DNA from: Pseudomonadota bacterium
GTDB lineage: Bacteria > Campylobacterota > Campylobacteria > Campylobacterales > Sulfurimonadaceae
Direction of reading: 5' to 3'
Length of the DNA stretch: 64,000 nt
Assembly: GCA_043797085.1 (NCBI GenBank)
Contig: JAZDQA010000013.1
Location: 128,001-192,000 of the forward strand
Made by a program: the position numbers and the translations under genes. The notes below the pieces were generated by a model. That model did no database searches, was not told where the DNA came from, and saw nothing but the letters and a program-made list of their open reading frames with translations. Each line of letters opens with the position of its first letter. Position 1 is the stretch's first letter. Below are positions 1-64,000 of the stretch, piece after piece.

Positions 1-1930
<1,930 letters not shown>

Positions 1931-2091
1931 TCAATCGAAATTTTGATCCCAAGAACGGGATATAAAGTGTAAAGTCTAAAAGTTGAGCATCCCCAACCCT
2001 ATAACGACGGATGGGCACTCTTCCGAAATGAAAAAATCAATTCGGAAAAGCGCCCGCATAATGGAGGCGAGTGCCTCCAATCATCAAATAA

Positions 2092-2460
2092 TTATTTGAC
2101 TTCGACCACAGCACCAGCTTCTTCAAGCTCTTTTTTAGCTGCTTCAGCATCGGTTTTAGAGATACCTTCTTTGATAGTTGTAGGAGCGTTATCAACAGCA
2201 TCTTTAGCCTCTTTGAGACCAAGACCTGTCATTGCGCGTACTACTTTAATAACGTTGATTTTCTTCTCACCAGCGTCTTTTAAGATAACATCAAATTCAG
2301 TTTTTTCTTCAACTTCAACAGCAGCAACTGCGCCGCCTGCAACCGCTACCGGTTGAGCAGATACTCCGAATTTTTCTTCGAATTCTTTTACAAGCTCAGA
2401 AAGCTCGAGGACAGAAAGGTTTGAGATAAACTCAAGAACGTCTTGTTTTGTAACAGCCAT
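2092..2460 (-). CDS. rplL: 50S ribosomal protein L7/L12
   Basis: [33 protein letters not shown] motifs; operon position. Confidence 0.98.
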
Positions 2461-2524
2461 AATAATTCTCCTATAAGTATTTTTTTATGCCGATAATAAA
2501 ATCAGCGATTTTTCAAAGCAACAG

Positions 2525-3013
2525 TTACGCTGCTGCCTCTTCTTCACGTTTATTCTTAAGCGCATCGAGTCCGATTGTAAAGTTGCGAACTGGTCCCATC
2601 CAAACAGATGCGAGCATCCCAAGCAATTCTTCACGACCAGGAAGGGTGGCGAATGCGCGAACTTTTGCTTCATCAGCGGCTTGACCGTCGATGTATGCAG
2701 TACGAAGAGTGAATTTATCATTCAACTTTGCAAAATCAACAACGGTTTTTGCTGCAGCGATAGCATCAGAACCCCAAACAAAGATATTTGTATCAACGAT
2801 GTCGATACCGCTCATACCAGCATTATTCAAAGCGATGGTTGCAAGGGTATTTTTAACCACTTGAACTTTTGTCTCTTTTTCACGTGCCATTTTACGGAGA
2901 GACTCGAGGTTACTTACAGTAAGACCGCGATAATCACACATAACAACAGCATTTGCTGATTTGAACTCTTCGGTCAAAGTGTTAACAATCTCAGATTTTT
3001 GTGTTTTGTTCAT
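2525..3013 (-). CDS. rplJ: 50S ribosomal protein L10
   Basis: DYRGLTV, VVKNTLA, LPGREELLG motifs; between rplA and rplL. Confidence 0.97.
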   Translation of the reverse strand: MNKTQKSEIVNTLTEEFKSANAVVMCDYRGLTVSNLESLRKMAREKETKVQVVKNTLATIALNNAGMSGIDIVDTNIFVWGSDAIAAAKTVVDFAKLNDKFTLRTAYIDGQAADEAKVRAFATLPGREELLGMLASVWMGPVRNFTIGLDALKNKREEEAAA

Positions 3014-3025
3014 TATTTCTCCTTT

Positions 3026-3095
3026 CCAGACAGTAACTTCAAGCGGGGCGGATAAACCCGATTAAGACTTTCGTCCCCTACTCTCTTCAGTCCAC
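3026..3095 (-). promoter_or_regulatory. L10 leader (ribosomal protein autoregulatory RNA)
   Basis: Minus-strand leader CTGAAGAGAGTAGGGG-ACGAAAGTC-TTAAT-CGGGTTTATCCG-CCCCGCTTGAAG resembles the GAAGAnnGUAGG...UUAA...CC L10-leader pattern, just upstream of the rplJ RBS (AAGGAG). Confidence 0.7.
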
Positions 3096-3145
3096 AAGAT
3101 AAATTTACCATTTGATTTTAAATGCCTCTAAAAAGAGGCAAAAAT

Positions 3146-3844
3146 TTACGCTCTAATATCAAGAAGTTCTTGAATATCAAATTTTATTGCAGGACTCATA
3201 GTGAGTGAAAGCGCTGCATTTTTGATGTAACGACCTTTAGCCGTTGATGGTTTTGCACGGTTGATAGCACTAACAAATGCTTTAATATTTTCAGCAATTT
3301 TATCCGTATCGAAACTTACTTTACCGATACCTGCATGGATGTTACCTTTTTTGTCAACACGGAAATTAACTTGTCCGCCTTTAACATTGCTGACCGCTTT
3401 TGCGATGTCAGCTGTAACTGTTCCTGTTTTAGGATTTGGCATCATCCCTTTTGGTCCAAGGATACGTCCTACTTGACCAACAAGACCCATACAATCAGGT
3501 GCAGCAACAACGATATCAAAAGGCATATTTCCGGCTTTAATCATATCAACCAAATCTTCAGCACCGACAATGTCAGCACCCGCAGCTTTAGCTTCGTCTA
3601 CTTTAGCGCCTTTAGCGAAAACCGCTACGCGGACCACTTTACCCGTACCGTGAGGAAGCACAACCGCGCCACGGATCATTTGGTCAGCATGACGAGGATC
3701 AACGTTAAGATTAAGTGCAATCTCAACGGTTTCGTCAAATTTAGCCGATTTAAGTTCTTTAATGAACTCAGAAGCATCAGCTACTGTGTAGCTTTTTGCC
3801 ATATCAATTTTTTCACTCAAGTTTTTGTAGCGTTTTCCAGCCAT
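3146..3844 (-). CDS. rplA: 50S ribosomal protein L1
   Basis: [38 protein letters not shown]. Confidence 0.98.
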
Positions 3845-3920
3845 TTTAATTCTCCAATAATAGAATCTGCCGCAAGATTTAACCTCTTTGCGGTCGAAGA
3901 GTTTTGCTAAGACACCATTA

Positions 3921-3995
3921 AATCTACCTCGAGAGAGGCTAGCTTCAGTAGTCCAAGCGACTAGCGTAGTAAAAGGAAGAAGTTCCTTTTACGTT
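3921..3995 (-). repeat. Three-hairpin intergenic repeat, copy A (after rplK)
   Basis: + strand AATCTACCTCGAGAGAGGCTAGCTTCAGTAGTCCAAGCGACTAGCGTA-GTAAAAGGAA gaag TTCCTTTTAC-GTT; aligns with copies at 21040, 26708 and 43110. Confidence 0.85.
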
Positions 3996-3996
3996 A

Positions 3997-4422
3997 TTAA
4001 TCAATAATATCAACACCCATTGAACGGCATGAACCGGCGATAGTAGCAGATGCAGCCTCAACACAATCAGTATTCATATCTTGAATTTTTTGCTTGACGA
4101 TTTCCATCAACTGATCTTTAGTGATTTTACCCACTTTGTTTTTCATCGGATTATCAGTCCCTTTTTTAAGACCCGCTGCTCTCATGATGAGTGCAGATGC
4201 CGGAGGCTGTTTTGTGATGAATGAAAACGTTTTATCCGCATATACAGTAATAACAACAGGGAGTTTAAAACCTGCCTTATCTTTTGTACGCTCGTTGAAC
4301 GCCTTACAAAATTCCATGATGTTAACACCACGTTGACCGAGTGCTGGTCCAACCGGAGGGGCTGGATTAGCAGCGCCTGCATTAACTTGTAGCTTGATGT
4401 AGCCCGTAATTTTCTTTGCCAT
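3997..4422 (-). CDS. rplK: 50S ribosomal protein L11
   Basis: [24 protein letters not shown]. Confidence 0.98.
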
Positions 4423-4443
4423 TTGTGCTTCCTTTTTTTGAGA

Positions 4444-4974
4444 TTAAATAATTTTTTCGACTTGCGTGTACGAAATATCTACTGGCGTACTACGTCCAAA
4501 GATAGATACATTGAGCTTTAACGTACCGTGCTCAAGGTCATACTCATCAACAGTACCCGTGAAGTTCGCGAATGGACCATCAACGATACGAACCATCTCA
4601 CCATTATCAAAAAATACTTTTGGTTTTGGCGCAGAACGGTTGGCTACACGATCCAAGATAACTGCAATATCATTTTCACTAAGTGGTGTCGGCTTGCTTC
4701 CCTCACCAATGAATCCTGCAACACGCGGGAGAGATTGAATGCGATGCTGCAAATCAATACTGAGATCCATCAATGCAAAAACATAACCTGAATACAATGA
4801 GCGTTCAGTAATTTTCTTTTTACCATTTTTTACTTCGATAACATCTTCTGTAGGGACGATTACCTCAGTAATGACTTCTTCAAGATGATTTTCAGCAATG
4901 ATATTTTCAATAGCTGATTTTACGCTGCGCTCACTGCCTGCATAGGTTTGAATTGAGTACCAAAGATGTGCCAT
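4444..4974 (-). CDS. nusG: Transcription termination/antitermination factor NusG
   Basis: WYSIQTYAGSE N-domain; KOW motif GEMVRIVDGPFANFTG; IFGRSTPV. Confidence 0.98.
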   Translation of the reverse strand: MAHLWYSIQTYAGSERSVKSAIENIIAENHLEEVITEVIVPTEDVIEVKNGKKKITERSLYSGYVFALMDLSIDLQHRIQSLPRVAGFIGEGSKPTPLSENDIAVILDRVANRSAPKPKVFFDNGEMVRIVDGPFANFTGTVDEYDLEHGTLKLNVSIFGRSTPVDISYTQVEKII

Positions 4975-4983
4975 AGTTTTTCC

Positions 4984-5169
4984 TTAACTCAAAATTGCTG
5001 AAACAGTAGAAGACATAATAAAGTCAACCAATGCTAAAAACAAAACTACAAAAGTAACAACAATGATGACTGCTATAAACGCTTGCTTTACTTGTGGTTT
5101 TGTTGGAAAAATAACTTTTGCAAGTTCTAACTTCGCTTGACGAAAAGTATTAGTAACACTGTTTTTCAT
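4984..5169 (-). CDS. secE: Preprotein translocase subunit SecE
   Basis: ELAKVIFP motif plus a single TM helix; between tRNA-Trp and nusG. Confidence 0.95.
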   Translation of the reverse strand: MKNSVTNTFRQAKLELAKVIFPTKPQVKQAFIAVIIVVTFVVLFLALVDFIMSSTVSAILS

Positions 5170-5230
5170 TTTTTACCCTTAGGACATTTCGAACCAATAA
5201 AGCCCGTGGGCACCATTAGTTAAAAATGGG

Positions 5231-5306
5231 TGGCAGGCCAGGGGGGATTCGAACCCGCAACCATCGGATTTGGAATCCGGCGCTCTACCATTGGAGCTAC
5301 TGACCT
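5231..5306 (-). tRNA. tRNA-Trp (CCA)
   Basis: AGGTCAG...CTGGCCT-GCCA acceptor stem, anticodon loop TTCCAAA, GTTCGAATC T-loop. Confidence 0.95.
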
Positions 5307-5330
5307 ATAAAATCCCCGAGGGGAAAACCT

Positions 5331-5483
5331 TTAAAGTTTTGCTTCTTTATGAATCGTGTGTTCACGACAAAATTTACAAAACTTTTTAGCTGAGAATTTC
5401 TCAGTGTGAGTTTTTTTATTTTTAGTGATGTGATAGTTACGACGTGTGCACTTTTCACAAGCTAAATGGATATTTTCGCGCAT
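5331..5483 (-). CDS. rpmG: 50S ribosomal protein L33 (zinc-binding C+ type), 50 aa
   Basis: Hand translation MRENIHLACEKCTRRNYHITKNKKTHTEKFSAKKFCKFCREHTIHKEAKL; below the ORF track length cutoff. Confidence 0.95.
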   Translation of the reverse strand: MRENIHLACEKCTRRNYHITKNKKTHTEKFSAKKFCKFCREHTIHKEAKL

Positions 5484-5520
5484 GTTTACCCTTATAGTCC
5501 AACCCTAAGGTTGGGAGAAA

Positions 5521-6720
5521 TTATGCAAGGATTTTAGAAACAACCCCAGCACCTACAGTACGTCCACCTTCACGAATAGCGAAGCGAGTACCCTCTTCCA
5601 TCGCGATTGGATGGATTAATTCAGCAATAATTTTTACGTTGTCGCCAGGCATAACCATTTCAGTGCCCTCTTGAAGAGAGATAGCACCTGTACAGTCTGT
5701 TGTACGAACGTAGAATTGTGGACGGTAACCATTGAAGAATGGAGTATGACGTCCACCCTCTTCTTTGCTCAATACATAAATCTCAGCCTCAAATTTTGTG
5801 TGAGGATTGATTGATTTAGGCTTACAAAGAACTTGACCACGTTCAACATCTTCTTTCTTAGTACCACGAAGAAGAACTCCACAGTTATCGCCTGCTTCAC
5901 CCATCTCCATTTCTTTACGGAACATTTCAACACCTGTTACAGTTGTTGTTTGTGTATCACGGATACCTACGATTTCGATTGTTTCACCGATTTTGATAGT
6001 ACCACGCTCAATACGACCTGTTACAACCGTACCACGTCCTGAGATTGAGAAAACGTCTTCTACCGGCATCAAGAAATCTTTTTCAGTTTCACGAATTGGC
6101 TGAGGGATATAACGATCCACTTCGTCCATCAATTTGATGATTTTATCAGCCCATGGTCCAAGAGCACCAGCTTTTGCTTCTTCAAGTGCACGTAATGCAG
6201 AACCTGCAACGATAGGAGTATCATCACCAGGGAATTCATACATATCGAGAAGTTCACGAATTTCCATCTCTACTAGCTCAAGAAGTTCTTCATCATCAAC
6301 CATATCTTCTTTGTTCATGAAAACAACGATGTATGGAACACCAACTTGGCGTGAAAGAAGAATGTGCTCACGAGTTTGTGGCATTGGGCCATCCGCTGCA
6401 GAAACAACAAGAATAGCACCATCCATTTGTGCAGCACCAGTAATCATGTTTTTAACATAGTCGGCGTGTCCAGGACAGTCAACGTGTGCATAGTGACGAT
6501 TTTCTGTTTCATACTCAACGTGTGATGTAGCGATAGTAATACCGCGCTCGCGCTCTTCAGGAGCATTATCGATTTGATCGTAGTCCATGAATTTCGCACC
6601 AGTTTTAGTTGCCAAAACAGCGGTAATTGCTGCTGTCAACGTAGTTTTACCGTGGTCAACGTGACCGATTGTACCGATGTTGCAGTGTGGTTTAGTACGT
6701 GCAAACTTTTCTTTTGCCAT
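5521..6720 (-). CDS. tuf: Elongation factor Tu (start MAKEKF at 6720, RBS GGAGG)
   Basis: [24 protein letters not shown] GTPase motifs. Confidence 0.99.
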
Positions 6721-6756
6721 AGTGTCCTCCGACTTAATATTGTAAACGAAAATGGA

Positions 6757-6762
6757 ATTATA
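6757..6762 (-). promoter_or_regulatory. Putative sigma-70 -10 box for tuf
   Basis: GGTATAAT on the minus strand ~37 nt upstream of the tuf ATG. Confidence 0.55.
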
Positions 6763-6816
6763 CCTAAAAACAGCTGAAATAGCTTTCAAGCTTTCAAAAA
6801 ATTACAAAAATATTAC

Positions 6817-6891
<75 letters not shown>

Positions 6892-6994
6892 ATATAAAGA
6901 CAATAATAAAATGAATTTTGGAAGCTTAAAAACTATTTTTGTTTTAAGGTAATTGATGAAGTAGTAATTATGAAATGTATACTTCAGCTCCCAG

Positions 6995-7071
<77 letters not shown>

Positions 7072-7076
7072 ATACA

Positions 7077-7162
<86 letters not shown>

Positions 7163-7216
7163 ACGGCCTAATCTGGTCTAACACTGATAAATTTAACGCA
7201 TTCCGATTTCGTTCAA

Positions 7217-7293
7217 TGGTGCCGGCACGAGGACTTGAACCCCGGGCCTGCTGATTACAAATCAGCTGCTCTAGCCAACTGAGCTATGCCGGC
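7217..7293 (-). tRNA. tRNA-Thr (TGT)
   Basis: GCCGGCA...TGCCGGC-ACCA; anticodon arm GCTGA-TTTGTAA-TCAGC. Confidence 0.96.
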
Positions 7294-7313
7294 GTTGGCG
7301 AAATGGAGCTGAA

Positions 7314-7319
7314 ATTATA
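7314..7319 (-). promoter_or_regulatory. Putative -10 box of the tRNA-tuf operon
   Basis: TATAAT on the minus strand 20 nt upstream of tRNA-Thr(TGT). Confidence 0.6.
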
Positions 7320-7359
7320 GTTTCTTTTTATCAATAAGTCAAGGGCAATTCAAAAGAAA

Positions 7360-8097
7360 TTAAACAATAGTGTAAATAATCTCTTTTTTCTTCTTGGTTT
7401 GAATTATTTCACTCAAAACCAGCCCCTCAATATTCAATGCTAAAAATTCTTCTACACTCTGGACTTGATGCGTAGCTGCTGCGCGCAATACAACCCCTCG
7501 ATACGCTTTTGCCCAATGACTAACCACTTTACCCTCTTTTAAAAACTTCAATGTAGTGATTGGATTTTTGGGGATATAAAATTTATCATAAAACCCTGCA
7601 CGTAAATCTAATATCTCTTGATTGTCAATAATTGCATCCAGCGGATCACTAAAATGCTCTTTATAAAATTTTTCGCAAGCAAGCCCCTCTATCGAAGCTC
7701 CTTGTTTTAGTTTATAATCAGGTATTACATCCCCTGCACGAATCGGACCGAACAGATTAGAAAAAACGATGACATTTGAATCAATATATTCCTGAGCCGA
7801 TTCAGAGAGAGTAGGATAATTTAGATAATCATAGGCTACTCCATCGTAACGCAGTACTGCTTTCATTGTGGGAGCTTCATAAAAAGCAATTTTGTAGCGT
7901 TTGAACTCACCGGTATCTTTAATGCCAAAAAGGGCTTCAAGAGCTTCGTTGCACCCTTGACGAACGACTTTTTGATAACGCTCCATTATCTCAAGGCGTT
8001 TAGAATAATATTGGGGGAAAATCAATGAAGATTCACAAAGAGGAGGAAGCGTTCCCCCTTCACGTTTGCCTTCACTGGGTGCAAATAGAATAATCAT
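7360..8097 (-). CDS. yaaA: YaaA family (DUF328) peroxide-stress protein
   Basis: ILFAPSEGK N-terminus, AVLRYDGVAYDYL, SNLFGPI, SHWAKAYRG. Confidence 0.88.
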   Translation of the reverse strand: MIILFAPSEGKREGGTLPPLCESSLIFPQYYSKRLEIMERYQKVVRQGCNEALEALFGIKDTGEFKRYKIAFYEAPTMKAVLRYDGVAYDYLNYPTLSESAQEYIDSNVIVFSNLFGPIRAGDVIPDYKLKQGASIEGLACEKFYKEHFSDPLDAIIDNQEILDLRAGFYDKFYIPKNPITTLKFLKEGKVVSHWAKAYRGVVLRAAATHQVQSVEEFLALNIEGLVLSEIIQTKKKKEIIYTIV

Positions 8098-8100
8098 GGA

Positions 8101-9249
8101 TTAGTAGTATGCGGCAATTATCGCGTAGCTGATAAAGAACATCAGATGTGATGCCCCCTCAAAATAGTTGGTTTCGCCCTCTTCGGTCGTTTTCCATACC
8201 AATATGATTGTCAGCAGCAATGCCCCGATTTGAAGCGGATTAAAATCGAGGGTGAGATTGATCCCTGAGAAGTAAGCTAACATCATCAAAATCGGAACTG
8301 TTAAAATAATCGATACCGTAGACGCTCCCATAGCAATATTAACAACCCGTTGAATTTGGTCGTTACGAGCTGCACGTACTGCCGTAAATATTTCGGGTGA
8401 TACGCTGATAATGGCAATAACCAATCCTGCCAAACCTGCTGATATTCCGTATTCACGCGCAATTTTTACCCCATGTCCAGCGAATATTTCTGCCCCGAAA
8501 GCAATCATCCCAATCAAAACAAAAATAACAATAAAATTCATTACCGTACTGAGATGCTCGAAAATGTAGTCACTTGAATCATTTTCATCTATTTCGCCTT
8601 CACTCTCTTGAATCTTTCGTTTAAGGCGAAAAAAACGGCTTCGAGCAGTCGCTTTGAAAAAATGGGTATGCGTACGTGTTTGAAAAATAAAAATGATAAG
8701 ATAAAAGAACATCAATACGCCGGCAATCAAATGACTCACCTGCGTCAAAGACTCGATGCCATGATCGGTATGAGTTAACAATCCCGGTACTAAAAGTGCC
8801 GATGACGCAACGAATAAAACGGTACTGTAGGCACTGGATGTCTCTTTGTTATGCTGCTGCTGAGTAAAAGCAAGTCCACCTAAAAAGACAGAAAGACCAA
8901 GCAGTACATTTAAATCAACAATGACTGCAGAAATAATCCCCCCTTTGACTGTTTCAAGCACTTCAGGCGAATGGCGTACTTCTAACAAAATAATGTACAG
9001 AAGGATAATTTCAACAATAACGGCACTAAAAGTAAGTACGAAGCTTCCATAGGGTTCATGGAGGCGTTCTGAGAGAATGTCGGCAACCTCTGCAACTGTA
9101 AGAGAAAGAGCAGCAATAGCAATAGCAGATGCAAGCGTTGCGAGAGTTCCCTCACCTTGATAATGAGCGTAGAATGCAAATACAAGAGAGAATATTCCTA
9201 CAAAAATATCCCAGTAATCTTCTATAAAATAGCGAATTCGCCTATCCAA
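8101..9249 (-). CDS. Ca2+/H+ antiporter (CaCA/Cax family)
   Basis: About 10 TM helices, two alpha repeats (FSAVIVE; ISVSPE...NIAMGAS), acidic central loop, GETNYFEG. Confidence 0.85.
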   Translation of the reverse strand: MDRRIRYFIEDYWDIFVGIFSLVFAFYAHYQGEGTLATLASAIAIAALSLTVAEVADILSERLHEPYGSFVLTFSAVIVEIILLYIILLEVRHSPEVLETVKGGIISAVIVDLNVLLGLSVFLGGLAFTQQQHNKETSSAYSTVLFVASSALLVPGLLTHTDHGIESLTQVSHLIAGVLMFFYLIIFIFQTRTHTHFFKATARSRFFRLKRKIQESEGEIDENDSSDYIFEHLSTVMNFIVIFVLIGMIAFGAEIFAGHGVKIAREYGISAGLAGLVIAIISVSPEIFTAVRAARNDQIQRVVNIAMGASTVSIILTVPILMMLAYFSGINLTLDFNPLQIGALLLTIILVWKTTEEGETNYFEGASHLMFFISYAIIAAYY

Positions 9250-9297
9250 GTGGATATCCTTTTGTGGTTAAAATTAAAATCATTGCACCTACACTCA

Positions 9298-10251
9298 TTA
9301 AATCCACCCTTTACGCTTGAAAAGGTAGAGAGGAAGTACGGATGAGCAAACCATCAAAAATATTGATACCAAATAACCATAATCCCATTGTAATTCAGGC
9401 ATAAAATCAAAATTCATCCCATAAATACTTGCAATCAATGTCGGCGGCAAGAAAATAACGTTCATAATGGCAAATATTTTAATAACTTTGTTTTGCTCAA
9501 TACTCAAAAGCCCTACGAAAATATTTTGGAGGTATTCGAGTCTCTCAAAATTAAAATCGGTATAATCAATCAATGATTTAATGTCTTTTAACATAATGGC
9601 GACATCATTTTTTAAAGCAGCTTTATACTTTGTTGATTTTAAAAAAGAGCTCAGAATACGTTGTTTGTCGTTAAGATTTTCACGCAGTTGCATGTTCAAG
9701 TCTTCTAATGATGAAATACGTTCCAGTATCTCTTCATCATCATTGGTATAGTCCGTAAAAACGTGCTTACGAAGACGGGTAATATCACGCGAAAGTTTTT
9801 CAATAACGTCCGCATCCGCATCGATTCTAATATCTAAAATTTGACAAAAAATATCATAACCACTCTCAAATTGTTTGGGTGCAGCAAAAAATTTCCGATT
9901 AAATTCATCAAAAGTGTAAAGTGATGTATAGCGAATAGAGATAAGAAGATTTTTATAGAGGATAAACGATACGGTTTCATTATGCGAATTTTGAGCAGCA
10001 TTAATCAGGAAAAAGCTATTAATCTCGATACGGTCATTCTCTTCCCAATAACGCGAACTGATCTCGATCTCTTCGGTCTCTTGCTTGGTCGGGAATTTAA
10101 TGTCAAAGGTATTTTCGATAAAAACAATCTCATCGTAGGTTGGCATCAACATATCAATCCAAATTACTTTGTCAATATTGTCTCCATCAAGCTCACTCAT
10201 CGTATCGATTAGGGCAATGGCATTCTCATTTTTTACAAAACATTTAATCAT
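9298..10251 (-). CDS. corA: Magnesium/cobalt transporter CorA
   Basis: FLPPTLIASIYGMNFDFMPEL, FKRKGWI C-terminus. Confidence 0.96.
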   Translation of the reverse strand: MIKCFVKNENAIALIDTMSELDGDNIDKVIWIDMLMPTYDEIVFIENTFDIKFPTKQETEEIEISSRYWEENDRIEINSFFLINAAQNSHNETVSFILYKNLLISIRYTSLYTFDEFNRKFFAAPKQFESGYDIFCQILDIRIDADADVIEKLSRDITRLRKHVFTDYTNDDEEILERISSLEDLNMQLRENLNDKQRILSSFLKSTKYKAALKNDVAIMLKDIKSLIDYTDFNFERLEYLQNIFVGLLSIEQNKVIKIFAIMNVIFLPPTLIASIYGMNFDFMPELQWDYGYLVSIFLMVCSSVLPLYLFKRKGWI

Positions 10252-11126
10252 GACAACACCTCTTTATTGAATCGTTCTTTATAACTGCATTTTTGACACA
10301 ATTCTTCATGCGCAACATGACGTGCAAAGCTGCTCACAATATCACAAGAACGTTTGGATGATAGAATTTTACCCAAATTTGTTGCGTGTAGGTTACCAAG
10401 TTCCATCACACCCTCTCCATCCAAACAACAAGGGACGACTCGTCCATCAGCTAAAATAGCGATTTGTTTACTCAAACCATGACAATAGCCATCGCCTACA
10501 GCCTCATTTTTAAGGCTTGGCCATTGAAAATAGCGGTCAAAATGGAGTAGTATTTTCGATGCTAACCGAATCGATTGGCGTTCACCGCTTAGATTTTCTG
10601 CAAGTAATTTAAGCTCAAAGTGTTTTTCAATCACTCCAAAAAGCTGCTCATTAAACTCGGACTCACTGAAAATATCATCAAGATTCCATAGTCGTAGATT
10701 AATGAAAAAATCACTTTTTTTATCAAGTTTCTCATCACAAAGAGATAAAATTTGCTCTAAATAAGCTTCAAAACTACGAGCGACGCTATTTTTATTAAAA
10801 CTATTGAGGGAAATATTGACTTGACGGATGGAAGGGTGAAAAAGAGTAGATCGGCGCTGTTCATCGAGATAAAAACCACTCGTGGTAATCATCACCTTAA
10901 AACCTAATGCATGAGCGCAATCGAGATAATCACCAAGATTTGACAACACCATCGGGTCACCCATAACATGCAAAGCTATCTCATCAGTATACGGCTTTAA
11001 CTCTTTTAGCACTTGTTCAAAAAACGAGAGTTCCATTGTCTGTGTCGGAGACTCTTTGGGGGGGCAAAAACTGCACGCTAAACCGCAAATATTAGTTATT
11101 TCAATGTAGGCACGGAAAAATTTCAC
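10248..11126 (-). CDS. Radical SAM/SPASM domain protein
   Basis: CGLACSFC motif; C-terminal C...DGRVVPCC...CQKC SPASM/twitch pattern. Confidence 0.88.
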   Translation of the reverse strand: MKFFRAYIEITNICGLACSFCPPKESPTQTMELSFFEQVLKELKPYTDEIALHVMGDPMVLSNLGDYLDCAHALGFKVMITTSGFYLDEQRRSTLFHPSIRQVNISLNSFNKNSVARSFEAYLEQILSLCDEKLDKKSDFFINLRLWNLDDIFSESEFNEQLFGVIEKHFELKLLAENLSGERQSIRLASKILLHFDRYFQWPSLKNEAVGDGYCHGLSKQIAILADGRVVPCCLDGEGVMELGNLHATNLGKILSSKRSCDIVSSFARHVAHEELCQKCSYKERFNKEVLS

Positions 11127-11878
11127 GGTAAAAAAGCGACGATCCCTGCAGTGATAGCAACATTAAGCGATTCCACTCCACGGTGCATTGGAATGGAGAC
11201 ACGTAATGTTGAGAGTTCTTCGATTTCACGGCTGACTCCCTCACTCTCATTACCCAACACAAAAATAGCACGAGCAGGGATTTGGAGAGAATAAATATCA
11301 TCTTTTGCATGGGAAGAGAGGGTAATAACACTTGCATTTTTCAAAGGTAAAACATCACTCAACGTCTCACAATAGTAAATAGGGATTTTAAACAGCGTCC
11401 CTGCACTTGCTTTCATCACAAGAGGGGATAGTTTGGTGCTGTTTCGTTTAGGCAAAATAATTCCATCAACACAGCTTGCCGCACATGAGCGAATAATCAT
11501 CCCTAAATTAGCAGGATTATTAATTCCATCCAAAGCTAATAATCGAAAATTGTTTGGAAAATCATTAGAGATAGATTGGGCATTTCGATAGTTTTGCGCT
11601 TCTACGTCCAGCGCCACCCCTTGATCTTGGGAGCTATTTTTTGAAATTCGAGACAAAGCATCTTTAGTATGGTATTTAATCTCAATACCGCGAGCTTCCG
11701 CCAAAGAGAGTATCTCTTCAATGGTTTCATCACTACGATTGCTTTTAGAAAGATGAAGCTTATGAACTTTCACGTTCGTATCTCGCAGTATCTCCACCGC
11801 AACATTGCGGCCATAGAGAGTTATTAACGAATCAAAAAAAGCTTTCTTCTTTAAATATTCAGGAGAATCAATCATCAA
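11123..11878 (-). CDS. TrmH/SpoU family RNA 2'-O-methyltransferase
   Basis: LDGINNPANLGMIIRS, LGNESEG, ESLNVA SPOUT motifs; start may be 11875. Confidence 0.9.
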   Translation of the reverse strand: MMIDSPEYLKKKAFFDSLITLYGRNVAVEILRDTNVKVHKLHLSKSNRSDETIEEILSLAEARGIEIKYHTKDALSRISKNSSQDQGVALDVEAQNYRNAQSISNDFPNNFRLLALDGINNPANLGMIIRSCAASCVDGIILPKRNSTKLSPLVMKASAGTLFKIPIYYCETLSDVLPLKNASVITLSSHAKDDIYSLQIPARAIFVLGNESEGVSREIEELSTLRVSIPMHRGVESLNVAITAGIVAFLP

Positions 11879-13791
11879 ATTTTCGATGCAATTGCTTCTG
11901 CAGTAAATCCAAAATGTTTAAAGAGTTGATCCGCCGGAGCACTTGCACCAAAACTCTCCATGGCAATCACCGTATCGGCAAATCGGTACCACTCTAATCC
12001 TCGGGCTGCTTCAATAGCTACTTTTTTTGTACCTGGTTTGATAATGGAATCAATGTAGCTTTGAGACTGTTCAAGTAGTAAATCAAAACATGGTACACTG
12101 ACAATATTCGCAATCAATCCACGCTCACGTAGTTCTTTTGCTGTCTCAATTGCAAGAGAAACTTCAGACCCAGAAGCCATTAATGTAACCGTTGCATTAG
12201 CCTCTTCGATAAGTAAATAGCCTCCATTTTCAACATCGCCCAAAGTAGGTGCTGATAATACAGGAAGGTTTTGGCGTGAACATACAAATGCACTTGGAGA
12301 ATTTTTCATCGTCAATGCTTTTTTCCATGATTTGACATTCTCTGCTCCATCGGCAGGACGGTAGACGTAAAAATTTGGTAATGCACGAAATTGACTCAAA
12401 TGTTCAATCGGCTGATGCGTAGGGCCATCTTCACCCACCCCAATACTGTCATGCGTCCAAATGAAAAACTGTTGAATTCCGGCAAGCGCTGCAATACGTG
12501 CAGAGGGTTTAAGATAATCGCTAAAGACAAAGAATGTCGCACTAAATGGAAGTATTGGGCCATACAATGCCATTGCATTCGTAATCGATGCCATTGCGTG
12601 TTCACGAATCCCAAAATGGATATTTTTCCCTTTTGGAAACTCGCCCATATTAGTGAGTTCTGTTTTATTTGACGGTGCTAAATCCGCCGAACCGCCTAAA
12701 AATCCTGGGATTGCTTTTGCAATAGCATTAAGGATAATCCCGTTTGTGTTGCGTGTAGCATCGGCTTTTTCAAATGTTGGCCACTGGATACGGCTAAAAT
12801 CAGGATTAAGAAGCTGTTCATACGCTTCATTTTGCTCCATCAACGGTAGCTCTTTAAGACGATGATTCCATTCTCGCTCTGCCAAGTCCCCTTTTTCAAT
12901 GCCGCATCGGAAACGCTCCAACACATCCGCATCTACCGCAAAAGTAGCTTCCGGATCAAATCCTGCTGCTGCCTTTGCTTCTTTGATAATATCATGCCCC
13001 AATGGTGCACCGTGAGCATGATGAGAACCCTCTAGTTTTCCTGCACCCTTTGCAATGAGAGTATTGGCAATAATCAAAACAGGACGTTCGATAAGTTTGG
13101 CTTGTGCAAAAGCACCGTCTATCTCATCAAAATTATGCCCATCTATCTCTAATACCGCCCAGTTTTGAGACTCGAAACGATCTCGAATATTTTCACTCAA
13201 ACTAAGCTCGGTTGAGCCCTCAATCGTAATACGATTGGAATCATAAATAAGAACCAAATTATCAAGCCCCATATGCCCTGCGATCGAACATGCTTCATAA
13301 CTGATCCCCTCTTCTAAATCGCCATCACCGCACAAGCAATAAACGGTATGGTCAATCATACTTGCAGTTTCAGAGTTTACTTTGTGCCCTACAAATTTAG
13401 ATGCCATTGAAAAACCTACGGCATTGGCAATCCCTTGCCCCAAAGGACCTGTGGTGATCTCAATTCCTGCCGTATGAGCATACTCAGGATGACCCGGAGT
13501 TTTAGAATGAAGTTGACGAAACTGTTTTAAATCCTCAATCTCTAAACCGTATCCCCATAGATGATTAAGGGAATAAATCAATCCCGTGCCATGTCCTCCA
13601 GAAAATACCAGACGGTCGCGGTTAAGCCATTTTGGATTACGTGGATTGTGCACCATGTATTCGGACAATACAACTGCAATATCTGCAAGCCCCATAGGTG
13701 CACCCGGATGACCGGAGTTTGCTTGTTGTACCATATCGGCTGCTAAAAATCGAATTGTATCTGCCATTTTTTGGCGCATTGCATTGCTCAT
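11875..13791 (-). CDS. tkt: Transketolase
   Basis: SGHPGAPMG, GDGDLEEG (TPP motif), GEDGPTHQPIEH. Confidence 0.97.
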   Translation of the reverse strand: MSNAMRQKMADTIRFLAADMVQQANSGHPGAPMGLADIAVVLSEYMVHNPRNPKWLNRDRLVFSGGHGTGLIYSLNHLWGYGLEIEDLKQFRQLHSKTPGHPEYAHTAGIEITTGPLGQGIANAVGFSMASKFVGHKVNSETASMIDHTVYCLCGDGDLEEGISYEACSIAGHMGLDNLVLIYDSNRITIEGSTELSLSENIRDRFESQNWAVLEIDGHNFDEIDGAFAQAKLIERPVLIIANTLIAKGAGKLEGSHHAHGAPLGHDIIKEAKAAAGFDPEATFAVDADVLERFRCGIEKGDLAEREWNHRLKELPLMEQNEAYEQLLNPDFSRIQWPTFEKADATRNTNGIILNAIAKAIPGFLGGSADLAPSNKTELTNMGEFPKGKNIHFGIREHAMASITNAMALYGPILPFSATFFVFSDYLKPSARIAALAGIQQFFIWTHDSIGVGEDGPTHQPIEHLSQFRALPNFYVYRPADGAENVKSWKKALTMKNSPSAFVCSRQNLPVLSAPTLGDVENGGYLLIEEANATVTLMASGSEVSLAIETAKELRERGLIANIVSVPCFDLLLEQSQSYIDSIIKPGTKKVAIEAARGLEWYRFADTVIAMESFGASAPADQLFKHFGFTAEAIASKI

Positions 13792-13794
13792 TAT

Positions 13795-14643
13795 TTATTC
13801 CTTATGTCGGTTAATGTAGTGGGTAAGTGTTGGTGACAATTCACGCTGTAAATTCTCATCAAAACTTTCCATTTGAAGCGTTAGTTTAGACGCTAACGCA
13901 TTGGCTTCTTCCATCGATTTTTTTAATCCTAAAAGAGTGACAAAACTATTTTTCGCTTCATCATTGTTAGTTGTTTTTCCGGCACTCATAGAGTCTTGAG
14001 TCACATCCAAAATATCATCTTGGATTTGAAATAACAAGCCTAAATCAATCCCAAAATCATAAAGCTCTTGTGCAATATCATCACGTCCTACAATAATCGC
14101 ACCCATTTTTAGCGATGCTGCGATGAGCTTACCCGTCTTATGAATATGGAGCATTTTGATTTGCTCCAAGCCAAGGGGAGTGTTTTCAAAGTAACAATCA
14201 ATCGCTTGACCCAAAACCATACCGTTCAATCCTCCGTTGTGAGAGAGTTCACGAATGAGTTTAACAATTACCTTATCACTTAAAGCAGCATTAGACAACA
14301 CTTCAAAAGCATAGGTATTGAGAGCATCACCTGCCAAAATAGCAGTCACCTCGCTGTAGGTTTTGTGGAGCGTTGGTACACCTCGACGTAAATCAGCATT
14401 ATCCATTGCAGGTAAATCATCATGGATAAGCGAATAGGTATGGAGAAGTTCGATGGCTAATGCCGGGGCATAAGCATTTTGAATTAAAAGAGGATTATAC
14501 GCTTGGACAACACCAAGTAGCAACGCTGGACGAAACCGTTTCCCGCCACCGGTAAGCATTTGATGAAGTGCAGCTTCGTAATTTGGATGAAAACTAGGAG
14601 CAATAGGCAAATGTGCCAATAAATACGCTTCAAACTGCTCCAT
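13795..14643 (-). CDS. ispA: Farnesyl/geranylgeranyl diphosphate synthase
   Basis: GGKRFRP, LIHDDLPAMD..RRG, FQIQDDILD. Confidence 0.92.
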   Translation of the reverse strand: MEQFEAYLLAHLPIAPSFHPNYEAALHQMLTGGGKRFRPALLLGVVQAYNPLLIQNAYAPALAIELLHTYSLIHDDLPAMDNADLRRGVPTLHKTYSEVTAILAGDALNTYAFEVLSNAALSDKVIVKLIRELSHNGGLNGMVLGQAIDCYFENTPLGLEQIKMLHIHKTGKLIAASLKMGAIIVGRDDIAQELYDFGIDLGLLFQIQDDILDVTQDSMSAGKTTNNDEAKNSFVTLLGLKKSMEEANALASKLTLQMESFDENLQRELSPTLTHYINRHKE

Positions 14644-14685
14644 ACATCCCCACTATTTTTTAGTGAAAGTTTAACATATTGAGGC

Positions 14686-15051
14686 TTATATCTTTTCGAT
14701 TATATCGGTAATCGCATTATCATCATCGACCAACACCACCGTTGGTTTATACGTTTCAAGCTCTTGATCATTATAAGTCGCATACGCAACAATAATAATC
14801 TTATCTCCCTTGTGAACCTTTCGTGCTGCTGCTCCATTGAGACAAACATCACGCGCTCCGCGCTCGCCGAGAATGATATAGGTTGAAAACCGCTCACCGT
14901 TATTAATATTAAGAATTTCTACTTTTTGCCCCACACGCATTTTTGAAGCTTCAAGAAGTTCTTCATCGATTGTAATCGAACCAACGTAATTAAGATTAGC
15001 GTCGGTCACCGTGGCACGATGGATTTTGCTGTAAAGCATCTCGATTAACAT
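14686..15051 (-). CDS. panD: Aspartate 1-decarboxylase
   Basis: [18 protein letters not shown] self-cleavage site; LNGAAAR. Confidence 0.97.
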
Positions 15052-15054
15052 ATT

Positions 15055-15429
15055 TTAGCGCCCCATCTGTTTCATCATGGCTTCAGGACTGATTGCATCA
15101 TCCCATAATTCAGCAGGAATAACATACTCTTGCACGACTTCGCCACCAAGAATATGACGATCGATTATTTCATTGATTTTCTCTTTTGTAAGAGCGGAAT
15201 ACATTACATGACCTGGCTCTACAAGCATAATCGGACCTACATTACAACGATTCATACACGATGTACGAATAGGCTGTACCGTACCGATAATCCCTTTTTG
15301 CATCAAAGTCTGTGCCAGATGTTGAAACAAATCCTGTGTCTGTGGATTCACACAACTTGGTTTTGGCATCCCCGGAGGTGAGCTTTGTTCGCATTTAAAA
15401 ATATAAAACGCCGGTTGAGGAATACCCAT
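15055..15429 (-). CDS. Thioredoxin-like [2Fe-2S] ferredoxin
   Basis: IFKC...SC...TSCMNRCNVGP four-Cys pattern. Confidence 0.85.
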   Translation of the reverse strand: MGIPQPAFYIFKCEQSSPPGMPKPSCVNPQTQDLFQHLAQTLMQKGIIGTVQPIRTSCMNRCNVGPIMLVEPGHVMYSALTKEKINEIIDRHILGGEVVQEYVIPAELWDDAISPEAMMKQMGR

Positions 15430-15537
15430 CGTAACGCTCCTTCAAATAGTGTATGTGCAGTAATACCGCAAAATAATGGCGGTATTATAGCCAAATTGTA
15501 CAAGTGCATCGTTAGTTCCAGAAAACAATTTCTGAGT

Positions 15538-16833
15538 TTAAATCTCTTTTAACAACTCACGAGCTACTACACGATCATCAAACGGGAGATGTTGATCGTA
15601 AATAATCTGAGAGGTTTCATCCCCTTTACCCAAAATCAGGACCACTTCATCCCCTGATCTATCATGAAGAGCTTGCGCTATGGCGCTACGCCGATTCACA
15701 TTCACAAAGACTTTACTCTTATCGTCAATGCCCGCCAAGATTTCTTCTATGATAGTATCAGGATCTTCAAAACGGGGATTGTCACTCGTGACATACACTT
15801 TTTTAGCGTACATCGAAGCAACTCGCCCCATCATTGGACGCTTAGTACGGTCACGATCACCGCCCGCACCAAATACGACCAATACTTCTTTTTCTTTGAG
15901 GGCATTAAGGACTTGCTCCATCCCATCAGGAGTGTGTGCAAAATCGACAATAACCAAAGGCGACTCGCTCACCACCTCCATACGTCCGCTCACCCCTCCG
16001 AAATTTTCAACCACTTCGGTAATTTTTTCTAAAGAGTCACCGCTTAGCAAATGAACGGCCGCCATTGCAGCCGTAATGTTATAGAGATTAAAAAATCCAT
16101 GCAAGGACGTAGCAAATGTAACATGCTCTTCAAAATGTTTTAGGACACCACTTACCCCATTGTTGAGTGAATACGCCAATATTTTGTAGGTAGCAGGATT
16201 TTCAATACCGTAGGTAAAGGCATTTTTAAAGTTAAATTGCGCATGAGGTTCATCTTTATTAATCAGTTTTTTCGACTCATCGGTAAAAAAGAGATTTTTA
16301 ATACGGATATATTCTTCAATACTTTCATGATAATCTAAATGATCTTGGGTAATATTGGTGAGAATTTTCAAGTCAAAATGTATTCCGGCAATACGCTCTT
16401 GCTCAATCGCGTGTGAGCTCACTTCCATAATAAAATACTCACATCCGCTTTGAATGGCTTGGAGCATATGTCGATAAGTATTGAGCACCGTTGGAGTCGT
16501 AAGTGTTTTTCCCTCAGCACTCTCATCGTTCATAAAAAACCCGCGCGTCCCCTGCATGGCGCACTTATGTCCCAAATCAAGTAAAATTGAATAAATGGCA
16601 CTCGCCGTCGTGGTTTTACCGTTTGTCCCCGTAATCCCTACTACTTTGATCCGATTTAGACCAAAAAGGTTCCAACATTCATCAGGAGTTAAAATAGTAT
16701 GAGCCCCTCTGCTTTGTGCATCGGCTTTAAATTTTTCATTTTGTTTAGTTGCTAAAAACGCACATAACTCGTCACATTCCATTGAGTTTTCAGAAATATA
16801 ACGATAAGGCTGATTGGAAATCTCAATTTTCAA
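15538..16833 (-). CDS. murE: UDP-MurNAc-tripeptide synthetase (meso-DAP ligase)
   Basis: GITGTNGKTT, MEVSSH, DFAHTPDG, SDNPR (DAP specificity). Likely TTG start at 16833 after AAGGAG, not 16905. Confidence 0.96.
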   Translation of the reverse strand: MKIEISNQPYRYISENSMECDELCAFLATKQNEKFKADAQSRGAHTILTPDECWNLFGLNRIKVVGITGTNGKTTTASAIYSILLDLGHKCAMQGTRGFFMNDESAEGKTLTTPTVLNTYRHMLQAIQSGCEYFIMEVSSHAIEQERIAGIHFDLKILTNITQDHLDYHESIEEYIRIKNLFFTDESKKLINKDEPHAQFNFKNAFTYGIENPATYKILAYSLNNGVSGVLKHFEEHVTFATSLHGFFNLYNITAAMAAVHLLSGDSLEKITEVVENFGGVSGRMEVVSESPLVIVDFAHTPDGMEQVLNALKEKEVLVVFGAGGDRDRTKRPMMGRVASMYAKKVYVTSDNPRFEDPDTIIEEILAGIDDKSKVFVNVNRRSAIAQALHDRSGDEVVLILGKGDETSQIIYDQHLPFDDRVVARELLKEI

Positions 16834-17416
16834 TCTCATCTCCTTTTGCCAAACGACGAAGCAGATTGCGAAGCTGTGTATCATTAGGATAGACACCCAA
16901 TGCACTCTCTAAATAGCTTAATGCCATCTCTTTGTATCCATTATCAATCAAATTATCCAAGAAATCAACAAAGTCTTCTTTTTCGGTAATAATAACGCGT
17001 GTTGAAAACATAATATTTTCAAAAATACGCTTGAAGTCATTTTCATTAAGAACCAGTTCTTTAAATTCAGAGTACATAATACCATCAGCAAATTCTAACC
17101 GTTGCCCAAGTCCCTCACTAAACAATCCTGCTAATTGTTCCAGTGTTCCGTCCATAGTTTCAAGTATTTCAGAAATAACGACATCCGCTGACTCGGCATC
17201 TTCATTGCGTAAAATTGCATAATAATCAAACAGTGCTTCCGCACCACCCTCACCGCTCATTGCCATATCACACAAAATAGCCCCATTATACGCTTCTTTG
17301 GATAAAGGATCTTCACGCAGGACTAAAGAATAATCTCTCAGTGCATCACGGTACTGACCCGCCATAAAATGCTCATTAGCAAGAGTGAGGGTTTTGGAGT
17401 ATTTGTTTGTTTTCAT
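16823..17416 (-). CDS. Conserved hypothetical helical (TPR-like) protein
   Basis: 197-aa ORF with TPR-like N- and C-terminal segments, RBS GGAGG, overlaps the murE start. Confidence 0.75.
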   Translation of the reverse strand: MKTNKYSKTLTLANEHFMAGQYRDALRDYSLVLREDPLSKEAYNGAILCDMAMSGEGGAEALFDYYAILRNEDAESADVVISEILETMDGTLEQLAGLFSEGLGQRLEFADGIMYSEFKELVLNENDFKRIFENIMFSTRVIITEKEDFVDFLDNLIDNGYKEMALSYLESALGVYPNDTQLRNLLRRLAKGDEIEN

Positions 17417-17460
17417 AATATCCCTCCAGTATTTATAACTATATCGTCAAAAAGTAAAAA

Positions 17461-17736
17461 TTAAAGTGATTCAATTGAATCTTCCATCCCGAGCGGAACA
17501 TTTACAACGGTCAGCTCAGGATGTATATCCATACGAAGTTGACGCTCTACTCCGTATTTAAGAGTATTACCGCTGCTTCCGCATCCGACACATGCCCCCT
17601 GTAACTGTACATATACCGTTCCATTTTTAACATTTAAAAAAGCAATATCACCACCATCGAGCGCGAGTGAGGGACGTACTTTATCAATAACTTGACGCAC
17701 TGGTTGCATCAACTCTTCATCTGTGAAAGGAATCAT
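17461..17736 (-). CDS. NifU/NfuA C-terminal domain Fe-S carrier
   Basis: VRPSLALDGGD...LQGACVGC. Confidence 0.92.
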   Translation of the reverse strand: MIPFTDEELMQPVRQVIDKVRPSLALDGGDIAFLNVKNGTVYVQLQGACVGCGSSGNTLKYGVERQLRMDIHPELTVVNVPLGMEDSIESL

Positions 17737-17864
17737 ATTATTTACCCTTTTTTTTACTGCGAATTCATCATGACACTATAAGAAATTTGGACTAAACAAG
17801 GAGTAATGCAATGACGGTAATTTTTAGATGAAGTTCTTTTTAAGCGGTGGGGGTGTTGAACTCG

Positions 17865-18215
17865 TTAGACGAGTTCAATAGTTGCCATATGGGTAGCATC
17901 ACCACGACGAATACGAGTTTTAACGATACGAGTATATCCGCCGTTACGCTCTGTATATTTAGGAGCAACTTCGCCAAGAAGGTTTTTTGTTGCTTCTTTA
18001 TTTTGTAAAACAGCAAATATTGAGCGATGCGCATTTGCATCACCAACACGTGCAGTTGTAATTAATTTTTCAGCAAATGAACGTAATTCTTTTGCTTTAA
18101 TCAACGTTGTTTCAATTTTACCATGCTCAAACAATGAAATACTAAGATTGGTCAACAACGCTTCACGATGTGAGCTTGTTCGACCTAACTTACGGTATCC
18201 GTGGCGATGTCTCAT
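17865..18215 (-). CDS. rplQ: 50S ribosomal protein L17
   Basis: [25 protein letters not shown]. Confidence 0.98.
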
Positions 18216-18310
18216 GAGATCTCCTACTTTATATTTTTATACGACAAAAGGATTGAATCCTTTTGCCTACGTTAACACTGGATTTACTTTAAGCGTAAAT
18301 CCAAGGCTAC

Positions 18311-19306
18311 TTATTCAGCTTCGATTTTCTTTTTGATTGCACTGACTAAATCATCTGCAAGCTCTTGTCCAACAGCATAACCGAATTCCGTAATTTTTTC
18401 TAAAATTTCTTCAAACGATTTTTTACCGAGATTTTTCACTTCTTTCAAATCATTTTGGCTCATCATAACGATTTCACCAATGTATTTGATATTTGAACGA
18501 TCCAAGCAGTTAAAGCTACGAGCGCTTAAACCAAGCTCTTCAATACGTGCACCCAAACGTTTAAGTTCAGGATGTTCGTCATTACGTTCAACGGTTGGAT
18601 TGGCTGATTTGATACTCACTTCACTGTTAAAAACAGCCATTTGAGCGTACATAACATCCAATGCATTTTTAAATGCATCCACCGGAGAGATTTGTCCATC
18701 GGTAACGATGTTGATAATTACTTTTTCAAAATTTGGATTATCTTCTACAAGAACATTGTCAATTGCGTAAGTCGCACGACGAACCGGTGTAAAATAAGCA
18801 TCCAATGCGATGTAACCATCACCTAACAATTCACGAATATCTTCACTTGCAGCATATCCGATACCTTGGAAAATTTTGATTGAAAAATTTAATGTTGCAT
18901 CTTCATTCAATGTTGCCAAAAATTCATTTGGAGTAACGATTTCAACATCGTCATTTTCCAAATCACTGCCGTGAATTTCGCAAGGGCCTGCAAAAGTGTA
19001 AGCAATCTCTTTTTCTTTAAGACCGTTTTTTAATTTAAAACGGATCCCTTTAAGGTTTATAATAAAATCTGAAATATCTTCAAGCATACCGCGCACAGAG
19101 TCAAACTCATGCTTAGCACCCTCAATTTTAATCCCGATTGGGGCAAACCCTACTGAGCTGCTTAACAAAAAGCGGCGAATCGGGTGAGCAATCGAAACCG
19201 CATATCCTGTTTCAAACGGATAGGCAATAATATTCGCTTCATTCGCGCTGATTTGTTCAACGACAAACTCTTTTGGTAGAAGCGGAGAAGTTTTAATTTT
19301 TTTCAT
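18311..19306 (-). CDS. rpoA: RNA polymerase subunit alpha
   Basis: PFETGYA...RRFLLSS, alpha-[19 protein letters not shown]. Confidence 0.98.
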
Positions 19307-19329
19307 GCTGAGTGCCCTTTATTTAGTGA

Positions 19330-19956
19330 TTATTTCGAGTAAAGCTCAACGATTAGACGCTCTTCAACAGGAATAACAACCTCTTCACGCTCTGGAAGAC
19401 GTGTAAAGATACCAAATACTTTTGCTTGATCGATATCAACCCATCCAGCAAGACCGGTTTGGTTGGTAAGCTCCATCGCACGAACAACTTGGTTATTCTT
19501 TTTGCTTTTTTCGTTAATCTCAATTTTCTGTCCCGGTTTAACACGGTAAGAAGGGATATCAACACGCTTTCCGTCAACAAGTACGTGACAGTGATTTACC
19601 AATTGACGTGCAAAACGACGAGTCGTTGCAAAGCCCATACGGTAAACAACATTGTCAAGACGCTGCTCTAACAACATTACTAAGTTCGTACCTGTATTTC
19701 CTTGGCGACGCTTTGCTTCATCAAACAATGAACGCATTTGCTTTTCGCTCAAACCGTACATAAACTTCGCTTTTTGTTTTTCACGAAGTTGTGTACCGTA
19801 TTCAGAAATTTTTGTACGACGTTGACCATGTTGACCAGGTCCGTAAGGACGTTTGTCGAGAGCACTTTTACCTGCTAAGCGACGTTCGCCTTTTAGGCCA
19901 AGGCTTACACCGAATCTTCTTTCGATTTTTTCTACGGGTCCTCTATATCTTGCCAT
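19330..19956 (-). CDS. rpsD: 30S ribosomal protein S4
   Basis: [29 protein letters not shown]. Confidence 0.98.
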
Positions 19957-19967
19957 ACCTTAGCTCC

Positions 19968-20360
19968 TTACACGCGTCGGCGCTTAGGCGCACGACAACC
20001 ATTGTGTGGTAGTGGAGTAACGTCTTTCATATAAGAAACACGTAAACCCTCGATAGCACCAACACTTTTAACTGCAGTTTCACGGCCAGAACCTGGACCT
20101 TGAACTTTAATTCCCACTTCTTTAATACCGTGGACCATTGCTTTACCCATCGCATCTTCTACTGCTTGTTGAGCAGCAAAAGGAGTCGATTTTTTAGATC
20201 CTTTGAACCCAAGAGCACCAGCTGAGCTCCATGCGATCATGTTACCCATCTCGTCCGTTACGGTTACAAGAGTATTATTGAATGATGCTAGGATATGCAC
20301 GATACCCTTAGCAATATTCTTTTTAATAACTTTTTTACGGGTTGCTTTTCTTTTTGCCAT
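19968..20360 (-). CDS. rpsK: 30S ribosomal protein S11
   Basis: [24 protein letters not shown]. Confidence 0.98.
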
Positions 20361-20371
20361 ACGCTAATCCC

Positions 20372-20743
20372 TTATCTTGTGGCTGAGCCGACAGTTTTCT
20401 TCTTACCTTTGCGGGTACGAGCATTAGTTTTGGTTTTTTGACCACGGCATGGGAGACTTTTACGATGACGAAGACCACGGTAAGAACCGATGTCCATCAA
20501 CGCTTTAATATCCATAGCAACTTGCTTACGAAGGTCACCCTCTACGATGATGTTACTCGCACGAATCTCTTTAGCAAGAGTCGCCGCATCATCTTCGCTT
20601 AGCTCATATACACGCTTGTTATAATCAAGCCCAGTAGCATCTAAAATCTTACGTGATGTATGCAAACCAATACCATAGATATAAGTTAATGCATACTCTA
20701 GACGTTTTTTCTTAGGTAAGTCCACACCAGCAATACGTGCCAT
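20372..20743 (-). CDS. rpsM: 30S ribosomal protein S13
   Basis: [33 protein letters not shown]. Confidence 0.98.
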
Positions 20744-20745
20744 GC

Positions 20746-20859
20746 TTATCCTTGTCTTTGTTTATGTTTTGGGGTTTTGCATATTACGCGAACAACCCCT
20801 TTGCGCTTGATGATTTTGCAATCGTCGCACATTTTCTTCACTGAAGAACGAACTTTCAT
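20746..20859 (-). CDS. rpmJ: 50S ribosomal protein L36 (37 aa)
   Basis: [37 protein letters not shown]; true start at 20859 with GGAG RBS. Confidence 0.97.
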
Positions 20860-20997
20860 TGTCAAGCTCCGATATTGTAATCCTTTGCCTCTCTCGTAGG
20901 TGCACATCATATACGCACCAATACTTGTAACTACGTCTACGCAGTTATAAATACTCAATGTTGCTTGTCCAAGAGGGCAAAGTGGACGCGTATTGTA
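20860..20997 (-). promoter_or_regulatory. Promoter (-10 TACAAT at 20992-20997) and structured 5' leader of the rpmJ-rpsMKD-rpoA-rplQ operon
   Basis: Long-range helix CTTTGCC...GGCAAAG enclosing two internal hairpins (see findings). Confidence 0.6.
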
Positions 20998-21039
20998 CAT
21001 AAGTTTACGTTAAAGTTTTATTAAGATGATAAGTGAATA

Positions 21040-21113
21040 TTTCTGCCTTGGAAAGGTAAGCTTTAGTAGTTCAAGCGACTAGCGGAACAAAAGGGATGTA
21101 TTCCTTTTGTGTT
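21040..21113 (-). repeat. Three-hairpin intergenic repeat, copy B (after hom)
   Basis: TCTGCCTTGGAAAGGTAAGCTTTAGTAGTTCAAGCGACTAGCGGA-ACAAAAGGGA tgta TTCCTTTTGT-GTT. Confidence 0.8.
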
Positions 21114-21136
21114 AGATCAAATGATACGGATTGTAT

Positions 21137-22396
21137 CTATACAATCCGTATCATATAAGGAGATTCAAGAACAGTTTCTAAAGATTCTAACTCTTTCATT
21201 AAAGAGCGAATATCACATTCTCGTGCTTCATGGGTTGAAATCAGTAAATGAGCGCATTCTTGTGCAAAAGGGCGCTGTATCATTGCTTCTATAGATATTG
21301 CATGATTGGCAAAGAGCTGAGTGATTTTTGCCAAAATTCCTGCTTTATCGGTAATACGAAGTCGTAAATAGTATTTCGAACGAATATCATCGGCACTTTT
21401 GAGACGCAATCCCTCTTCAAGCGGGTGATTAAATCCAAGCATTGGAGAGCGTTTACCTGAACGAACGATATCAATGATATTTGCTACCACTGCGCTTGCC
21501 GTTGCATTTCCACCGGCACCCGGACCATAATACAGTGTTTCTCCCACACGGTCACCGACAACGCTGATACCGTTCATAACACCATCAATCTTGGCAATCA
21601 TTGCCTCTTGCTTAACCAATGTAGCATGAACTCGCAGTTCTACTTCTGCTCCATCACGCTTGGCAATACCCAAAAGCTTGATGGTATATCCAAACTCTTT
21701 TGCAAAGGCAATATCCGCTTGAGTAATCCCCTCAATTCCCTCGATTAGTATCTCTTCAGGTTTGGCATCAATCCCATACGCAATGGAAGCTAAAATCAGA
21801 AGCTTATGAGCCGCATCAAATCCGCCGATGTCAAAAGTAGGATCTGCTTCTGCGTATCCCAAAGCCTGTGCTTCGGCCAAGACCACATCAAAAGCAACCC
21901 CCTCTTCCATCATTTTAGTCAGCATAAAGTTACACGTACCGTTCATAATCCCCATAATGGAAAGAATATGATTGGCAGAAAGACCATCACGCAAGGCGTT
22001 AATAATAGGAATTCCACCGGCAACACTCGCTTCAAATTCAAACGGCAAATCGCCGGCAATCTCTTGTAGTTCATATCGGTGATACGCGAGAAGCGCCTTG
22101 TTGGCTGTAACTATCGCTTTTTTACTCGCCAATGCACTTTTTAACAACTCAAACGGAAGCTCAACGCCTCCCATCAATTCAACAATAATATCAATCTCTG
22201 GATCATTGATAATCTCATACGGATCGGTGGTAATCGCGATACTTAAATCACTTACCTTACTGACATCTCGAACGGCACCGCTTTTAACGACAATGTCTTC
22301 ACCCGCACGTGCTGAAATAATGGCAGCATTTTCTTCTAAAATTTCAACAACGGCGCGTCCTACCGTCCCAACTCCTAATACACCAACACGAATCAC
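21137..22396 (-). CDS. hom: Homoserine dehydrogenase (with ACT domain)
   Basis: GVGTVG, VTANKAL, EASVAGGIP, NGTCNF, AEADPTFDIGGFDAAHK. Confidence 0.97.
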   Translation of the reverse strand: MIRVGVLGVGTVGRAVVEILEENAAIISARAGEDIVVKSGAVRDVSKVSDLSIAITTDPYEIINDPEIDIIVELMGGVELPFELLKSALASKKAIVTANKALLAYHRYELQEIAGDLPFEFEASVAGGIPIINALRDGLSANHILSIMGIMNGTCNFMLTKMMEEGVAFDVVLAEAQALGYAEADPTFDIGGFDAAHKLLILASIAYGIDAKPEEILIEGIEGITQADIAFAKEFGYTIKLLGIAKRDGAEVELRVHATLVKQEAMIAKIDGVMNGISVVGDRVGETLYYGPGAGGNATASAVVANIIDIVRSGKRSPMLGFNHPLEEGLRLKSADDIRSKYYLRLRITDKAGILAKITQLFANHAISIEAMIQRPFAQECAHLLISTHEARECDIRSLMKELESLETVLESPYMIRIV

Positions 22397-23617
22397 TTAT
22401 GCACCCTTACATTCAAACTGCAGTAAAAAGTTCTTGATATTTTTTGCTGCTTGTCGGATACGCTTGTCATTTTCGATCAAGGCAATACGAACATACTCAT
22501 CCCCGTATTCTCCAAAACCAATCCCCGGTGCAACGGCTACATTGGCTTCGACTAAAAGACGTTTTGAAAACTCTAAACTCCCTAAATGTCGAGCGCATTG
22601 CGGTATACGTGCCCATACAAACATAGAAGCTTGATTACGACGAACCGGCCATCCGACACGGTTAAATGCTTCAAGTAAAACATCTTGGCGATGATCGTAC
22701 TTGTCCGTAATTTCTTGGACACAGCTTTGATCGCCTTGAAGAGCTACTGTTGCTGCTACTTGAATTGGGGTAAACATCCCATAATCCAACCAACTTTTAA
22801 TTTTTTGAAGTGCTCCTATGAGTTTAGGGTTTCCAACGAAGAAGCCAACGCGCCATCCCGCCATATTGTAACTTTTAGAGAGGGTAAAACTCTCAACTGC
22901 CACATCTTTTGCCCCAGGTACGGACATAATCGATGGAGTTGTATATCCATCAAATGTCAAATCACCATACGCAATATCGCTGATAATGTAAAAACGTTCA
23001 CGCTTTGCCATAGCAACAATACGGGTATAAAAATCAGGCGTTACCGTAGCTGTTGTAGGATTGTGCGGAAAGTTTACCACCACATATTTCGGTTTAGGAA
23101 ATGAGATGTGGAATGCCGTTTCAAGGCGCTCAAAAAAAAGGTCCTCATCAACTTTGTAATCTTCATCAAACGGAAGTTCCATTTTTTGGACATTTCCACC
23201 GGCAAGAATAAAGGCATACGAGTGAATCGGATAGGTAGGATCAGGGACAACGGCAACATCTCCCGGATTGGTAATAGCGTATGCCAAATGCGCATATCCC
23301 TCTTTTGATCCCATCGTTGCGACGGCTTCGGTTTCAGGATCAAGATCAACGTCATAACGACGTTTATACCAGTCACAAATCGCCCCGCGAAGCTTTGGAA
23401 TCCCTTTTGATGCTGAATAACCATGAGTTTTGGTTTTTTGAGCTGATTCGATCAGTTTTTCTCGGATATGCTCAGGGGTATCACCGTCAGGATTTCCCAT
23501 ACTAAAATCAATAACATCCGCACCAGCGCGTCTGCGAGCCATTTTTAGCTCATTTACTTCAGCAAAAACGTATTTTGGAAGTCGTTTAATTCGATCAAAT
23601 TGGATTTCATCAAACAT
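22397..23617 (-). CDS. Class I/II PLP-dependent aminotransferase (AlaC / LL-DAP aminotransferase-like)
   Basis: NFPHNPT, DIAY, TLSKSYNMAGWRVG. Confidence 0.9.
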   Translation of the reverse strand: MFDEIQFDRIKRLPKYVFAEVNELKMARRRAGADVIDFSMGNPDGDTPEHIREKLIESAQKTKTHGYSASKGIPKLRGAICDWYKRRYDVDLDPETEAVATMGSKEGYAHLAYAITNPGDVAVVPDPTYPIHSYAFILAGGNVQKMELPFDEDYKVDEDLFFERLETAFHISFPKPKYVVVNFPHNPTTATVTPDFYTRIVAMAKRERFYIISDIAYGDLTFDGYTTPSIMSVPGAKDVAVESFTLSKSYNMAGWRVGFFVGNPKLIGALQKIKSWLDYGMFTPIQVAATVALQGDQSCVQEITDKYDHRQDVLLEAFNRVGWPVRRNQASMFVWARIPQCARHLGSLEFSKRLLVEANVAVAPGIGFGEYGDEYVRIALIENDKRIRQAAKNIKNFLLQFECKGA

Positions 23618-23700
23618 GATGTGTACCTGCCATTAAAAAATTGTGCAATTCTAGCACTTTTCGACTACTCTCAAGCTTATAAGGGTATTTTATTCCCTTA

Positions 23701-24333
23701 TTACTCCTCCTTGTAGTGTTCTATCCACATTCCTTCTTTAAGAAGTTTCATCCCATTGGTGTTGGCAATTTTTAAATACATGGCTCCAGCTGGTAGAGCA
23801 AAGCTCATTCTTTCTTCTGCTTTGAACGTACGAATTGAACTAAGAATTCCCATATTTGCGTCCAATACGGCTATCTCAGGATACCACTTATTGCCATAAG
23901 GTGCTTCAATGGTTAATGCATTGGATTGATTAACGATAAACCATGATGGAACTGCCGTTTTTTCCATCTGTGCCCCTTCATCAGGGGTAATCGCCGGTAC
24001 TTGCCAAAGCAGTGAAGAAGCATCTATCTCTATGATCCATTTTTTATCTCGAACAGTTCCTGCGGTAATAACAAAACCATTGTCGCGTAAAATTTCACTA
24101 AAGAATTTGGGCTGGAAAAGTTTTCTGCCGCTTAAAGAAATTTCCATGCGTGTCATCTCGCCATCGCTTTCATAATGACGAATATTAACACGCTGTCCAA
24201 TGGTACTAAAAGCTTGGAGAATGATTTTAGAAGAGAGAATATTTCCGTGATCAACACGGAGCTGGACTTCTGTTTTGATATCACCTGCTGCTAATGAAAA
24301 AGTAAAAATTACGAACCAAACAAGAAGCTTCAC
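23701..24333 (-). CDS. Hypothetical exported protein
   Basis: 210-aa ORF with a signal peptide (MKLLVWFVIFTFSLAA), coupled to the upstream gene. Confidence 0.75.
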   Translation of the reverse strand: MKLLVWFVIFTFSLAAGDIKTEVQLRVDHGNILSSKIILQAFSTIGQRVNIRHYESDGEMTRMEISLSGRKLFQPKFFSEILRDNGFVITAGTVRDKKWIIEIDASSLLWQVPAITPDEGAQMEKTAVPSWFIVNQSNALTIEAPYGNKWYPEIAVLDANMGILSSIRTFKAEERMSFALPAGAMYLKIANTNGMKLLKEGMWIEHYKEE

Positions 24334-25169
24334 TACCAGTTGCTTCCCTTATTTTTAATATTAAATTCTTCCAATGTAAGCTGCTGAAGTGATCCATTTT
24401 CATACGTAAACCAAACCGTATTTCTCTCTTTTAGTATCTTATTGCCTGAAGAAGTCACTATCTCTAAACGACCGTGTCCAAAAACGAAAAGCCAGTTCTT
24501 AGTGCTATCAATCAAAATAGGATCTTTGGTAACTTTTTGCGTTTTTTCTCCCGTTGCCAAATCCATCATGCCTACCCATACTTTTGAAGAGGGTTTGATA
24601 CTAAGAACATCCGAAAAATTTAAAATCTTACCCTTTGTATCCATACGGATAATACTCGTGTTGTGTTCTTGTGTGAGCTGTGTTGCATTGATCTCAGTCA
24701 TATTAATATCAATGATCGCATTCACGTCACTGGCATTTATTTCACTTGAGTTACTGTCTACAACCTCGATGGATGCACTGCTTAACTCCATAACTTCTTC
24801 TTTGGGAGCGACACTAAACTCCCCTTGCATCATTGAACCAATTAGCATTAAAAGAATAATTGCACCTATCGCCCCAAATATCCACAACGTACGCGAATTA
24901 GAAGAAGCTTGTAAGACAGCAGACGGTTTTTCAATAGCTATATCAGGATTAAGACCAACATAAGCATCATATTCACTGCGCAATGATTCAAGATTTACCC
25001 CGTATTCACGCTCCAAAATAGAAACAAAACCCATAAATTGAACACGCTTTAATTCATCAAAAGATTTATGCAATACCTGTTCAAGTTTAGCTCGTGAAAT
25101 ATGGGTGCGCTCATGTATACTATTTGCCCCAAGCTCTTGCAAATCTTCAAAGGACTTTATCGTACTCAT
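24333..25169 (-). CDS. RodZ-like membrane protein (N-terminal HTH-like region, one TM, periplasmic domain)
   Basis: IHERTHISRAKLE...FMGFVSILEREY resembles the RodZ HTH; central TM; VWVG in the C-domain. Confidence 0.65.
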   Translation of the reverse strand: MSTIKSFEDLQELGANSIHERTHISRAKLEQVLHKSFDELKRVQFMGFVSILEREYGVNLESLRSEYDAYVGLNPDIAIEKPSAVLQASSNSRTLWIFGAIGAIILLMLIGSMMQGEFSVAPKEEVMELSSASIEVVDSNSSEINASDVNAIIDINMTEINATQLTQEHNTSIIRMDTKGKILNFSDVLSIKPSSKVWVGMMDLATGEKTQKVTKDPILIDSTKNWLFVFGHGRLEIVTSSGNKILKERNTVWFTYENGSLQQLTLEEFNIKNKGSNW

Positions 25170-25843
25170 CGCATTCTCTCCATTAAAATTGCTCCGGCTA
25201 CTCCCACATTAAGCGAATCAAAGTCGTGCGCCATCTCAATGGAAACACCGTGATCAAGCCCTTTTTCAACACGACCGCTTAAGCCCTCGCCCTCACTGCC
25301 CAAAATCAACGCACGCTTGGAATCAAAACTCATCTCACGTACGTTTTTACCCTCAAGCGTTGCCCCATAGAGCGTAAATCCTGACTGCTTAAGCTCATGC
25401 ATAACATCATGGATATTATGGACAACGACGATAGGTAAGTCCAGCGCCGCCCCGCTGCTCGTTCGAATTAACGCTTCCAAGTTTGGTTCTCGGATACCGG
25501 TAATTACAAGAGCTTCCACTCCAAGAGCATACGCACTTCGCACCAGTGAACCCATGTTTCCCATATCGGTGATAGAGCTTAACACAACGATAAAACCGCA
25601 TTTTTTCAAAAAAGGAGACGCATACGGGACAATTTGAGAAATCTCGGCAATGTAGCCTTGGTGATTTCCCCCTTTAACCATGGATTGCGCTGCAATCTCT
25701 GGAATTCGTTTAATCTCAAAACCCATTTTCATCAATTGACCGTACTCTTTTTTATCAATCTCTTTGGCAAGATAGAGTGTTTTTATCCGATCGCGATGTC
25801 GTTCAAGTGCATAAAATACCGGTTGTTTTCCATAGATAAGCAT
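25166..25843 (-). CDS. rlmB: 23S rRNA G2251 2'-O-methyltransferase RlmB-like
   Basis: IYGKQPV, NHQG, ITDMGNMG..RSA, GSEGEG, DSLNV. Confidence 0.85.
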   Translation of the reverse strand: MLIYGKQPVFYALERHRDRIKTLYLAKEIDKKEYGQLMKMGFEIKRIPEIAAQSMVKGGNHQGYIAEISQIVPYASPFLKKCGFIVVLSSITDMGNMGSLVRSAYALGVEALVITGIREPNLEALIRTSSGAALDLPIVVVHNIHDVMHELKQSGFTLYGATLEGKNVREMSFDSKRALILGSEGEGLSGRVEKGLDHGVSIEMAHDFDSLNVGVAGAILMERMR

Positions 25844-25856
25844 AGTTTGTAATTCC

Positions 25857-26666
25857 TTATAAGTTTAAGAGGCGGGTATAGCACTCTTTTGGGTTTTCGC
25901 CGGTAATTTTGGCGATGAGCTTGGATGCCGCTTTTTTAGGTATATCTAGAGCAAGTATGTCGGCTTCATTCAAACTTGCACCGCAAGAAGCGGAAGCTTC
26001 AATAACCACGACCCATTCACCCCGAATCTCACCTTCCATCTTAGAAAGGAGTTCAGAAGCAGTTCCTTGATAAAAACGCTGATATTTTTTAGTAATCTCT
26101 TTGGCTAAAAACACTCGACGCACCGGTGCTGAAACGACAAGTTCATGGAGTAGTTTATCCAAACGTTTGGGAGATTCATAGAGCACGGTGGTATAGCCGT
26201 TGAAAAGAGCCTCTTGAAGGGCAGCGGAACGGTCATTGCCTTTGTGCGGTAAAAATCCGAAAAAGAGCATTTTTGTCTCACAAAAGCCACTTGCGACGAA
26301 TGCACTCAATACCGCATTAGCTCCCGGTAAAATATCGTACTTAACCCCATTATCCAAACAATACCGTACCAACAATTGCCCAGGATCACTAATCCCCGGC
26401 ATTCCCGCATCACTGACATACAGCACATTCGCGTTAAAAAAATCTGGGGTGAGTTTGGAAACAAATTCTGCTTCATTGTGAGAATGGAGACTTAAAAACT
26501 GTGGTTCACTCGTCGTTAGATTATGACGTTCTTTGAGTAAGTGTATGAGTTTTTTAGTAACACGAGTATCTTCACACAAAATTATGTCAGCAGTAGAGAG
26601 AACTTCAAGGGAACGAATGGAGATATCGGAAATATTACCGATAGGAGTAGGTACAAGAGATAACAT
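25857..26666 (-). CDS. rsmI: 16S rRNA C1402 2'-O-methyltransferase
   Basis: VPTPIGN, CEDTRVT, SDAGMPGISDPG, YESPKR, KEITK. Confidence 0.96.
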   Translation of the reverse strand: MLSLVPTPIGNISDISIRSLEVLSTADIILCEDTRVTKKLIHLLKERHNLTTSEPQFLSLHSHNEAEFVSKLTPDFFNANVLYVSDAGMPGISDPGQLLVRYCLDNGVKYDILPGANAVLSAFVASGFCETKMLFFGFLPHKGNDRSAALQEALFNGYTTVLYESPKRLDKLLHELVVSAPVRRVFLAKEITKKYQRFYQGTASELLSKMEGEIRGEWVVVIEASASCGASLNEADILALDIPKKAASKLIAKITGENPKECYTRLLNL

Positions 26667-26707
26667 TATTCTCTCTTTAATTTTAGTTTTTTCTATGATT
26701 CAAGAAA

Positions 26708-26784
26708 AATCTGCCTCGCTAGAGGCTAGCTTCAGTGCCTTAGCGGCTAGCGAAGCCATCGGGGCTTTTGCCTCGATGGCGTTC
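26708..26784 (-). repeat. Three-hairpin intergenic repeat, copy C (after rpmE)
   Basis: AATCTGCCTCGCTAGAGGCTAGCTTCAGTGCCTTAGCGGCTAGCGAA-GCCATCGGGGC tttt GCCTCGATGGC-GTTC. Confidence 0.85.
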
Positions 26785-26787
26785 AAA

Positions 26788-26991
26788 TTACTGATTTAAC
26801 GCGTAACGTTTTTTGAACTTGTCGATACGTCCAGCAGTGTCTACTTGGCGCTCAGAACCGGTATAAAACGGGTGACATTCATTACAAATATCAACACGAA
26901 TAGCAGCTTTTGTGCTTTTTGTTGTGAATGTGTTACCGCATGCGCAGCTAACAGTACATTCAACAGTATTAGGGTGAAGTTCTTTTTTCAT
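26788..26991 (-). CDS. rpmE: 50S ribosomal protein L31 (zinc-binding type, 67 aa)
   Basis: MKKELHP...CACG...[10 protein letters not shown]...[10 protein letters not shown]; start at 26991. Confidence 0.97.
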
Positions 26992-27074
26992 AATATGACC
27001 TTGTGAGTGACGGCGTTGTACGTCAATCGGTTTGAGTTTTACATCCATACCTGGGGACGGATTGTTGGACGCGA

Positions 27075-27080
27075 ATTATA
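27075..27080 (-). promoter_or_regulatory. Putative -10 box for rpmE
   Basis: TATAAT followed by GC-rich TCGCGTCC on the minus strand. Confidence 0.55.
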
Positions 27081-27097
27081 TCCAAAACTTTTTAAAT

Positions 27098-27766
27098 TTA
27101 CAACCTCATCGAAGCAATCGCCACGGCTGCGGTCTCGGAGCGTAAAATCATCGGCAGATTAAAATGGCGAATACGGTGTGAACTGTACGATTTACGCTCA
27201 CTCTCATCAAAGCCACCCTCACATCCAATCACCACGGTTTCAAAAGTTTCATTTTGATCCAAAGCTTCCCCGCCAAAATCAAGAACAATCCCTTCGGGAT
27301 TTGCATTCAAAAACGTACTAAGCGCTGGTGTTTCAGAAAATTCTATCAAAGAAGTCCGCCCGCATTGCATCATAGCACTTTCCATAATGCGATTAAATCG
27401 CTCAAAATCGAGTCGAAAGTTTCGTTGTGACCGCTTGCAATGGATTAACGTGATTTTTGAAACACCAAGTTCCATCAACATAGGCAAGGTTTTTTCAATC
27501 GTTTTTGGATCAACGATACACCATCCGATATGAAGCTTTTTAGGTGCTTCACAAAGAGAGTTTAATGAACTTTCACGTATAAAATAGGCATTACGCCCAT
27601 CGGTTTTCTCTAAGCGATAATGATGAGCGATATTTAACGTATCACGATGACGAAAAACGATAAGATCACCCACTACGTGACGGCGTACTTTGATCAGATA
27701 TTTGTACTCTTCGCCTGAAATAATCAGCTCATCTGAACCTGCTTTTGGATCGAGCATAAACTTCAT
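27098..27766 (-). CDS. rsmE: 16S rRNA U1498 methyltransferase
   Basis: ELGVSKI, AMMQCGR, IGCEGGF, ILRSETA; likely start 27766. Confidence 0.93.
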   Translation of the reverse strand: MKFMLDPKAGSDELIISGEEYKYLIKVRRHVVGDLIVFRHRDTLNIAHHYRLEKTDGRNAYFIRESSLNSLCEAPKKLHIGWCIVDPKTIEKTLPMLMELGVSKITLIHCKRSQRNFRLDFERFNRIMESAMMQCGRTSLIEFSETPALSTFLNANPEGIVLDFGGEALDQNETFETVVIGCEGGFDESERKSYSSHRIRHFNLPMILRSETAAVAIASMRL

Positions 27767-28173
27767 ACGATCATCCAAAGTGTTATACCAAGCAATAACG
27801 CCATCTCTATTCCTAAATAACGAAAAGCTTTACGTTTATAAAGAGCAAATGCCCCCTCTTGCGTAATATCCGTACGACGCTTGAGTGTTTTATATCGCTT
27901 GGCTTCCAAAACAATCATAACGATACCCACAACAATCATCGCATCATTAGCAAAAGTAAAATGCAAATGTTTTGCTGCCATCATTATCGCACCCGTCAAG
28001 AGAATCAACGCAATTAATGATGCCGAAATGGGCATAACAATTCGCATTCGTTTAGCATACCGAATGACCTGATTGCTCAAAGCAAGCATCGTAATGTTGA
28101 ACATTACGACTCCCATCAACATCATAACCCCGACCGTGTGGATTTCTAATCCCATTGTATACATAGCTTCCAT
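27763..28173 (-). CDS. Hypothetical integral membrane protein (4 TM)
   Basis: Hydrophobic 136-aa ORF overlapping the rsmE start. Confidence 0.75.
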   Translation of the reverse strand: MEAMYTMGLEIHTVGVMMLMGVVMFNITMLALSNQVIRYAKRMRIVMPISASLIALILLTGAIMMAAKHLHFTFANDAMIVVGIVMIVLEAKRYKTLKRRTDITQEGAFALYKRKAFRYLGIEMALLLGITLWMIV

Positions 28174-28231
28174 AAAGTAGATTTTACCCTATTTTGTCTA
28201 TAATGACTTAAAACGTGGCAAGGGAGTTTAC

Positions 28232-29449
28232 ATGGCAGTAACCGTTGAAGAGGCTTTAGCACTTATTTACACATATGCACATCCTCTTGGAAGTGAAATC
28301 ATTCCTATTGAAAACGCTCTTGGACGAGTATTAGCGGAAGAAATTATTGCATCTCATTGTCTCCCGCCGTATGATAATTCTGCTATGGATGGATACGCTG
28401 TTACGATCGCTGATACGGGTAAAACTCTGCCTCAATCGTGCGTAATTTTTGCAGGAGATAAAGACGATATTCGTATGGTTGAAGATCAATGTATCCGCAT
28501 TATGACCGGTGCAAAGATTCCTCAAGGATGTGAAGCCATTGTCCCCATCGAAGAAGTGACCCTTATCGATAACAATGTCACCCTCCCCTCTACCATCAAA
28601 GCGTCTCAACACATACGACTCAAAGGGGAAGACATTCAAGCAGGCACTTTGCTCCTCAAAAATGGAACACTGCTTCATGCGCACCATCTCACCTTGCTTG
28701 CCTCTCAAGGACGTACTCACGTGCGTGCCTTTAGATCACCGCGTGTTGCCTTGTTTGCTTCAGGAAATGAGCTTAAAATGCATTTTGAAACAATCCAATC
28801 GCATCAGCTTTACAACACCAATACCCCAACCTTCGCTGCCCGCGCACGCGAGCTTGGATGCGATGTCATTTTTACCGGAACGGCTGAAGATACCATGGAA
28901 AGCATTCAAAGCCATATCAAAAGCACACTGGATGCCGATTTTATTATCACTTCCGGCGGGGTGAGTGTCGGCGATGCGGATTATACTAAAGAGGCATTTA
29001 GCACACTTGGGATGGAAACCTTATTTGAATCAGTCGAAATCAAACCCGGTAAGCCCACTACCTTTGGTCGTATCGGGTCTACTCTCATTCTCAATCTTCC
29101 CGGAAATCCGCTTGCTGCCGCATTGTGTTTTGAACTCTTTGGTCAAAGTACGATTATGGCACTTAGCGGTCAAAGTGATAAATATATCAGCACCATCACC
29201 ACAAAAATTGCAGAACCTTTTAGAATGAAAAAAGGTCGACGCTCACTCATCCCGGGCTGGTTTGATGGAGCCGCTTTCACCCCATCCCCTGTTTTTGGAC
29301 CGGGGATGATACTCCCGTTGTCTCGGGCAAATAGCTTTATGATGGTGGATGCAAAGGTGGAGGGATTTAAAGAGGGAAATGAAGTAAAAATCATCCCCAC
29401 ACGATGGTGTATGAGTGCAGAAAATCAAACGTCGTTAGTGACGTTTTAA
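28232..29449 (+). CDS. moeA: Molybdopterin molybdotransferase MoeA
   Basis: NSAMDGYA, RIMTGA, SGNEL, TSGGVSVGDAD, IKPGKP, LPGNP. Confidence 0.96.
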   Translation: MAVTVEEALALIYTYAHPLGSEIIPIENALGRVLAEEIIASHCLPPYDNSAMDGYAVTIADTGKTLPQSCVIFAGDKDDIRMVEDQCIRIMTGAKIPQGCEAIVPIEEVTLIDNNVTLPSTIKASQHIRLKGEDIQAGTLLLKNGTLLHAHHLTLLASQGRTHVRAFRSPRVALFASGNELKMHFETIQSHQLYNTNTPTFAARARELGCDVIFTGTAEDTMESIQSHIKSTLDADFIITSGGVSVGDADYTKEAFSTLGMETLFESVEIKPGKPTTFGRIGSTLILNLPGNPLAAALCFELFGQSTIMALSGQSDKYISTITTKIAEPFRMKKGRRSLIPGWFDGAAFTPSPVFGPGMILPLSRANSFMMVDAKVEGFKEGNEVKIIPTRWCMSAENQTSLVTF

Positions 29450-30027
29450 ACGGTTGTGGGATTGGTAAACCCTTCGCCGCTTTTAACTCTCTCCCACAAC
29501 TTTGGATCGTTCCATTCCTGACATATTTCATCACTAAAATAGATTTTATCGAGGTCAATCAGTCCCATAATTTCCGAATAGGCATCTTCTCGAAAACACT
29601 GTGCATAGCCTGTCTCAGTCTCATGTACGATAATACTGCTAAGACGCACCATTTTTTCTCCATTGACTGTCTTGGTAAACCACATCAATTTATCAATCAT
29701 CACAAAAATCACGCGGCTAAACTGCTCAGCAGAGGGGGAAACCGGTAGTTGCACCCAACGCTGTGAATGACGTTTCATATCAGAAATATATGCTTCATCA
29801 TCTCCATCCCAAAGAGCAATAGAGTGATCAAAACTATCTATCAGTTCTTTCATCCCCTGCTTCATCAATCCAAAATCGTACACCATCTGACCATTATCAA
29901 GATACTGCGATTCAAACAGCACTTCCACTTTATACGAGTGCCCATGAAGCGATGTGCGACAACGCTGTGTAGAACAGCCACGAACGATATGGGCATTTTC
30001 AAATTTGAATGACTTTCTGATTATCAT
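29446..30027 (-). CDS. queD: 6-carboxytetrahydropterin synthase QueD (long form)
   Basis: FENAH..C..LHGHSY, DFG..K..FDH, PSAE, HETET. Confidence 0.92.
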   Translation of the reverse strand: MIIRKSFKFENAHIVRGCSTQRCRTSLHGHSYKVEVLFESQYLDNGQMVYDFGLMKQGMKELIDSFDHSIALWDGDDEAYISDMKRHSQRWVQLPVSPSAEQFSRVIFVMIDKLMWFTKTVNGEKMVRLSSIIVHETETGYAQCFREDAYSEIMGLIDLDKIYFSDEICQEWNDPKLWERVKSGEGFTNPTTV

Positions 30028-30030
30028 TGA

Positions 30031-30789
30031 TTACACTCCATGGTTTTGATCCCAAATACGGATATGCAAACGGTCACTGTAAATAAATCCTCGCCGTTTG
30101 CAAAACTCGATGACGGCTTCGCAGTTGGCTTCGATGTGGGCTTTATCACCACCAAGTGGCATGCAGTAGACGCCAGTATAAGGGTGAGGAGCGATAATCG
30201 TATCCATTTCCTCTTCCAAAACACTGACCAAAGAGGGTTCATCGACGCTGAACTTAAAAAAACTCCCGTTTGCGTTGGCAATAATAGAAGCGATTACCTC
30301 ATTCTTGTATCGTCGATCTATCGGTTCACCGCTGTTTGAAAGTTTTACCGATAACGCATAAATGGCTTCTTTGTAAAAAGGATATTTTACAAAATCAGGC
30401 GCAATTGTCGCATTGGTTTCGAACGTTACTCGATGACCCTGCGAAATCAAATAATCGATAAACTCTAAAAAAATCGGTTCATTCGCATAAATCAGCGGTT
30501 CACCACCCGTCAAAACAATATCGACATGAGGGGGAAGTTTGTAGCCGTTCATAATCCATATCAAAGTTTGAAGCTCTTCGATTTCCATCCACAAATCACC
30601 GAATCCCTTACGATCTACGGCATAGACCGTATCGCATCCGATAATTTTGCGTCCGTCAGGAGTTATTTCACTGCATCCAAATCCCTCACACTTGAGGTTA
30701 CATCCCCCAAAACGGAAAAAAAGAGAGGGAGTTCCAACATACTTTCCCTCACCTTGGACAGAATAAAAATGTTCAACTAAATAGAGCAT
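30031..30789 (-). CDS. queE: 7-carboxy-7-deazaguanine synthase QueE
   Basis: EHFYSVQGEG...FFRFGGCNLKC, TGGEP, ETN, SVKL, RLHIRIW; start MLYLVE at 30789. Confidence 0.93.
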   Translation of the reverse strand: MLYLVEHFYSVQGEGKYVGTPSLFFRFGGCNLKCEGFGCSEITPDGRKIIGCDTVYAVDRKGFGDLWMEIEELQTLIWIMNGYKLPPHVDIVLTGGEPLIYANEPIFLEFIDYLISQGHRVTFETNATIAPDFVKYPFYKEAIYALSVKLSNSGEPIDRRYKNEVIASIIANANGSFFKFSVDEPSLVSVLEEEMDTIIAPHPYTGVYCMPLGGDKAHIEANCEAVIEFCKRRGFIYSDRLHIRIWDQNHGV

Positions 30790-30790
30790 C

Positions 30791-31762
30791 TCACCCTCCT
30801 GTCTCATAAAATGCGCGCTTTGAGAGCTCACCGTCAGGATCACTCCAGCGATTTTTCTCTGGCTTCGTTCGAATGACTTCTTTGAGAACCAAAGCCGCTT
30901 CTTTTATATCTCCGCGTCGTATAGCGTCTCGAATACTCATCGCCTCATCAAAATACAAACACGGGATCAAGTTTCCTTCAGCAGTCAACCGGATACGATT
31001 GCACTTCGCACAAAAATCATCTTTATGAGGCTCTATAATCCCAAACTCGTATCCATTATCAAGTTTATAATAATGCGACGGTGAGTGCCCGTCAAATCCT
31101 TCATCACTGTAAGTATAACGGCTTCCGATAATCTCTAAAAGCTCAAAACTCTGCATCCCTTTAATATCAACCTCGGCATGAACGTTTTCCATGTATTCGA
31201 TAAAACGAACCGTCATATTTCGCTCTTTGCAAAACTCCAATACATCCAAAATCTCAGTATCATTCATCCCTTTCATCGGAACCATGTTTACTTTAATTCT
31301 AAAACCAACACTCAATGCCTCTTCAATTCCTGCTAGTACATGGCTTAAAACATCTTTTTTAGCGATTTTTTCGGCTATATCGGGGATGAGAGAATCAATC
31401 GAAACGTTAATACGGCGAAGCCCTGCATCATACAATTTTTGAGCAGCACCTTTTAGTAAATACGCATTGGTTGTCATCGCCAAATCAATGTCATTTTTGT
31501 AATCATGAATCATCTTTACAAAACGATCAAGATCTTCACGCAGCAATGGCTCTCCACCGGTAATACGGATTTTTTTAACGCCCGAATCAATGGATACTTT
31601 GATAAATTCAAACAGCTCTTCAAAGCTGAGAAGGTTCTCTTTTGGAACCCATGAAAAAGGTTTTTCGGGCATACAATACTGGCACCTAAAATTACATCTC
31701 TCGGTTACAGAAACACGTAAGTAATCAACGGTTCTGCCATAACTATCTATTAACACATTCAT
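30791..31762 (-). CDS. moaA: GTP 3',8-cyclase MoaA
   Basis: [26 protein letters not shown]...PCL, C-terminal GG. Confidence 0.97.
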
Positions 31763-31838
31763 CCTTGGGATAAGTCATTGTGTGCGATAGTATCTAAAAG
31801 TAGTTTGGAGTTTTATTTAGTAGGGGAATTAGAAAGAA

Positions 31839-31865
31839 AATCTGCCTCCAAAAAGGCAAATTTAG
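31839..31865 (-). repeat. Partial copy of the three-hairpin repeat (terminal hairpin only), after the cytochrome c gene
   Basis: AATCTGCCTCCAAAAAGGCAAATTTAG matches the AATCTGCCTC-N4-GAGGC end of the element. Confidence 0.5.
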
Positions 31866-31875
31866 CTGGTTTTAT

Positions 31876-32271
31876 TTACCAACCGCGTACAACTGCATGG
31901 CACGCTGTACACGCATTTACGATTTCAGAATACGATTGATGCGCTTTAGAATACTCTTTTTTAGTAAGTGCTTTTAAAAGATCAGACGAAGCACTATCAA
32001 TACGTTTAGATGCATTGAAAGCGATATTACTCATATGCTGTTTATCTTTTGGAAGATATTTTTTGCTCGCATCGACATTGTGGAAAAGAGCATTCGCTTT
32101 TTGAATTTCGCTTACTCCGCCTTGAATCAAATTAGGAGCATTATAAAGAAACCCTTTTTGTATATTGCTCAAACCATTTTCCATTTGACTCATATTCAAT
32201 ATCATGGTTTCATCGGCTGCCAAACCAGCACTTAAAAGTGCTGATAAAGCCAAAATTTTTACTATTTTCAT
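31876..32271 (-). CDS. Periplasmic class II (cytochrome c'-like) cytochrome c
   Basis: Signal peptide, helical sequence, single C-terminal CTACH heme motif. Confidence 0.85.
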   Translation of the reverse strand: MKIVKILALSALLSAGLAADETMILNMSQMENGLSNIQKGFLYNAPNLIQGGVSEIQKANALFHNVDASKKYLPKDKQHMSNIAFNASKRIDSASSDLLKALTKKEYSKAHQSYSEIVNACTACHAVVRGW

Positions 32272-32280
32272 TTTTGCTCC

Positions 32281-33156
32281 TTAGTGAACTTCTGACCAGA
32301 TTTTACGTTTCCACAAATACGCCAAGATTGCAAATACTAACGTATAGAGCATTACCCAAAGACCAACGCTTTCACGTTCAGCTTTTTTCGAATCCCCAAT
32401 CTCTTCCATATAAGCGATGACTTCTTCTTGCGCTTTTTCATTCAAACCGACACGTGGCATTGACGTTCCTGCCAACAACAATTGAGGATCGTTGATAAAG
32501 CCGTGCAAGTAGTGCTCTTTACGACTTTTGATGTACTGAGACAAATCAGGAGGTGTTGCACCCATATAAGTTTTGATAACATCTTTTGGCGTTGTTGCTT
32601 CAGATTTCGCATAACTCATCGAGTGACAACGTCCACATGCAGCATCATACGTTACTTTATGTATATCTTTCTCAGCTACTTTTGGAGCAATCGACTGAAG
32701 ATAGGCTACAACGTCCATGATCTCCTGAGGAGTCATCCAGTTGTAAGCAGGCATTGGGAACGCTTTTGCTCCACCTACTGGATATTTATGACCAAGTTTC
32801 ATAGCACTGACCGGATCAAAGATGAAGTTAGCTAAATAGTTTTTGTCATACATACGTCCAGAATGACTCAAATCCGGCGGAACAACACCATACGATGCTG
32901 CTGCGTCAGCATTTGGCATCATTGCAGGGTGACCTGCTGATTCGATTGCATGGCATGCAATACAGTTGGCTTCTACTAAAACTTTACCGTTTTCAGTATT
33001 TCCCGCCAATGATGTATCGACATTTTTTAAATCTTTAAATGTAAAATCTGCCGCTTTTACCTCAGGATGCATAACATGATGCGCATACGGTTCAATCCCG
33101 TAATACGTAATACCTACGAGAGCTGCAATAATTGCTAATATTTTAAACTCTTTCAT
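32281..33156 (-). CDS. petC: Cytochrome bc complex diheme cytochrome c subunit
   Basis: Two CxxCH motifs (CIACH, CGRCH), PPDLS repeated, MP ligands, C-terminal TM. Confidence 0.93.
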   Translation of the reverse strand: MKEFKILAIIAALVGITYYGIEPYAHHVMHPEVKAADFTFKDLKNVDTSLAGNTENGKVLVEANCIACHAIESAGHPAMMPNADAAASYGVVPPDLSHSGRMYDKNYLANFIFDPVSAMKLGHKYPVGGAKAFPMPAYNWMTPQEIMDVVAYLQSIAPKVAEKDIHKVTYDAACGRCHSMSYAKSEATTPKDVIKTYMGATPPDLSQYIKSRKEHYLHGFINDPQLLLAGTSMPRVGLNEKAQEEVIAYMEEIGDSKKAERESVGLWVMLYTLVFAILAYLWKRKIWSEVH

Positions 33157-34406
33157 TATTTGCCCCCTACTTTTTTAGCTTCTGCTTTCGTAATAAACGG
33201 CAATGCAATAAACAATGCCAAGAATGTCGCTGACGAAGCAAATCCAACCCATGCGTTTGCGCCGGTCGGAGGTAATTTACCGTATACCGTAAGGACAATC
33301 AAATCTACTATCAAGAACCAGAACCAGTACTTAAAATATGGACGTTGATTTGCAGGTTTTACCATTGGTGAGCGATCCAGCCATGGCATAACAAAGAAAA
33401 TAGCATTCGCAATTGCAAACGCGATCAAACCTAACGATTTACCTGAAATACCGGCGATTTCAAAGAAAAATCCGCGTAACACTTCATAACTCCACAAGAA
33501 ATACCACTCAGGGTAGATATGTGCCGGTGTTTTAAGACCATCTGCTTTATCAAAGTTTACAGGGTCCATTGCAAAGTCGTAATGGAAGAAAACCAAGTAG
33601 AAAAAGAACAACAAGAAAAAGCCTAAAACAAAAAAGTCTTTAGACAAAAATACAGGCCAAAACGGAACTACTTTAGAGTTCTTTTTATCCCCTGCAAGAT
33701 ATTTTTCTGCCTCTTCATCAAAATCAAAAAATTCACCTGCCTCGTTATTAACGTGGGGGAAACGAAGTGCATAAAAGTGAACCACAATCGCACCGATGAT
33801 TGCAAGAGGAATCAACAATACGTGTAGCATAAAGAAACGGGTCAAAGTTGAATCGGAAACATAGAAGTTACCGCGAATCCATACAACCAAATCACCACCG
33901 ATAAGAGGGATACCACCAAAAATTTCAGTAATAACGTACGCTGCCCAGTATGACATTTGTCCCCATGGAAGCATGTACCCGCTGAATCCTTCTGCAGAGA
34001 AAAGAACAAACAACAACATACCGGAAATCCAAATCATCTCACGCCCTTTTTTATAAGAGCCATAATAGATACCGGTAAACATGTGAATGTAAATAACTAA
34101 AAAGACAACTGATGCGCCGACGGCATGAATGTGTCGAAATAACCATCCGTATCCGACTTCTTGCATGATAGTATAGTTGACACTATCAAATGCAGTAGCC
34201 ACATCCGGCTTATAATACATCAAAAGGAAAATTCCTGAAACAACCAATAATGTAAACATAACGGTCAGTAATACACCCATTGCCCACAAAAAGTTAATAT
34301 TTTTAGGAATCCAATACTCCGTCATCATCACTTTTACGAATTTATCAATTCCTAAACGCTGATCAAACCACTCGTACAACGAATCTGCTTGTTTAAACTC
34401 TGCCAT
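33156..34406 (-). CDS. petB: Cytochrome b of the bc complex
   Basis: GYMLPWGQMSYW, PEWY Qo motif, heme-ligating His residues. Confidence 0.97.
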   Translation of the reverse strand: MAEFKQADSLYEWFDQRLGIDKFVKVMMTEYWIPKNINFLWAMGVLLTVMFTLLVVSGIFLLMYYKPDVATAFDSVNYTIMQEVGYGWLFRHIHAVGASVVFLVIYIHMFTGIYYGSYKKGREMIWISGMLLFVLFSAEGFSGYMLPWGQMSYWAAYVITEIFGGIPLIGGDLVVWIRGNFYVSDSTLTRFFMLHVLLIPLAIIGAIVVHFYALRFPHVNNEAGEFFDFDEEAEKYLAGDKKNSKVVPFWPVFLSKDFFVLGFFLLFFFYLVFFHYDFAMDPVNFDKADGLKTPAHIYPEWYFLWSYEVLRGFFFEIAGISGKSLGLIAFAIANAIFFVMPWLDRSPMVKPANQRPYFKYWFWFLIVDLIVLTVYGKLPPTGANAWVGFASSATFLALFIALPFITKAEAKKVGGK

Positions 34407-34407
34407 C

Positions 34408-34920
34408 TTATGCTCCTCCTGCTTTTGCCATCATAGCTTTATACTCAGGACCTTCTTCACCAAGAACAAGGGTCGTTCCGTCAATTTTAAAGGGAGGAAG
34501 ATCAAGAGGACGAGGAGGAGGTCCAAATTTATTAACACCGTCAGCAGAAAACTCTCCGCCATGACAGGCACATTTAAAATCTTTTTGATCATTACGATAG
34601 GCAGGAATACAGCCCAAATGCGTACACAATCCAATCATAACTGAATAATGAAAATCTCCGACTTTGACAGTACGTCCATCGGTTGGTTTCATATCTTCCG
34701 TATATTTAAGAATAAAAATCGGCTTACCGCGCCATACTGCGATTTCTAGCTTATTGGCTTCAAGAGCGGATACGTCAACGGTTGTAAAACCGGCTGTCAT
34801 AACACTCGGAAGCGGATCCCATGTTTTCTTCATCGCGATAAGTGAGGCAACCCCACCCACAGCAGCGACGGCACCAAAGGCTTTACCTATAAAGCCTCTT
34901 CTGCTTTCATCTTTCATCAT
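34408..34920 (-). CDS. petA: Rieske Fe-S subunit
   Basis: Tat motif SRRGFI; CTHLGC and CACHG boxes. Confidence 0.97.
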   Translation of the reverse strand: MMKDESRRGFIGKAFGAVAAVGGVASLIAMKKTWDPLPSVMTAGFTTVDVSALEANKLEIAVWRGKPIFILKYTEDMKPTDGRTVKVGDFHYSVMIGLCTHLGCIPAYRNDQKDFKCACHGGEFSADGVNKFGPPPRPLDLPPFKIDGTTLVLGEEGPEYKAMMAKAGGA

Positions 34921-34976
34921 TTCTCACTTAATTTAGAAATTTAACCCTATATCATAAGTTAGAAAGGTTTAATTTT

Positions 34977-35846
34977 CTATAAAACGAGGGTATTTCTTAT
35001 AAATTCCATTACTTCTTTGTTACTTCTTTGATACTTTTGATAATTTTTTGATTTTTGTTTACTTATAACTTCCATAAGTCGTTCTTTATCATAACCATCA
35101 ACAACAGGAATACCCATTTCTTCAAATAATGATATAAAATCTCGTGCGTAATCAGGACGTTGTAAATAAATCGGACGTCCGCCTCCGGATAAATTTTGTA
35201 AAACCGCCATTGGAGAAGCACTTATAAGTATGTCGGTGTGGCGAATTACCGTGTCATACTCTTCACTCTCATGGATAGCAGTAAAACTTTCTTTAAGGCT
35301 GTTTTCATATCCAAGAAAATGATAAAAACCCATCAACAACTCCATTTTGTAGGGAGCGAATAAAGCTTGATTCAGCTCTAAATCTTTTTCATAATCATCA
35401 TCCCCAAAAAACAGTGCCATGGGAATAGTTTTAGGAAGCACTTCGTTGTACTTCGTATCGACAACCGTTCCTGTAGCAATTTTATCACCGTGTAAATACG
35501 GTGAAATTAAAAATTCTTTTTCATATTTCACTGCATCAGGATTATCACTAATACGGATAAAGGTTGGAAAAAAGAGAGTCATATCTTCCATCAACGTAGG
35601 ATTAATTTCATCAGAATCAAAGATGATTTTATCTCCATGCTGAGCAATTTGAGGGATATTGCGAACAACGTCAACCCCGACCGCACGCTTAATTCCATAT
35701 TTGCGTGCTTCTCCTGCGATACGAAAATCAGAACAAAGAAGTGTAATATCAATATCTTTTTGAAGTTCATTAACAATAGCAACTGCACGATGAAAACGAT
35801 CTAAGCCGATTCGGTGTCCTGTGTGGACGTAATAAAAATATCTCAC
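34977..35846 (-). CDS. Hypothetical GT-B fold protein, distantly PseG/SpsG-like
   Basis: N-terminal [13 protein letters not shown] resembles the PseG IGxGHxxR loop; FFGDDD; DILISAS; overlaps the mnmG stop. Confidence 0.6.
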
Positions 35847-37714
35847 TTCTTCCCCGCCATTTTGATGTAAATTTGTAAAATATCCAACGCTGCGGGTGTC
35901 ATACCCGATATTTGAGATGCCGCTTGCAGGGTCGGGGGATTAAAGGTATTGAGTTTGCTCACAATCTCATTGGAGAGTCCCGAAACAGATTTAAAATCAA
36001 AATTTTCAGGGATGGCAATGTGTAACATTCGGGACATTTTTTCAACATCTTCACTTTGTTTCTCAACGTAACGAGCGTATTTTGCTTCGATTAGAATCTG
36101 TTCTTGGATATACGAATCAAGCGTCGAAAAACTCGGAATTAGGGCTGTAAGTTTCTCTAAATCGAAACTTTTGCGTGAAACAAGCTGTGTTGCTGCCATT
36201 TTGTCATTGATACGCTCTTCGTCGATGCTCTCTAAAAACGCCAAAAACTCTTTGGTCGGTGTCAAAATCGTCTCATCTAAAAGGGTAAGTCCTTCATTGA
36301 TTTGCAGTCGTTTCATCTCAATTCGTGCCATCTCCTCATCACTGATGAGTCCCAAAGCGTGACCGTATTTTCCCAAACGCAAATCTGCCGTCTCTTCACG
36401 TAGTAACAATCGATATTCGGCGCGGGAAGTGAACATACGATACGGTTCTTTCGTCCCTTTGGTCACCAAATCATCGATCAAAACCCCGATATACGCTTCA
36501 TCCCGACGTAAAATAAGAGGTGCTTTTTCCTCAAGCGACAAGGCGGCATTAATCCCTGCCATCAACCCTTGCGCTGCGGCTTCTTCGTATCCGGTTGTTC
36601 CGTTGATCTGTCCTGCACAATAAAGATTTTTCACTTTTTTGGTTTCTAATGTATGTTTTAGCTCGGTTGGGTCAACGTAATCGTACTCGATTGCATAGCC
36701 ATAGCGAACGATTTTGGCATTCTCCATACCGATTACCGAATGGATCATTTGGCGTTGTACATCCGGCGGAAGTGACGTGCTCATCCCATTGATGTAACAC
36801 TCCGTATTCTCGGCGGTTTGCGGTTCGATAAAAAGGTGATGGCGCTCTTTGTCTCGGAAACGATTTACTTTATCTTCGATGCTTGGGCAATAACGCGGTC
36901 CCACCCCCTCTATCTGTCCCGTAAACAACGGCGCACGGTGAAAATTTCCCTCGATGAGACTATGGGTGTCTTCATTGGTATAAGCGATGTAACATGGAAG
37001 CTGCTTTTTATCACGCGCAAATTTTTCGCGGTCGGTACGAAAACTAAACGGATTGGGGAGAGTGTCACCGTCTTGAATCTCCATCACACTAAAATCGATA
37101 GAGGAGCTGTCAACGCGCGGACATGTCCCTGTTTTAAGCCGTCCGACATTCAGCCCGTGAGCACGAAGCGACTCAGTGAGTCCTTTTGCCGCAAACTCTC
37201 CGAAACGTCCCGCCTCTTGGCGGATTTCACCAATATGGATCATCCCGTTTAAAAATGTCCCTGTCGTTAATATAACACGCTTGGCACGGTATTCATTGAG
37301 CAAATGGGTTTGTACCCCAACCACAGTATTGTCTTCAATAACAAGAGCGGTAACTGTCTCTTGGATGAGGCTCATATTAGGAGTCGTGAGGATGGTATTA
37401 CGGGCAATAACTCGATAGCGATCCATGTCGATCTGCGCGCGGCTTCCCCGTACTGCCGGACCTTTAGTGATGTTGAGGATACGAAACTGGATTCCCGCTT
37501 CATCGGTAAGCAGTCCCATTTCTCCGCCAAGAGCATCAAGCTCACGTACCAAATGCCCTTTTGCCAAACCGCCAACGGCAGGATTACAGCTTGTCGCCCC
37601 CACTTGCTCAGCTAACATCGAGACCATTAGGGTATTGTGTCCCATACGGGCAGAGGCGAGTGCGGCTTCGATTCCTGCGTGTCCTCCGCCGACTACAATT
37701 ACGTCATAGTTCAT
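35843..37714 (-). CDS. mnmG: tRNA uridine-5-carboxymethylaminomethyl modification enzyme MnmG/GidA
   Basis: [55 protein letters not shown]. Confidence 0.98.
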
Positions 37715-37742
37715 TATTACTTCTTTTGAATAAATTATGGAC

Positions 37743-37891
37743 TGATGCTACGCACTTTGAATGATTTTCTTGAAAATTCAAAGATGCACGTGCTAAATTA
37801 CGTAAATCAAAGCACCACTACTTCTTAACGAATGAAGTTTAGAGTTGAATTATCAAGAAAATCATTCAATGTGCATAAGTGCGTAACATCA
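37743..37891. repeat. ~150-bp element bounded by long inverted repeats (MITE-like or hairpin RNA) in the mnmG upstream region
   Basis: 37757-37781 TTGAATGATTTTCTTGAAAATTCAA is the reverse complement (24/25) of 37845-37869; outer arms 37743-37756 and 37878-37891 match 13/14. Confidence 0.8.
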
Positions 37892-37901
37892 ATTATTGAT
37901 G

Positions 37902-37922
37902 CAATTATAACGGTTATAATTG
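37902..37922. promoter_or_regulatory. Back-to-back divergent -10 boxes (mnmG on minus; 37988 ORF on plus)
   Basis: CAATTATAACGGTTATAATTG: TATAAT on the minus strand (37904-37909) and on the plus strand (37915-37920). Confidence 0.55.
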
Positions 37923-37987
37923 AAAGCACTAAAATCTAAAGCAAAAACAGTATAAAATTAAGCAAAATCTTTGATGCGAGACATACC

Positions 37988-38179
37988 ATGGACACACCAA
38001 AAACTCTCGAAGAGCTCTTAAAAAACTATGACCCGACTCCTCTCGAATTCGATCCTGCTGTCGATGGGGACGAAGAACACCTTATTCGTGATGATCTTTT
38101 AAAAGAAAAAGAGCGGATGAAAGATGTTATCACCAAACTTAAAGAAAAAAATCGCGGCGATCGAAAAGTAAGGCGTTAA
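37988..38179 (+). CDS. Small hypothetical protein (63 aa)
   Basis: ATG start, acidic N-half and basic coiled C-half; fills the gap before the Sel1 gene. Confidence 0.6.
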   Translation: MDTPKTLEELLKNYDPTPLEFDPAVDGDEEHLIRDDLLKEKERMKDVITKLKEKNRGDRKVRR

Positions 38180-38198
38180 AGCTACCTAAGATATAATT

Positions 38199-38906
38199 TT
38201 GACAAAAATGGACCACTTTATGATGCTTCAAACCGCATTCGACGCTTTCAATACACAAGACTTTTCAAAAGCACGAGAACTTTTTGAAATACTTAGCGCT
38301 CAAAATAATCCTACCGCACTCTCATCCCTTGGCTATCTTTATCAGCAAGGGCTTGGTGTTGAAAAATCACAACAACAAGCCTATGAATATTATTCCCTCG
38401 CGGCTGATCTGGAAGAACCAACTGCCCTTTTCAACCTCGCATTGATGTATGCGGATGGCATTGTTGTCACACACGATCAGTTTAAAGCACATGAGCTACT
38501 GCTTCGTTCGGCTGTTTTGAATTTTCCGCAAGCACAATACGAAGCGGCTCTTAGTTTAGAGCGAGGCTTAGGCTGTGTTCAAAACTTTAGCGAAGCGGCA
38601 TTTTGGTACGAAGAAGCGGCGAAGCGGGGTCACGCAGGAGCGTTTAACAATCTTGGTGTTCTTTTCAAAGAGGGGCATGGAGTCGTTCAAGATTATCCCA
38701 AAGCATTTATCTGTTTTTCACGGGGAGCTAAGCTTGATCTTGCAGAGAGCCAATACAATTTGGGTCTTATGTACGACCAAGGATTTGGATGCGATGCCGA
38801 TCATGACGTTGCGCTAGAATGGTGCAGAAAAGCTGCTTATAATGGTCATGAAAAAGCGAAAAGTATTATCAGGTCTTTGCAAGAAGAGGGTAAAATTGTA
38901 TTTTAA
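38199..38906 (+). CDS. Sel1-like repeat protein
   Basis: About 5 repeats of A..NLG.MY..G.GV..D...A..W...AA..G; start uncertain (38199-38220). Confidence 0.92.
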   Translation: MTKMDHFMMLQTAFDAFNTQDFSKARELFEILSAQNNPTALSSLGYLYQQGLGVEKSQQQAYEYYSLAADLEEPTALFNLALMYADGIVVTHDQFKAHELLLRSAVLNFPQAQYEAALSLERGLGCVQNFSEAAFWYEEAAKRGHAGAFNNLGVLFKEGHGVVQDYPKAFICFSRGAKLDLAESQYNLGLMYDQGFGCDADHDVALEWCRKAAYNGHEKAKSIIRSLQEEGKIVF

Positions 38907-38918
38907 CAAAGGGGCACT

Positions 38919-39533
38919 ATGTTTACGGGATTAATTCGGGAAATGGGACAGGTAAAAAGCTTTGGAGCTAATCGCCTCTCTCTTAAGACATCTCATAAAG
39001 CAAAACTCGGAGACTCAATCGCCATCAACGGCACGTGTCTCTCCGTCGTAAGCATCGAGAGTGACGGATTTACCGTTGAGCTCTCCCCCGAAACACTCTC
39101 TCACGTTGCAACCGAAAAACTCACAGGAAACGTCCACATCGAACCTGCTATGATGATGGGCGATCGCTTCGAAGGGCACATCGTCCAAGGACATATCGAT
39201 ACCATCGGAACCATTGAGTCTATCACCAACAACGGCAACAGTTACGATGTCATCATCAAAATCGATCCTGAATTCATCCCTCTCATCCCCCCTAAAGGCT
39301 CTATTACCATCGATGGAGTGAGCCTAACGGTAAATGATGTACTAAAAGATACATTTCGTCTCACCATCATCCCTGTCACGATGAGAGAAACTCTTTTTGG
39401 AACGTATAAAAAAGGGACACGGGTCAATATCGAAACCGATGTTTTTGCCCGCTATATGCGACATATTCTCACGACATCCAGTAAAAAAGATCTGAGCTGG
39501 AATGATATTGACCATATCCATTCATTGTATTAA
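38919..39533 (+). CDS. ribE: Riboflavin synthase (alpha chain)
   Basis: MFTGLI N-terminus, GDSIAINGTCLS, GHIVQGHID, KGSITIDGVSLTVN. Confidence 0.96.
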   Translation: MFTGLIREMGQVKSFGANRLSLKTSHKAKLGDSIAINGTCLSVVSIESDGFTVELSPETLSHVATEKLTGNVHIEPAMMMGDRFEGHIVQGHIDTIGTIESITNNGNSYDVIIKIDPEFIPLIPPKGSITIDGVSLTVNDVLKDTFRLTIIPVTMRETLFGTYKKGTRVNIETDVFARYMRHILTTSSKKDLSWNDIDHIHSLY

Positions 39534-39544
39534 AAGGAAGAATT

Positions 39545-39850
39545 TTGAAAACAATTGAACTCATAATGATGCTCGCATTTGCCGGCGGACTTGTCCTGAC
39601 ACTCTATAAGGTATATCTCTTTCTCCCGCAAAAACCTCTTGAAGACGATGATACTACTTCCAGTTCCATTGAAGCGCTCGAAAAAATCATGGTTGAATCT
39701 AACCGTGATGGCATAACCGAAGAAGAGCTATTTGAAAAGATGCGTAACCATCCCGAGTTTGACACGAAACATTTTTGGAGATTTAACCCCAACCGCCTTC
39801 GCCACCTCATCGACAACTATCGCCTTAAAGAACCAAATTTTCGTCGCTAA
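39545..39850 (+). CDS. Hypothetical protein with N-terminal TM anchor
   Basis: AAGGAAG RBS, TTG start, TM helix, then HFWRFNPNRL. Confidence 0.7.
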   Translation: MKTIELIMMLAFAGGLVLTLYKVYLFLPQKPLEDDDTTSSSIEALEKIMVESNRDGITEEELFEKMRNHPEFDTKHFWRFNPNRLRHLIDNYRLKEPNFRR

Positions 39851-40568
39851 GAGATGTTGCATTTGGATTACACGTAATCTTATGCTCCATGTCTACTTTC
39901 TCATAATTCTCCAACTCTCTCACGGATGCAACGGTCGCCGTACGATATCCCTCACCCTGATTCAAATAAATATTAAACCCATTTTCATAAAGAGCCAACC
40001 GTGTTGCTAACGCCATTGAGTAGGTGGTCACAATCCCCTCATTCCCCATCAGTCGTGCGATATCAGCAAAATACTCACGAGTCCAAAGCGCTGGGTTACT
40101 AGAGGGGCTAAATGCATCTTGATAACAGACATCCCATACCCCATCTAACTCTCTCATCGCAACCCGTGCATCGGTAATCTCAACCGTAATACGAGTCCGT
40201 TCATCCTCATATTGTCCACCAACAGCAAGCTCTGTAATCACCTTTTTGTATGGTTCAAAGATTTCAGGATAAGGAAAATCTATCAAAGAAGCAACCAGCG
40301 CACCATCCAATTCGGGAGAATAAATTTTCAGCGTCATATTAGGAAAATATCTATCACGATAATATAGGCTAAGAAGAGTATTAAAACCAAGCCCGAAACA
40401 AATATCGATGATTTTGAGATTATTTTTTTCGCGATGGAGCACAAAAGCAGGCTCAATGTGTTTTTTGAGTGATTCGTTTAACGCTCCATCTTTGGTCGAG
40501 TGGTAGTGCTCATCGTATTCGCTGCTGTATGCCGTATAGCTCCCATCTTCGCTCTCAACCCAGTTCAT
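39825..40568 (-). CDS. mnmD: Stand-alone MnmC methyltransferase domain (MnmD/MnmC2; mnm5s2U34 methyltransferase)
   Basis: DGSYTAYSSEYDEHYHS..GALNES, DICFGLGFN, YQDAFSPSSNPALWT; start ~40568-40571. Confidence 0.88.
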   Translation of the reverse strand: MNWVESEDGSYTAYSSEYDEHYHSTKDGALNESLKKHIEPAFVLHREKNNLKIIDICFGLGFNTLLSLYYRDRYFPNMTLKIYSPELDGALVASLIDFPYPEIFEPYKKVITELAVGGQYEDERTRITVEITDARVAMRELDGVWDVCYQDAFSPSSNPALWTREYFADIARLMGNEGIVTTYSMALATRLALYENGFNIYLNQGEGYRTATVASVRELENYEKVDMEHKITCNPNATSLSDENLVL

Positions 40569-41047
40569 CACAACCCTGCTCCCCACATGTGCAACTTCTT
40601 AGCCACAATAACCTCATACCCATCGATCAAATCGATAATCGCATTGATCGCTCGAAATTCGACCTGATCGAGGAGTGATTCGACCTCAGCAATACTCATC
40701 GAACCGTTTTTTTGGACGATAATAATCTCGGAAGCGTTGAGTAATGTGCGGTAAAGTAACTCTAAAAATTTGCGCGGTGATTCATGCAGATGCAACACAT
40801 CCTGCACGATAACAGCAGCGTAATCGCGTGGAACTCCCCCTGCGGGAGATTTATAATCTTTAATCATAAAGGTTTTATGAAAAGTGGTATGGGTTAGACT
40901 TTGATGATTCCCCGGAAAAAGTGAAAAATCGATCAACCCCTCATAAGAGATGAGAAAATCACCCAATTCCTCCGTCATAGCGTCCAAATGGCTTGTCGCT
41001 ACCATGATTTTCGTATGGGGTGTCGGATGGAGAAGTTGGGTAATCAT
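40568..41047 (-). CDS. Hypothetical protein, degenerate class I methyltransferase-like
   Basis: DYAAVIVQDVLHLHESPRKFLELLYRTL resembles the C-half of class I SAM methyltransferases; no GxGxG motif. Confidence 0.6.
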   Translation of the reverse strand: MITQLLHPTPHTKIMVATSHLDAMTEELGDFLISYEGLIDFSLFPGNHQSLTHTTFHKTFMIKDYKSPAGGVPRDYAAVIVQDVLHLHESPRKFLELLYRTLLNASEIIIVQKNGSMSIAEVESLLDQVEFRAINAIIDLIDGYEVIVAKKLHMWGAGL

Positions 41048-41352
41048 AGTGCCAAATCGTGCAACTCGCGGAAAAGATACGCTTCAACAATATCATCAAT
41101 AGTACGTTGTGTATGAGCGACCAAAACCATCATCTGATGCTCGATAAACTCCATCACCGGCTCATAATTGCCCGTAATGATAACCGCATCAAGCCAACCG
41201 TCGATTTCACTGCGATCGGTATAAAATTTAATTTCGACCACTTGCCCTTCCTCAACCTCAACAGTCGCCCAGTAGGTTGCGGATAAAATTCCGACGAGTT
41301 CACTCTCTTGAGTATCATCGCCGTTCATCGGTAACAAAAGCAACATAATCAA
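41044..41352 (-). CDS. Small NifB/NifX (FeMo-cofactor binding)-like fold protein
   Basis: PM...[15 protein letters not shown]...DAVI...[10 protein letters not shown] pattern; overlaps the luxS stop. Confidence 0.55.
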
Positions 41353-41852
41353 TCTACCTTTGAGAGATCAAGCTTCAGCGCTTCATTATCCATAATATCG
41401 ATGTCTTTTCGGAGCACTTCGGCAGCAATCGCTTTCGCATCTTCGAGGGAATGCATTGCACATGTTCCGCATTGGTAGAGGTTGAGTTCAGGAATATCAC
41501 TTTGTTTTTCAACGGCAATCACATCATGCATAGAGGCTTCCCACGCTTCAACCACTTCCTCTTCCGTAGGAGCACCGATAACGCTCATATAAAACCCAGT
41601 ACGGCAACCCATAGGAGAGAGATCGATAATCTCCGTTTTAGCTGAGTTAAGATGGTCACGCATAAAGCCTGCGAACAAATGCTCTAACGTATGAATCCCC
41701 TCTTGAGATAAGATTGCCTCATTCGGACGGCAAAAACGTAAATCAAAAACGGTAATATCATCCCCCTTTGGAGTTTTCATCCCCTTTGCGCGACGAACGG
41801 CAGGTGCGGGCATAATAGTGTGGTCTACGGTAAAGCTATCTAGTAATGGCAT
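41349..41852 (-). CDS. luxS: S-ribosylhomocysteine lyase (AI-2 synthase)
   Basis: [33 protein letters not shown]; true start at 41852. Confidence 0.98.
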
Positions 41853-41886
41853 GTGCATCCTTAAAAAATTTATTTTAGTTGAGGCA

Positions 41887-41920
41887 ATGGTAACATATTT
41901 CATCCTTGAGGCGCTATAAT
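41887..41920. promoter_or_regulatory. Putative divergent promoters for luxS and the aldolase gene
   Basis: TGnTACCAT on the minus strand (41887-41892 hexamer) and TATAAT on the plus strand (41915-41920) within a 91-bp gap. Confidence 0.5.
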
Positions 41921-41943
41921 TTGGCAATTAATTAAGGAATATT

Positions 41944-43122
41944 ATGAAAAGCCTCTTTGACGATTCCATCGCCACCCGATATCAAAACGATCCACTGGCA
42001 GTACGGGTCTACACCTCTCAATTACTGGGTCAAAACAAAGACTTAGTCTTGCATGGAGGGGGAAATACTTCCGTAAAAATCGATGGTGTACTGTACGTTA
42101 AAGGAAGCGGATGGAATCTCGACACCATTGAAAAAGAAGGATTTTCTCCCGTTGATTTAGCCACACTCATAGAGATGGCCTCTCGTGACACTCTAACTGA
42201 TACTCAAATGGTCAAAGAGCAACGCGCCGCAATGAGCGATCAAAGCTTTCCAAACCCTTCTATCGAAGCAATACTTCATGCCATCATCCCGTTCACCTTC
42301 GTCGATCACACTCATGCCGATGCCGTTGTCACTCTAAGCAATACCCCTAACGGAAAAGAAATACTCGAAGAGCTTTATGGTGAGAACATGGTTATTATTG
42401 ACTATGTGATGCCGGGATTTGAACTGGCACGTCATATTTATTTACAAACTTTAGATCTAAATTGGAAAAATATTGAGGGAATTATTTTACTCAATCACGG
42501 TGTCTTTACTTTTGATAATGATGCCAAAAAAGCATATGAAAAGATGATAACACTTGTCACAAAAGCTGAAGATTACTTACAACAAAATGTCACTTTTCTT
42601 TCTAATACGAGCAAGGGAAATATCGACGTGGAGATTATTCGGTCATTAGTTCACGAAGTCGGCGTACTGCGCGGGTGTGATATTTTTCCCATCTTTTTGG
42701 ATTCCGACCAAGCCAAAGCACTCAGCACTCGCCCCAATTTAGAGCGACTCATCAAACAAGGCGAACTCACCCCTGAACACGTCATTCGCATCAAGCCTTT
42801 TCCTGCTATTATTAATACCGATTGTGCAAAAGGGATAGAAATATTTAAAACCGAGTATCAGAATTATTTTGATAAAAACAGCAATGCTAACCATATCTGT
42901 CTCGATCTGGCTCCTCGCTATGCGATTGTTAAAGGATTGGGGGCAGTTGCGCTGGGTAAAGATGAGAAAGAGTCTCGAATCATCGCCGATATCGTAGAGC
43001 ATACCATTACTGCAATTTTAAGTGCCGAACAGCTTGGAGCATGGACGTCTCTTAGTCTTGCACAGATGTTTGAGATGGAGTATTGGGAATTAGAGCAAAT
43101 CAAATTAAAGAACGCCAAATGA
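41944..43122 (+). CDS. Class II aldolase/adducin family protein (aldolase part of RhaD-SDR-type proteins, no SDR domain)
   Basis: LVLHGGGNTSVK, VKGSG, PSIE..LH, HTHAD, LNHG, TPEHV, EYWELEQ.KL. Confidence 0.88.
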   Translation: MKSLFDDSIATRYQNDPLAVRVYTSQLLGQNKDLVLHGGGNTSVKIDGVLYVKGSGWNLDTIEKEGFSPVDLATLIEMASRDTLTDTQMVKEQRAAMSDQSFPNPSIEAILHAIIPFTFVDHTHADAVVTLSNTPNGKEILEELYGENMVIIDYVMPGFELARHIYLQTLDLNWKNIEGIILLNHGVFTFDNDAKKAYEKMITLVTKAEDYLQQNVTFLSNTSKGNIDVEIIRSLVHEVGVLRGCDIFPIFLDSDQAKALSTRPNLERLIKQGELTPEHVIRIKPFPAIINTDCAKGIEIFKTEYQNYFDKNSNANHICLDLAPRYAIVKGLGAVALGKDEKESRIIADIVEHTITAILSAEQLGAWTSLSLAQMFEMEYWELEQIKLKNAK

Positions 43123-43185
43123 GCAAAGCCCATTCGGCTACGCTCGCCGCTATGGCACTAAAGCTTGCCTCTGTCGAGGCAGATT
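43110..43185 (+). repeat. Three-hairpin intergenic repeat, copy D (overlaps the aldolase stop codon)
   Basis: Reverse complement AATCTGCCTCGACAGAGGCAAGCTTTAGTGCCATAGCGGCGAGCGTA-GCCGAATGGGC ttt GCTCATTTGGC-GTTC. Confidence 0.85.
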
Positions 43186-43208
43186 AAATTACTGTACAAA
43201 GGAAAAAA

Positions 43209-43514
43209 ATGAAAATAACCAAAAAAGTAACTTTTATCGCTAAAGAGGAGCATATTTCTACGGTCAAAAAACTTCTAGAAGACATGGTAGCCCCTTCACT
43301 CAAAGAGCCTGGCTGTCTCTTTTATTACATCTTCCAATCTCAAAACAACCCGAAGAAATTCTTTGCCGTTGAGTCATGGGAAAATAACGAAGCACTTGAG
43401 GGGCATAAGCACACGGAGCATTATGCATACTATAAATCGCACTATGAACCATTTGTTGAGAATAAGTATACAGAAGATTTGGAACTTTTAGATGAAGAGG
43501 TGTATGGGTTTTAA
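43209..43514 (+). CDS. ABM-domain protein, LsrG-like / putative quinol monooxygenase
   Basis: EPGCLFY...F..VESW....ALEGHKHTEHY; adjacent to lsrK. Confidence 0.85.
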   Translation: MKITKKVTFIAKEEHISTVKKLLEDMVAPSLKEPGCLFYYIFQSQNNPKKFFAVESWENNEALEGHKHTEHYAYYKSHYEPFVENKYTEDLELLDEEVYGF

Positions 43515-45043
43515 ACTCCCGGAGCCTTCCACATAGGTTCTAACGTACTGTCACGGACAAGCTCCATCTGTTTGGCATAAACTCGTACCCATTTCTCTTT
43601 AACTTCTTGATAGGCATGAAAATTGGATTGATTTGGTTCATAACAACGCTCTATTTTTACAATATTTTGACCTGCTTCGTCAAAGCTTTTATAAATCCCT
43701 GCACCTATCCCGCACGCCATCGCTACACCCAATGCGGTGGCTTCTTTTACCACAGGGACTTTTACTTCCAATCCCGTAACATCGGCTAAAATCTGTGACC
43801 ATAACGCTCCATTTGACGCACCGCTTGCGAAGGTAAGCTGCGTTGGGGAAACACCGCTAAAGGCTTTTATGTTGTCAAGATTGATGGCACTTACGATGCA
43901 CGCATTTTCTTCCAACGCTCGAAACATGGAACCGATATTGTATTTGCTGCTGTCTAATCCAAGCCCAATAAACGATGGTGATGCGTGTATCCACTCTCCA
44001 TACTTCATGCTGTCGCTAAAAACAGGGATAATTCCATACGAACCGACGGGAATCTGTGATGCTAACGCTTCGAGCTGCGCGTAGCTTTTACCGCCACCTA
44101 ACGCATCTCGAAACCATCGCATCACAAGACCTGTAAAAAAAGTAATTCCCTCTGCTTGACTCATATCACGTACAACATGAGGATTTACACGCAATAGCAT
44201 ATCTCCTGAAAGTACTGTGTCTGAGGGTATATTGACCACTTGCTGCCAAAAACTTCCCCCTAACACAACCGCATCACCCAACTTATTTGCCCGAAGTCCT
44301 GCCGTACCGATTTGAACGTCACCACCCCCCATAACTACCAGAGTTTCAGGGCTTAAACCTGTCTCGTTGGAGGCTTGAAGGCTTATTTTTCCTAGAATAT
44401 CACCGCTTTCCAAGATAGGCACAAACAAATCTTTTAATCCGCATTGGCTGAACTGTTGCTTATCCCAATCACGATTTTTGAGATTAAACGCCCCTGCCGT
44501 CCCTGCATTGGAAGGCTCACTTGCTAATTCCCCACTGAGTTTAAACAGTATCCAGTCACTTATCATCGTAAAATAAGTTGCTTTTTCATACAAAGACAGC
44601 TGATTGTTTTTTAACCATAAAAGTCTTGGAGCTGCAGAAAGAGCAAATGTTTGCCCGCTTGATTGATAGAATTCTCTTTCCATATCAGGGTACGTATTTT
44701 TTAGAGTGCCAACTTCTAATCCAGAGCGACTATCGACATTTGCTACACCCCAAAGCTCATTCTTATCCTTATCATAAACGATAACTCCCTCACGCATGCT
44801 CGAAGCGGATAGCGCAATTATCTCTTTAGCATTTATCCCTGCTTTTACAACAACTTCTTTTATGCATTGTTTTGCCAATTCCCATCCATGGATAAAATCA
44901 AAGCCCATCGACCCTGCAATATTCTCTGACGCAATATGATTCCATTCATGTTGTGCAATCTCGATTTGATTTCCCAGCGTATCAAAAATGACAGCACGGA
45001 CACTTCCGGTTCCTGCATCTATACTTAAAAGATATTGCTTCAT
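43511..45043 (-). CDS. lsrK: Autoinducer-2 (DPD) kinase
   Basis: FGGY kinase with LsrK-type segments DAGTGSVRAVIFD, ANVDSR, PSNAGT, GGGDVQ, LGGSFWQQVVN, RVNPHV, ALEENA, VKEATALG, WKAPG. Confidence 0.9.
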   Translation of the reverse strand: MKQYLLSIDAGTGSVRAVIFDTLGNQIEIAQHEWNHIASENIAGSMGFDFIHGWELAKQCIKEVVVKAGINAKEIIALSASSMREGVIVYDKDKNELWGVANVDSRSGLEVGTLKNTYPDMEREFYQSSGQTFALSAAPRLLWLKNNQLSLYEKATYFTMISDWILFKLSGELASEPSNAGTAGAFNLKNRDWDKQQFSQCGLKDLFVPILESGDILGKISLQASNETGLSPETLVVMGGGDVQIGTAGLRANKLGDAVVLGGSFWQQVVNIPSDTVLSGDMLLRVNPHVVRDMSQAEGITFFTGLVMRWFRDALGGGKSYAQLEALASQIPVGSYGIIPVFSDSMKYGEWIHASPSFIGLGLDSSKYNIGSMFRALEENACIVSAINLDNIKAFSGVSPTQLTFASGASNGALWSQILADVTGLEVKVPVVKEATALGVAMACGIGAGIYKSFDEAGQNIVKIERCYEPNQSNFHAYQEVKEKWVRVYAKQMELVRDSTLEPMWKAPGV

Positions 45044-45264
45044 TTCATCTCTTTCATATTCACATCAAATTTCAATGAACTATTTTTAGTATTTTTTTGA
45101 TCAATCGACTTGATTTCCACATTACAAATACTGTCTTTAAGATTTTCTGCAAGAATCAGTAATTCTTCATGAGTATCGCGTATTGCAATTCCACGTGCAG
45201 AACATCCGACGACTCCACGGTTATTATAGGTCATTCTGTACATATAGTTCATTATCCAATACAT
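45040..45264 (-). CDS. Small hypothetical protein overlapping the lsrK start (ATGA)
   Basis: 70-74 aa ORF whose TGA overlaps the lsrK ATG; no recognisable family. Confidence 0.4.
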   Translation of the reverse strand: MYWIMNYMYRMTYNNRGVVGCSARGIAIRDTHEELLILAENLKDSICNVEIKSIDQKNTKNSSLKFDVNMKEMK

Positions 45265-45452
45265 TTATTAGTAATGGTAAAGCAAAGAAGATTCCAAGGA
45301 TTGAATAAAAAGAAAGTGCAAGCGTTAAAAGCGCTTGCTGATTACGCTAAAAATGCATATGTTATTTATTTTAATTCGATTAATGTATTAGTGAAATGTT
45401 ATCGACAGTTCGTAAACTGATTTAAGAAATACTATTTGAGGAGGGAATAAGG

Positions 45453-45477
45453 ACAATCTCTCAAAAGAGAGAATTGT
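45453..45477 (-). terminator. Putative terminator after porB
   Basis: ACAATCTCTC-AAAA-GAGAGAATTGT hairpin just after the porB stop. Confidence 0.55.
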
Positions 45478-45483
45478 GAAAAA

Positions 45484-46443
45484 TTATACGCGCGCTTCTT
45501 CACGACGTTGGAGCTGTTCCCATTTCAAATCGACACGTGTTTGCCACTCATCGATAAGATATTCGTATTGCTTAGTGAAAAGGTGTTTGAAACGCCCTTG
45601 AGCACCTAAATAATCACGAACCGGGATAATATTTTTCGGACGATACGTGATGTTTAACTCTGTACCGTTAATGATTTCATACAACGGGAATACCAAAGAA
45701 TCGGTAGCAAGATCGGTAATAGCGATCGTATCTTCCGGTGCAAATTTCCACTCAGTTGTACAGGCAGAGATAGCATTAATAAATACTGGACCCTCTGCTG
45801 CAAACCCTTTTTGAATTTTTGCGACCATGTCTTTCCATTTACTTGGAGAAACCTGAGCGACGTACGGAGCACCGTGTGCTGCCATGATCGCCATCATGTC
45901 TTTTTTATTGCGCTTTTCACCGTAGCTTACGCGTCCTGCAGGTGTTGTCGTAGCCGATGCACCGATTGGAGTTGAACTTGAGCGCTGTCCACCTGTGTTT
46001 GCATACACTTCATTGTCCAAACAAACGTACATCATGTTATGTCCGCGTTCAAAACAACCTGAAATCCATTGGAATCCGATGTCATAAGTCGCACCATCGC
46101 CACCAAACGCAACAAACTTAGGAGTGCGTTCTGGTTGCTTTAAGCGACCTTTGGTTTTAAGTGCTTTGTACATCGCTTCCGCACCGGCAACTGCAGAAGA
46201 ACCGTTTTCAAATCCGATGTGAATCCAAGATGCATCCCACGAAGTATACGGATAAACCGCCGTACATACTTCCAAACATCCCGTAGAAGCTGCAAGAATC
46301 AAGTCGTCATTTGTAGCATTAAGTACTTCGCGAACAATAATCGAGTGCGCACACCCTGGGCATAAAAGGTTAGCACCCTCAAAGCGATCCGCCGAAGTGG
46401 AAAACTCTTTAAGGTTTTTGATTTTTTTAATTTCTGACATCAT
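45484..46443 (-). CDS. porB: Pyruvate:ferredoxin oxidoreductase beta subunit
   Basis: LCPGC, TGCLEV, GGDGATYDIG (TPP), DNEVYANTGGQRS. Confidence 0.95.
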   Translation of the reverse strand: MMSEIKKIKNLKEFSTSADRFEGANLLCPGCAHSIIVREVLNATNDDLILAASTGCLEVCTAVYPYTSWDASWIHIGFENGSSAVAGAEAMYKALKTKGRLKQPERTPKFVAFGGDGATYDIGFQWISGCFERGHNMMYVCLDNEVYANTGGQRSSSTPIGASATTTPAGRVSYGEKRNKKDMMAIMAAHGAPYVAQVSPSKWKDMVAKIQKGFAAEGPVFINAISACTTEWKFAPEDTIAITDLATDSLVFPLYEIINGTELNITYRPKNIIPVRDYLGAQGRFKHLFTKQYEYLIDEWQTRVDLKWEQLQRREEARV

Positions 46444-46450
46444 TCACCCC

Positions 46451-47671
46451 TTAGAAAAATGAAAGCTTCGGTCCACGAAGACCGATGTATTGTTGCAATG
46501 GTGTTGTAGGTTTTCCTGCATCCATATTTGCTTTAAGGTCATTGAAAATGCCCACTAAATGTGCTTTAGTCAAATCACGTCCACCCAATCCATAAATATA
46601 GTTGGTAAGAACTGCTTTGGTATCGGTATTGAAAAGTGAACCTGAAATTTCATTGAAAAGCATACCCATAGTTCCATGAGGACTAGAGCGATCCAGTGTT
46701 CCGATTGCTTTGACATCTTTTAGTACTGCAGCAAGTTGCTCCATTGGCCATGGACGGAAAACACGAATACCGACAACACCCGCTTTAATTCCGGTTGCAC
46801 GTAATTCATTGACAACTTCCATTGCAGTTTCAACCGATGTTCCCATACAAATAACTGCTATTTCAGCGTCATCCATCTGGTGAGTCTCGACTAAATTATA
46901 TCGGCGACCCGTTAATGCTTCAAAAGCATCAAAAGCTGCTTCTAATTTAGGAATAACCGCCGTCATAAGTGCATGCTGCTGACGTGCTTTGTGCTCAAAG
47001 TGCCAATCTTCTTCCGTTTGAACCCCATGAGTTACCGGATGGTCAAGGTCAAGCATATCATTCATAGGCTGGAATTCACCAACGAAGTTAAAACCTTGCT
47101 CATCGGTCATAGTGTGAACACCCTGAGCTGTATGAGAGGTCATAAACCCGTCTTGGTGAACCATTGCAGGAAGACGAACATCGTGATCTTCAGCAACTTT
47201 GAATGCAATAAAATTCAAATCGTACGCGTGCTGAGGGTTATACGCATCAAGCTGAATCCATCCGCTGTCGCGACCCATATACATATCGGAGTGATCGCCA
47301 TTAACGTTCAAGGGAGCACCGATAGCACGGTTAACAACATTAAGAATGATCGGAAGACGCATTCCAGATGCTGAGTACAATGTCTCAACCATCAAAGCAA
47401 AACCTTGTGATGACGTTGCTGTCGCAACACGACCGCCGGCAGCCGATGCACCAATACAACATGACATTGCACCATGTTCAGATTCAGTCATTACAAACTC
47501 ACCGTCAACATAAGCATTCGCGGCAAAACCAGCGTAATTTTCAACAATTGGAGTCGATGGAGTAATCGGGTATGCCGCTACAACATCCACTTGAACTTGG
47601 CGAAGCGCATGGCTCGCCGCCATATTACCATCCCAGACTTCGATGTCTCGTAGTTCCATAGTATCAGCCAT
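46451..47671 (-). CDS. porA: Pyruvate:ferredoxin oxidoreductase alpha subunit
   Basis: AAYPITPST, ESEHGAM, TATSSQG, NRA. Confidence 0.95.
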   Translation of the reverse strand: MADTMELRDIEVWDGNMAASHALRQVQVDVVAAYPITPSTPIVENYAGFAANAYVDGEFVMTESEHGAMSCCIGASAAGGRVATATSSQGFALMVETLYSASGMRLPIILNVVNRAIGAPLNVNGDHSDMYMGRDSGWIQLDAYNPQHAYDLNFIAFKVAEDHDVRLPAMVHQDGFMTSHTAQGVHTMTDEQGFNFVGEFQPMNDMLDLDHPVTHGVQTEEDWHFEHKARQQHALMTAVIPKLEAAFDAFEALTGRRYNLVETHQMDDAEIAVICMGTSVETAMEVVNELRATGIKAGVVGIRVFRPWPMEQLAAVLKDVKAIGTLDRSSPHGTMGMLFNEISGSLFNTDTKAVLTNYIYGLGGRDLTKAHLVGIFNDLKANMDAGKPTTPLQQYIGLRGPKLSFF

Positions 47672-48087
47672 TAGTCTTCCTCTACTTCTGTATCTTTTTC
47701 TTTTTTCTCTTTTTTAGGCCATTGGGCAAGTGCTTCATCTTCATCTTTTTGCTCAGGAAACATCAACAATGATTTCGGATTGGTTGGACATACTTCCACA
47801 CAAATTCCGCATCCTTTACAGTGATCAAAATCGATTCCGACCATCTTTTTATCGCGCGCAATAATCGACATGTCTGGACAATAAACCCAGCAAAACTGGC
47901 AATCAATACAATAGTCTTTGTTAAATAAAGGCTTTTCAATACGCCAATCCGCTACGCTTGCCGTAAACGAACTTGACTTCGAATATGCTCTGTCTTCTGG
48001 CAATGTTGTTGCAATGTTTTGTATCGCTCCATCAAATGTGCGAAGCATAGCGCCAATTTCAAATCCATCCCATCCTGCTTTTTCCAT
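47671..48087 (-). CDS. porD: Pyruvate:ferredoxin oxidoreductase delta subunit (2x[4Fe-4S])
   Basis: CIDCQFCWVYCPD, CKGCGICVEVCP. Confidence 0.95.
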   Translation of the reverse strand: MEKAGWDGFEIGAMLRTFDGAIQNIATTLPEDRAYSKSSSFTASVADWRIEKPLFNKDYCIDCQFCWVYCPDMSIIARDKKMVGIDFDHCKGCGICVEVCPTNPKSLLMFPEQKDEDEALAQWPKKEKKEKDTEVEED

Positions 48088-48097
48088 TCGGTGATCC

Positions 48098-48655
48098 TTA
48101 CTTTACTTCATCATAAGCGCGTTGAATCGCGATCATGTTGGCGTCAATTATTTTCTGAGGCAGTTTTTTCAATACACGAATCATGTTTTCTTTGAAAAAA
48201 TCCATTTCGTACATACCCGAAACCTTCATCAATGCGCCTAGCATTGGTGTATTGGGGATCGCTTTTCCGATTGTCTCTTGCGAAATTTTAATACAATCAA
48301 CGGTGTATACTTTTTTGCCTTCAAGCTTCGGCTGAGACGCAATAAGCTCTTGGGTACTCAAATGAGTCGTAATGATGTAAACCGTATCCGGCTTTTCAAA
48401 CGCCGTAAAATCAGCAACATAAACCAAAGCTGGATCAATTACCAAAACATAATCCGGAGCCATAAATTTTTCATGATTCATAATGACTTGATCATCTACA
48501 CGATTATACGCTGTCATCGCAGCACCACGTTTTGCAGAACCGTAGAACGCAAACGCCTGTACATGTTTTCCGGTGGTGGATACAACGTCCGCTAAACCTT
48601 TTGCACCCGTTACAGCACCTTGACCGGCGCGACTATGCCATCGAATTTCGAGCAT
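48098..48655 (-). CDS. porC: Pyruvate:ferredoxin oxidoreductase gamma subunit
   Basis: EIRWHSRAGQGAVT, YGSAKRGA, PNTPMLGA. Confidence 0.95.
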   Translation of the reverse strand: MLEIRWHSRAGQGAVTGAKGLADVVSTTGKHVQAFAFYGSAKRGAAMTAYNRVDDQVIMNHEKFMAPDYVLVIDPALVYVADFTAFEKPDTVYIITTHLSTQELIASQPKLEGKKVYTVDCIKISQETIGKAIPNTPMLGALMKVSGMYEMDFFKENMIRVLKKLPQKIIDANMIAIQRAYDEVK

Positions 48656-48773
48656 GGCTTCTCCCTCTGACTTAAATTTTTAAGCTTGCATTTATCAGTA
48701 GGTGTATTTTATGTAACTTGCTCTTAAATGTAGCTTTTCGCTTTTACACAGCACGAAAACCATGCTAAAAATG

Positions 48774-49424
48774 TTACTTTATCCCTTTTTTTGCGATATG
48801 GCGCACCGCGTTAAGAACATTATCCTGTATAACAAAATCAAATGTTGATAATTGTTCAAAATTATCATACCCACTTAATACACCAATAGCGTCAACACCA
48901 GCACGCACCGAGCACTCTAAATCCAAACGTGTATCACCTATCATCCATACATTTTCTGTATCCGATTTCATCTGTTCTAAAGCCGTTAAAATAGGTTCTG
49001 GATGAGGCTTAGGATTAGCAACATTTTCAAATCCGATCAACACTTCAAAATAATCCATAACCGCGAAATGCTCCATCAACTCTCTCGAATAATGTCCTGT
49101 TTTTGTTGTTACTATCCCAAGTCGTGCAAACTTTGCCGCTTCTTTTATTGCCTCAATCGCATGTGGCAGCATAAATGTTTTTTGACAAGCAATTTCTCTA
49201 TAATAAAGCTTATACGTATTAACATGCACAGCAATTGTCTCATTGGAAATGCCTACACCTGCAAACATTGTCTCTAATGTATGACCTATTTGAGAGGTAA
49301 TCATCTCATCATTAAGTTCATCAATCTCGCCATGCGTACGAATAGAGTGGTAAAAACTCTCTAAAATCGCCTCCGTTGAATCAATCAACGTCCCGTCTAA
49401 ATCAAATAATATTATTTTTTTCAC
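48774..49424 (-). CDS. HAD-family phosphatase (phosphoglycolate phosphatase-like)
   Basis: FDLDGTLIDS, TTK, KPHPE, IGDT..D; likely GTG start at 49424. Confidence 0.9.
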   Translation of the reverse strand: MKKIILFDLDGTLIDSTEAILESFYHSIRTHGEIDELNDEMITSQIGHTLETMFAGVGISNETIAVHVNTYKLYYREIACQKTFMLPHAIEAIKEAAKFARLGIVTTKTGHYSRELMEHFAVMDYFEVLIGFENVANPKPHPEPILTALEQMKSDTENVWMIGDTRLDLECSVRAGVDAIGVLSGYDNFEQLSTFDFVIQDNVLNAVRHIAKKGIK

Positions 49425-50923
49425 TTTTTCTCCCACTTTATATAATCTTCCCAAATGCCGTTAATCGTCGGTTTCACTCCGTGGATACGACGATTATACA
49501 CATTAATCGTATTGGGAACCACCAAAAACAAATAGGGATTATCCTTCACTATCGAGGCAAAAATATCCCGTTGCAAAGAAGCTGTTCTTTCAGGTTCTGT
49601 CGAATTTTCCATCTTTTCAATTAATCGATTTGTCCGTGTACTGTGGTAGCCAATCATGTTAAATCCACCCGGAACATCCCCATCACTGTGCCAAATCATA
49701 TAGGGATCGGGAGCAAGTGACAGTCCCCAACCCAAAAGTACGGTTTCAAACTTTTTGGGCATCACAACCGTATTTAAAAAAGCCTGCCACTCCATCACCT
49801 TGAGCGTCACTTTTACCCCGACTTTTAAGAGTTGTCTCTGTAGTATCTCCGCCGCATAAGGACGAATGGGATTGGAGTTGGAGGTAGCAATCTCAAACTC
49901 AAATGGGTGAGCTGCATCATATCCCGCAGATTTTAAAAGTGCCAAAGCTCGAGCAATATCTTGCTTTGGAGCTTTGATACGTTCATTAAACCCTTTGCTT
50001 CCGGGTAAAAAAGGACCGGTGCAGACTGACCCGTGATTGAGAAATAAAATGTCCACAAACTCTTGGCGATTAATCGCGATTGATAATGCTTCACGAACTC
50101 TTGGGTCTTGAAATTTTTTCAATCTTAGATTAAAGCCCAAATACGTATAGCTGTGAGAGGGAAGTTCCAGGTGTTTGAATTTTTGATGAAAATTTTTATC
50201 CAACTGACGTTCATACTGCATCGGTTCAAGAGTATCCACATCAATTTCACCATTTTTAAGCATCAAAAATCGAGTCATCGAGTCTGCAATAACATGAAAA
50301 ACAATGGTATCTATATTTGGTTTATGTTCGAAATATGACGGATTAGCAGCAAGCTCTATTTGTTTGGAAAACTCTAACTTTTTGAGGATATACGGACCGG
50401 TACCGATGGGATGGGTGTTAAACGATGAGCCCATAATGTCTTTTTCATATTCCAAAATATGTTTCGGAACAATCCCCATCATCCAAATTTCCAGTGCTTT
50501 AAAATAAGGTTTAGTATAGATAACACGAACCGTATAAGGATCAATCGCAATTACCTCTTTGACCACTCGAAAATCGGTTGCATAAGGACTCATCACCTTA
50601 TCTGAAGTGATGAGCTTGTAGGTAAAAACAACATCACCGGCACTAAAAGGTTTTCCATCATGCCATTTAACCCCGCGTCGAAGTTTGAACTCGATAACGG
50701 TTGGAGAAATACGCGTATAAGATTGCGCTAAATCTCCGATAACGTTTTGCCCGCTTGCGTCGTATTTTACCAACGCATTAAAAATAAAATTGGCTATTTC
50801 TCCGCTTGCCGAATCGGTTGCAATAAGAGGATTAAGACGAGCTGGATTGGAAGATGTGCTTAGATGAAGGGTAGAGGCGATTAACGAGATAGTGAACACC
50901 CATACAAAGAATATCTGTTTCAA
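49421..50923 (-). CDS. ABC transporter substrate-binding protein, family 5 (peptide/nickel)
   Basis: Signal peptide; LRRGVKWHDGKPFSAGDVVFTY, PIGTGPY, RVREALS.AINR. Confidence 0.92.
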   Translation of the reverse strand: MKQIFFVWVFTISLIASTLHLSTSSNPARLNPLIATDSASGEIANFIFNALVKYDASGQNVIGDLAQSYTRISPTVIEFKLRRGVKWHDGKPFSAGDVVFTYKLITSDKVMSPYATDFRVVKEVIAIDPYTVRVIYTKPYFKALEIWMMGIVPKHILEYEKDIMGSSFNTHPIGTGPYILKKLEFSKQIELAANPSYFEHKPNIDTIVFHVIADSMTRFLMLKNGEIDVDTLEPMQYERQLDKNFHQKFKHLELPSHSYTYLGFNLRLKKFQDPRVREALSIAINRQEFVDILFLNHGSVCTGPFLPGSKGFNERIKAPKQDIARALALLKSAGYDAAHPFEFEIATSNSNPIRPYAAEILQRQLLKVGVKVTLKVMEWQAFLNTVVMPKKFETVLLGWGLSLAPDPYMIWHSDGDVPGGFNMIGYHSTRTNRLIEKMENSTEPERTASLQRDIFASIVKDNPYLFLVVPNTINVYNRRIHGVKPTINGIWEDYIKWEKK

Positions 50924-50955
50924 TCTCGCCCCGTTTTTTAGGGGAGATTATAGCA

Positions 50956-51702
50956 TTATTTACTTTCTACTACCCGACCGTTCAACGGCTGAACAGGACG
51001 ATAATTGTGATCGTAAAATTTACGCAGTGCAGCAATCTGCTCTTTTGAAACACTTTGAACTTCTTTCATAACGTACCATTTTACGTTTTCACTGCACGGA
51101 GGAGTCGTCAATGAGCCCATAAAATGGAAATAGTTGTTCGTATTTTTCGGAAGCAGCTCTGCCGGATTTATTTCTGTCAATTTTCCAACCGAATCGAGCA
51201 CTTTTTGAACGACCTTATTGGGTGTTTTACCCTCTTCAAACAATACTGCGACAACTAAGAGACTCCCGAAGGCACTTTTATGAACCATATGGGCAACCGA
51301 ATCGTACTGCTTGCCATCAATTTGTTCTTCACTTTTTCCATGAAAATGAAATTGTGCCAAGGTATAATCGACACCGTCTACGTTGATCATCCCTCCCTTG
51401 TTCACATTTACTTGAATCGCATGCCCATTATCTAAAACATTTACCTTGGATTTTACACTTTTGTTCAAATGCAAAGTATTGGCAGTGTTAAATGATGACG
51501 TTTGTTTCGAGAGAATATTAATCGGCGATTGTGCTTTTCCAAGTTGACATGATTCACCAAACTCACCCCACTGATCTGGTCCATGCTCATCGTAGTTCCA
51601 ATGGACTTCATGTTTTGCAGTTGAAGCATGATGTTCTTGCGCGTGTCCTAAAGTCCCAACTAAAAATACTGCAACATTTAATGTTAAAAGAATTTTATTC
51701 AT
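50956..51702 (-). CDS. Periplasmic alpha-class carbonic anhydrase
   Basis: Signal peptide; QSPINI, NGHAIQ, QFHFH...HMVH, GSLTTPPCSE, NYRPVQPLNGR. Confidence 0.95.
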   Translation of the reverse strand: MNKILLTLNVAVFLVGTLGHAQEHHASTAKHEVHWNYDEHGPDQWGEFGESCQLGKAQSPINILSKQTSSFNTANTLHLNKSVKSKVNVLDNGHAIQVNVNKGGMINVDGVDYTLAQFHFHGKSEEQIDGKQYDSVAHMVHKSAFGSLLVVAVLFEEGKTPNKVVQKVLDSVGKLTEINPAELLPKNTNNYFHFMGSLTTPPCSENVKWYVMKEVQSVSKEQIAALRKFYDHNYRPVQPLNGRVVESK

Positions 51703-51719
51703 CGATTGCCTTTTTTTGG

Positions 51720-52421
51720 TTATTGTACGTCAACTACCTTGATATTTTTCTTTATCACCTCATCCACACCTTTGGCAATCAAAAGTACAAGCAGCCATGC
51801 GACAATCATTGTAATCACCGTATGACTCAAAAAATGATCCCCAATGAGCATCTTATAGCTTCCCATGCTCCCGCCGATGACGATTGCAGCACCACCAGCT
51901 GCGATTTTATTTCTTCGGTCTTGAAATAGAAAAATCAACGATAAGAGGGCAAACCCTCCGCTTGCATGACCGGCTGGCCAACATTTTTGTTTTTCTAGAT
52001 GACAATCTTTAGTTGCGTATTTTTCCCAAACGCAAGTATGTGGATAGGTTCCGTTAAAAATATCCAAACTTTTTGGACATGGCATATTCGAAACTGCTTT
52101 TAAAGAACCGACAACGAGAGGAACTGCGATAGAAGAAAGCACCACAATGATTAATCCGCGTCGATATGCCTTCATCCATTGTTTTTTCCATCCCAGAATC
52201 AAAACAAATAGAAAAAGAACCGCGATGACGATTAATAGACGTTTGATTCCGTCGTAAAAAATAAACTTGAGAACAGTATTGTTGGTATCAAGTATCCATT
52301 GATGGGTAATAGGATCATAAAAATGACTTTGCACCCAAATATCCGTAGGGCTTAAACCAAAAAAGAGGACTGCCACGACTAAAACGGTGGCAGTAATGAA
52401 AATATTTTTAGTGGACTCCAT
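51720..52421 (-). CDS. PAP2-family membrane phosphatase
   Basis: K......CP, CWPAGHAS, GDHFLSH; multiple TM helices. Confidence 0.88.
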   Translation of the reverse strand: MESTKNIFITATVLVVAVLFFGLSPTDIWVQSHFYDPITHQWILDTNNTVLKFIFYDGIKRLLIVIAVLFLFVLILGWKKQWMKAYRRGLIIVVLSSIAVPLVVGSLKAVSNMPCPKSLDIFNGTYPHTCVWEKYATKDCHLEKQKCWPAGHASGGFALLSLIFLFQDRRNKIAAGGAAIVIGGSMGSYKMLIGDHFLSHTVITMIVAWLLVLLIAKGVDEVIKKNIKVVDVQ

Positions 52422-54006
52422 GCAAGATGTCCAGCTCGCTTTGATATACAGAAGTCTTCACTTCACTCATCCCCAACAAAGTATGAAAGATAAAATCGTG
52501 AGTATACGCTTGTGAAGCATTTTGTTTTAGTTTTTCTTTATTTACCTGAAATTTTTCTCCAAACCACATGACCGCAGGGACATGCTTTTGTGCTTCCGGT
52601 GCAATGGCATAAGGAAAACCATGCAAATAAAGCCCTTTTTCTCCCAATGATTCTCCATGGTCACTTACATAAAACATCGCTGTTGCAAAGGTAGAATCGT
52701 TCTTTTGGAGCACATCGATTACCTTGGTTAAAAAATAATCGGTATATAAAAGAACATTATCGTACGCATTGGTGATCTCAGCTTGCGTGCATTGCTCTAA
52801 TTGATTGCTTTTGCAAACGGGAGTAAATTTCTCATACGCTTTTGGATAACGTTTATAATACGCCGGACCGTGATTTCCCATTTGATGCAGTACGATAACA
52901 ATATCCCCTTTCGGATGTGCATCGATGTACTCTTGCAAGCCAATGAGCATCCCCTCATCACGACACTCTCCATCCTCGCACATCGTATTTTTATCGGGTG
53001 ATTTAAAATCTTCATACGCTACACGAAGCGCGACCCCTTTGGAATCGGAGTTGTTATCCCTCCACAAAATATTCGCGCCAGAACGCTTCAAAATATCCAA
53101 AACATTTTCGGTATGCTTGGCTTTTTCTCCCTCGTACGATTCCCTGCCAAAAGAGGAAAACATACACGGTACCGATATAGCTGTTTCAGTACCGCAGGAA
53201 GTAAACTGGGTAAAATTGACAATATCTTCTTTTTTAAGCAACGGATTGGTTTCACGTCCATAACCATTAAGAGCAAAATGATCCCAGCGCACTGCTTCAC
53301 CAACGACTAAAATCATCAATTTACGATTTTCACTCGTCGGAACCGCTTTTGCATCTGCTCCTATAATCTGCAATCCGGTGTAGGGATGAGACAATGACTT
53401 TTGGATATAAGAACCCACGGAATAAAGATAATATCCCGGATTGGCGTAATAACGCAACGGCTTATGCTCTCTAAAAAATGAGGTGTAATTTTTACTAAAC
53501 GAGAATAAAAGTATCACAACAATACCCAAAGATATTCCAATCACTTTTCCCTTTTCGATCATTGTCATCTTAAAACTCATAGGTACAATTTTAAGTCGAT
53601 ACACGATAAAAGAGGGAATTACCCCTATCAAAAGTACATACAAAACAAGGGTGAGACTAAACAAATCAGCCGATTCGTTTAAATTTGTCTCCAATGTATT
53701 TTGGATCATATGCGTATCAATCACCGCATTATACGTATCCATAAAGTACGCTACAAAAGACGAAAGAATTAGAATTAGAATAAGGAGAGGCTTAATCGTA
53801 TGACGAAAACTAAATAAGGATAAAAGAATGGTCGTAACACTCATCAAAACCAATGCCAACGAAGCAATAAAAGCAACGGTGTCCCAAGAAAGAGGATAAA
53901 CCTCAATAACATGTTTGAAAAATGCCCCGTTTGCTACAAGCGTTAAAAAAAGAGCCACTCCAATAATAAGAAAACGTGATTTCACGCCAAAGGATTTAGT
54001 AAACAA
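52408..54006 (-). CDS. eptA: Lipid A phosphoethanolamine transferase (EptA family)
   Basis: 5 N-terminal TMs; VVGE, SCGTETAISVPCMFS (catalytic Thr), HQMGNHGP, SDHGESLGE.GLYLHG. Confidence 0.93.
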   Translation of the reverse strand: MFTKSFGVKSRFLIIGVALFLTLVANGAFFKHVIEVYPLSWDTVAFIASLALVLMSVTTILLSLFSFRHTIKPLLILILILSSFVAYFMDTYNAVIDTHMIQNTLETNLNESADLFSLTLVLYVLLIGVIPSFIVYRLKIVPMSFKMTMIEKGKVIGISLGIVVILLFSFSKNYTSFFREHKPLRYYANPGYYLYSVGSYIQKSLSHPYTGLQIIGADAKAVPTSENRKLMILVVGEAVRWDHFALNGYGRETNPLLKKEDIVNFTQFTSCGTETAISVPCMFSSFGRESYEGEKAKHTENVLDILKRSGANILWRDNNSDSKGVALRVAYEDFKSPDKNTMCEDGECRDEGMLIGLQEYIDAHPKGDIVIVLHQMGNHGPAYYKRYPKAYEKFTPVCKSNQLEQCTQAEITNAYDNVLLYTDYFLTKVIDVLQKNDSTFATAMFYVSDHGESLGEKGLYLHGFPYAIAPEAQKHVPAVMWFGEKFQVNKEKLKQNASQAYTHDFIFHTLLGMSEVKTSVYQSELDILHGVH

Positions 54007-54057
54007 AAAACAACCTTATCTAAAATAAAAAAGTGTCGAATAATAATCTATTTTCGA

Positions 54058-54074
54058 TTAACATTGCGTAAACC
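54058..54074 (-). promoter_or_regulatory. PhoP-box-like direct repeat upstream of eptA
   Basis: Minus strand GGTTTA-CGCAA-TGTTAA, 12 nt upstream of a TATTAT -10 hexamer (54040-54045). Confidence 0.45.
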
Positions 54075-54076
54075 TT

Positions 54077-54094
54077 GGTTATTAGCTAATAACC
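54077..54094. promoter_or_regulatory. Perfect 18-bp palindrome (candidate operator)
   Basis: GGTTATTAGCTAATAACC, 3 nt upstream of TATAAT (54098-54103). Confidence 0.5.
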
Positions 54095-54128
54095 CCTTAT
54101 AATACTACATTCCATTCATGAGGGCTTT

Positions 54129-56039
54129 ATGCGCATATTCAAAGAACTTTTTAAAATCTATTTCCTTTTTATCACTCTTTTCGTTTTGGGACGACTTGGG
54201 CTTTATATTCTATACGCTGATCGCTTGCATGATATTACATTTGCTGAATCTCTTTTGTCTTTTTTATACGGGCTCAAACTCGATACGATGACCACTTCGA
54301 TCATTCTCATCATCCCTGCTCTCATCCTCTCACTGACTCCCCAGTATTTTTCTCGACTTGCTGCACGTTTTCTTAATGGCTATGTCTTAGTATTTTTACT
54401 CCTAGCGGTATACATCGAAAACGCGACCTTCCCTTTTGTCGCACAATACGATGTTCGCCCTAACTATCTCTTCGTCGAGTATTTAAAATATCCCCAAGAA
54501 GTCTTATCGATGATTCTCAAAGAGTATCCGATGCAGCTTGTAGTGGCTTTTATTATGCTGATGTTTACGGCATGGCTTTTCGTACGCTTTTCACCCCTAA
54601 AATTTGAAGAGACACTCTCAACACCTCTATGGAAACGTTTTTTACTTCTTTTACCTATTGCTGCCTTACTCTTTATCGGCATCCGCTCCTCTTTAGGTCA
54701 TCGTCCCGCCAACGTCTCCGACGCGCTGTACAGTACTAACCGTATGGCAAATGAGATTGCCAAAAACTCTCTTTACAGTATCGGTGATGCTTATTACAGT
54801 TATTCAAAAGAGTCCGACAAGCTTGTAAACAGCTATGGAAAGATTGATTTAGCCGAAGCCTACCAACGTGTTTCTGTGCGTCTCAATATACCACAAGAAA
54901 GTAATTTCCCCTTTAATCGTCCTGAGCCAACCCATTTTTCTTCATCAAAACCTAAAAATTTGGTAATCTTTATCCAAGAGTCCTTGGGTAGTCAATTTGT
55001 CGGATTTAGCGGAGGCGACGTGAGCATCACCCCCAATCTTGAAAAGCTCTCTCACGAAGGATTGGCATTTACCAATCTCTTCAGCAACGGAACCCGCTCG
55101 ATTCGAGGACTTTCTGCTATGAGCTCAGGATGGCTTCCATTAGCAGGAGAGGAAGTTGTAAAACGAAATAAATCTCAAAGTGATTTTTTCACTGTCGCCT
55201 CATTGTTAAAACCGCTTGGGTATAAATCAAGCTTTATTTATGGTGGCGAAGGGCGCTTTGACAACATGCGCAGTTGGTATATGGGAAATGGTTTTGATGA
55301 AGTGATCGAACAAAAAGATTACAAAAATCCGAGCTTTGTCAGTACATGGGGAGTCAGTGATGAAGATTTAGTAATCAAAGCCCATGAAAAGTTCAAAGCT
55401 CATGACCTTAAAGGAGAGAAATTTGTCAGTGTCATGTTCTCCTCCTCCAACCATTCACCCTTTGAGCTTCCCGATGGAAAAATCGAATTTATGAAGGACA
55501 AACCGCGTCAAGGGGTAGAAAATGCAGTGAAATATGCCGACTTTGCAATCGGACGCTTGTTTGAACTAGCCAAAAAAGAAGCCTATTATAAAAATACCGT
55601 CTTTGTAGTCGTTGCCGATCATAACGTCCGTGTCTACGGAGACGATCTCGTACCGGTCAATATGTTCCATATCCCCGCACTCATCATTGCCGATGGATTA
55701 AAGCCTCAAAAATTTGATCGCCTTAGCACGCAACCTGATGTTCTTGCTACTGCACTTGATCTCATTGGTGTAAACTTTAGCTATCCCGTCTTAGGACACT
55801 CTATTTACAGCGATAACAAGCAAGAGATGGCGCTGATGATGTTTAACGATACGTTTGCCCTTCGTGTCCATGACAAAGTAGCCATCATTCAGCCCAACAA
55901 AGAACCGCTTACATTTACCTATGAACATGAGCATTTAAAATCTGCTTCACACGATAAGGAACTTGAAAAAGATGCGCTGGCGTTTGTAAAAGTGATGGAT
56001 GATATGTATAATAAGAAATTGTATCAGATGAAGAAATAA
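54129..56039 (+). CDS. LTA synthase family / sulfatase-like membrane phosphotransferase
   Basis: 5 TMs, NLVIFIQES, TPNL, NGTRS, SNHSP, VADH. Confidence 0.9.
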   Translation: MRIFKELFKIYFLFITLFVLGRLGLYILYADRLHDITFAESLLSFLYGLKLDTMTTSIILIIPALILSLTPQYFSRLAARFLNGYVLVFLLLAVYIENATFPFVAQYDVRPNYLFVEYLKYPQEVLSMILKEYPMQLVVAFIMLMFTAWLFVRFSPLKFEETLSTPLWKRFLLLLPIAALLFIGIRSSLGHRPANVSDALYSTNRMANEIAKNSLYSIGDAYYSYSKESDKLVNSYGKIDLAEAYQRVSVRLNIPQESNFPFNRPEPTHFSSSKPKNLVIFIQESLGSQFVGFSGGDVSITPNLEKLSHEGLAFTNLFSNGTRSIRGLSAMSSGWLPLAGEEVVKRNKSQSDFFTVASLLKPLGYKSSFIYGGEGRFDNMRSWYMGNGFDEVIEQKDYKNPSFVSTWGVSDEDLVIKAHEKFKAHDLKGEKFVSVMFSSSNHSPFELPDGKIEFMKDKPRQGVENAVKYADFAIGRLFELAKKEAYYKNTVFVVVADHNVRVYGDDLVPVNMFHIPALIIADGLKPQKFDRLSTQPDVLATALDLIGVNFSYPVLGHSIYSDNKQEMALMMFNDTFALRVHDKVAIIQPNKEPLTFTYEHEHLKSASHDKELEKDALAFVKVMDDMYNKKLYQMKK

Positions 56040-56051
56040 GAAGAAAGGAAA

Positions 56052-56078
56052 GTTTCTTCCCAAGAAAGGGAAGAAGTA
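56052..56078. terminator. Putative bidirectional terminator between convergent genes
   Basis: TTCTTCCC-AAGAAA-GGGAAGAA hairpin. Confidence 0.55.
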
Positions 56079-56082
56079 ACGA

Positions 56083-56472
56083 TTAACGTTTTGAGAATTG
56101 AGGTGAACGACGTGCTTTACGAAGACCTGGTTTCTTACGTTCAACGATACGTGAGTCACGAGTAAGCATACCGTAAGGTTTCAATACAACACGAAATGCT
56201 GGATCAAATGTACAAAGTGCTTTCGAGATACCGTGACGAAGTGCGTCTGATTGACCTGAAAATCCGCCGCCCATTGTGGTTGCGTTAATATCTACAGATG
56301 TGTCTTGTTTAGTAAGAGAAAGAGGTTGCGTTACACGCAATTTTTTCGCTTCAAGACCACCAAGCCATGCGTCAAGTGAAAGACCGTTAACGGTAATTTT
56401 ACCGCTACCTGGAGTCAACCATACTTTAGCGATCGATGTTTTTCTTTTGCCAGTTGCATATGTTTTTGCCAT
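56083..56472 (-). CDS. rpsI: 30S ribosomal protein S9
   Basis: [32 protein letters not shown]. Confidence 0.98.
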
Positions 56473-56481
56473 GGTTTATCC

Positions 56482-56904
56482 TTACTTAGCGATCTGTGCA
56501 GAGTGAGGGTGCTCAGCATCTGCATAGACTTTTAGTTTTTTCAACATCGCGCGACCCAATTTTGTTTTAGGAAGCATTCCGCGAGCTGCAAGTTTGAAGA
56601 GTTTTTCTGGGTTTGTTGCCAAAAGCTCTGTCATTTTTACACTTTTAACGCTACCGAAGTAACCGCTGTGCGTGTGGTATTCTTTATTAGCCAATTTACC
56701 GCCACCGTTAATTACGATTTTAGATGCGTTAACGATAACAACGAAGTCACCACAGTCAATGTTTGGAGTAAAATAAGGTTTATCTTTTCCACGAAGACGA
56801 GCAGCAACATCAGTCATTAAACGACCAAATGTTTTCCCCTCAGCGTCGATCAAAACCCATTTACGGTCGATTTGCTCAGGTGTTGCAATTTTAGTAAATT
56901 TCAT
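56482..56904 (-). CDS. rplM: 50S ribosomal protein L13
   Basis: WVLIDA...GRL, FTPNIDCGD, GMLPKTKLGR, HPHSAQ. Confidence 0.98.
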   Translation of the reverse strand: MKFTKIATPEQIDRKWVLIDAEGKTFGRLMTDVAARLRGKDKPYFTPNIDCGDFVVIVNASKIVINGGGKLANKEYHTHSGYFGSVKSVKMTELLATNPEKLFKLAARGMLPKTKLGRAMLKKLKVYADAEHPHSAQIAK

Positions 56905-56938
56905 CGTGAGCCTCCTTTTTAAGTCTTTTAGTGGCGAA

Positions 56939-56944
56939 ATTGTA
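56939..56944 (-). promoter_or_regulatory. Putative -10 box for rplM-rpsI
   Basis: GGGTACAAT-TTCGCC on the minus strand, 34 nt upstream of the ATG. Confidence 0.55.
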
Positions 56945-56995
56945 CCCTTTTAAACTTATAATATACTTAAATTAAGTTTTCTATAAGCACTATTT

Positions 56996-59698
56996 TTATC
57001 CTACTTTTTGCCATTCACACGTTGTATTACGTACATAACAGACATACCCTCTCACGTCTCCTCCTAAAAACAAACCAACTGCATCCATGTAGTTCTTCAC
57101 TTGCGCTGTATATTCATCACTTTTTTCTTCACCGCTTTTATAGTCTATAACTACCCAATACCCCTCATCATGTTCTATGAGCAGATCAATGATTCGCTTT
57201 TGACCCTGAGAATAAAAAGCTTGCTCTTTGTAACTTTCCCCACGCGTTAAAAAACAAAACTGCTCATCAGAAATTAATGCTGTCAACGTTTGACGCAATT
57301 GTTCTATTTTAGCCTCACCGATACTCATCCCATACCGTTTTCGCGTCGATTCAAGGGCATTTTTGAGTGATTCAATCTGAAAAGTCCCCATCATCTCCAA
57401 CGCATAATGGAGTGCAAGACCATAGTTAATCGCATCATAATCCACAATAGCATTTTTTTCTGGCTTCGCTACATCACTTTGTTTTCCATATCCTATACTC
57501 TTGATCTCAACGTGTTTTAGCGGCTGTACTTGCAAAAGAGGAGTTGTTTCAAACAGATACTCTCCCCATTGTCCCTCAGTAAGTCCCAACGGTTCAAACC
57601 AAGAACTTTTGGGCTTTGCGATGATGGTGAGCGACTGTACCGCCCTTGTTAATGCGACATAGAGGGCGTTGAGCTGATCGCTTTTTTCAAGCTGTTTCTC
57701 TTTTTCTAAACCATTTTTATAAACGGCATCCAATTCCTCTCGACCCTTGCTTCGAATAAACATCCGCTCAAGATGGATTCCGTCATACTCATATAGGATA
57801 AAATCGCTCCGACTTTTTATCTGTCCCAATCTGTCCAAGACGATAACATGTTCAAATTCTAATCCCTTAGATTTATGGACTGTCATAATCCGTATCCCGT
57901 GCAAATCACTCTGCAGCGAAGATGCCTCAAGCCGATCTATCTCGAAAATAACCGCCTCAATATCTGGATACGAACTCAATTTTTCAACAAACAATATCGC
58001 GCTCTTATCTCCAATACCGTGTTTGAGAATAAATTCAACGCACTGTGTTTGTACATCAATAATTGACTGGCGTTGTATATTTTCGTCCCCAAGCAATGCG
58101 GCACAGTTTTGGCGATAAATCTCATTTCCAAAATAGCAATAGCGAAAATATTCAATGATTGCCCGCACGCTTCGTTGATGTATAAGCCGAGAAGTCGCTT
58201 CACTGACAACCGGTATTCCCTGTTCATCGAGAATCTCTTGTACTCGTGCAGCATCTGAATTTGTACCGCACAAAATGGCAATATCATCGTCATTTACACC
58301 AGAGTGTCGCAACGCTTCGATTTGTTTAATCAGCACTGTTAGTGGTTCTTCATCAACATACACCTCAACCAATCCACCGTTTTTCGTAGCAGGAGAAGAT
58401 TGGGAGATATACCGCTGCATTGTCTCACCAAATACACGATTGACAAACTCTACCACTTGCGAACGTGAGCGATAGTTCACCTCCAAGGCGCGCACCTGAA
58501 CGTCAAAATGTTCGGCAACCTGATAAAAAAGGGCACTTACCCCTCCTCTGAAACGGTATATCGATTGTTTGACATCACCGACAAAAAAGAAACTTCCCCC
58601 CTCATTGACCCCAACACCTGCGGCAATCTCTTCAATCAGCGGTCGTAAAATATCAAACTGAATCACGCTCGTATCTTGGAACTCATCTAAAAGTAGATGT
58701 TTCATCGCTGCATCAAGTCTGAAATAGAGAAATTCACTCTCCAGTTTTCCCCTCAACAAATCGTGCACCATCAGCGTAATATCATCAAACGTCAGCTCAT
58801 TATTTTGGATAATTAATGCATGACGGCTTTTAATATAAATCTTTAGTATACGATTTAAAGCACTCAAAAGCTGGGCTTCTTTGTGTCGCATTTGAGCCAA
58901 TACTGCTTCTTGAAGGGCATGTAATAATTCATCCATTTTAGGCTCATAGATTTTTTTAAAGTCCCAATACTCCAAACTCGGCTTAAAAACCCACGATTTT
59001 TTCAAAAGATCTTCATAATCTTCAATAAGCATCGTTTTGCGTGAGCGATCACTCAACGGTTTGCTAAGCATCAGCTGAGACAACTCTCTTGCATACATCA
59101 TTGCATGGGCTATAGGATCAAAAGTCAATGAAGGCTGAGAAATATCTAAGCTCTCAAGCTCTTTGTGTTTTGCGTAAAGGGTTGAAAGAAGAGTAAACAC
59201 GTCTTCAAGTCGTTTGGAACTTAATTGTGAGAGATTTGTAAGCGTTTCTAGCTCTCCTGCAATCTCAACCTCATGCAAAAAACGCTTTAAAAACTTCACC
59301 TCATGATGCGCATTGGACGCTGAAAACGTCGGCATAATCCCTGCATTAAGGGCAAATTTTCGTAAAATGCTCCCAAAAAAAGTATCAATCGTCGAGATTT
59401 TCATGTCCGAGCGAAGCAGTTTCCACAAAACTTTATCTCGCAGACTTAAAATTTCATCTTCGCTTAAACCGCTTACTTTGGCTATCTCAGCAAGTTCACC
59501 TCGTTTTTCCAATGCATGCAATGTCTCTACAACGCGGGTTCGCATCTCGTTGGCAGCTTTGTTTGTAAACGTCAATGCGGTAATGGTTTCAACCTCTTCA
59601 CCCATAAAAAGCAAACTCAAATATCGGACGACGAGATTAAACGTTTTTCCGCTTCCTGCACTCGCTTCATACGCCAAGAAAGGTTCAAAATGACTCAT
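56996..59698 (-). CDS. addA: AddA (RecB-like) helicase/nuclease
   Basis: ASAGSGKT, TFTNKAA, LDEFQDTS, VGDVKQSIYRFRG, TVHKSKGLE, YVALTRA, IDLL..IDYKS. Confidence 0.93.
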   Translation of the reverse strand: MSHFEPFLAYEASAGSGKTFNLVVRYLSLLFMGEEVETITALTFTNKAANEMRTRVVETLHALEKRGELAEIAKVSGLSEDEILSLRDKVLWKLLRSDMKISTIDTFFGSILRKFALNAGIMPTFSASNAHHEVKFLKRFLHEVEIAGELETLTNLSQLSSKRLEDVFTLLSTLYAKHKELESLDISQPSLTFDPIAHAMMYARELSQLMLSKPLSDRSRKTMLIEDYEDLLKKSWVFKPSLEYWDFKKIYEPKMDELLHALQEAVLAQMRHKEAQLLSALNRILKIYIKSRHALIIQNNELTFDDITLMVHDLLRGKLESEFLYFRLDAAMKHLLLDEFQDTSVIQFDILRPLIEEIAAGVGVNEGGSFFFVGDVKQSIYRFRGGVSALFYQVAEHFDVQVRALEVNYRSRSQVVEFVNRVFGETMQRYISQSSPATKNGGLVEVYVDEEPLTVLIKQIEALRHSGVNDDDIAILCGTNSDAARVQEILDEQGIPVVSEATSRLIHQRSVRAIIEYFRYCYFGNEIYRQNCAALLGDENIQRQSIIDVQTQCVEFILKHGIGDKSAILFVEKLSSYPDIEAVIFEIDRLEASSLQSDLHGIRIMTVHKSKGLEFEHVIVLDRLGQIKSRSDFILYEYDGIHLERMFIRSKGREELDAVYKNGLEKEKQLEKSDQLNALYVALTRAVQSLTIIAKPKSSWFEPLGLTEGQWGEYLFETTPLLQVQPLKHVEIKSIGYGKQSDVAKPEKNAIVDYDAINYGLALHYALEMMGTFQIESLKNALESTRKRYGMSIGEAKIEQLRQTLTALISDEQFCFLTRGESYKEQAFYSQGQKRIIDLLIEHDEGYWVVIDYKSGEEKSDEYTAQVKNYMDAVGLFLGGDVRGYVCYVRNTTCEWQKVG

Positions 59699-62035
59699 CT
59701 ACAGCTCCCTATTACACAAGAGGGCATAAGGACAGTATCGGCACTGTTTCATATCCTCCGTCATTTCCCAAATCCACATTTTTTGACGTGCTAAACCTCG
59801 CAAAATATCCTGTAATTTTTCACTTTTTGCCTCTAAAAACTGCTCATAAACAATTTTTCCTGTTTTGAGATCATAGTATCCGCAACGACTGACGTTTCCA
59901 AACTCTTGGGCAAGTGCACCATAAATAGCGAGCTGATAATCCACATCGCTCTCTTTTGGTTCACTGGTTGTATCGGCGAAATTACCGGTTTTGTAATCCA
60001 ACACTTCCAATCCATCGAGTGTACGATCAATCCTATCTATTCTACCAACAAGTTCAATCCCCTCAATAACTCTTCGGGAATCTTTTTCATGATACGCGAC
60101 ACGATTACCTTGAGCAAATCGTTCTATCTCATTAAAGTAAAAAGGTGTTAGTTTCTCAATCCACAACGCCTCAACATAGCGCTCCATCCCATCACTTTCC
60201 TCGTGTTCGCCCAAAACCTTGATGATCGCTTTTTTAATCTCATCGGACGAAATATAATGATCGCAGGTCATGTATATTTTTTCCATAGCCGCATGAAGAC
60301 GATTACCGATGTCCCGCTCGCGACTTAAATCTTGGGGTTGTTCATGTTCTTTTATTTTTAAAATATATTTGGTAAAAAACTGTCGTTTGCACGTTAAAAA
60401 GCTCTTTAAACCACTCGCAGAAAGAGGATGGGCACAAAAATCATACTCGCTCTCATAATCCTCAACACGACGCTCTTTAAATTCTACAATCGGGAAAAGA
60501 AGTGATACATAATCAACTTCCGCTTCATCCATCGAAATTCCCAATTGCAATAAAAACCGTGATGGAATGGTTTCGGTATTTTGAACGCACGAAATAGCAA
60601 CTTGCTGTGCGCGTTGAAACAACATCCAATAATAATGCTTTTGGAGAGATTCGCGCTCCAACGTCGTAGGCAAATCAGCTATTCGTCTCGTTTTGGTATT
60701 TAAAAAAAGATCTTTTTGACTTCGATGTGGAACGTACCCTTCATTAAAATCAACCACTATCACTCCATCAAATGCTACTCCCCGCGTCTCCAACAATCCC
60801 ATGACCGTAATTTTACCGCCACGCACATCATCAATCGAACGGCTTTTCACACGTGATAGATATATCCGCAGTGCTGATTTGAACTCATATCCGGACAATG
60901 CCTCGACAATGGGTTTAAATTTTTCACACTCTTCATTTAAAATCTCTTTGACCTCGATACGGTGCGCACTTTCCACCATCATCGCACACAAACAAATCAA
61001 ATCATCGTAGCGAAACGGTTCGTAATAATGTCCCTTAATCCATTCATACAGCTGTGATGAAACCCTCTCAAGCCGCGCCTTGTTTTCCACACTTTGCTCA
61101 CCCATATAAAGCTCTATGGCTTCTATATCGAGCACAACTCGTTCATCACTAAGTTTTGTTCCCATGGCAAAGTTAAAATTTTGTTCGTCATCAAACATTC
61201 GCAAATAGCTCGCAAACGCCTCATCAGGCGTAACGACCACAATACACTCAGGGGCAATTCCACTTTCTACCATCAGTGCGATCTTGGCTTTTACAAATCC
61301 AACCTGTACCAAACGATTATGAAAAACCTCACACGTCACATCCTCCAACGGTGCAATCACCGAGAATTCTATCATGGACATATCACTCATATTTATTCGA
61401 TATATATACCCTGCTTCTATATCCAACGACAGTTCTCGAAATCGAGTTGACATTTTTTCATTAAACGTTGTTGCATGGTAAAGACACTCCACTCGCGTTA
61501 CAGCCGCACAAGAACGGAGAACTTCAAGCTCATAACGACTCAAATACCCCTCAACATGTACGGTAATAGTCTCAAATCCTCGCACATATCCTTCATTTAT
61601 CACGATAGCAGATTTAGAAAATATCGGATCACTCCAACCGCGTGATTGGACTATATCTCTGTAACTAAACCATAGCTGTTTTAATATCGCAATATGCTCT
61701 TCGTATTCCCCATAAACGTCAGCACCTTCCAATGCATCAATAGAGACCATCTCACCGCTGAGTTCTTCAAAAAAACGAAAAATATAAGTAGAATTTTGGA
61801 TAAATGTAAAAAAGTTGCGTTCAATTAAAAGTTTATCAAATGTAGTAAAATCAGAGGCTTCGTGAAGGGCAAGAAGACGTAAATCGTTATCCGGTGATAC
61901 AACGTTTTCACTCAAAATCACCCGATCCAAAAAATCACCCATCCCCATAAGGGTAGGTAAAAATCCATCACTGTAAGTTTCTACTGTATCACGTATCGCA
62001 CGCGAGGTGGGGAAAACAACGCAAGTGCGTTGCAT
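59699..62035 (-). CDS. addB: AddB-like PD-(D/E)XK nuclease subunit
   Basis: LSASGL..F..C, GRIDRID, DYKTG, CRYCPY..LC Fe-S staple; adjacent to addA. Confidence 0.88.
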   Translation of the reverse strand: MQRTCVVFPTSRAIRDTVETYSDGFLPTLMGMGDFLDRVILSENVVSPDNDLRLLALHEASDFTTFDKLLIERNFFTFIQNSTYIFRFFEELSGEMVSIDALEGADVYGEYEEHIAILKQLWFSYRDIVQSRGWSDPIFSKSAIVINEGYVRGFETITVHVEGYLSRYELEVLRSCAAVTRVECLYHATTFNEKMSTRFRELSLDIEAGYIYRINMSDMSMIEFSVIAPLEDVTCEVFHNRLVQVGFVKAKIALMVESGIAPECIVVVTPDEAFASYLRMFDDEQNFNFAMGTKLSDERVVLDIEAIELYMGEQSVENKARLERVSSQLYEWIKGHYYEPFRYDDLICLCAMMVESAHRIEVKEILNEECEKFKPIVEALSGYEFKSALRIYLSRVKSRSIDDVRGGKITVMGLLETRGVAFDGVIVVDFNEGYVPHRSQKDLFLNTKTRRIADLPTTLERESLQKHYYWMLFQRAQQVAISCVQNTETIPSRFLLQLGISMDEAEVDYVSLLFPIVEFKERRVEDYESEYDFCAHPLSASGLKSFLTCKRQFFTKYILKIKEHEQPQDLSRERDIGNRLHAAMEKIYMTCDHYISSDEIKKAIIKVLGEHEESDGMERYVEALWIEKLTPFYFNEIERFAQGNRVAYHEKDSRRVIEGIELVGRIDRIDRTLDGLEVLDYKTGNFADTTSEPKESDVDYQLAIYGALAQEFGNVSRCGYYDLKTGKIVYEQFLEAKSEKLQDILRGLARQKMWIWEMTEDMKQCRYCPYALLCNREL

Positions 62036-62550
62036 TAAAACTCGAAAGTATTGGGATTGCGGGTATCAGCTTTGAGGTTATAGTAACGCTGTTTATCTGC
62101 AATGGAAACTTTTGCTAAAATATCCCAACGACCTACTTTTGGAAGATCTACCGCATTAAAGGTGTATTTTCCTTCATTGACGGTTGGGTTAGAGAGATTT
62201 AGATCAAAATCAGTAGTATCGGGGCGAGTCAACACCACCTCTACTTTGGCATTGCTAATTGCATTATTTAATTTATCGCTGATTTTATACACGATAACAG
62301 TCCCTTTTTCAGTGACCTGTGGTGTTAAAAAAGCAATAGTATAGTTTTTATCAAAGCTAATTTGTGCGGTGATAATATCATTCACTTTATCATCGTACTC
62401 ATGATAGCTTTGCATGCCGTATTTCGACATTTCTACAGGATTATTGAGTGCTACTTTTACCGTAACAACACATGCTGCAACCACACCAATTATTGACAAA
62501 CCAATAATCCACGGCCATTTTTTACCTGCATTTGTATTTGTATTATTCAC
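62035..62550 (-). CDS. fixH: FixH/CcoH family protein
   Basis: WPW + TM, Ig-like C-domain with RP...G.Y...P..GRW; downstream of ccoP. Confidence 0.8.
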   Translation of the reverse strand: MNNTNTNAGKKWPWIIGLSIIGVVAACVVTVKVALNNPVEMSKYGMQSYHEYDDKVNDIITAQISFDKNYTIAFLTPQVTEKGTVIVYKISDKLNNAISNAKVEVVLTRPDTTDFDLNLSNPTVNEGKYTFNAVDLPKVGRWDILAKVSIADKQRYYNLKADTRNPNTFEF

Positions 62551-63253
62551 TTTTTGTCTCTCTTTTTCTAAAAAAGCGCCCTCTTATATAGATAAAAAGT
62601 GCATACAAAATGATACCGTAAAATACTAAACGCAAAATATCAATAAATGTTTGGCTTCCAGTACCTGCAGATGAACTAAGAGTTTGTCCTTTTGAAGCAG
62701 CAATTTGTTCTGCAACATCTGCATAACCGTTGTACATAGCTACAGAATATTTGGATACAATCTCTGCCCCTTTGGCACGTTCTGCCAAAATAGGGAGAAT
62801 CGTACCTCCACGATTAACAATCAACTCTTTTACTTCATCAAAATTACGAGCAAACATAATTGAACTCACCACTGCACCTATGAAAGTTGCATTGGGGCTC
62901 AAAACTTGCCCTTTGTTAAAATCATTATATAAAGATGTTGGACGCGCTAGTATATCGACCTCTTTTTTGAGCTCTACAAACGTCATAATAACAGCAGAGC
63001 CATTTACCTCTGTACTAATACGCTTTTCAAAATCAGTAATTGATTCATTTTCATCCAAATCGCGAACCATCACCAAATAAAGTGAAATACCGGTTTTAGC
63101 TTTGAGCTCAGACCCTATGGATTCAATTTGCAAAGTAAATTTTGGGTTTTTAACAACATCATCTTTATATAAAAATTCAGCATGAAGTGAAGTGAAGAAA
63201 CATGATAAAAGTGTGAGGGCCGCTAGCCCTCGTGAAAATCTCAACGTACTCAA
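62543..63253 (-). CDS. Hypothetical membrane protein of the cbb3 oxidase cluster (TPM-like)
   Basis: Signal peptide, ELKAKTGISLY, C-terminal TM; coupled to its neighbours. Confidence 0.7.
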   Translation of the reverse strand: MSTLRFSRGLAALTLLSCFFTSLHAEFLYKDDVVKNPKFTLQIESIGSELKAKTGISLYLVMVRDLDENESITDFEKRISTEVNGSAVIMTFVELKKEVDILARPTSLYNDFNKGQVLSPNATFIGAVVSSIMFARNFDEVKELIVNRGGTILPILAERAKGAEIVSKYSVAMYNGYADVAEQIAASKGQTLSSSAGTGSQTFIDILRLVFYGIILYALFIYIRGRFFRKRETKSE

Positions 63254-63351
63254 CCGACGAAGAGGTGATTAGGTGTAACTACTGCCCACAATGTGATTGC
63301 AGCAGAAATCACTAATGTGATCGTGATGAGTTTATCCATGATACTTGCCAT
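63250..63351 (-). CDS. 33-aa single-TM peptide of the cbb3 cluster
   Basis: Hand translation MASIMDKLITITLVISAAITLWAVVTPNHLFVG; AAGGGG RBS; stop overlaps the next TTG start; missed by the ORF track. Confidence 0.75.
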   Translation of the reverse strand: MASIMDKLITITLVISAAITLWAVVTPNHLFVG

Positions 63352-63361
63352 CTTAAACCCC

Positions 63362-63568
63362 TTATTTAACATCAACAACATGTTTAGCATTTTCGGTGCT
63401 AATCATCTTGATGTCTTTTTCATTTTCGACTTGATAGAAGTTAGCCGCGCTTGCTTGTTGTACACCCAATCCCCAGACGGTTAAACCGACGAGGATAGAG
63501 AGAAGCAATACGGTAGCAACTAACATGCCGGTAATACCGTGTATTGAAAATATACTACGATTTTCCAT
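63362..63568 (-). CDS. DUF4006-type small membrane protein downstream of ccoP
   Basis: RSIFSIHGITGMLVATVLLLSIL single-TM pattern, AGGAG RBS. Confidence 0.8.
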   Translation of the reverse strand: MENRSIFSIHGITGMLVATVLLLSILVGLTVWGLGVQQASAANFYQVENEKDIKMISTENAKHVVDVK

Positions 63569-63578
63569 AATTTGCTCC

Positions 63579-64000
63579 TTATTTCTTACTCAAGCTTGCG
63601 ACATACGCGTCAAGTGCTTTAAATTGAACTTCAGTTAGGTTGTTAAATGCCGGCATTGCACCGATTGCACCTTTTTTACCATGTTTAAGAACCATATCAA
63701 CCATAGCCGGAGTCATCTCAGCAATGTTTGGAGCAACCATCTCCATACCTTTGCCATCAGGTCCATGACATGCCGCACATGTACCTGCAAAAACATCAGC
63801 ACCTTCAGTACCTTTTAATCCGCCGGCAACATATTTAGAAACTGCATCAATCTCTGCATCAGTAATTAATGCATTGGTATTAGCATTCATCAATCCGTTA
63901 CGATCAGGCATTGGCATGCTTGTTCCCAAAAGATTGTTATTTGCACCGTTTACAACAGCATGTTTTACTGATTGCTCAGCAAGACGAACGTGTAAATCAG
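63579..64000 (-). CDS. ccoP: cbb3-type cytochrome c oxidase subunit III (3' part; start beyond the window)
   Basis: CAACHG heme motif, MP ligands, GAIGAMPAF; followed by the DUF4006 and fixH genes. Confidence 0.85.
   Translation of the reverse strand, partial: DLHVRLAEQSVKHAVVNGANNNLLGTSMPMPDRNGLMNANTNALITDAEIDAVSKYVAGGLKGTEGADVFAGTCAACHGPDGKGMEMVAPNIAEMTPAMVDMVLKHGKKGAIGAMPAFNNLTEVQFKALDAYVASLSKK

Follow-up and report, generated by a model that had tools for sequence, protein, structure and literature searches.

A probable importer-less route for intracellular breakdown of the LuxS product DPD in a Sulfuricurvum bacterium

Gene content of the luxS-lsrK locus

We analysed a window of 64,000 bp from the genome (95.86% complete) of a sulfur-oxidising Sulfuricurvum bacterium, in which positions 41349-45264 hold luxS, a class II aldolase gene, a gene for an ABM protein, an lsrK orthologue and a small conserved gene (Table 1). 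The first-pass annotation had reported the first four of these, and we recover each at the same position and in the same orientation; luxS and the aldolase gene are divergent, and the aldolase and ABM genes are convergent with lsrK, with a 4-base overlap. The annotation had also pointed to the adjoining por genes, and this neighbourhood is real, but we found no evidence of a functional link between them and the cluster. Contigs of a groundwater metatranscriptome cover luxS, the aldolase, ABM and lsrK genes at 99% identity or more, which hints that the four are expressed.

Table 1. Features of the luxS-lsrK locus, in window coordinates.
Feature	Position	Strand	Basis or remark
luxS (S-ribosylhomocysteine lyase)	41349..41852, longest ORF to 41927	-	NF002602, PF02664
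luxS-aldolase intergenic region	41853..41943		~90 bp
Stand-alone class II (zinc-type) aldolase, 392 aa	41944-43122	+	PF00596, NF006196 part match
Short dispersed repeat copy between aldolase and ABM genes	43136..43186		partial copies elsewhere
ABM-fold protein, 101 aa	43209-43514	+	PF03992, 57.8 bits
lsrK, autoinducer-2 (DPD) kinase orthologue, 510 aa	43511-45043	-	NF008187
Small conserved ORF, 74 aa (probably 67 aa from ATG 45243)	45040-45264	-	tblastn conservation
porB, porA, porD, porC	45484-48655		beyond lsrK and small ORF

The luxS product scores 298.5 bits against NF002602 (cut-off 197) and 191.6 bits against PF02664, and when the intergenic region of the window is aligned with those of 21 Sulfuricurvum loci (22 in all), the conserved luxS start falls at the ATG at 41852, giving MPLLDSF. 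Also conserved in the intergenic region are TCGCTATAATTTG, which resembles a -10 box of the aldolase gene, and a second block, and the consensus suggests that TCGCTATAATTTG may be a promoter element of that gene. The products of LuxS are DPD and homocysteine. Since a Pfs homologue is present and SAH hydrolase was not found in the genome (95.9% complete), the recycling of SAH should go via LuxS, with DPD being produced.

The kinase reaches 728 bits on the LsrK model NF008187 (cut-off 528), compared with 48-108 bits on rhamnulokinase and fuculokinase models, and aligns along the entire length of the solved E. coli LsrK structure 5ya0 at 548 bits, with 50% identity to the E. coli K-12 protein over 521 columns. 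It is the only FGGY kinase of the genome. Judged by sequence, it is a true LsrK orthologue, and by orthology it would act on DPD here as well.

The aldolase scores 79 bits against PF00596 (cut-off 22), 199 bits against TIGR02632 (bifunctional rhamnulose-1-phosphate aldolase/SDR; cut-off 568) and 426 bits against NF006196 ('bifunctional aldolase/short-chain dehydrogenase'; cut-off 831). The NF006196 match is confined to model positions 1-401 of 657, so the gene corresponds to the aldolase half without the SDR half. In the AlphaFold model (pLDDT 89.6), the structural matches of the N-domain (3m4r, Z 30.9; FucA 2opi, Z 19.3; RhaD 1gt7, Z 16.3) assign it to the class II aldolase fold, and 6btg, the 5-deoxyribose-pathway aldolase of Bacillus thuringiensis, is also among the matches of the protein. 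Across 21 homologues GGGN(41)xS, KGSG(56), S106/E108, H122xH124 and H185 are invariant, a pattern that we read as the phosphate-binding, Glu and His-x-His...His motifs. The genome contains no further Aldolase_II gene.

The ABM protein obtains 33 bits on the LsrG model NF007791, far under the cut-off of 135; the closest solved protein is PA3566 (49 bits), with LsrG entries reaching E-values of only 0.006-0.04. In an alignment with E. coli LsrG, its E55 and H66 fall opposite E54 and H65. The protein shares the fold family of LsrG but is not an LsrG orthologue, lying nearer to uncharacterised ABM proteins. The repeat that precedes its gene has 19 more partial matches of 20-53 bp within the same genome, and in four runs the summed contig depth over 43125-43190 was very high, with many loose ends. 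The corresponding gap between the two genes is no more than 3 bp in the closest relative (L002), and the repeat is an insertion standing outside the pathway. The small ORF, missing from the gene list of the first-pass annotation, has a stop that overlaps the lsrK start. A tblastn search places it immediately ahead of lsrK in 28 other loci and shows MYRMTYN..GCSARGIA..ICN as a conserved pattern; it had no match in Pfam, NCBIfam or the Atlas, and one RNA-library contig extends over 44766-45216.

Conservation and gene order across Campylobacterota

Among 151 genomes of the same family, which are kin and hence not independent samples, LsrK is found in 104 and the aldolase in 108. Tallied by hand from the two tables, 102 genomes have both genes and 41 have neither; LsrK occurs alone in 2 and the aldolase alone in 6, and most of these eight discordant genomes are incomplete assemblies. 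LsrK and the aldolase are both missing from five genomes of the same genus that are 99% complete. The pairing of kinase and aldolase is not due to chance. A DeoC/LsrF-family gene is absent from 96 of the 104 LsrK-positive genomes.

In all 24 aldolase-positive genomes of the genus luxS lies within ~110 bp of the aldolase gene, with lsrK no more than 2 kb away in 20 of them. When all 63 genome loci are counted, luxS adjoins the aldolase gene in 50; lsrK is also present in 35 of these and 10 more end at a contig edge. This adjacency is confined to some genera (g1, g3, g6, g8 and g9) and could stem from a single ancestral arrangement. In other genera of the family, 16 of 20 LsrK loci have the aldolase and 18 have ABM, several as tight abm-ald-lsrK operons; in other families of the phylum, the aldolase is found in 12 of 20. 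Tight, overlapping abm-ald-lsrK operons recur in several Campylobacterales families. Depending on the lineage, the module adjoins luxS, metK or both; in one locus (L103) ald, lsrK, luxS and metK are all on one strand, and several genomes have metK and the radical-SAM gene mqnE after lsrK. The association of LsrK, aldolase and ABM extends well past the genus and is tied in separate lineages to the SAM-cycle genes luxS and metK. The first-pass annotation had called for a survey of such neighbourhoods across Campylobacterota, and ours finds the cluster kept in relatives, both within the family and in other families.

The module is also found in part. Four Sulfuricurvum loci keep luxS-ald-abm, with lsrK absent from the 4-6.6 kb downstream, and one locus (L056) has kept the aldolase and lost abm and lsrK. 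The aldolase was not seen in the fetched stretch of 4 LsrK loci in the family and of 8 of the 20 outside it. Some LsrK loci have a cupin where ABM would be, and some LsrK genes are alone or accompanied only by a cupin. In at least 9 LsrK-positive genomes the sole aldolase match is the fused form, distant from lsrK. In other Campylobacterales, a stand-alone aldolase gene overlaps an upstream MFS_1_like transporter gene, and all five such genomes have LsrK elsewhere. The aldolase tree departs from family labels, with L074 (family f1) being sister to L101 (f11) at support 100/99.

The stand-alone and SDR-fused forms of the aldolase differ in their neighbours. Across 79 metagenome loci, 20 of 30 SDR-less copies as against 1 of 42 fused copies have LsrK no more than 3 kb away; requiring 2 kb or more of flanking sequence on both sides gives 12 of 14 and 1 of 21. 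For ABM, the corresponding counts within 3 kb are 23 of 30 stand-alone aldolases and 0 of 42 fused ones. In the one fused copy with LsrK nearby (L140), the genes run abm-metK-mtnK-mtnA-ald/SDR-ald-lsrK-mqnE on a single strand and each aldolase adjoins its own kinase; this side-by-side presence of both modules argues for two different substrates. Of 4 loci examined for the fused paralogue, 3 have it within mtnK-mtnA operons, and the analogy with the DHAP shunt drawn in the first-pass annotation has thereby become concrete.

A proposed DPD salvage pathway and its alternatives

The LsrF, transporter and LsrR genes noted as missing at the locus are missing genome-wide: at 95.9% completeness, profile searches of the whole genome found no member of the DeoC/LsrF family, no BPD_transp_2 permease and no Sugar-bind/LsrR family member, and tblastn with E. 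coli LsrF, LsrB, LsrC, LsrR and LsrG gave no matches at E<=1e-3. The absence of an importer refers to known transporter families. MtnK and MtnA, which could otherwise feed the aldolase, were not found in the genome either.

Most likely, the kinase, the isomerase-like protein and the zinc aldolase break down DPD inside the cell. We give a probability of about 60% to the full reading, in which DPD made by LuxS is phosphorylated by LsrK, isomerised by the ABM protein and cleaved by the aldolase, replacing LsrF, to DHAP and a C2 acid. The interpretation of the first-pass annotation is supported to this extent, with those comparisons capable of overturning it in silico all coming out in its favour. 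LuxS, identified by orthology, would make DPD in the cytoplasm, where capture would be purely intracellular; LsrK would then add a phosphate at C5, trapping P-DPD. The ABM protein could convert P-DPD to 3-hydroxy-2,4-pentadione 5-phosphate (P-HPD), as LsrG does, or serve another accessory step. As the proposed terminal enzyme acting on the LsrK-derived phospho-diketone, the class II aldolase would grip the DHAP-like end of P-HPD and break the C2-C3 bond, releasing DHAP and a two-carbon acid, in the simplest case acetate formed from the hydrated ketone. An acid rather than an aldehyde product fits the missing dehydrogenase of this SDR-less sister of the fused enzyme, which in related genomes would complete an MtnK-MtnA route for the remaining SAM by-products. 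The whole would form a compact route, with no importer and no repressor, for disposing of and recovering carbon from DPD, the C5 by-product of S-adenosylhomocysteine recycling.

Class II aldolases carry out retro-aldol cleavage, epimerisation, dehydration and decarboxylation; we know of no beta-diketone cleavage among their reactions, and P-HPD is without the C4 hydroxyl of their normal substrates. Standing in for the CoA-dependent thiolase LsrF, the aldolase would perform a reaction new to its superfamily.

The same enzymes and products would also serve if the substrate were external AI-2 taken up by an unrecognised importer, for scavenging or quenching the signal of neighbours. Enteric LsrK acts on imported AI-2, according to an excerpt of PMC3386761, the MFS_1_like gene overlaps the stand-alone aldolase gene in LsrK-bearing genomes of other Campylobacterales, and the Sulfuricurvum genome encodes one RbsB/LsrB-type periplasmic binding protein. 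However, this only sugar-type binding protein pairs with a GGDEF-EAL sensor and not with a transporter, the genome has neither a homologue of the MFS transporter nor the permease and Lsr matches sought above, and the module is linked to the producing side (luxS, metK) in several lineages, so we consider external uptake unlikely. The kinase could instead have shifted its specificity to a different deoxy-pentose derived from SAM, for example 5-deoxyribulose from 5'-deoxyadenosine, in a fucose/rhamnose-like trio of mutarotase/isomerase-like small protein, FGGY kinase and class II aldolase that yields DHAP and acetaldehyde. The reaction would be an ordinary retro-aldol, the tie of the fused paralogue to mtnK-mtnA indicates a family handling 5-substituted ribulose-1-phosphates, metK and mqnE follow lsrK in several genomes, and the LsrK proteins are only 50-59% identical to the E. 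coli enzyme, the 50% seen here leaving room for a shift of substrate. We nevertheless find such a shift quite unlikely, because the kinases reach 730-888 bits on the LsrK equivalog model (cut-off 528) and far less on every other FGGY model, the luxS link points to DPD specifically, no recognisable aldose-ketose isomerase family occurs in the module, an aldehyde product should have retained the dehydrogenase domain whereas it is the SDR-less form that partners LsrK, and L140 with its adjacent modules speaks for two substrates.

If the aldolase were unconnected to LsrK, it would serve another phospho-ketose, the gene order would be inherited synteny, and P-DPD would be a dead end, a regulatory metabolite or decay spontaneously. 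The partial loci without lsrK, the LsrK genes that are solitary or beside a cupin, and the aldolase next to the MFS transporter lean this way; the near-complete co-occurrence in the 151 genomes, the overlapping operons in several families, an aldolase tree that does not follow family labels and a genome without another kinase type able to supply the aldolase make it very unlikely. An ordinary rhamnose- or fucose-type deoxy-hexose pathway misread as AI-2 genes is highly improbable: TIGR02632 is among the best named NCBIfam relatives of the aldolase, but its score and those of the rhamnulokinase and fuculokinase models fall far short, the locus is without isomerase or transporter, and the genome has a single FGGY kinase and no sugar ABC permease. 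We therefore retain intracellular DPD salvage as the preferred reading.

Relation to known systems

The Lsr system of E. coli and Salmonella (lsrRK, lsrACDBFG) shares with the cluster an LsrK orthologue, a small protein with the ABM fold of LsrG and the proposed logic, in which DPD is phosphorylated by LsrK, isomerised by LsrG and split by LsrF to DHAP and an acetyl unit (excerpt of PMC6410053, citing Marques 2014). In contrast, no LsrACDB importer, LsrR repressor or LsrF thiolase was found in the Sulfuricurvum genome, its terminal enzyme would be a metal-dependent class II aldolase rather than a thiolase of class I aldolase fold, and its ABM protein falls outside the LsrG orthologues. The genes here are linked to luxS or metK, whereas enteric lsr genes are not known to be linked to luxS, and the E. 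coli K-12 lsr stretch examined contained none.

The DHAP shunt, or 5-deoxyribose disposal, with the components MtnK or MtnP, MtnA/DrdI and Ald2/DrdA, likewise passes a C5 SAM by-product through a kinase, an isomerase and a class II aldolase to DHAP and a C2 unit. Here the by-product would be DPD from SAH, the kinase is the FGGY enzyme LsrK, the isomerase would have the ABM fold, and MtnA and MtnK were not found in the genome; as the substrate would be a diketone, its cleavage would not be a plain retro-aldol, unlike that of the shunt. The mtnK-mtnA-aldolase/SDR operons of Sulfurimonadaceae (L113-L115, L140) are from the same bacterial family, share the theme of SAM by-product salvage and have an aldolase of the same protein family (46-51% identical across its aldolase half), but the paralogue studied here is without the SDR half and partners LsrK and ABM instead of MtnK and MtnA, with fused and SDR-less forms in separate parts of the tree. 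The bifunctional rhamnulose-1-phosphate aldolase/lactaldehyde dehydrogenases (RhaEW, YuxG of Bacillus subtilis; models TIGR02632, NF006196) have a homologous aldolase domain and the conserved C-terminal extension of ~180 aa; the aldolase here differs in having no dehydrogenase domain and no rhamnose context and in scoring far below the model cut-offs. Finally, LsrK-cupin and LsrK-aldolase-cupin modules (L080, L083, L093, L094, L095, L100, L105, L108, L109) also combine an importer-less LsrK with small accessory enzymes and often the same stand-alone aldolase; the Sulfuricurvum genome has ABM and no cupin homologue, and L094 has both. Set beside these systems, the cluster, of which we found no earlier description in the literature, would be a compact variant of the known AI-2 breakdown pathway.

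The luxS-lsrK locus and its proteins

We found that five genes lie within 41349-45264 of the window: luxS, a class II aldolase gene, an ABM-domain gene (abm), lsrK and a small ORF. The luxS and aldolase genes are divergent, with about 90 bp between them that include a conserved TATAAT box, and the aldolase-abm pair and lsrK are convergent. The gene set and orientation proposed in the first-pass annotation are therefore upheld by the profile scores and gene calls, and the por genes that it placed beside the module are found there. The genome (2.40 Mb, 95.86% complete) has Sulfuricurvum MAGs as its closest relatives, with 96% aldolase identity, and the window corresponds to C13:128001-192000.

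Coordinates of the features discussed (window positions unless a contig or locus is named; C11 is another contig of the same genome, L numbers are fetched gene loci)
Feature	Position	Strand	Details
orf102 (102 aa), orf159 (159 aa), MnmC2-like SAM-dependent tRNA methyltransferase gene	39825-41352	-	downstream of luxS
luxS	41349-41852	-	NF002602, 298.5 bits vs cut-off 197
Class II aldolase gene	41944-43122	+	392 aa; PF00596
Dispersed repeat copy	43136-43186		in the aldolase-abm gap
ABM-domain gene	43209-43514	+	101 aa; PF03992
lsrK	43511-45043	-	NF008187, 728.3 bits vs cut-off 528
Small ORF	45040-45264	-	probably 67 aa; stop overlaps lsrK start; GCSARGIA and ICN pattern
porB, porA, porD, porC	45484-48655		beyond small ORF and lsrK
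Genes for RbsB-like protein and adjoining HAMP-PAS-GGDEF-EAL protein	C11:132047-135798 (L068:3048-6799)	-	306 aa and 943 aa
Cupin_2 genes	L080:5876-6340; L083:6007-6384; also L093, L094, L095, L100, L105, L108, L109		directly after lsrK
Transporter-linked aldolase	L050:5917-9603 (example of L050-L054)		other Campylobacterales
Two-aldolase locus	L140:597-10468		one strand
Aldolase/radical-SAM frame	L085:9340-12066		908 aa
Fused aldolase with LsrF-like gene	L060:6935-10010		deltaproteobacterial MAG
Divergent lsrK	L021:8502-10061

The kinase covers positions 3-520 of the 521 in the LsrK equivalog model, matches the solved E. coli LsrK 5ya0 along its full length (548 bits) and is 50% identical to E. 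coli K-12 LsrK over 521 columns, with other Campylobacterales LsrKs being 53-59% identical to the E. coli enzyme. By sequence it belongs to the autoinducer-2 kinase equivalog, and phosphorylation of DPD (AI-2) at C5 is its predicted activity. LuxS likewise scores above its equivalog cut-off. The ABM protein passes the Pfam gathering score (57.8 vs 23.1 bits) and falls below the LsrG equivalog cut-off (NF007791, 33.3 vs 135 bits), with 30% BLASTP identity to E. coli LsrG across 43 residues and E-values of 0.006-0.04 to the PDB LsrG entries. On these scores it is not an LsrG orthologue, having the ABM fold family alone in common with it; the residues aligning with LsrG E54 and H65, which we take to be catalytic, are retained. 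At the genus locus L021, the LsrK in the same position is only 52% identical to that of the window (76-89% in other genus members) and more closely resembles LsrKs from other genera (68% to L075), suggesting that a transferred gene has replaced the original.

The aldolase passes the PF00596 gathering score (79.2 vs 22.2 bits). It is not a complete bifunctional aldolase/SDR (short-chain dehydrogenase) protein, as the SDR half is missing and both models stay below cut-off: it matches only positions 1-401 of the 657-position NF006196 (426 vs 831 bits), reaches 199 bits on TIGR02632 against a cut-off of 568, and stops at precisely the point where fused relatives continue into the SDR half. Its AlphaFold model (pLDDT 89.6) has an N-terminal class II aldolase fold, with Z scores for this domain of 30.9 to 3m4r, 19.3 to fuculose-1-phosphate aldolase (FucA), 16.3 to RhaD and 16.2 to AraD. 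The Foldseek match covered the N-domain only, and for the C-terminal domain (about 227-366; about 170 residues) no solved chain exceeded Z 4.3 in a wide structural search. The residues N41, S55/G56, S106/E108, H122-x-H124 and H185 do not vary among 21 homologues. A MAFFT alignment with E. coli FucA pairs N41 and H185 with their counterpart motifs but is wrong in its middle third; the other equivalences are tentative and come from reading the motifs against FucA residue roles, which we take to be a metal-binding His-x-His...His, a catalytic Glu and phosphate-binding GN/SG motifs. Because the phosphate-binding motifs, S106/E108, H122-x-H124 and H185 are invariant, the enzyme looks, from its sequence, catalytically competent for DHAP-type enediolate chemistry.

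Several smaller features accompany these genes. The small ORF is conserved in Sulfuricurvum, directly upstream of and overlapping lsrK, and is kept in L056 although abm and lsrK are gone there; searches of Pfam (E<=1), NCBIfam and the ESM Atlas brought no usable match for it, the top Atlas score of 0.86 being below the meaningful level. Downstream of luxS on the same strand, the ends of orf102, orf159 and the MnmC2-like gene overlap or abut; both ORFs are conserved, and searches with both proteins gave no family match. Since this methyltransferase gene lies on the luxS strand with such junctions, an SAH-producing enzyme may share an operon with an SAH-recycling one. Additionally, the repeat in the aldolase-abm gap recurs elsewhere in the genome as 19 partial matches of 20-53 bp. 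It has extreme contig depth, with many contigs ending at its edges, and in close relatives the gap measures 3 bp only.

Conservation of the module and two forms of the aldolase

Across 151 Sulfurimonadaceae genomes, we observe LsrK in 104 (103 above cut-off) and the aldolase in 108, a count that includes at least nine genomes in which a fused form far from lsrK is the only match. Comparing the tables by hand, 102 genomes have both, two LsrK only, six the aldolase only and 41 neither; the eight discordant genomes are mostly fragmented or incomplete, and five 99%-complete genomes of the genus lack both genes. LuxS is nearly universal (144/151), so the module is an optional addition to luxS. A DeoC/LsrF-family gene occurs in only 11 of the 151 genomes and in none of the 29 from the genus, this one included, and 96 of the 104 LsrK-positive genomes have none.

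The linkage of luxS, lsrK and the aldolase, for which a survey of relatives had been proposed, proved to be conserved. All 24 aldolase-positive genomes of the genus have luxS no more than about 110 bp from the aldolase gene. In 20 of them lsrK is within 2 kb; one has it 6.9 kb away, two carry it on a different contig, and in the remaining one, at a contig end, it was not found. Among 63 fetched aldolase loci luxS adjoins in 50, of which 35 have lsrK, 10 are cut by a contig end, four are without lsrK in the 4-6.6 kb downstream, and one (L056) has lost abm and lsrK. The 20 LsrK loci from other genera of the family carry the aldolase in 16 cases, an ABM gene in 18 and luxS in six; L072, L074, L081, L084, L086 and L087 are co-directional abm-aldolase-lsrK operons whose gaps do not exceed about 220 bp, and in several of the 20 loci lsrK is followed by metK and a CofH/Mqn-type radical-SAM gene. 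In the phylum sample LsrK is present in 50 of 401 genomes, distributed among ten families, and absent from the two largest sampled families (0/118 and 0/158). Outside the family, 12 of 20 LsrK loci have the aldolase, arranged as abm-aldolase-lsrK, abm-aldolase-lsrK-cupin or aldolase-lsrK-cupin, and one locus (L103) has the aldolase, lsrK, luxS and metK genes on one strand. The module is conserved far beyond chance.

At many loci, with or without an ABM gene, a Cupin_2 protein of about 125 aa is encoded directly after lsrK, and it could be an alternative or additional isomerase. Furthermore, at five loci of other Campylobacterales (L050-L054) the gene for a stand-alone, SDR-less aldolase lies between an MFS_1_like transporter gene, which overlaps it on the upstream side, and a gene for a 480-530-aa protein without a family, with LsrK elsewhere in 5/5 genomes; the transporter might be a DPD/AI-2 carrier.

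When the aldolase genes are separated by form, their neighbours differ. The fused aldolase/SDR lies in mtnK-mtnA-aldolase/SDR operons at three of four loci examined. Among 79 metagenome loci with 80 aldolase genes (30 stand-alone, 42 fused, 8 cut), LsrK lies within 3 kb of 20/30 stand-alone and 1/42 fused copies (12/14 and 1/21 where the flank is at least 2 kb on each side), ABM near 23/30 and 0/42, and mtnA near 6/42 fused copies; these counts are a pattern, not a statistical test, because the loci were picked by query similarity and are related. The single fused exception, L140, carries abm, metK, mtnK, mtnA, aldolase/SDR, stand-alone aldolase, lsrK and mqnE genes, all above their model cut-offs except the ABM and stand-alone aldolase genes, and each aldolase adjoins its own kinase; such a locus would unite the synthesis of SAM, its use and the salvage of its by-products in one complete island. 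The maximum-likelihood tree places the window aldolase among luxS-linked copies (a clade of 9 rows, support 99/96) and gathers the operon-type copies, from mixed families, in a separate clade (14 rows, 100/97), with the fusions outside both; it does not resolve a single clade of all stand-alone copies.

Two further loci show other combinations. The L085 frame joins Aldolase_II, a partial short-chain dehydrogenase and a CofH/Mqn-type radical-SAM enzyme, with similar frames of 909 aa and 580 aa in two genomes (G146 and G125), and represents a genuine fusion or, alternatively, a degenerate aldolase/SDR gene read through into its neighbour. At L060, a fused aldolase/SDR gene is followed by one for a DeoC/LacD-family (LsrF-like) aldolase.

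Genomic context, expression and the proposed route

The first-pass annotation had seen no lsrACDB transporter, LsrR or LsrF at the locus and had suggested a genome-wide search, and both the profiles and tblastn extend this absence to the whole genome: there is no match to PF01791 (the DeoC/LacD family of LsrF), to PF04198 (the SorC/Sugar-bind family of LsrR) or to BPD_transp_2, the ribose/Lsr-type ABC permease of an LsrACDB importer, and E. coli LsrF, LsrB, LsrC, LsrR and LsrG give no tblastn match. The sole Peripla_BP_4 protein reaches 21 bits on the LsrB model, whose cut-off is 384. This RbsB-like protein, the one periplasmic binding protein of sugar type in the genome, is encoded directly upstream of a 943-aa HAMP-PAS-GGDEF-EAL membrane protein, with no matching ABC permease in the genome; the pair looks like a sensor for a sugar, perhaps ribose or AI-2, that feeds c-di-GMP signalling.

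SAH hydrolase was not found in the genome and a Pfs homologue is present, therefore SAH should be recycled via LuxS, with DPD being made. LsrK is the only FGGY kinase of the genome and the aldolase its only class II aldolase. A rhamnose or fucose pathway is rejected on the model scores and the lack of a second FGGY kinase in the genome, and a DHAP shunt is rejected for this genome since neither MtnK (TIGR01767) nor MtnA (PF01008) was found in it. With MtnA and MtnK not found and a single FGGY kinase, LsrK is the only recognisable supplier of a phospho-ketose for the aldolase. The module is best read as the first-pass annotation proposed, namely as a pathway that captures DPD inside the cell and recovers its carbon; we put the probability of the pathway as a whole at roughly 60%, and that of its chemical details lower.

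In this pathway, the metal of the aldolase would bind the CH2OP-CO-CHOH end of P-HPD, the isomerised form of phosphorylated DPD (P-DPD), and the enzyme would detach the acetyl carbon by cleaving its bond to this end, the simplest course being through the hydrated ketone, to give DHAP and acetate. The LsrK-linked aldolase would lack a dehydrogenase half because its C2 product would already be an acid, not an aldehyde. A broader proposal, which we advance tentatively and with distinctly less confidence than the pathway itself, is that many luxS-carrying environmental Campylobacterales are AI-2-silent. Their own DPD would be destroyed inside the cell by LsrK, an ABM or cupin isomerase and the SDR-less class II aldolase, the last by hydrolysing the beta-diketone P-HPD, with the help of its metal, to DHAP and acetate in a retro-Claisen reaction. 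With the paralogous MtnK-MtnA-aldolase/SDR module as its second arm, such a two-armed system would feed back into central carbon metabolism all three by-products that derive from the ribose of SAM, namely those of SAH, MTA and 5'-deoxyadenosine.

Upon examining sequencing runs, we found one groundwater metatranscriptome (X1) that contains 73% of the sampled words of the locus. Its contigs cover luxS, the aldolase, abm, both lsrK ends, the junction of the small ORF with lsrK, and porB with 0-2 differences, the bins without cover at 44280-44727 being uninformative. Support for expression from X1 is weak because contigs give no strand or level and DNA carry-over is possible; all run data are contigs, in which strand, level and transcript ends are unreadable. 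Three other runs (X2-X4) are probably DNA and, being mostly 95-99% alike, come from relatives.

Relation to known AI-2 pathways

It has long been disputed whether LuxS and AI-2 serve most bacteria as a signal or are only a metabolic by-product, and we know of no account of what becomes of DPD inside the cell beyond the enteric Lsr system. For the sulfur-oxidising autotrophs, a large group, a conserved LsrK module without importer or repressor, tied to luxS or metK, offers an answer that is concrete and can be tested. If the reading is right, these autotrophs recycle DPD rather than broadcast it, and luxS gene counts overstate the AI-2 producers of groundwater, vent and sediment communities. 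It would also make the aldolase a non-orthologous LsrF replacement, probably with a type of reaction not previously known in the class II aldolase superfamily, and would explain why the widespread aldolase/SDR family occurs both with and without the dehydrogenase half.

The first-pass annotation knew of no description of this arrangement in Campylobacterota, and our literature search, covering main texts outside subscription journals, likewise found no published description of LsrK, class II aldolase and luxS together. The sole match to this combination was a paper on the LsrF structure, the matches for LsrK with chemolithoautotrophs were unrelated by title, and the one for LsrK with Campylobacterota uses lsrK, in its accessible passages, only to mark complete lsr operons. 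Nothing was found joining LsrK with Sulfurimonas or with the DHAP shunt, and searches of 'autoinducer-2 kinase' with Campylobacterota taxon names returned no mention of the kinase. For Epsilonproteobacteria, the accessible portion of one paper (PMC3386761) mentions only luxS in that group.

In the established route, as summarised in the accessible part of a paper citing Marques et al. 2014 (PMC6410053), LsrK converts DPD to P-DPD, LsrG converts P-DPD to P-HPD, and LsrF converts P-HPD and CoA to DHAP and acetyl-CoA. On our reading, the arrangement described here would be an altered form of this known AI-2 breakdown pathway. P-HPD cleavage by a class II aldolase would be new chemistry for the superfamily; the mtnK-mtnA-linked paralogue is expected to act on substrates such as 5-deoxyribulose-1-phosphate, of which P-HPD is the 4-oxo analogue.
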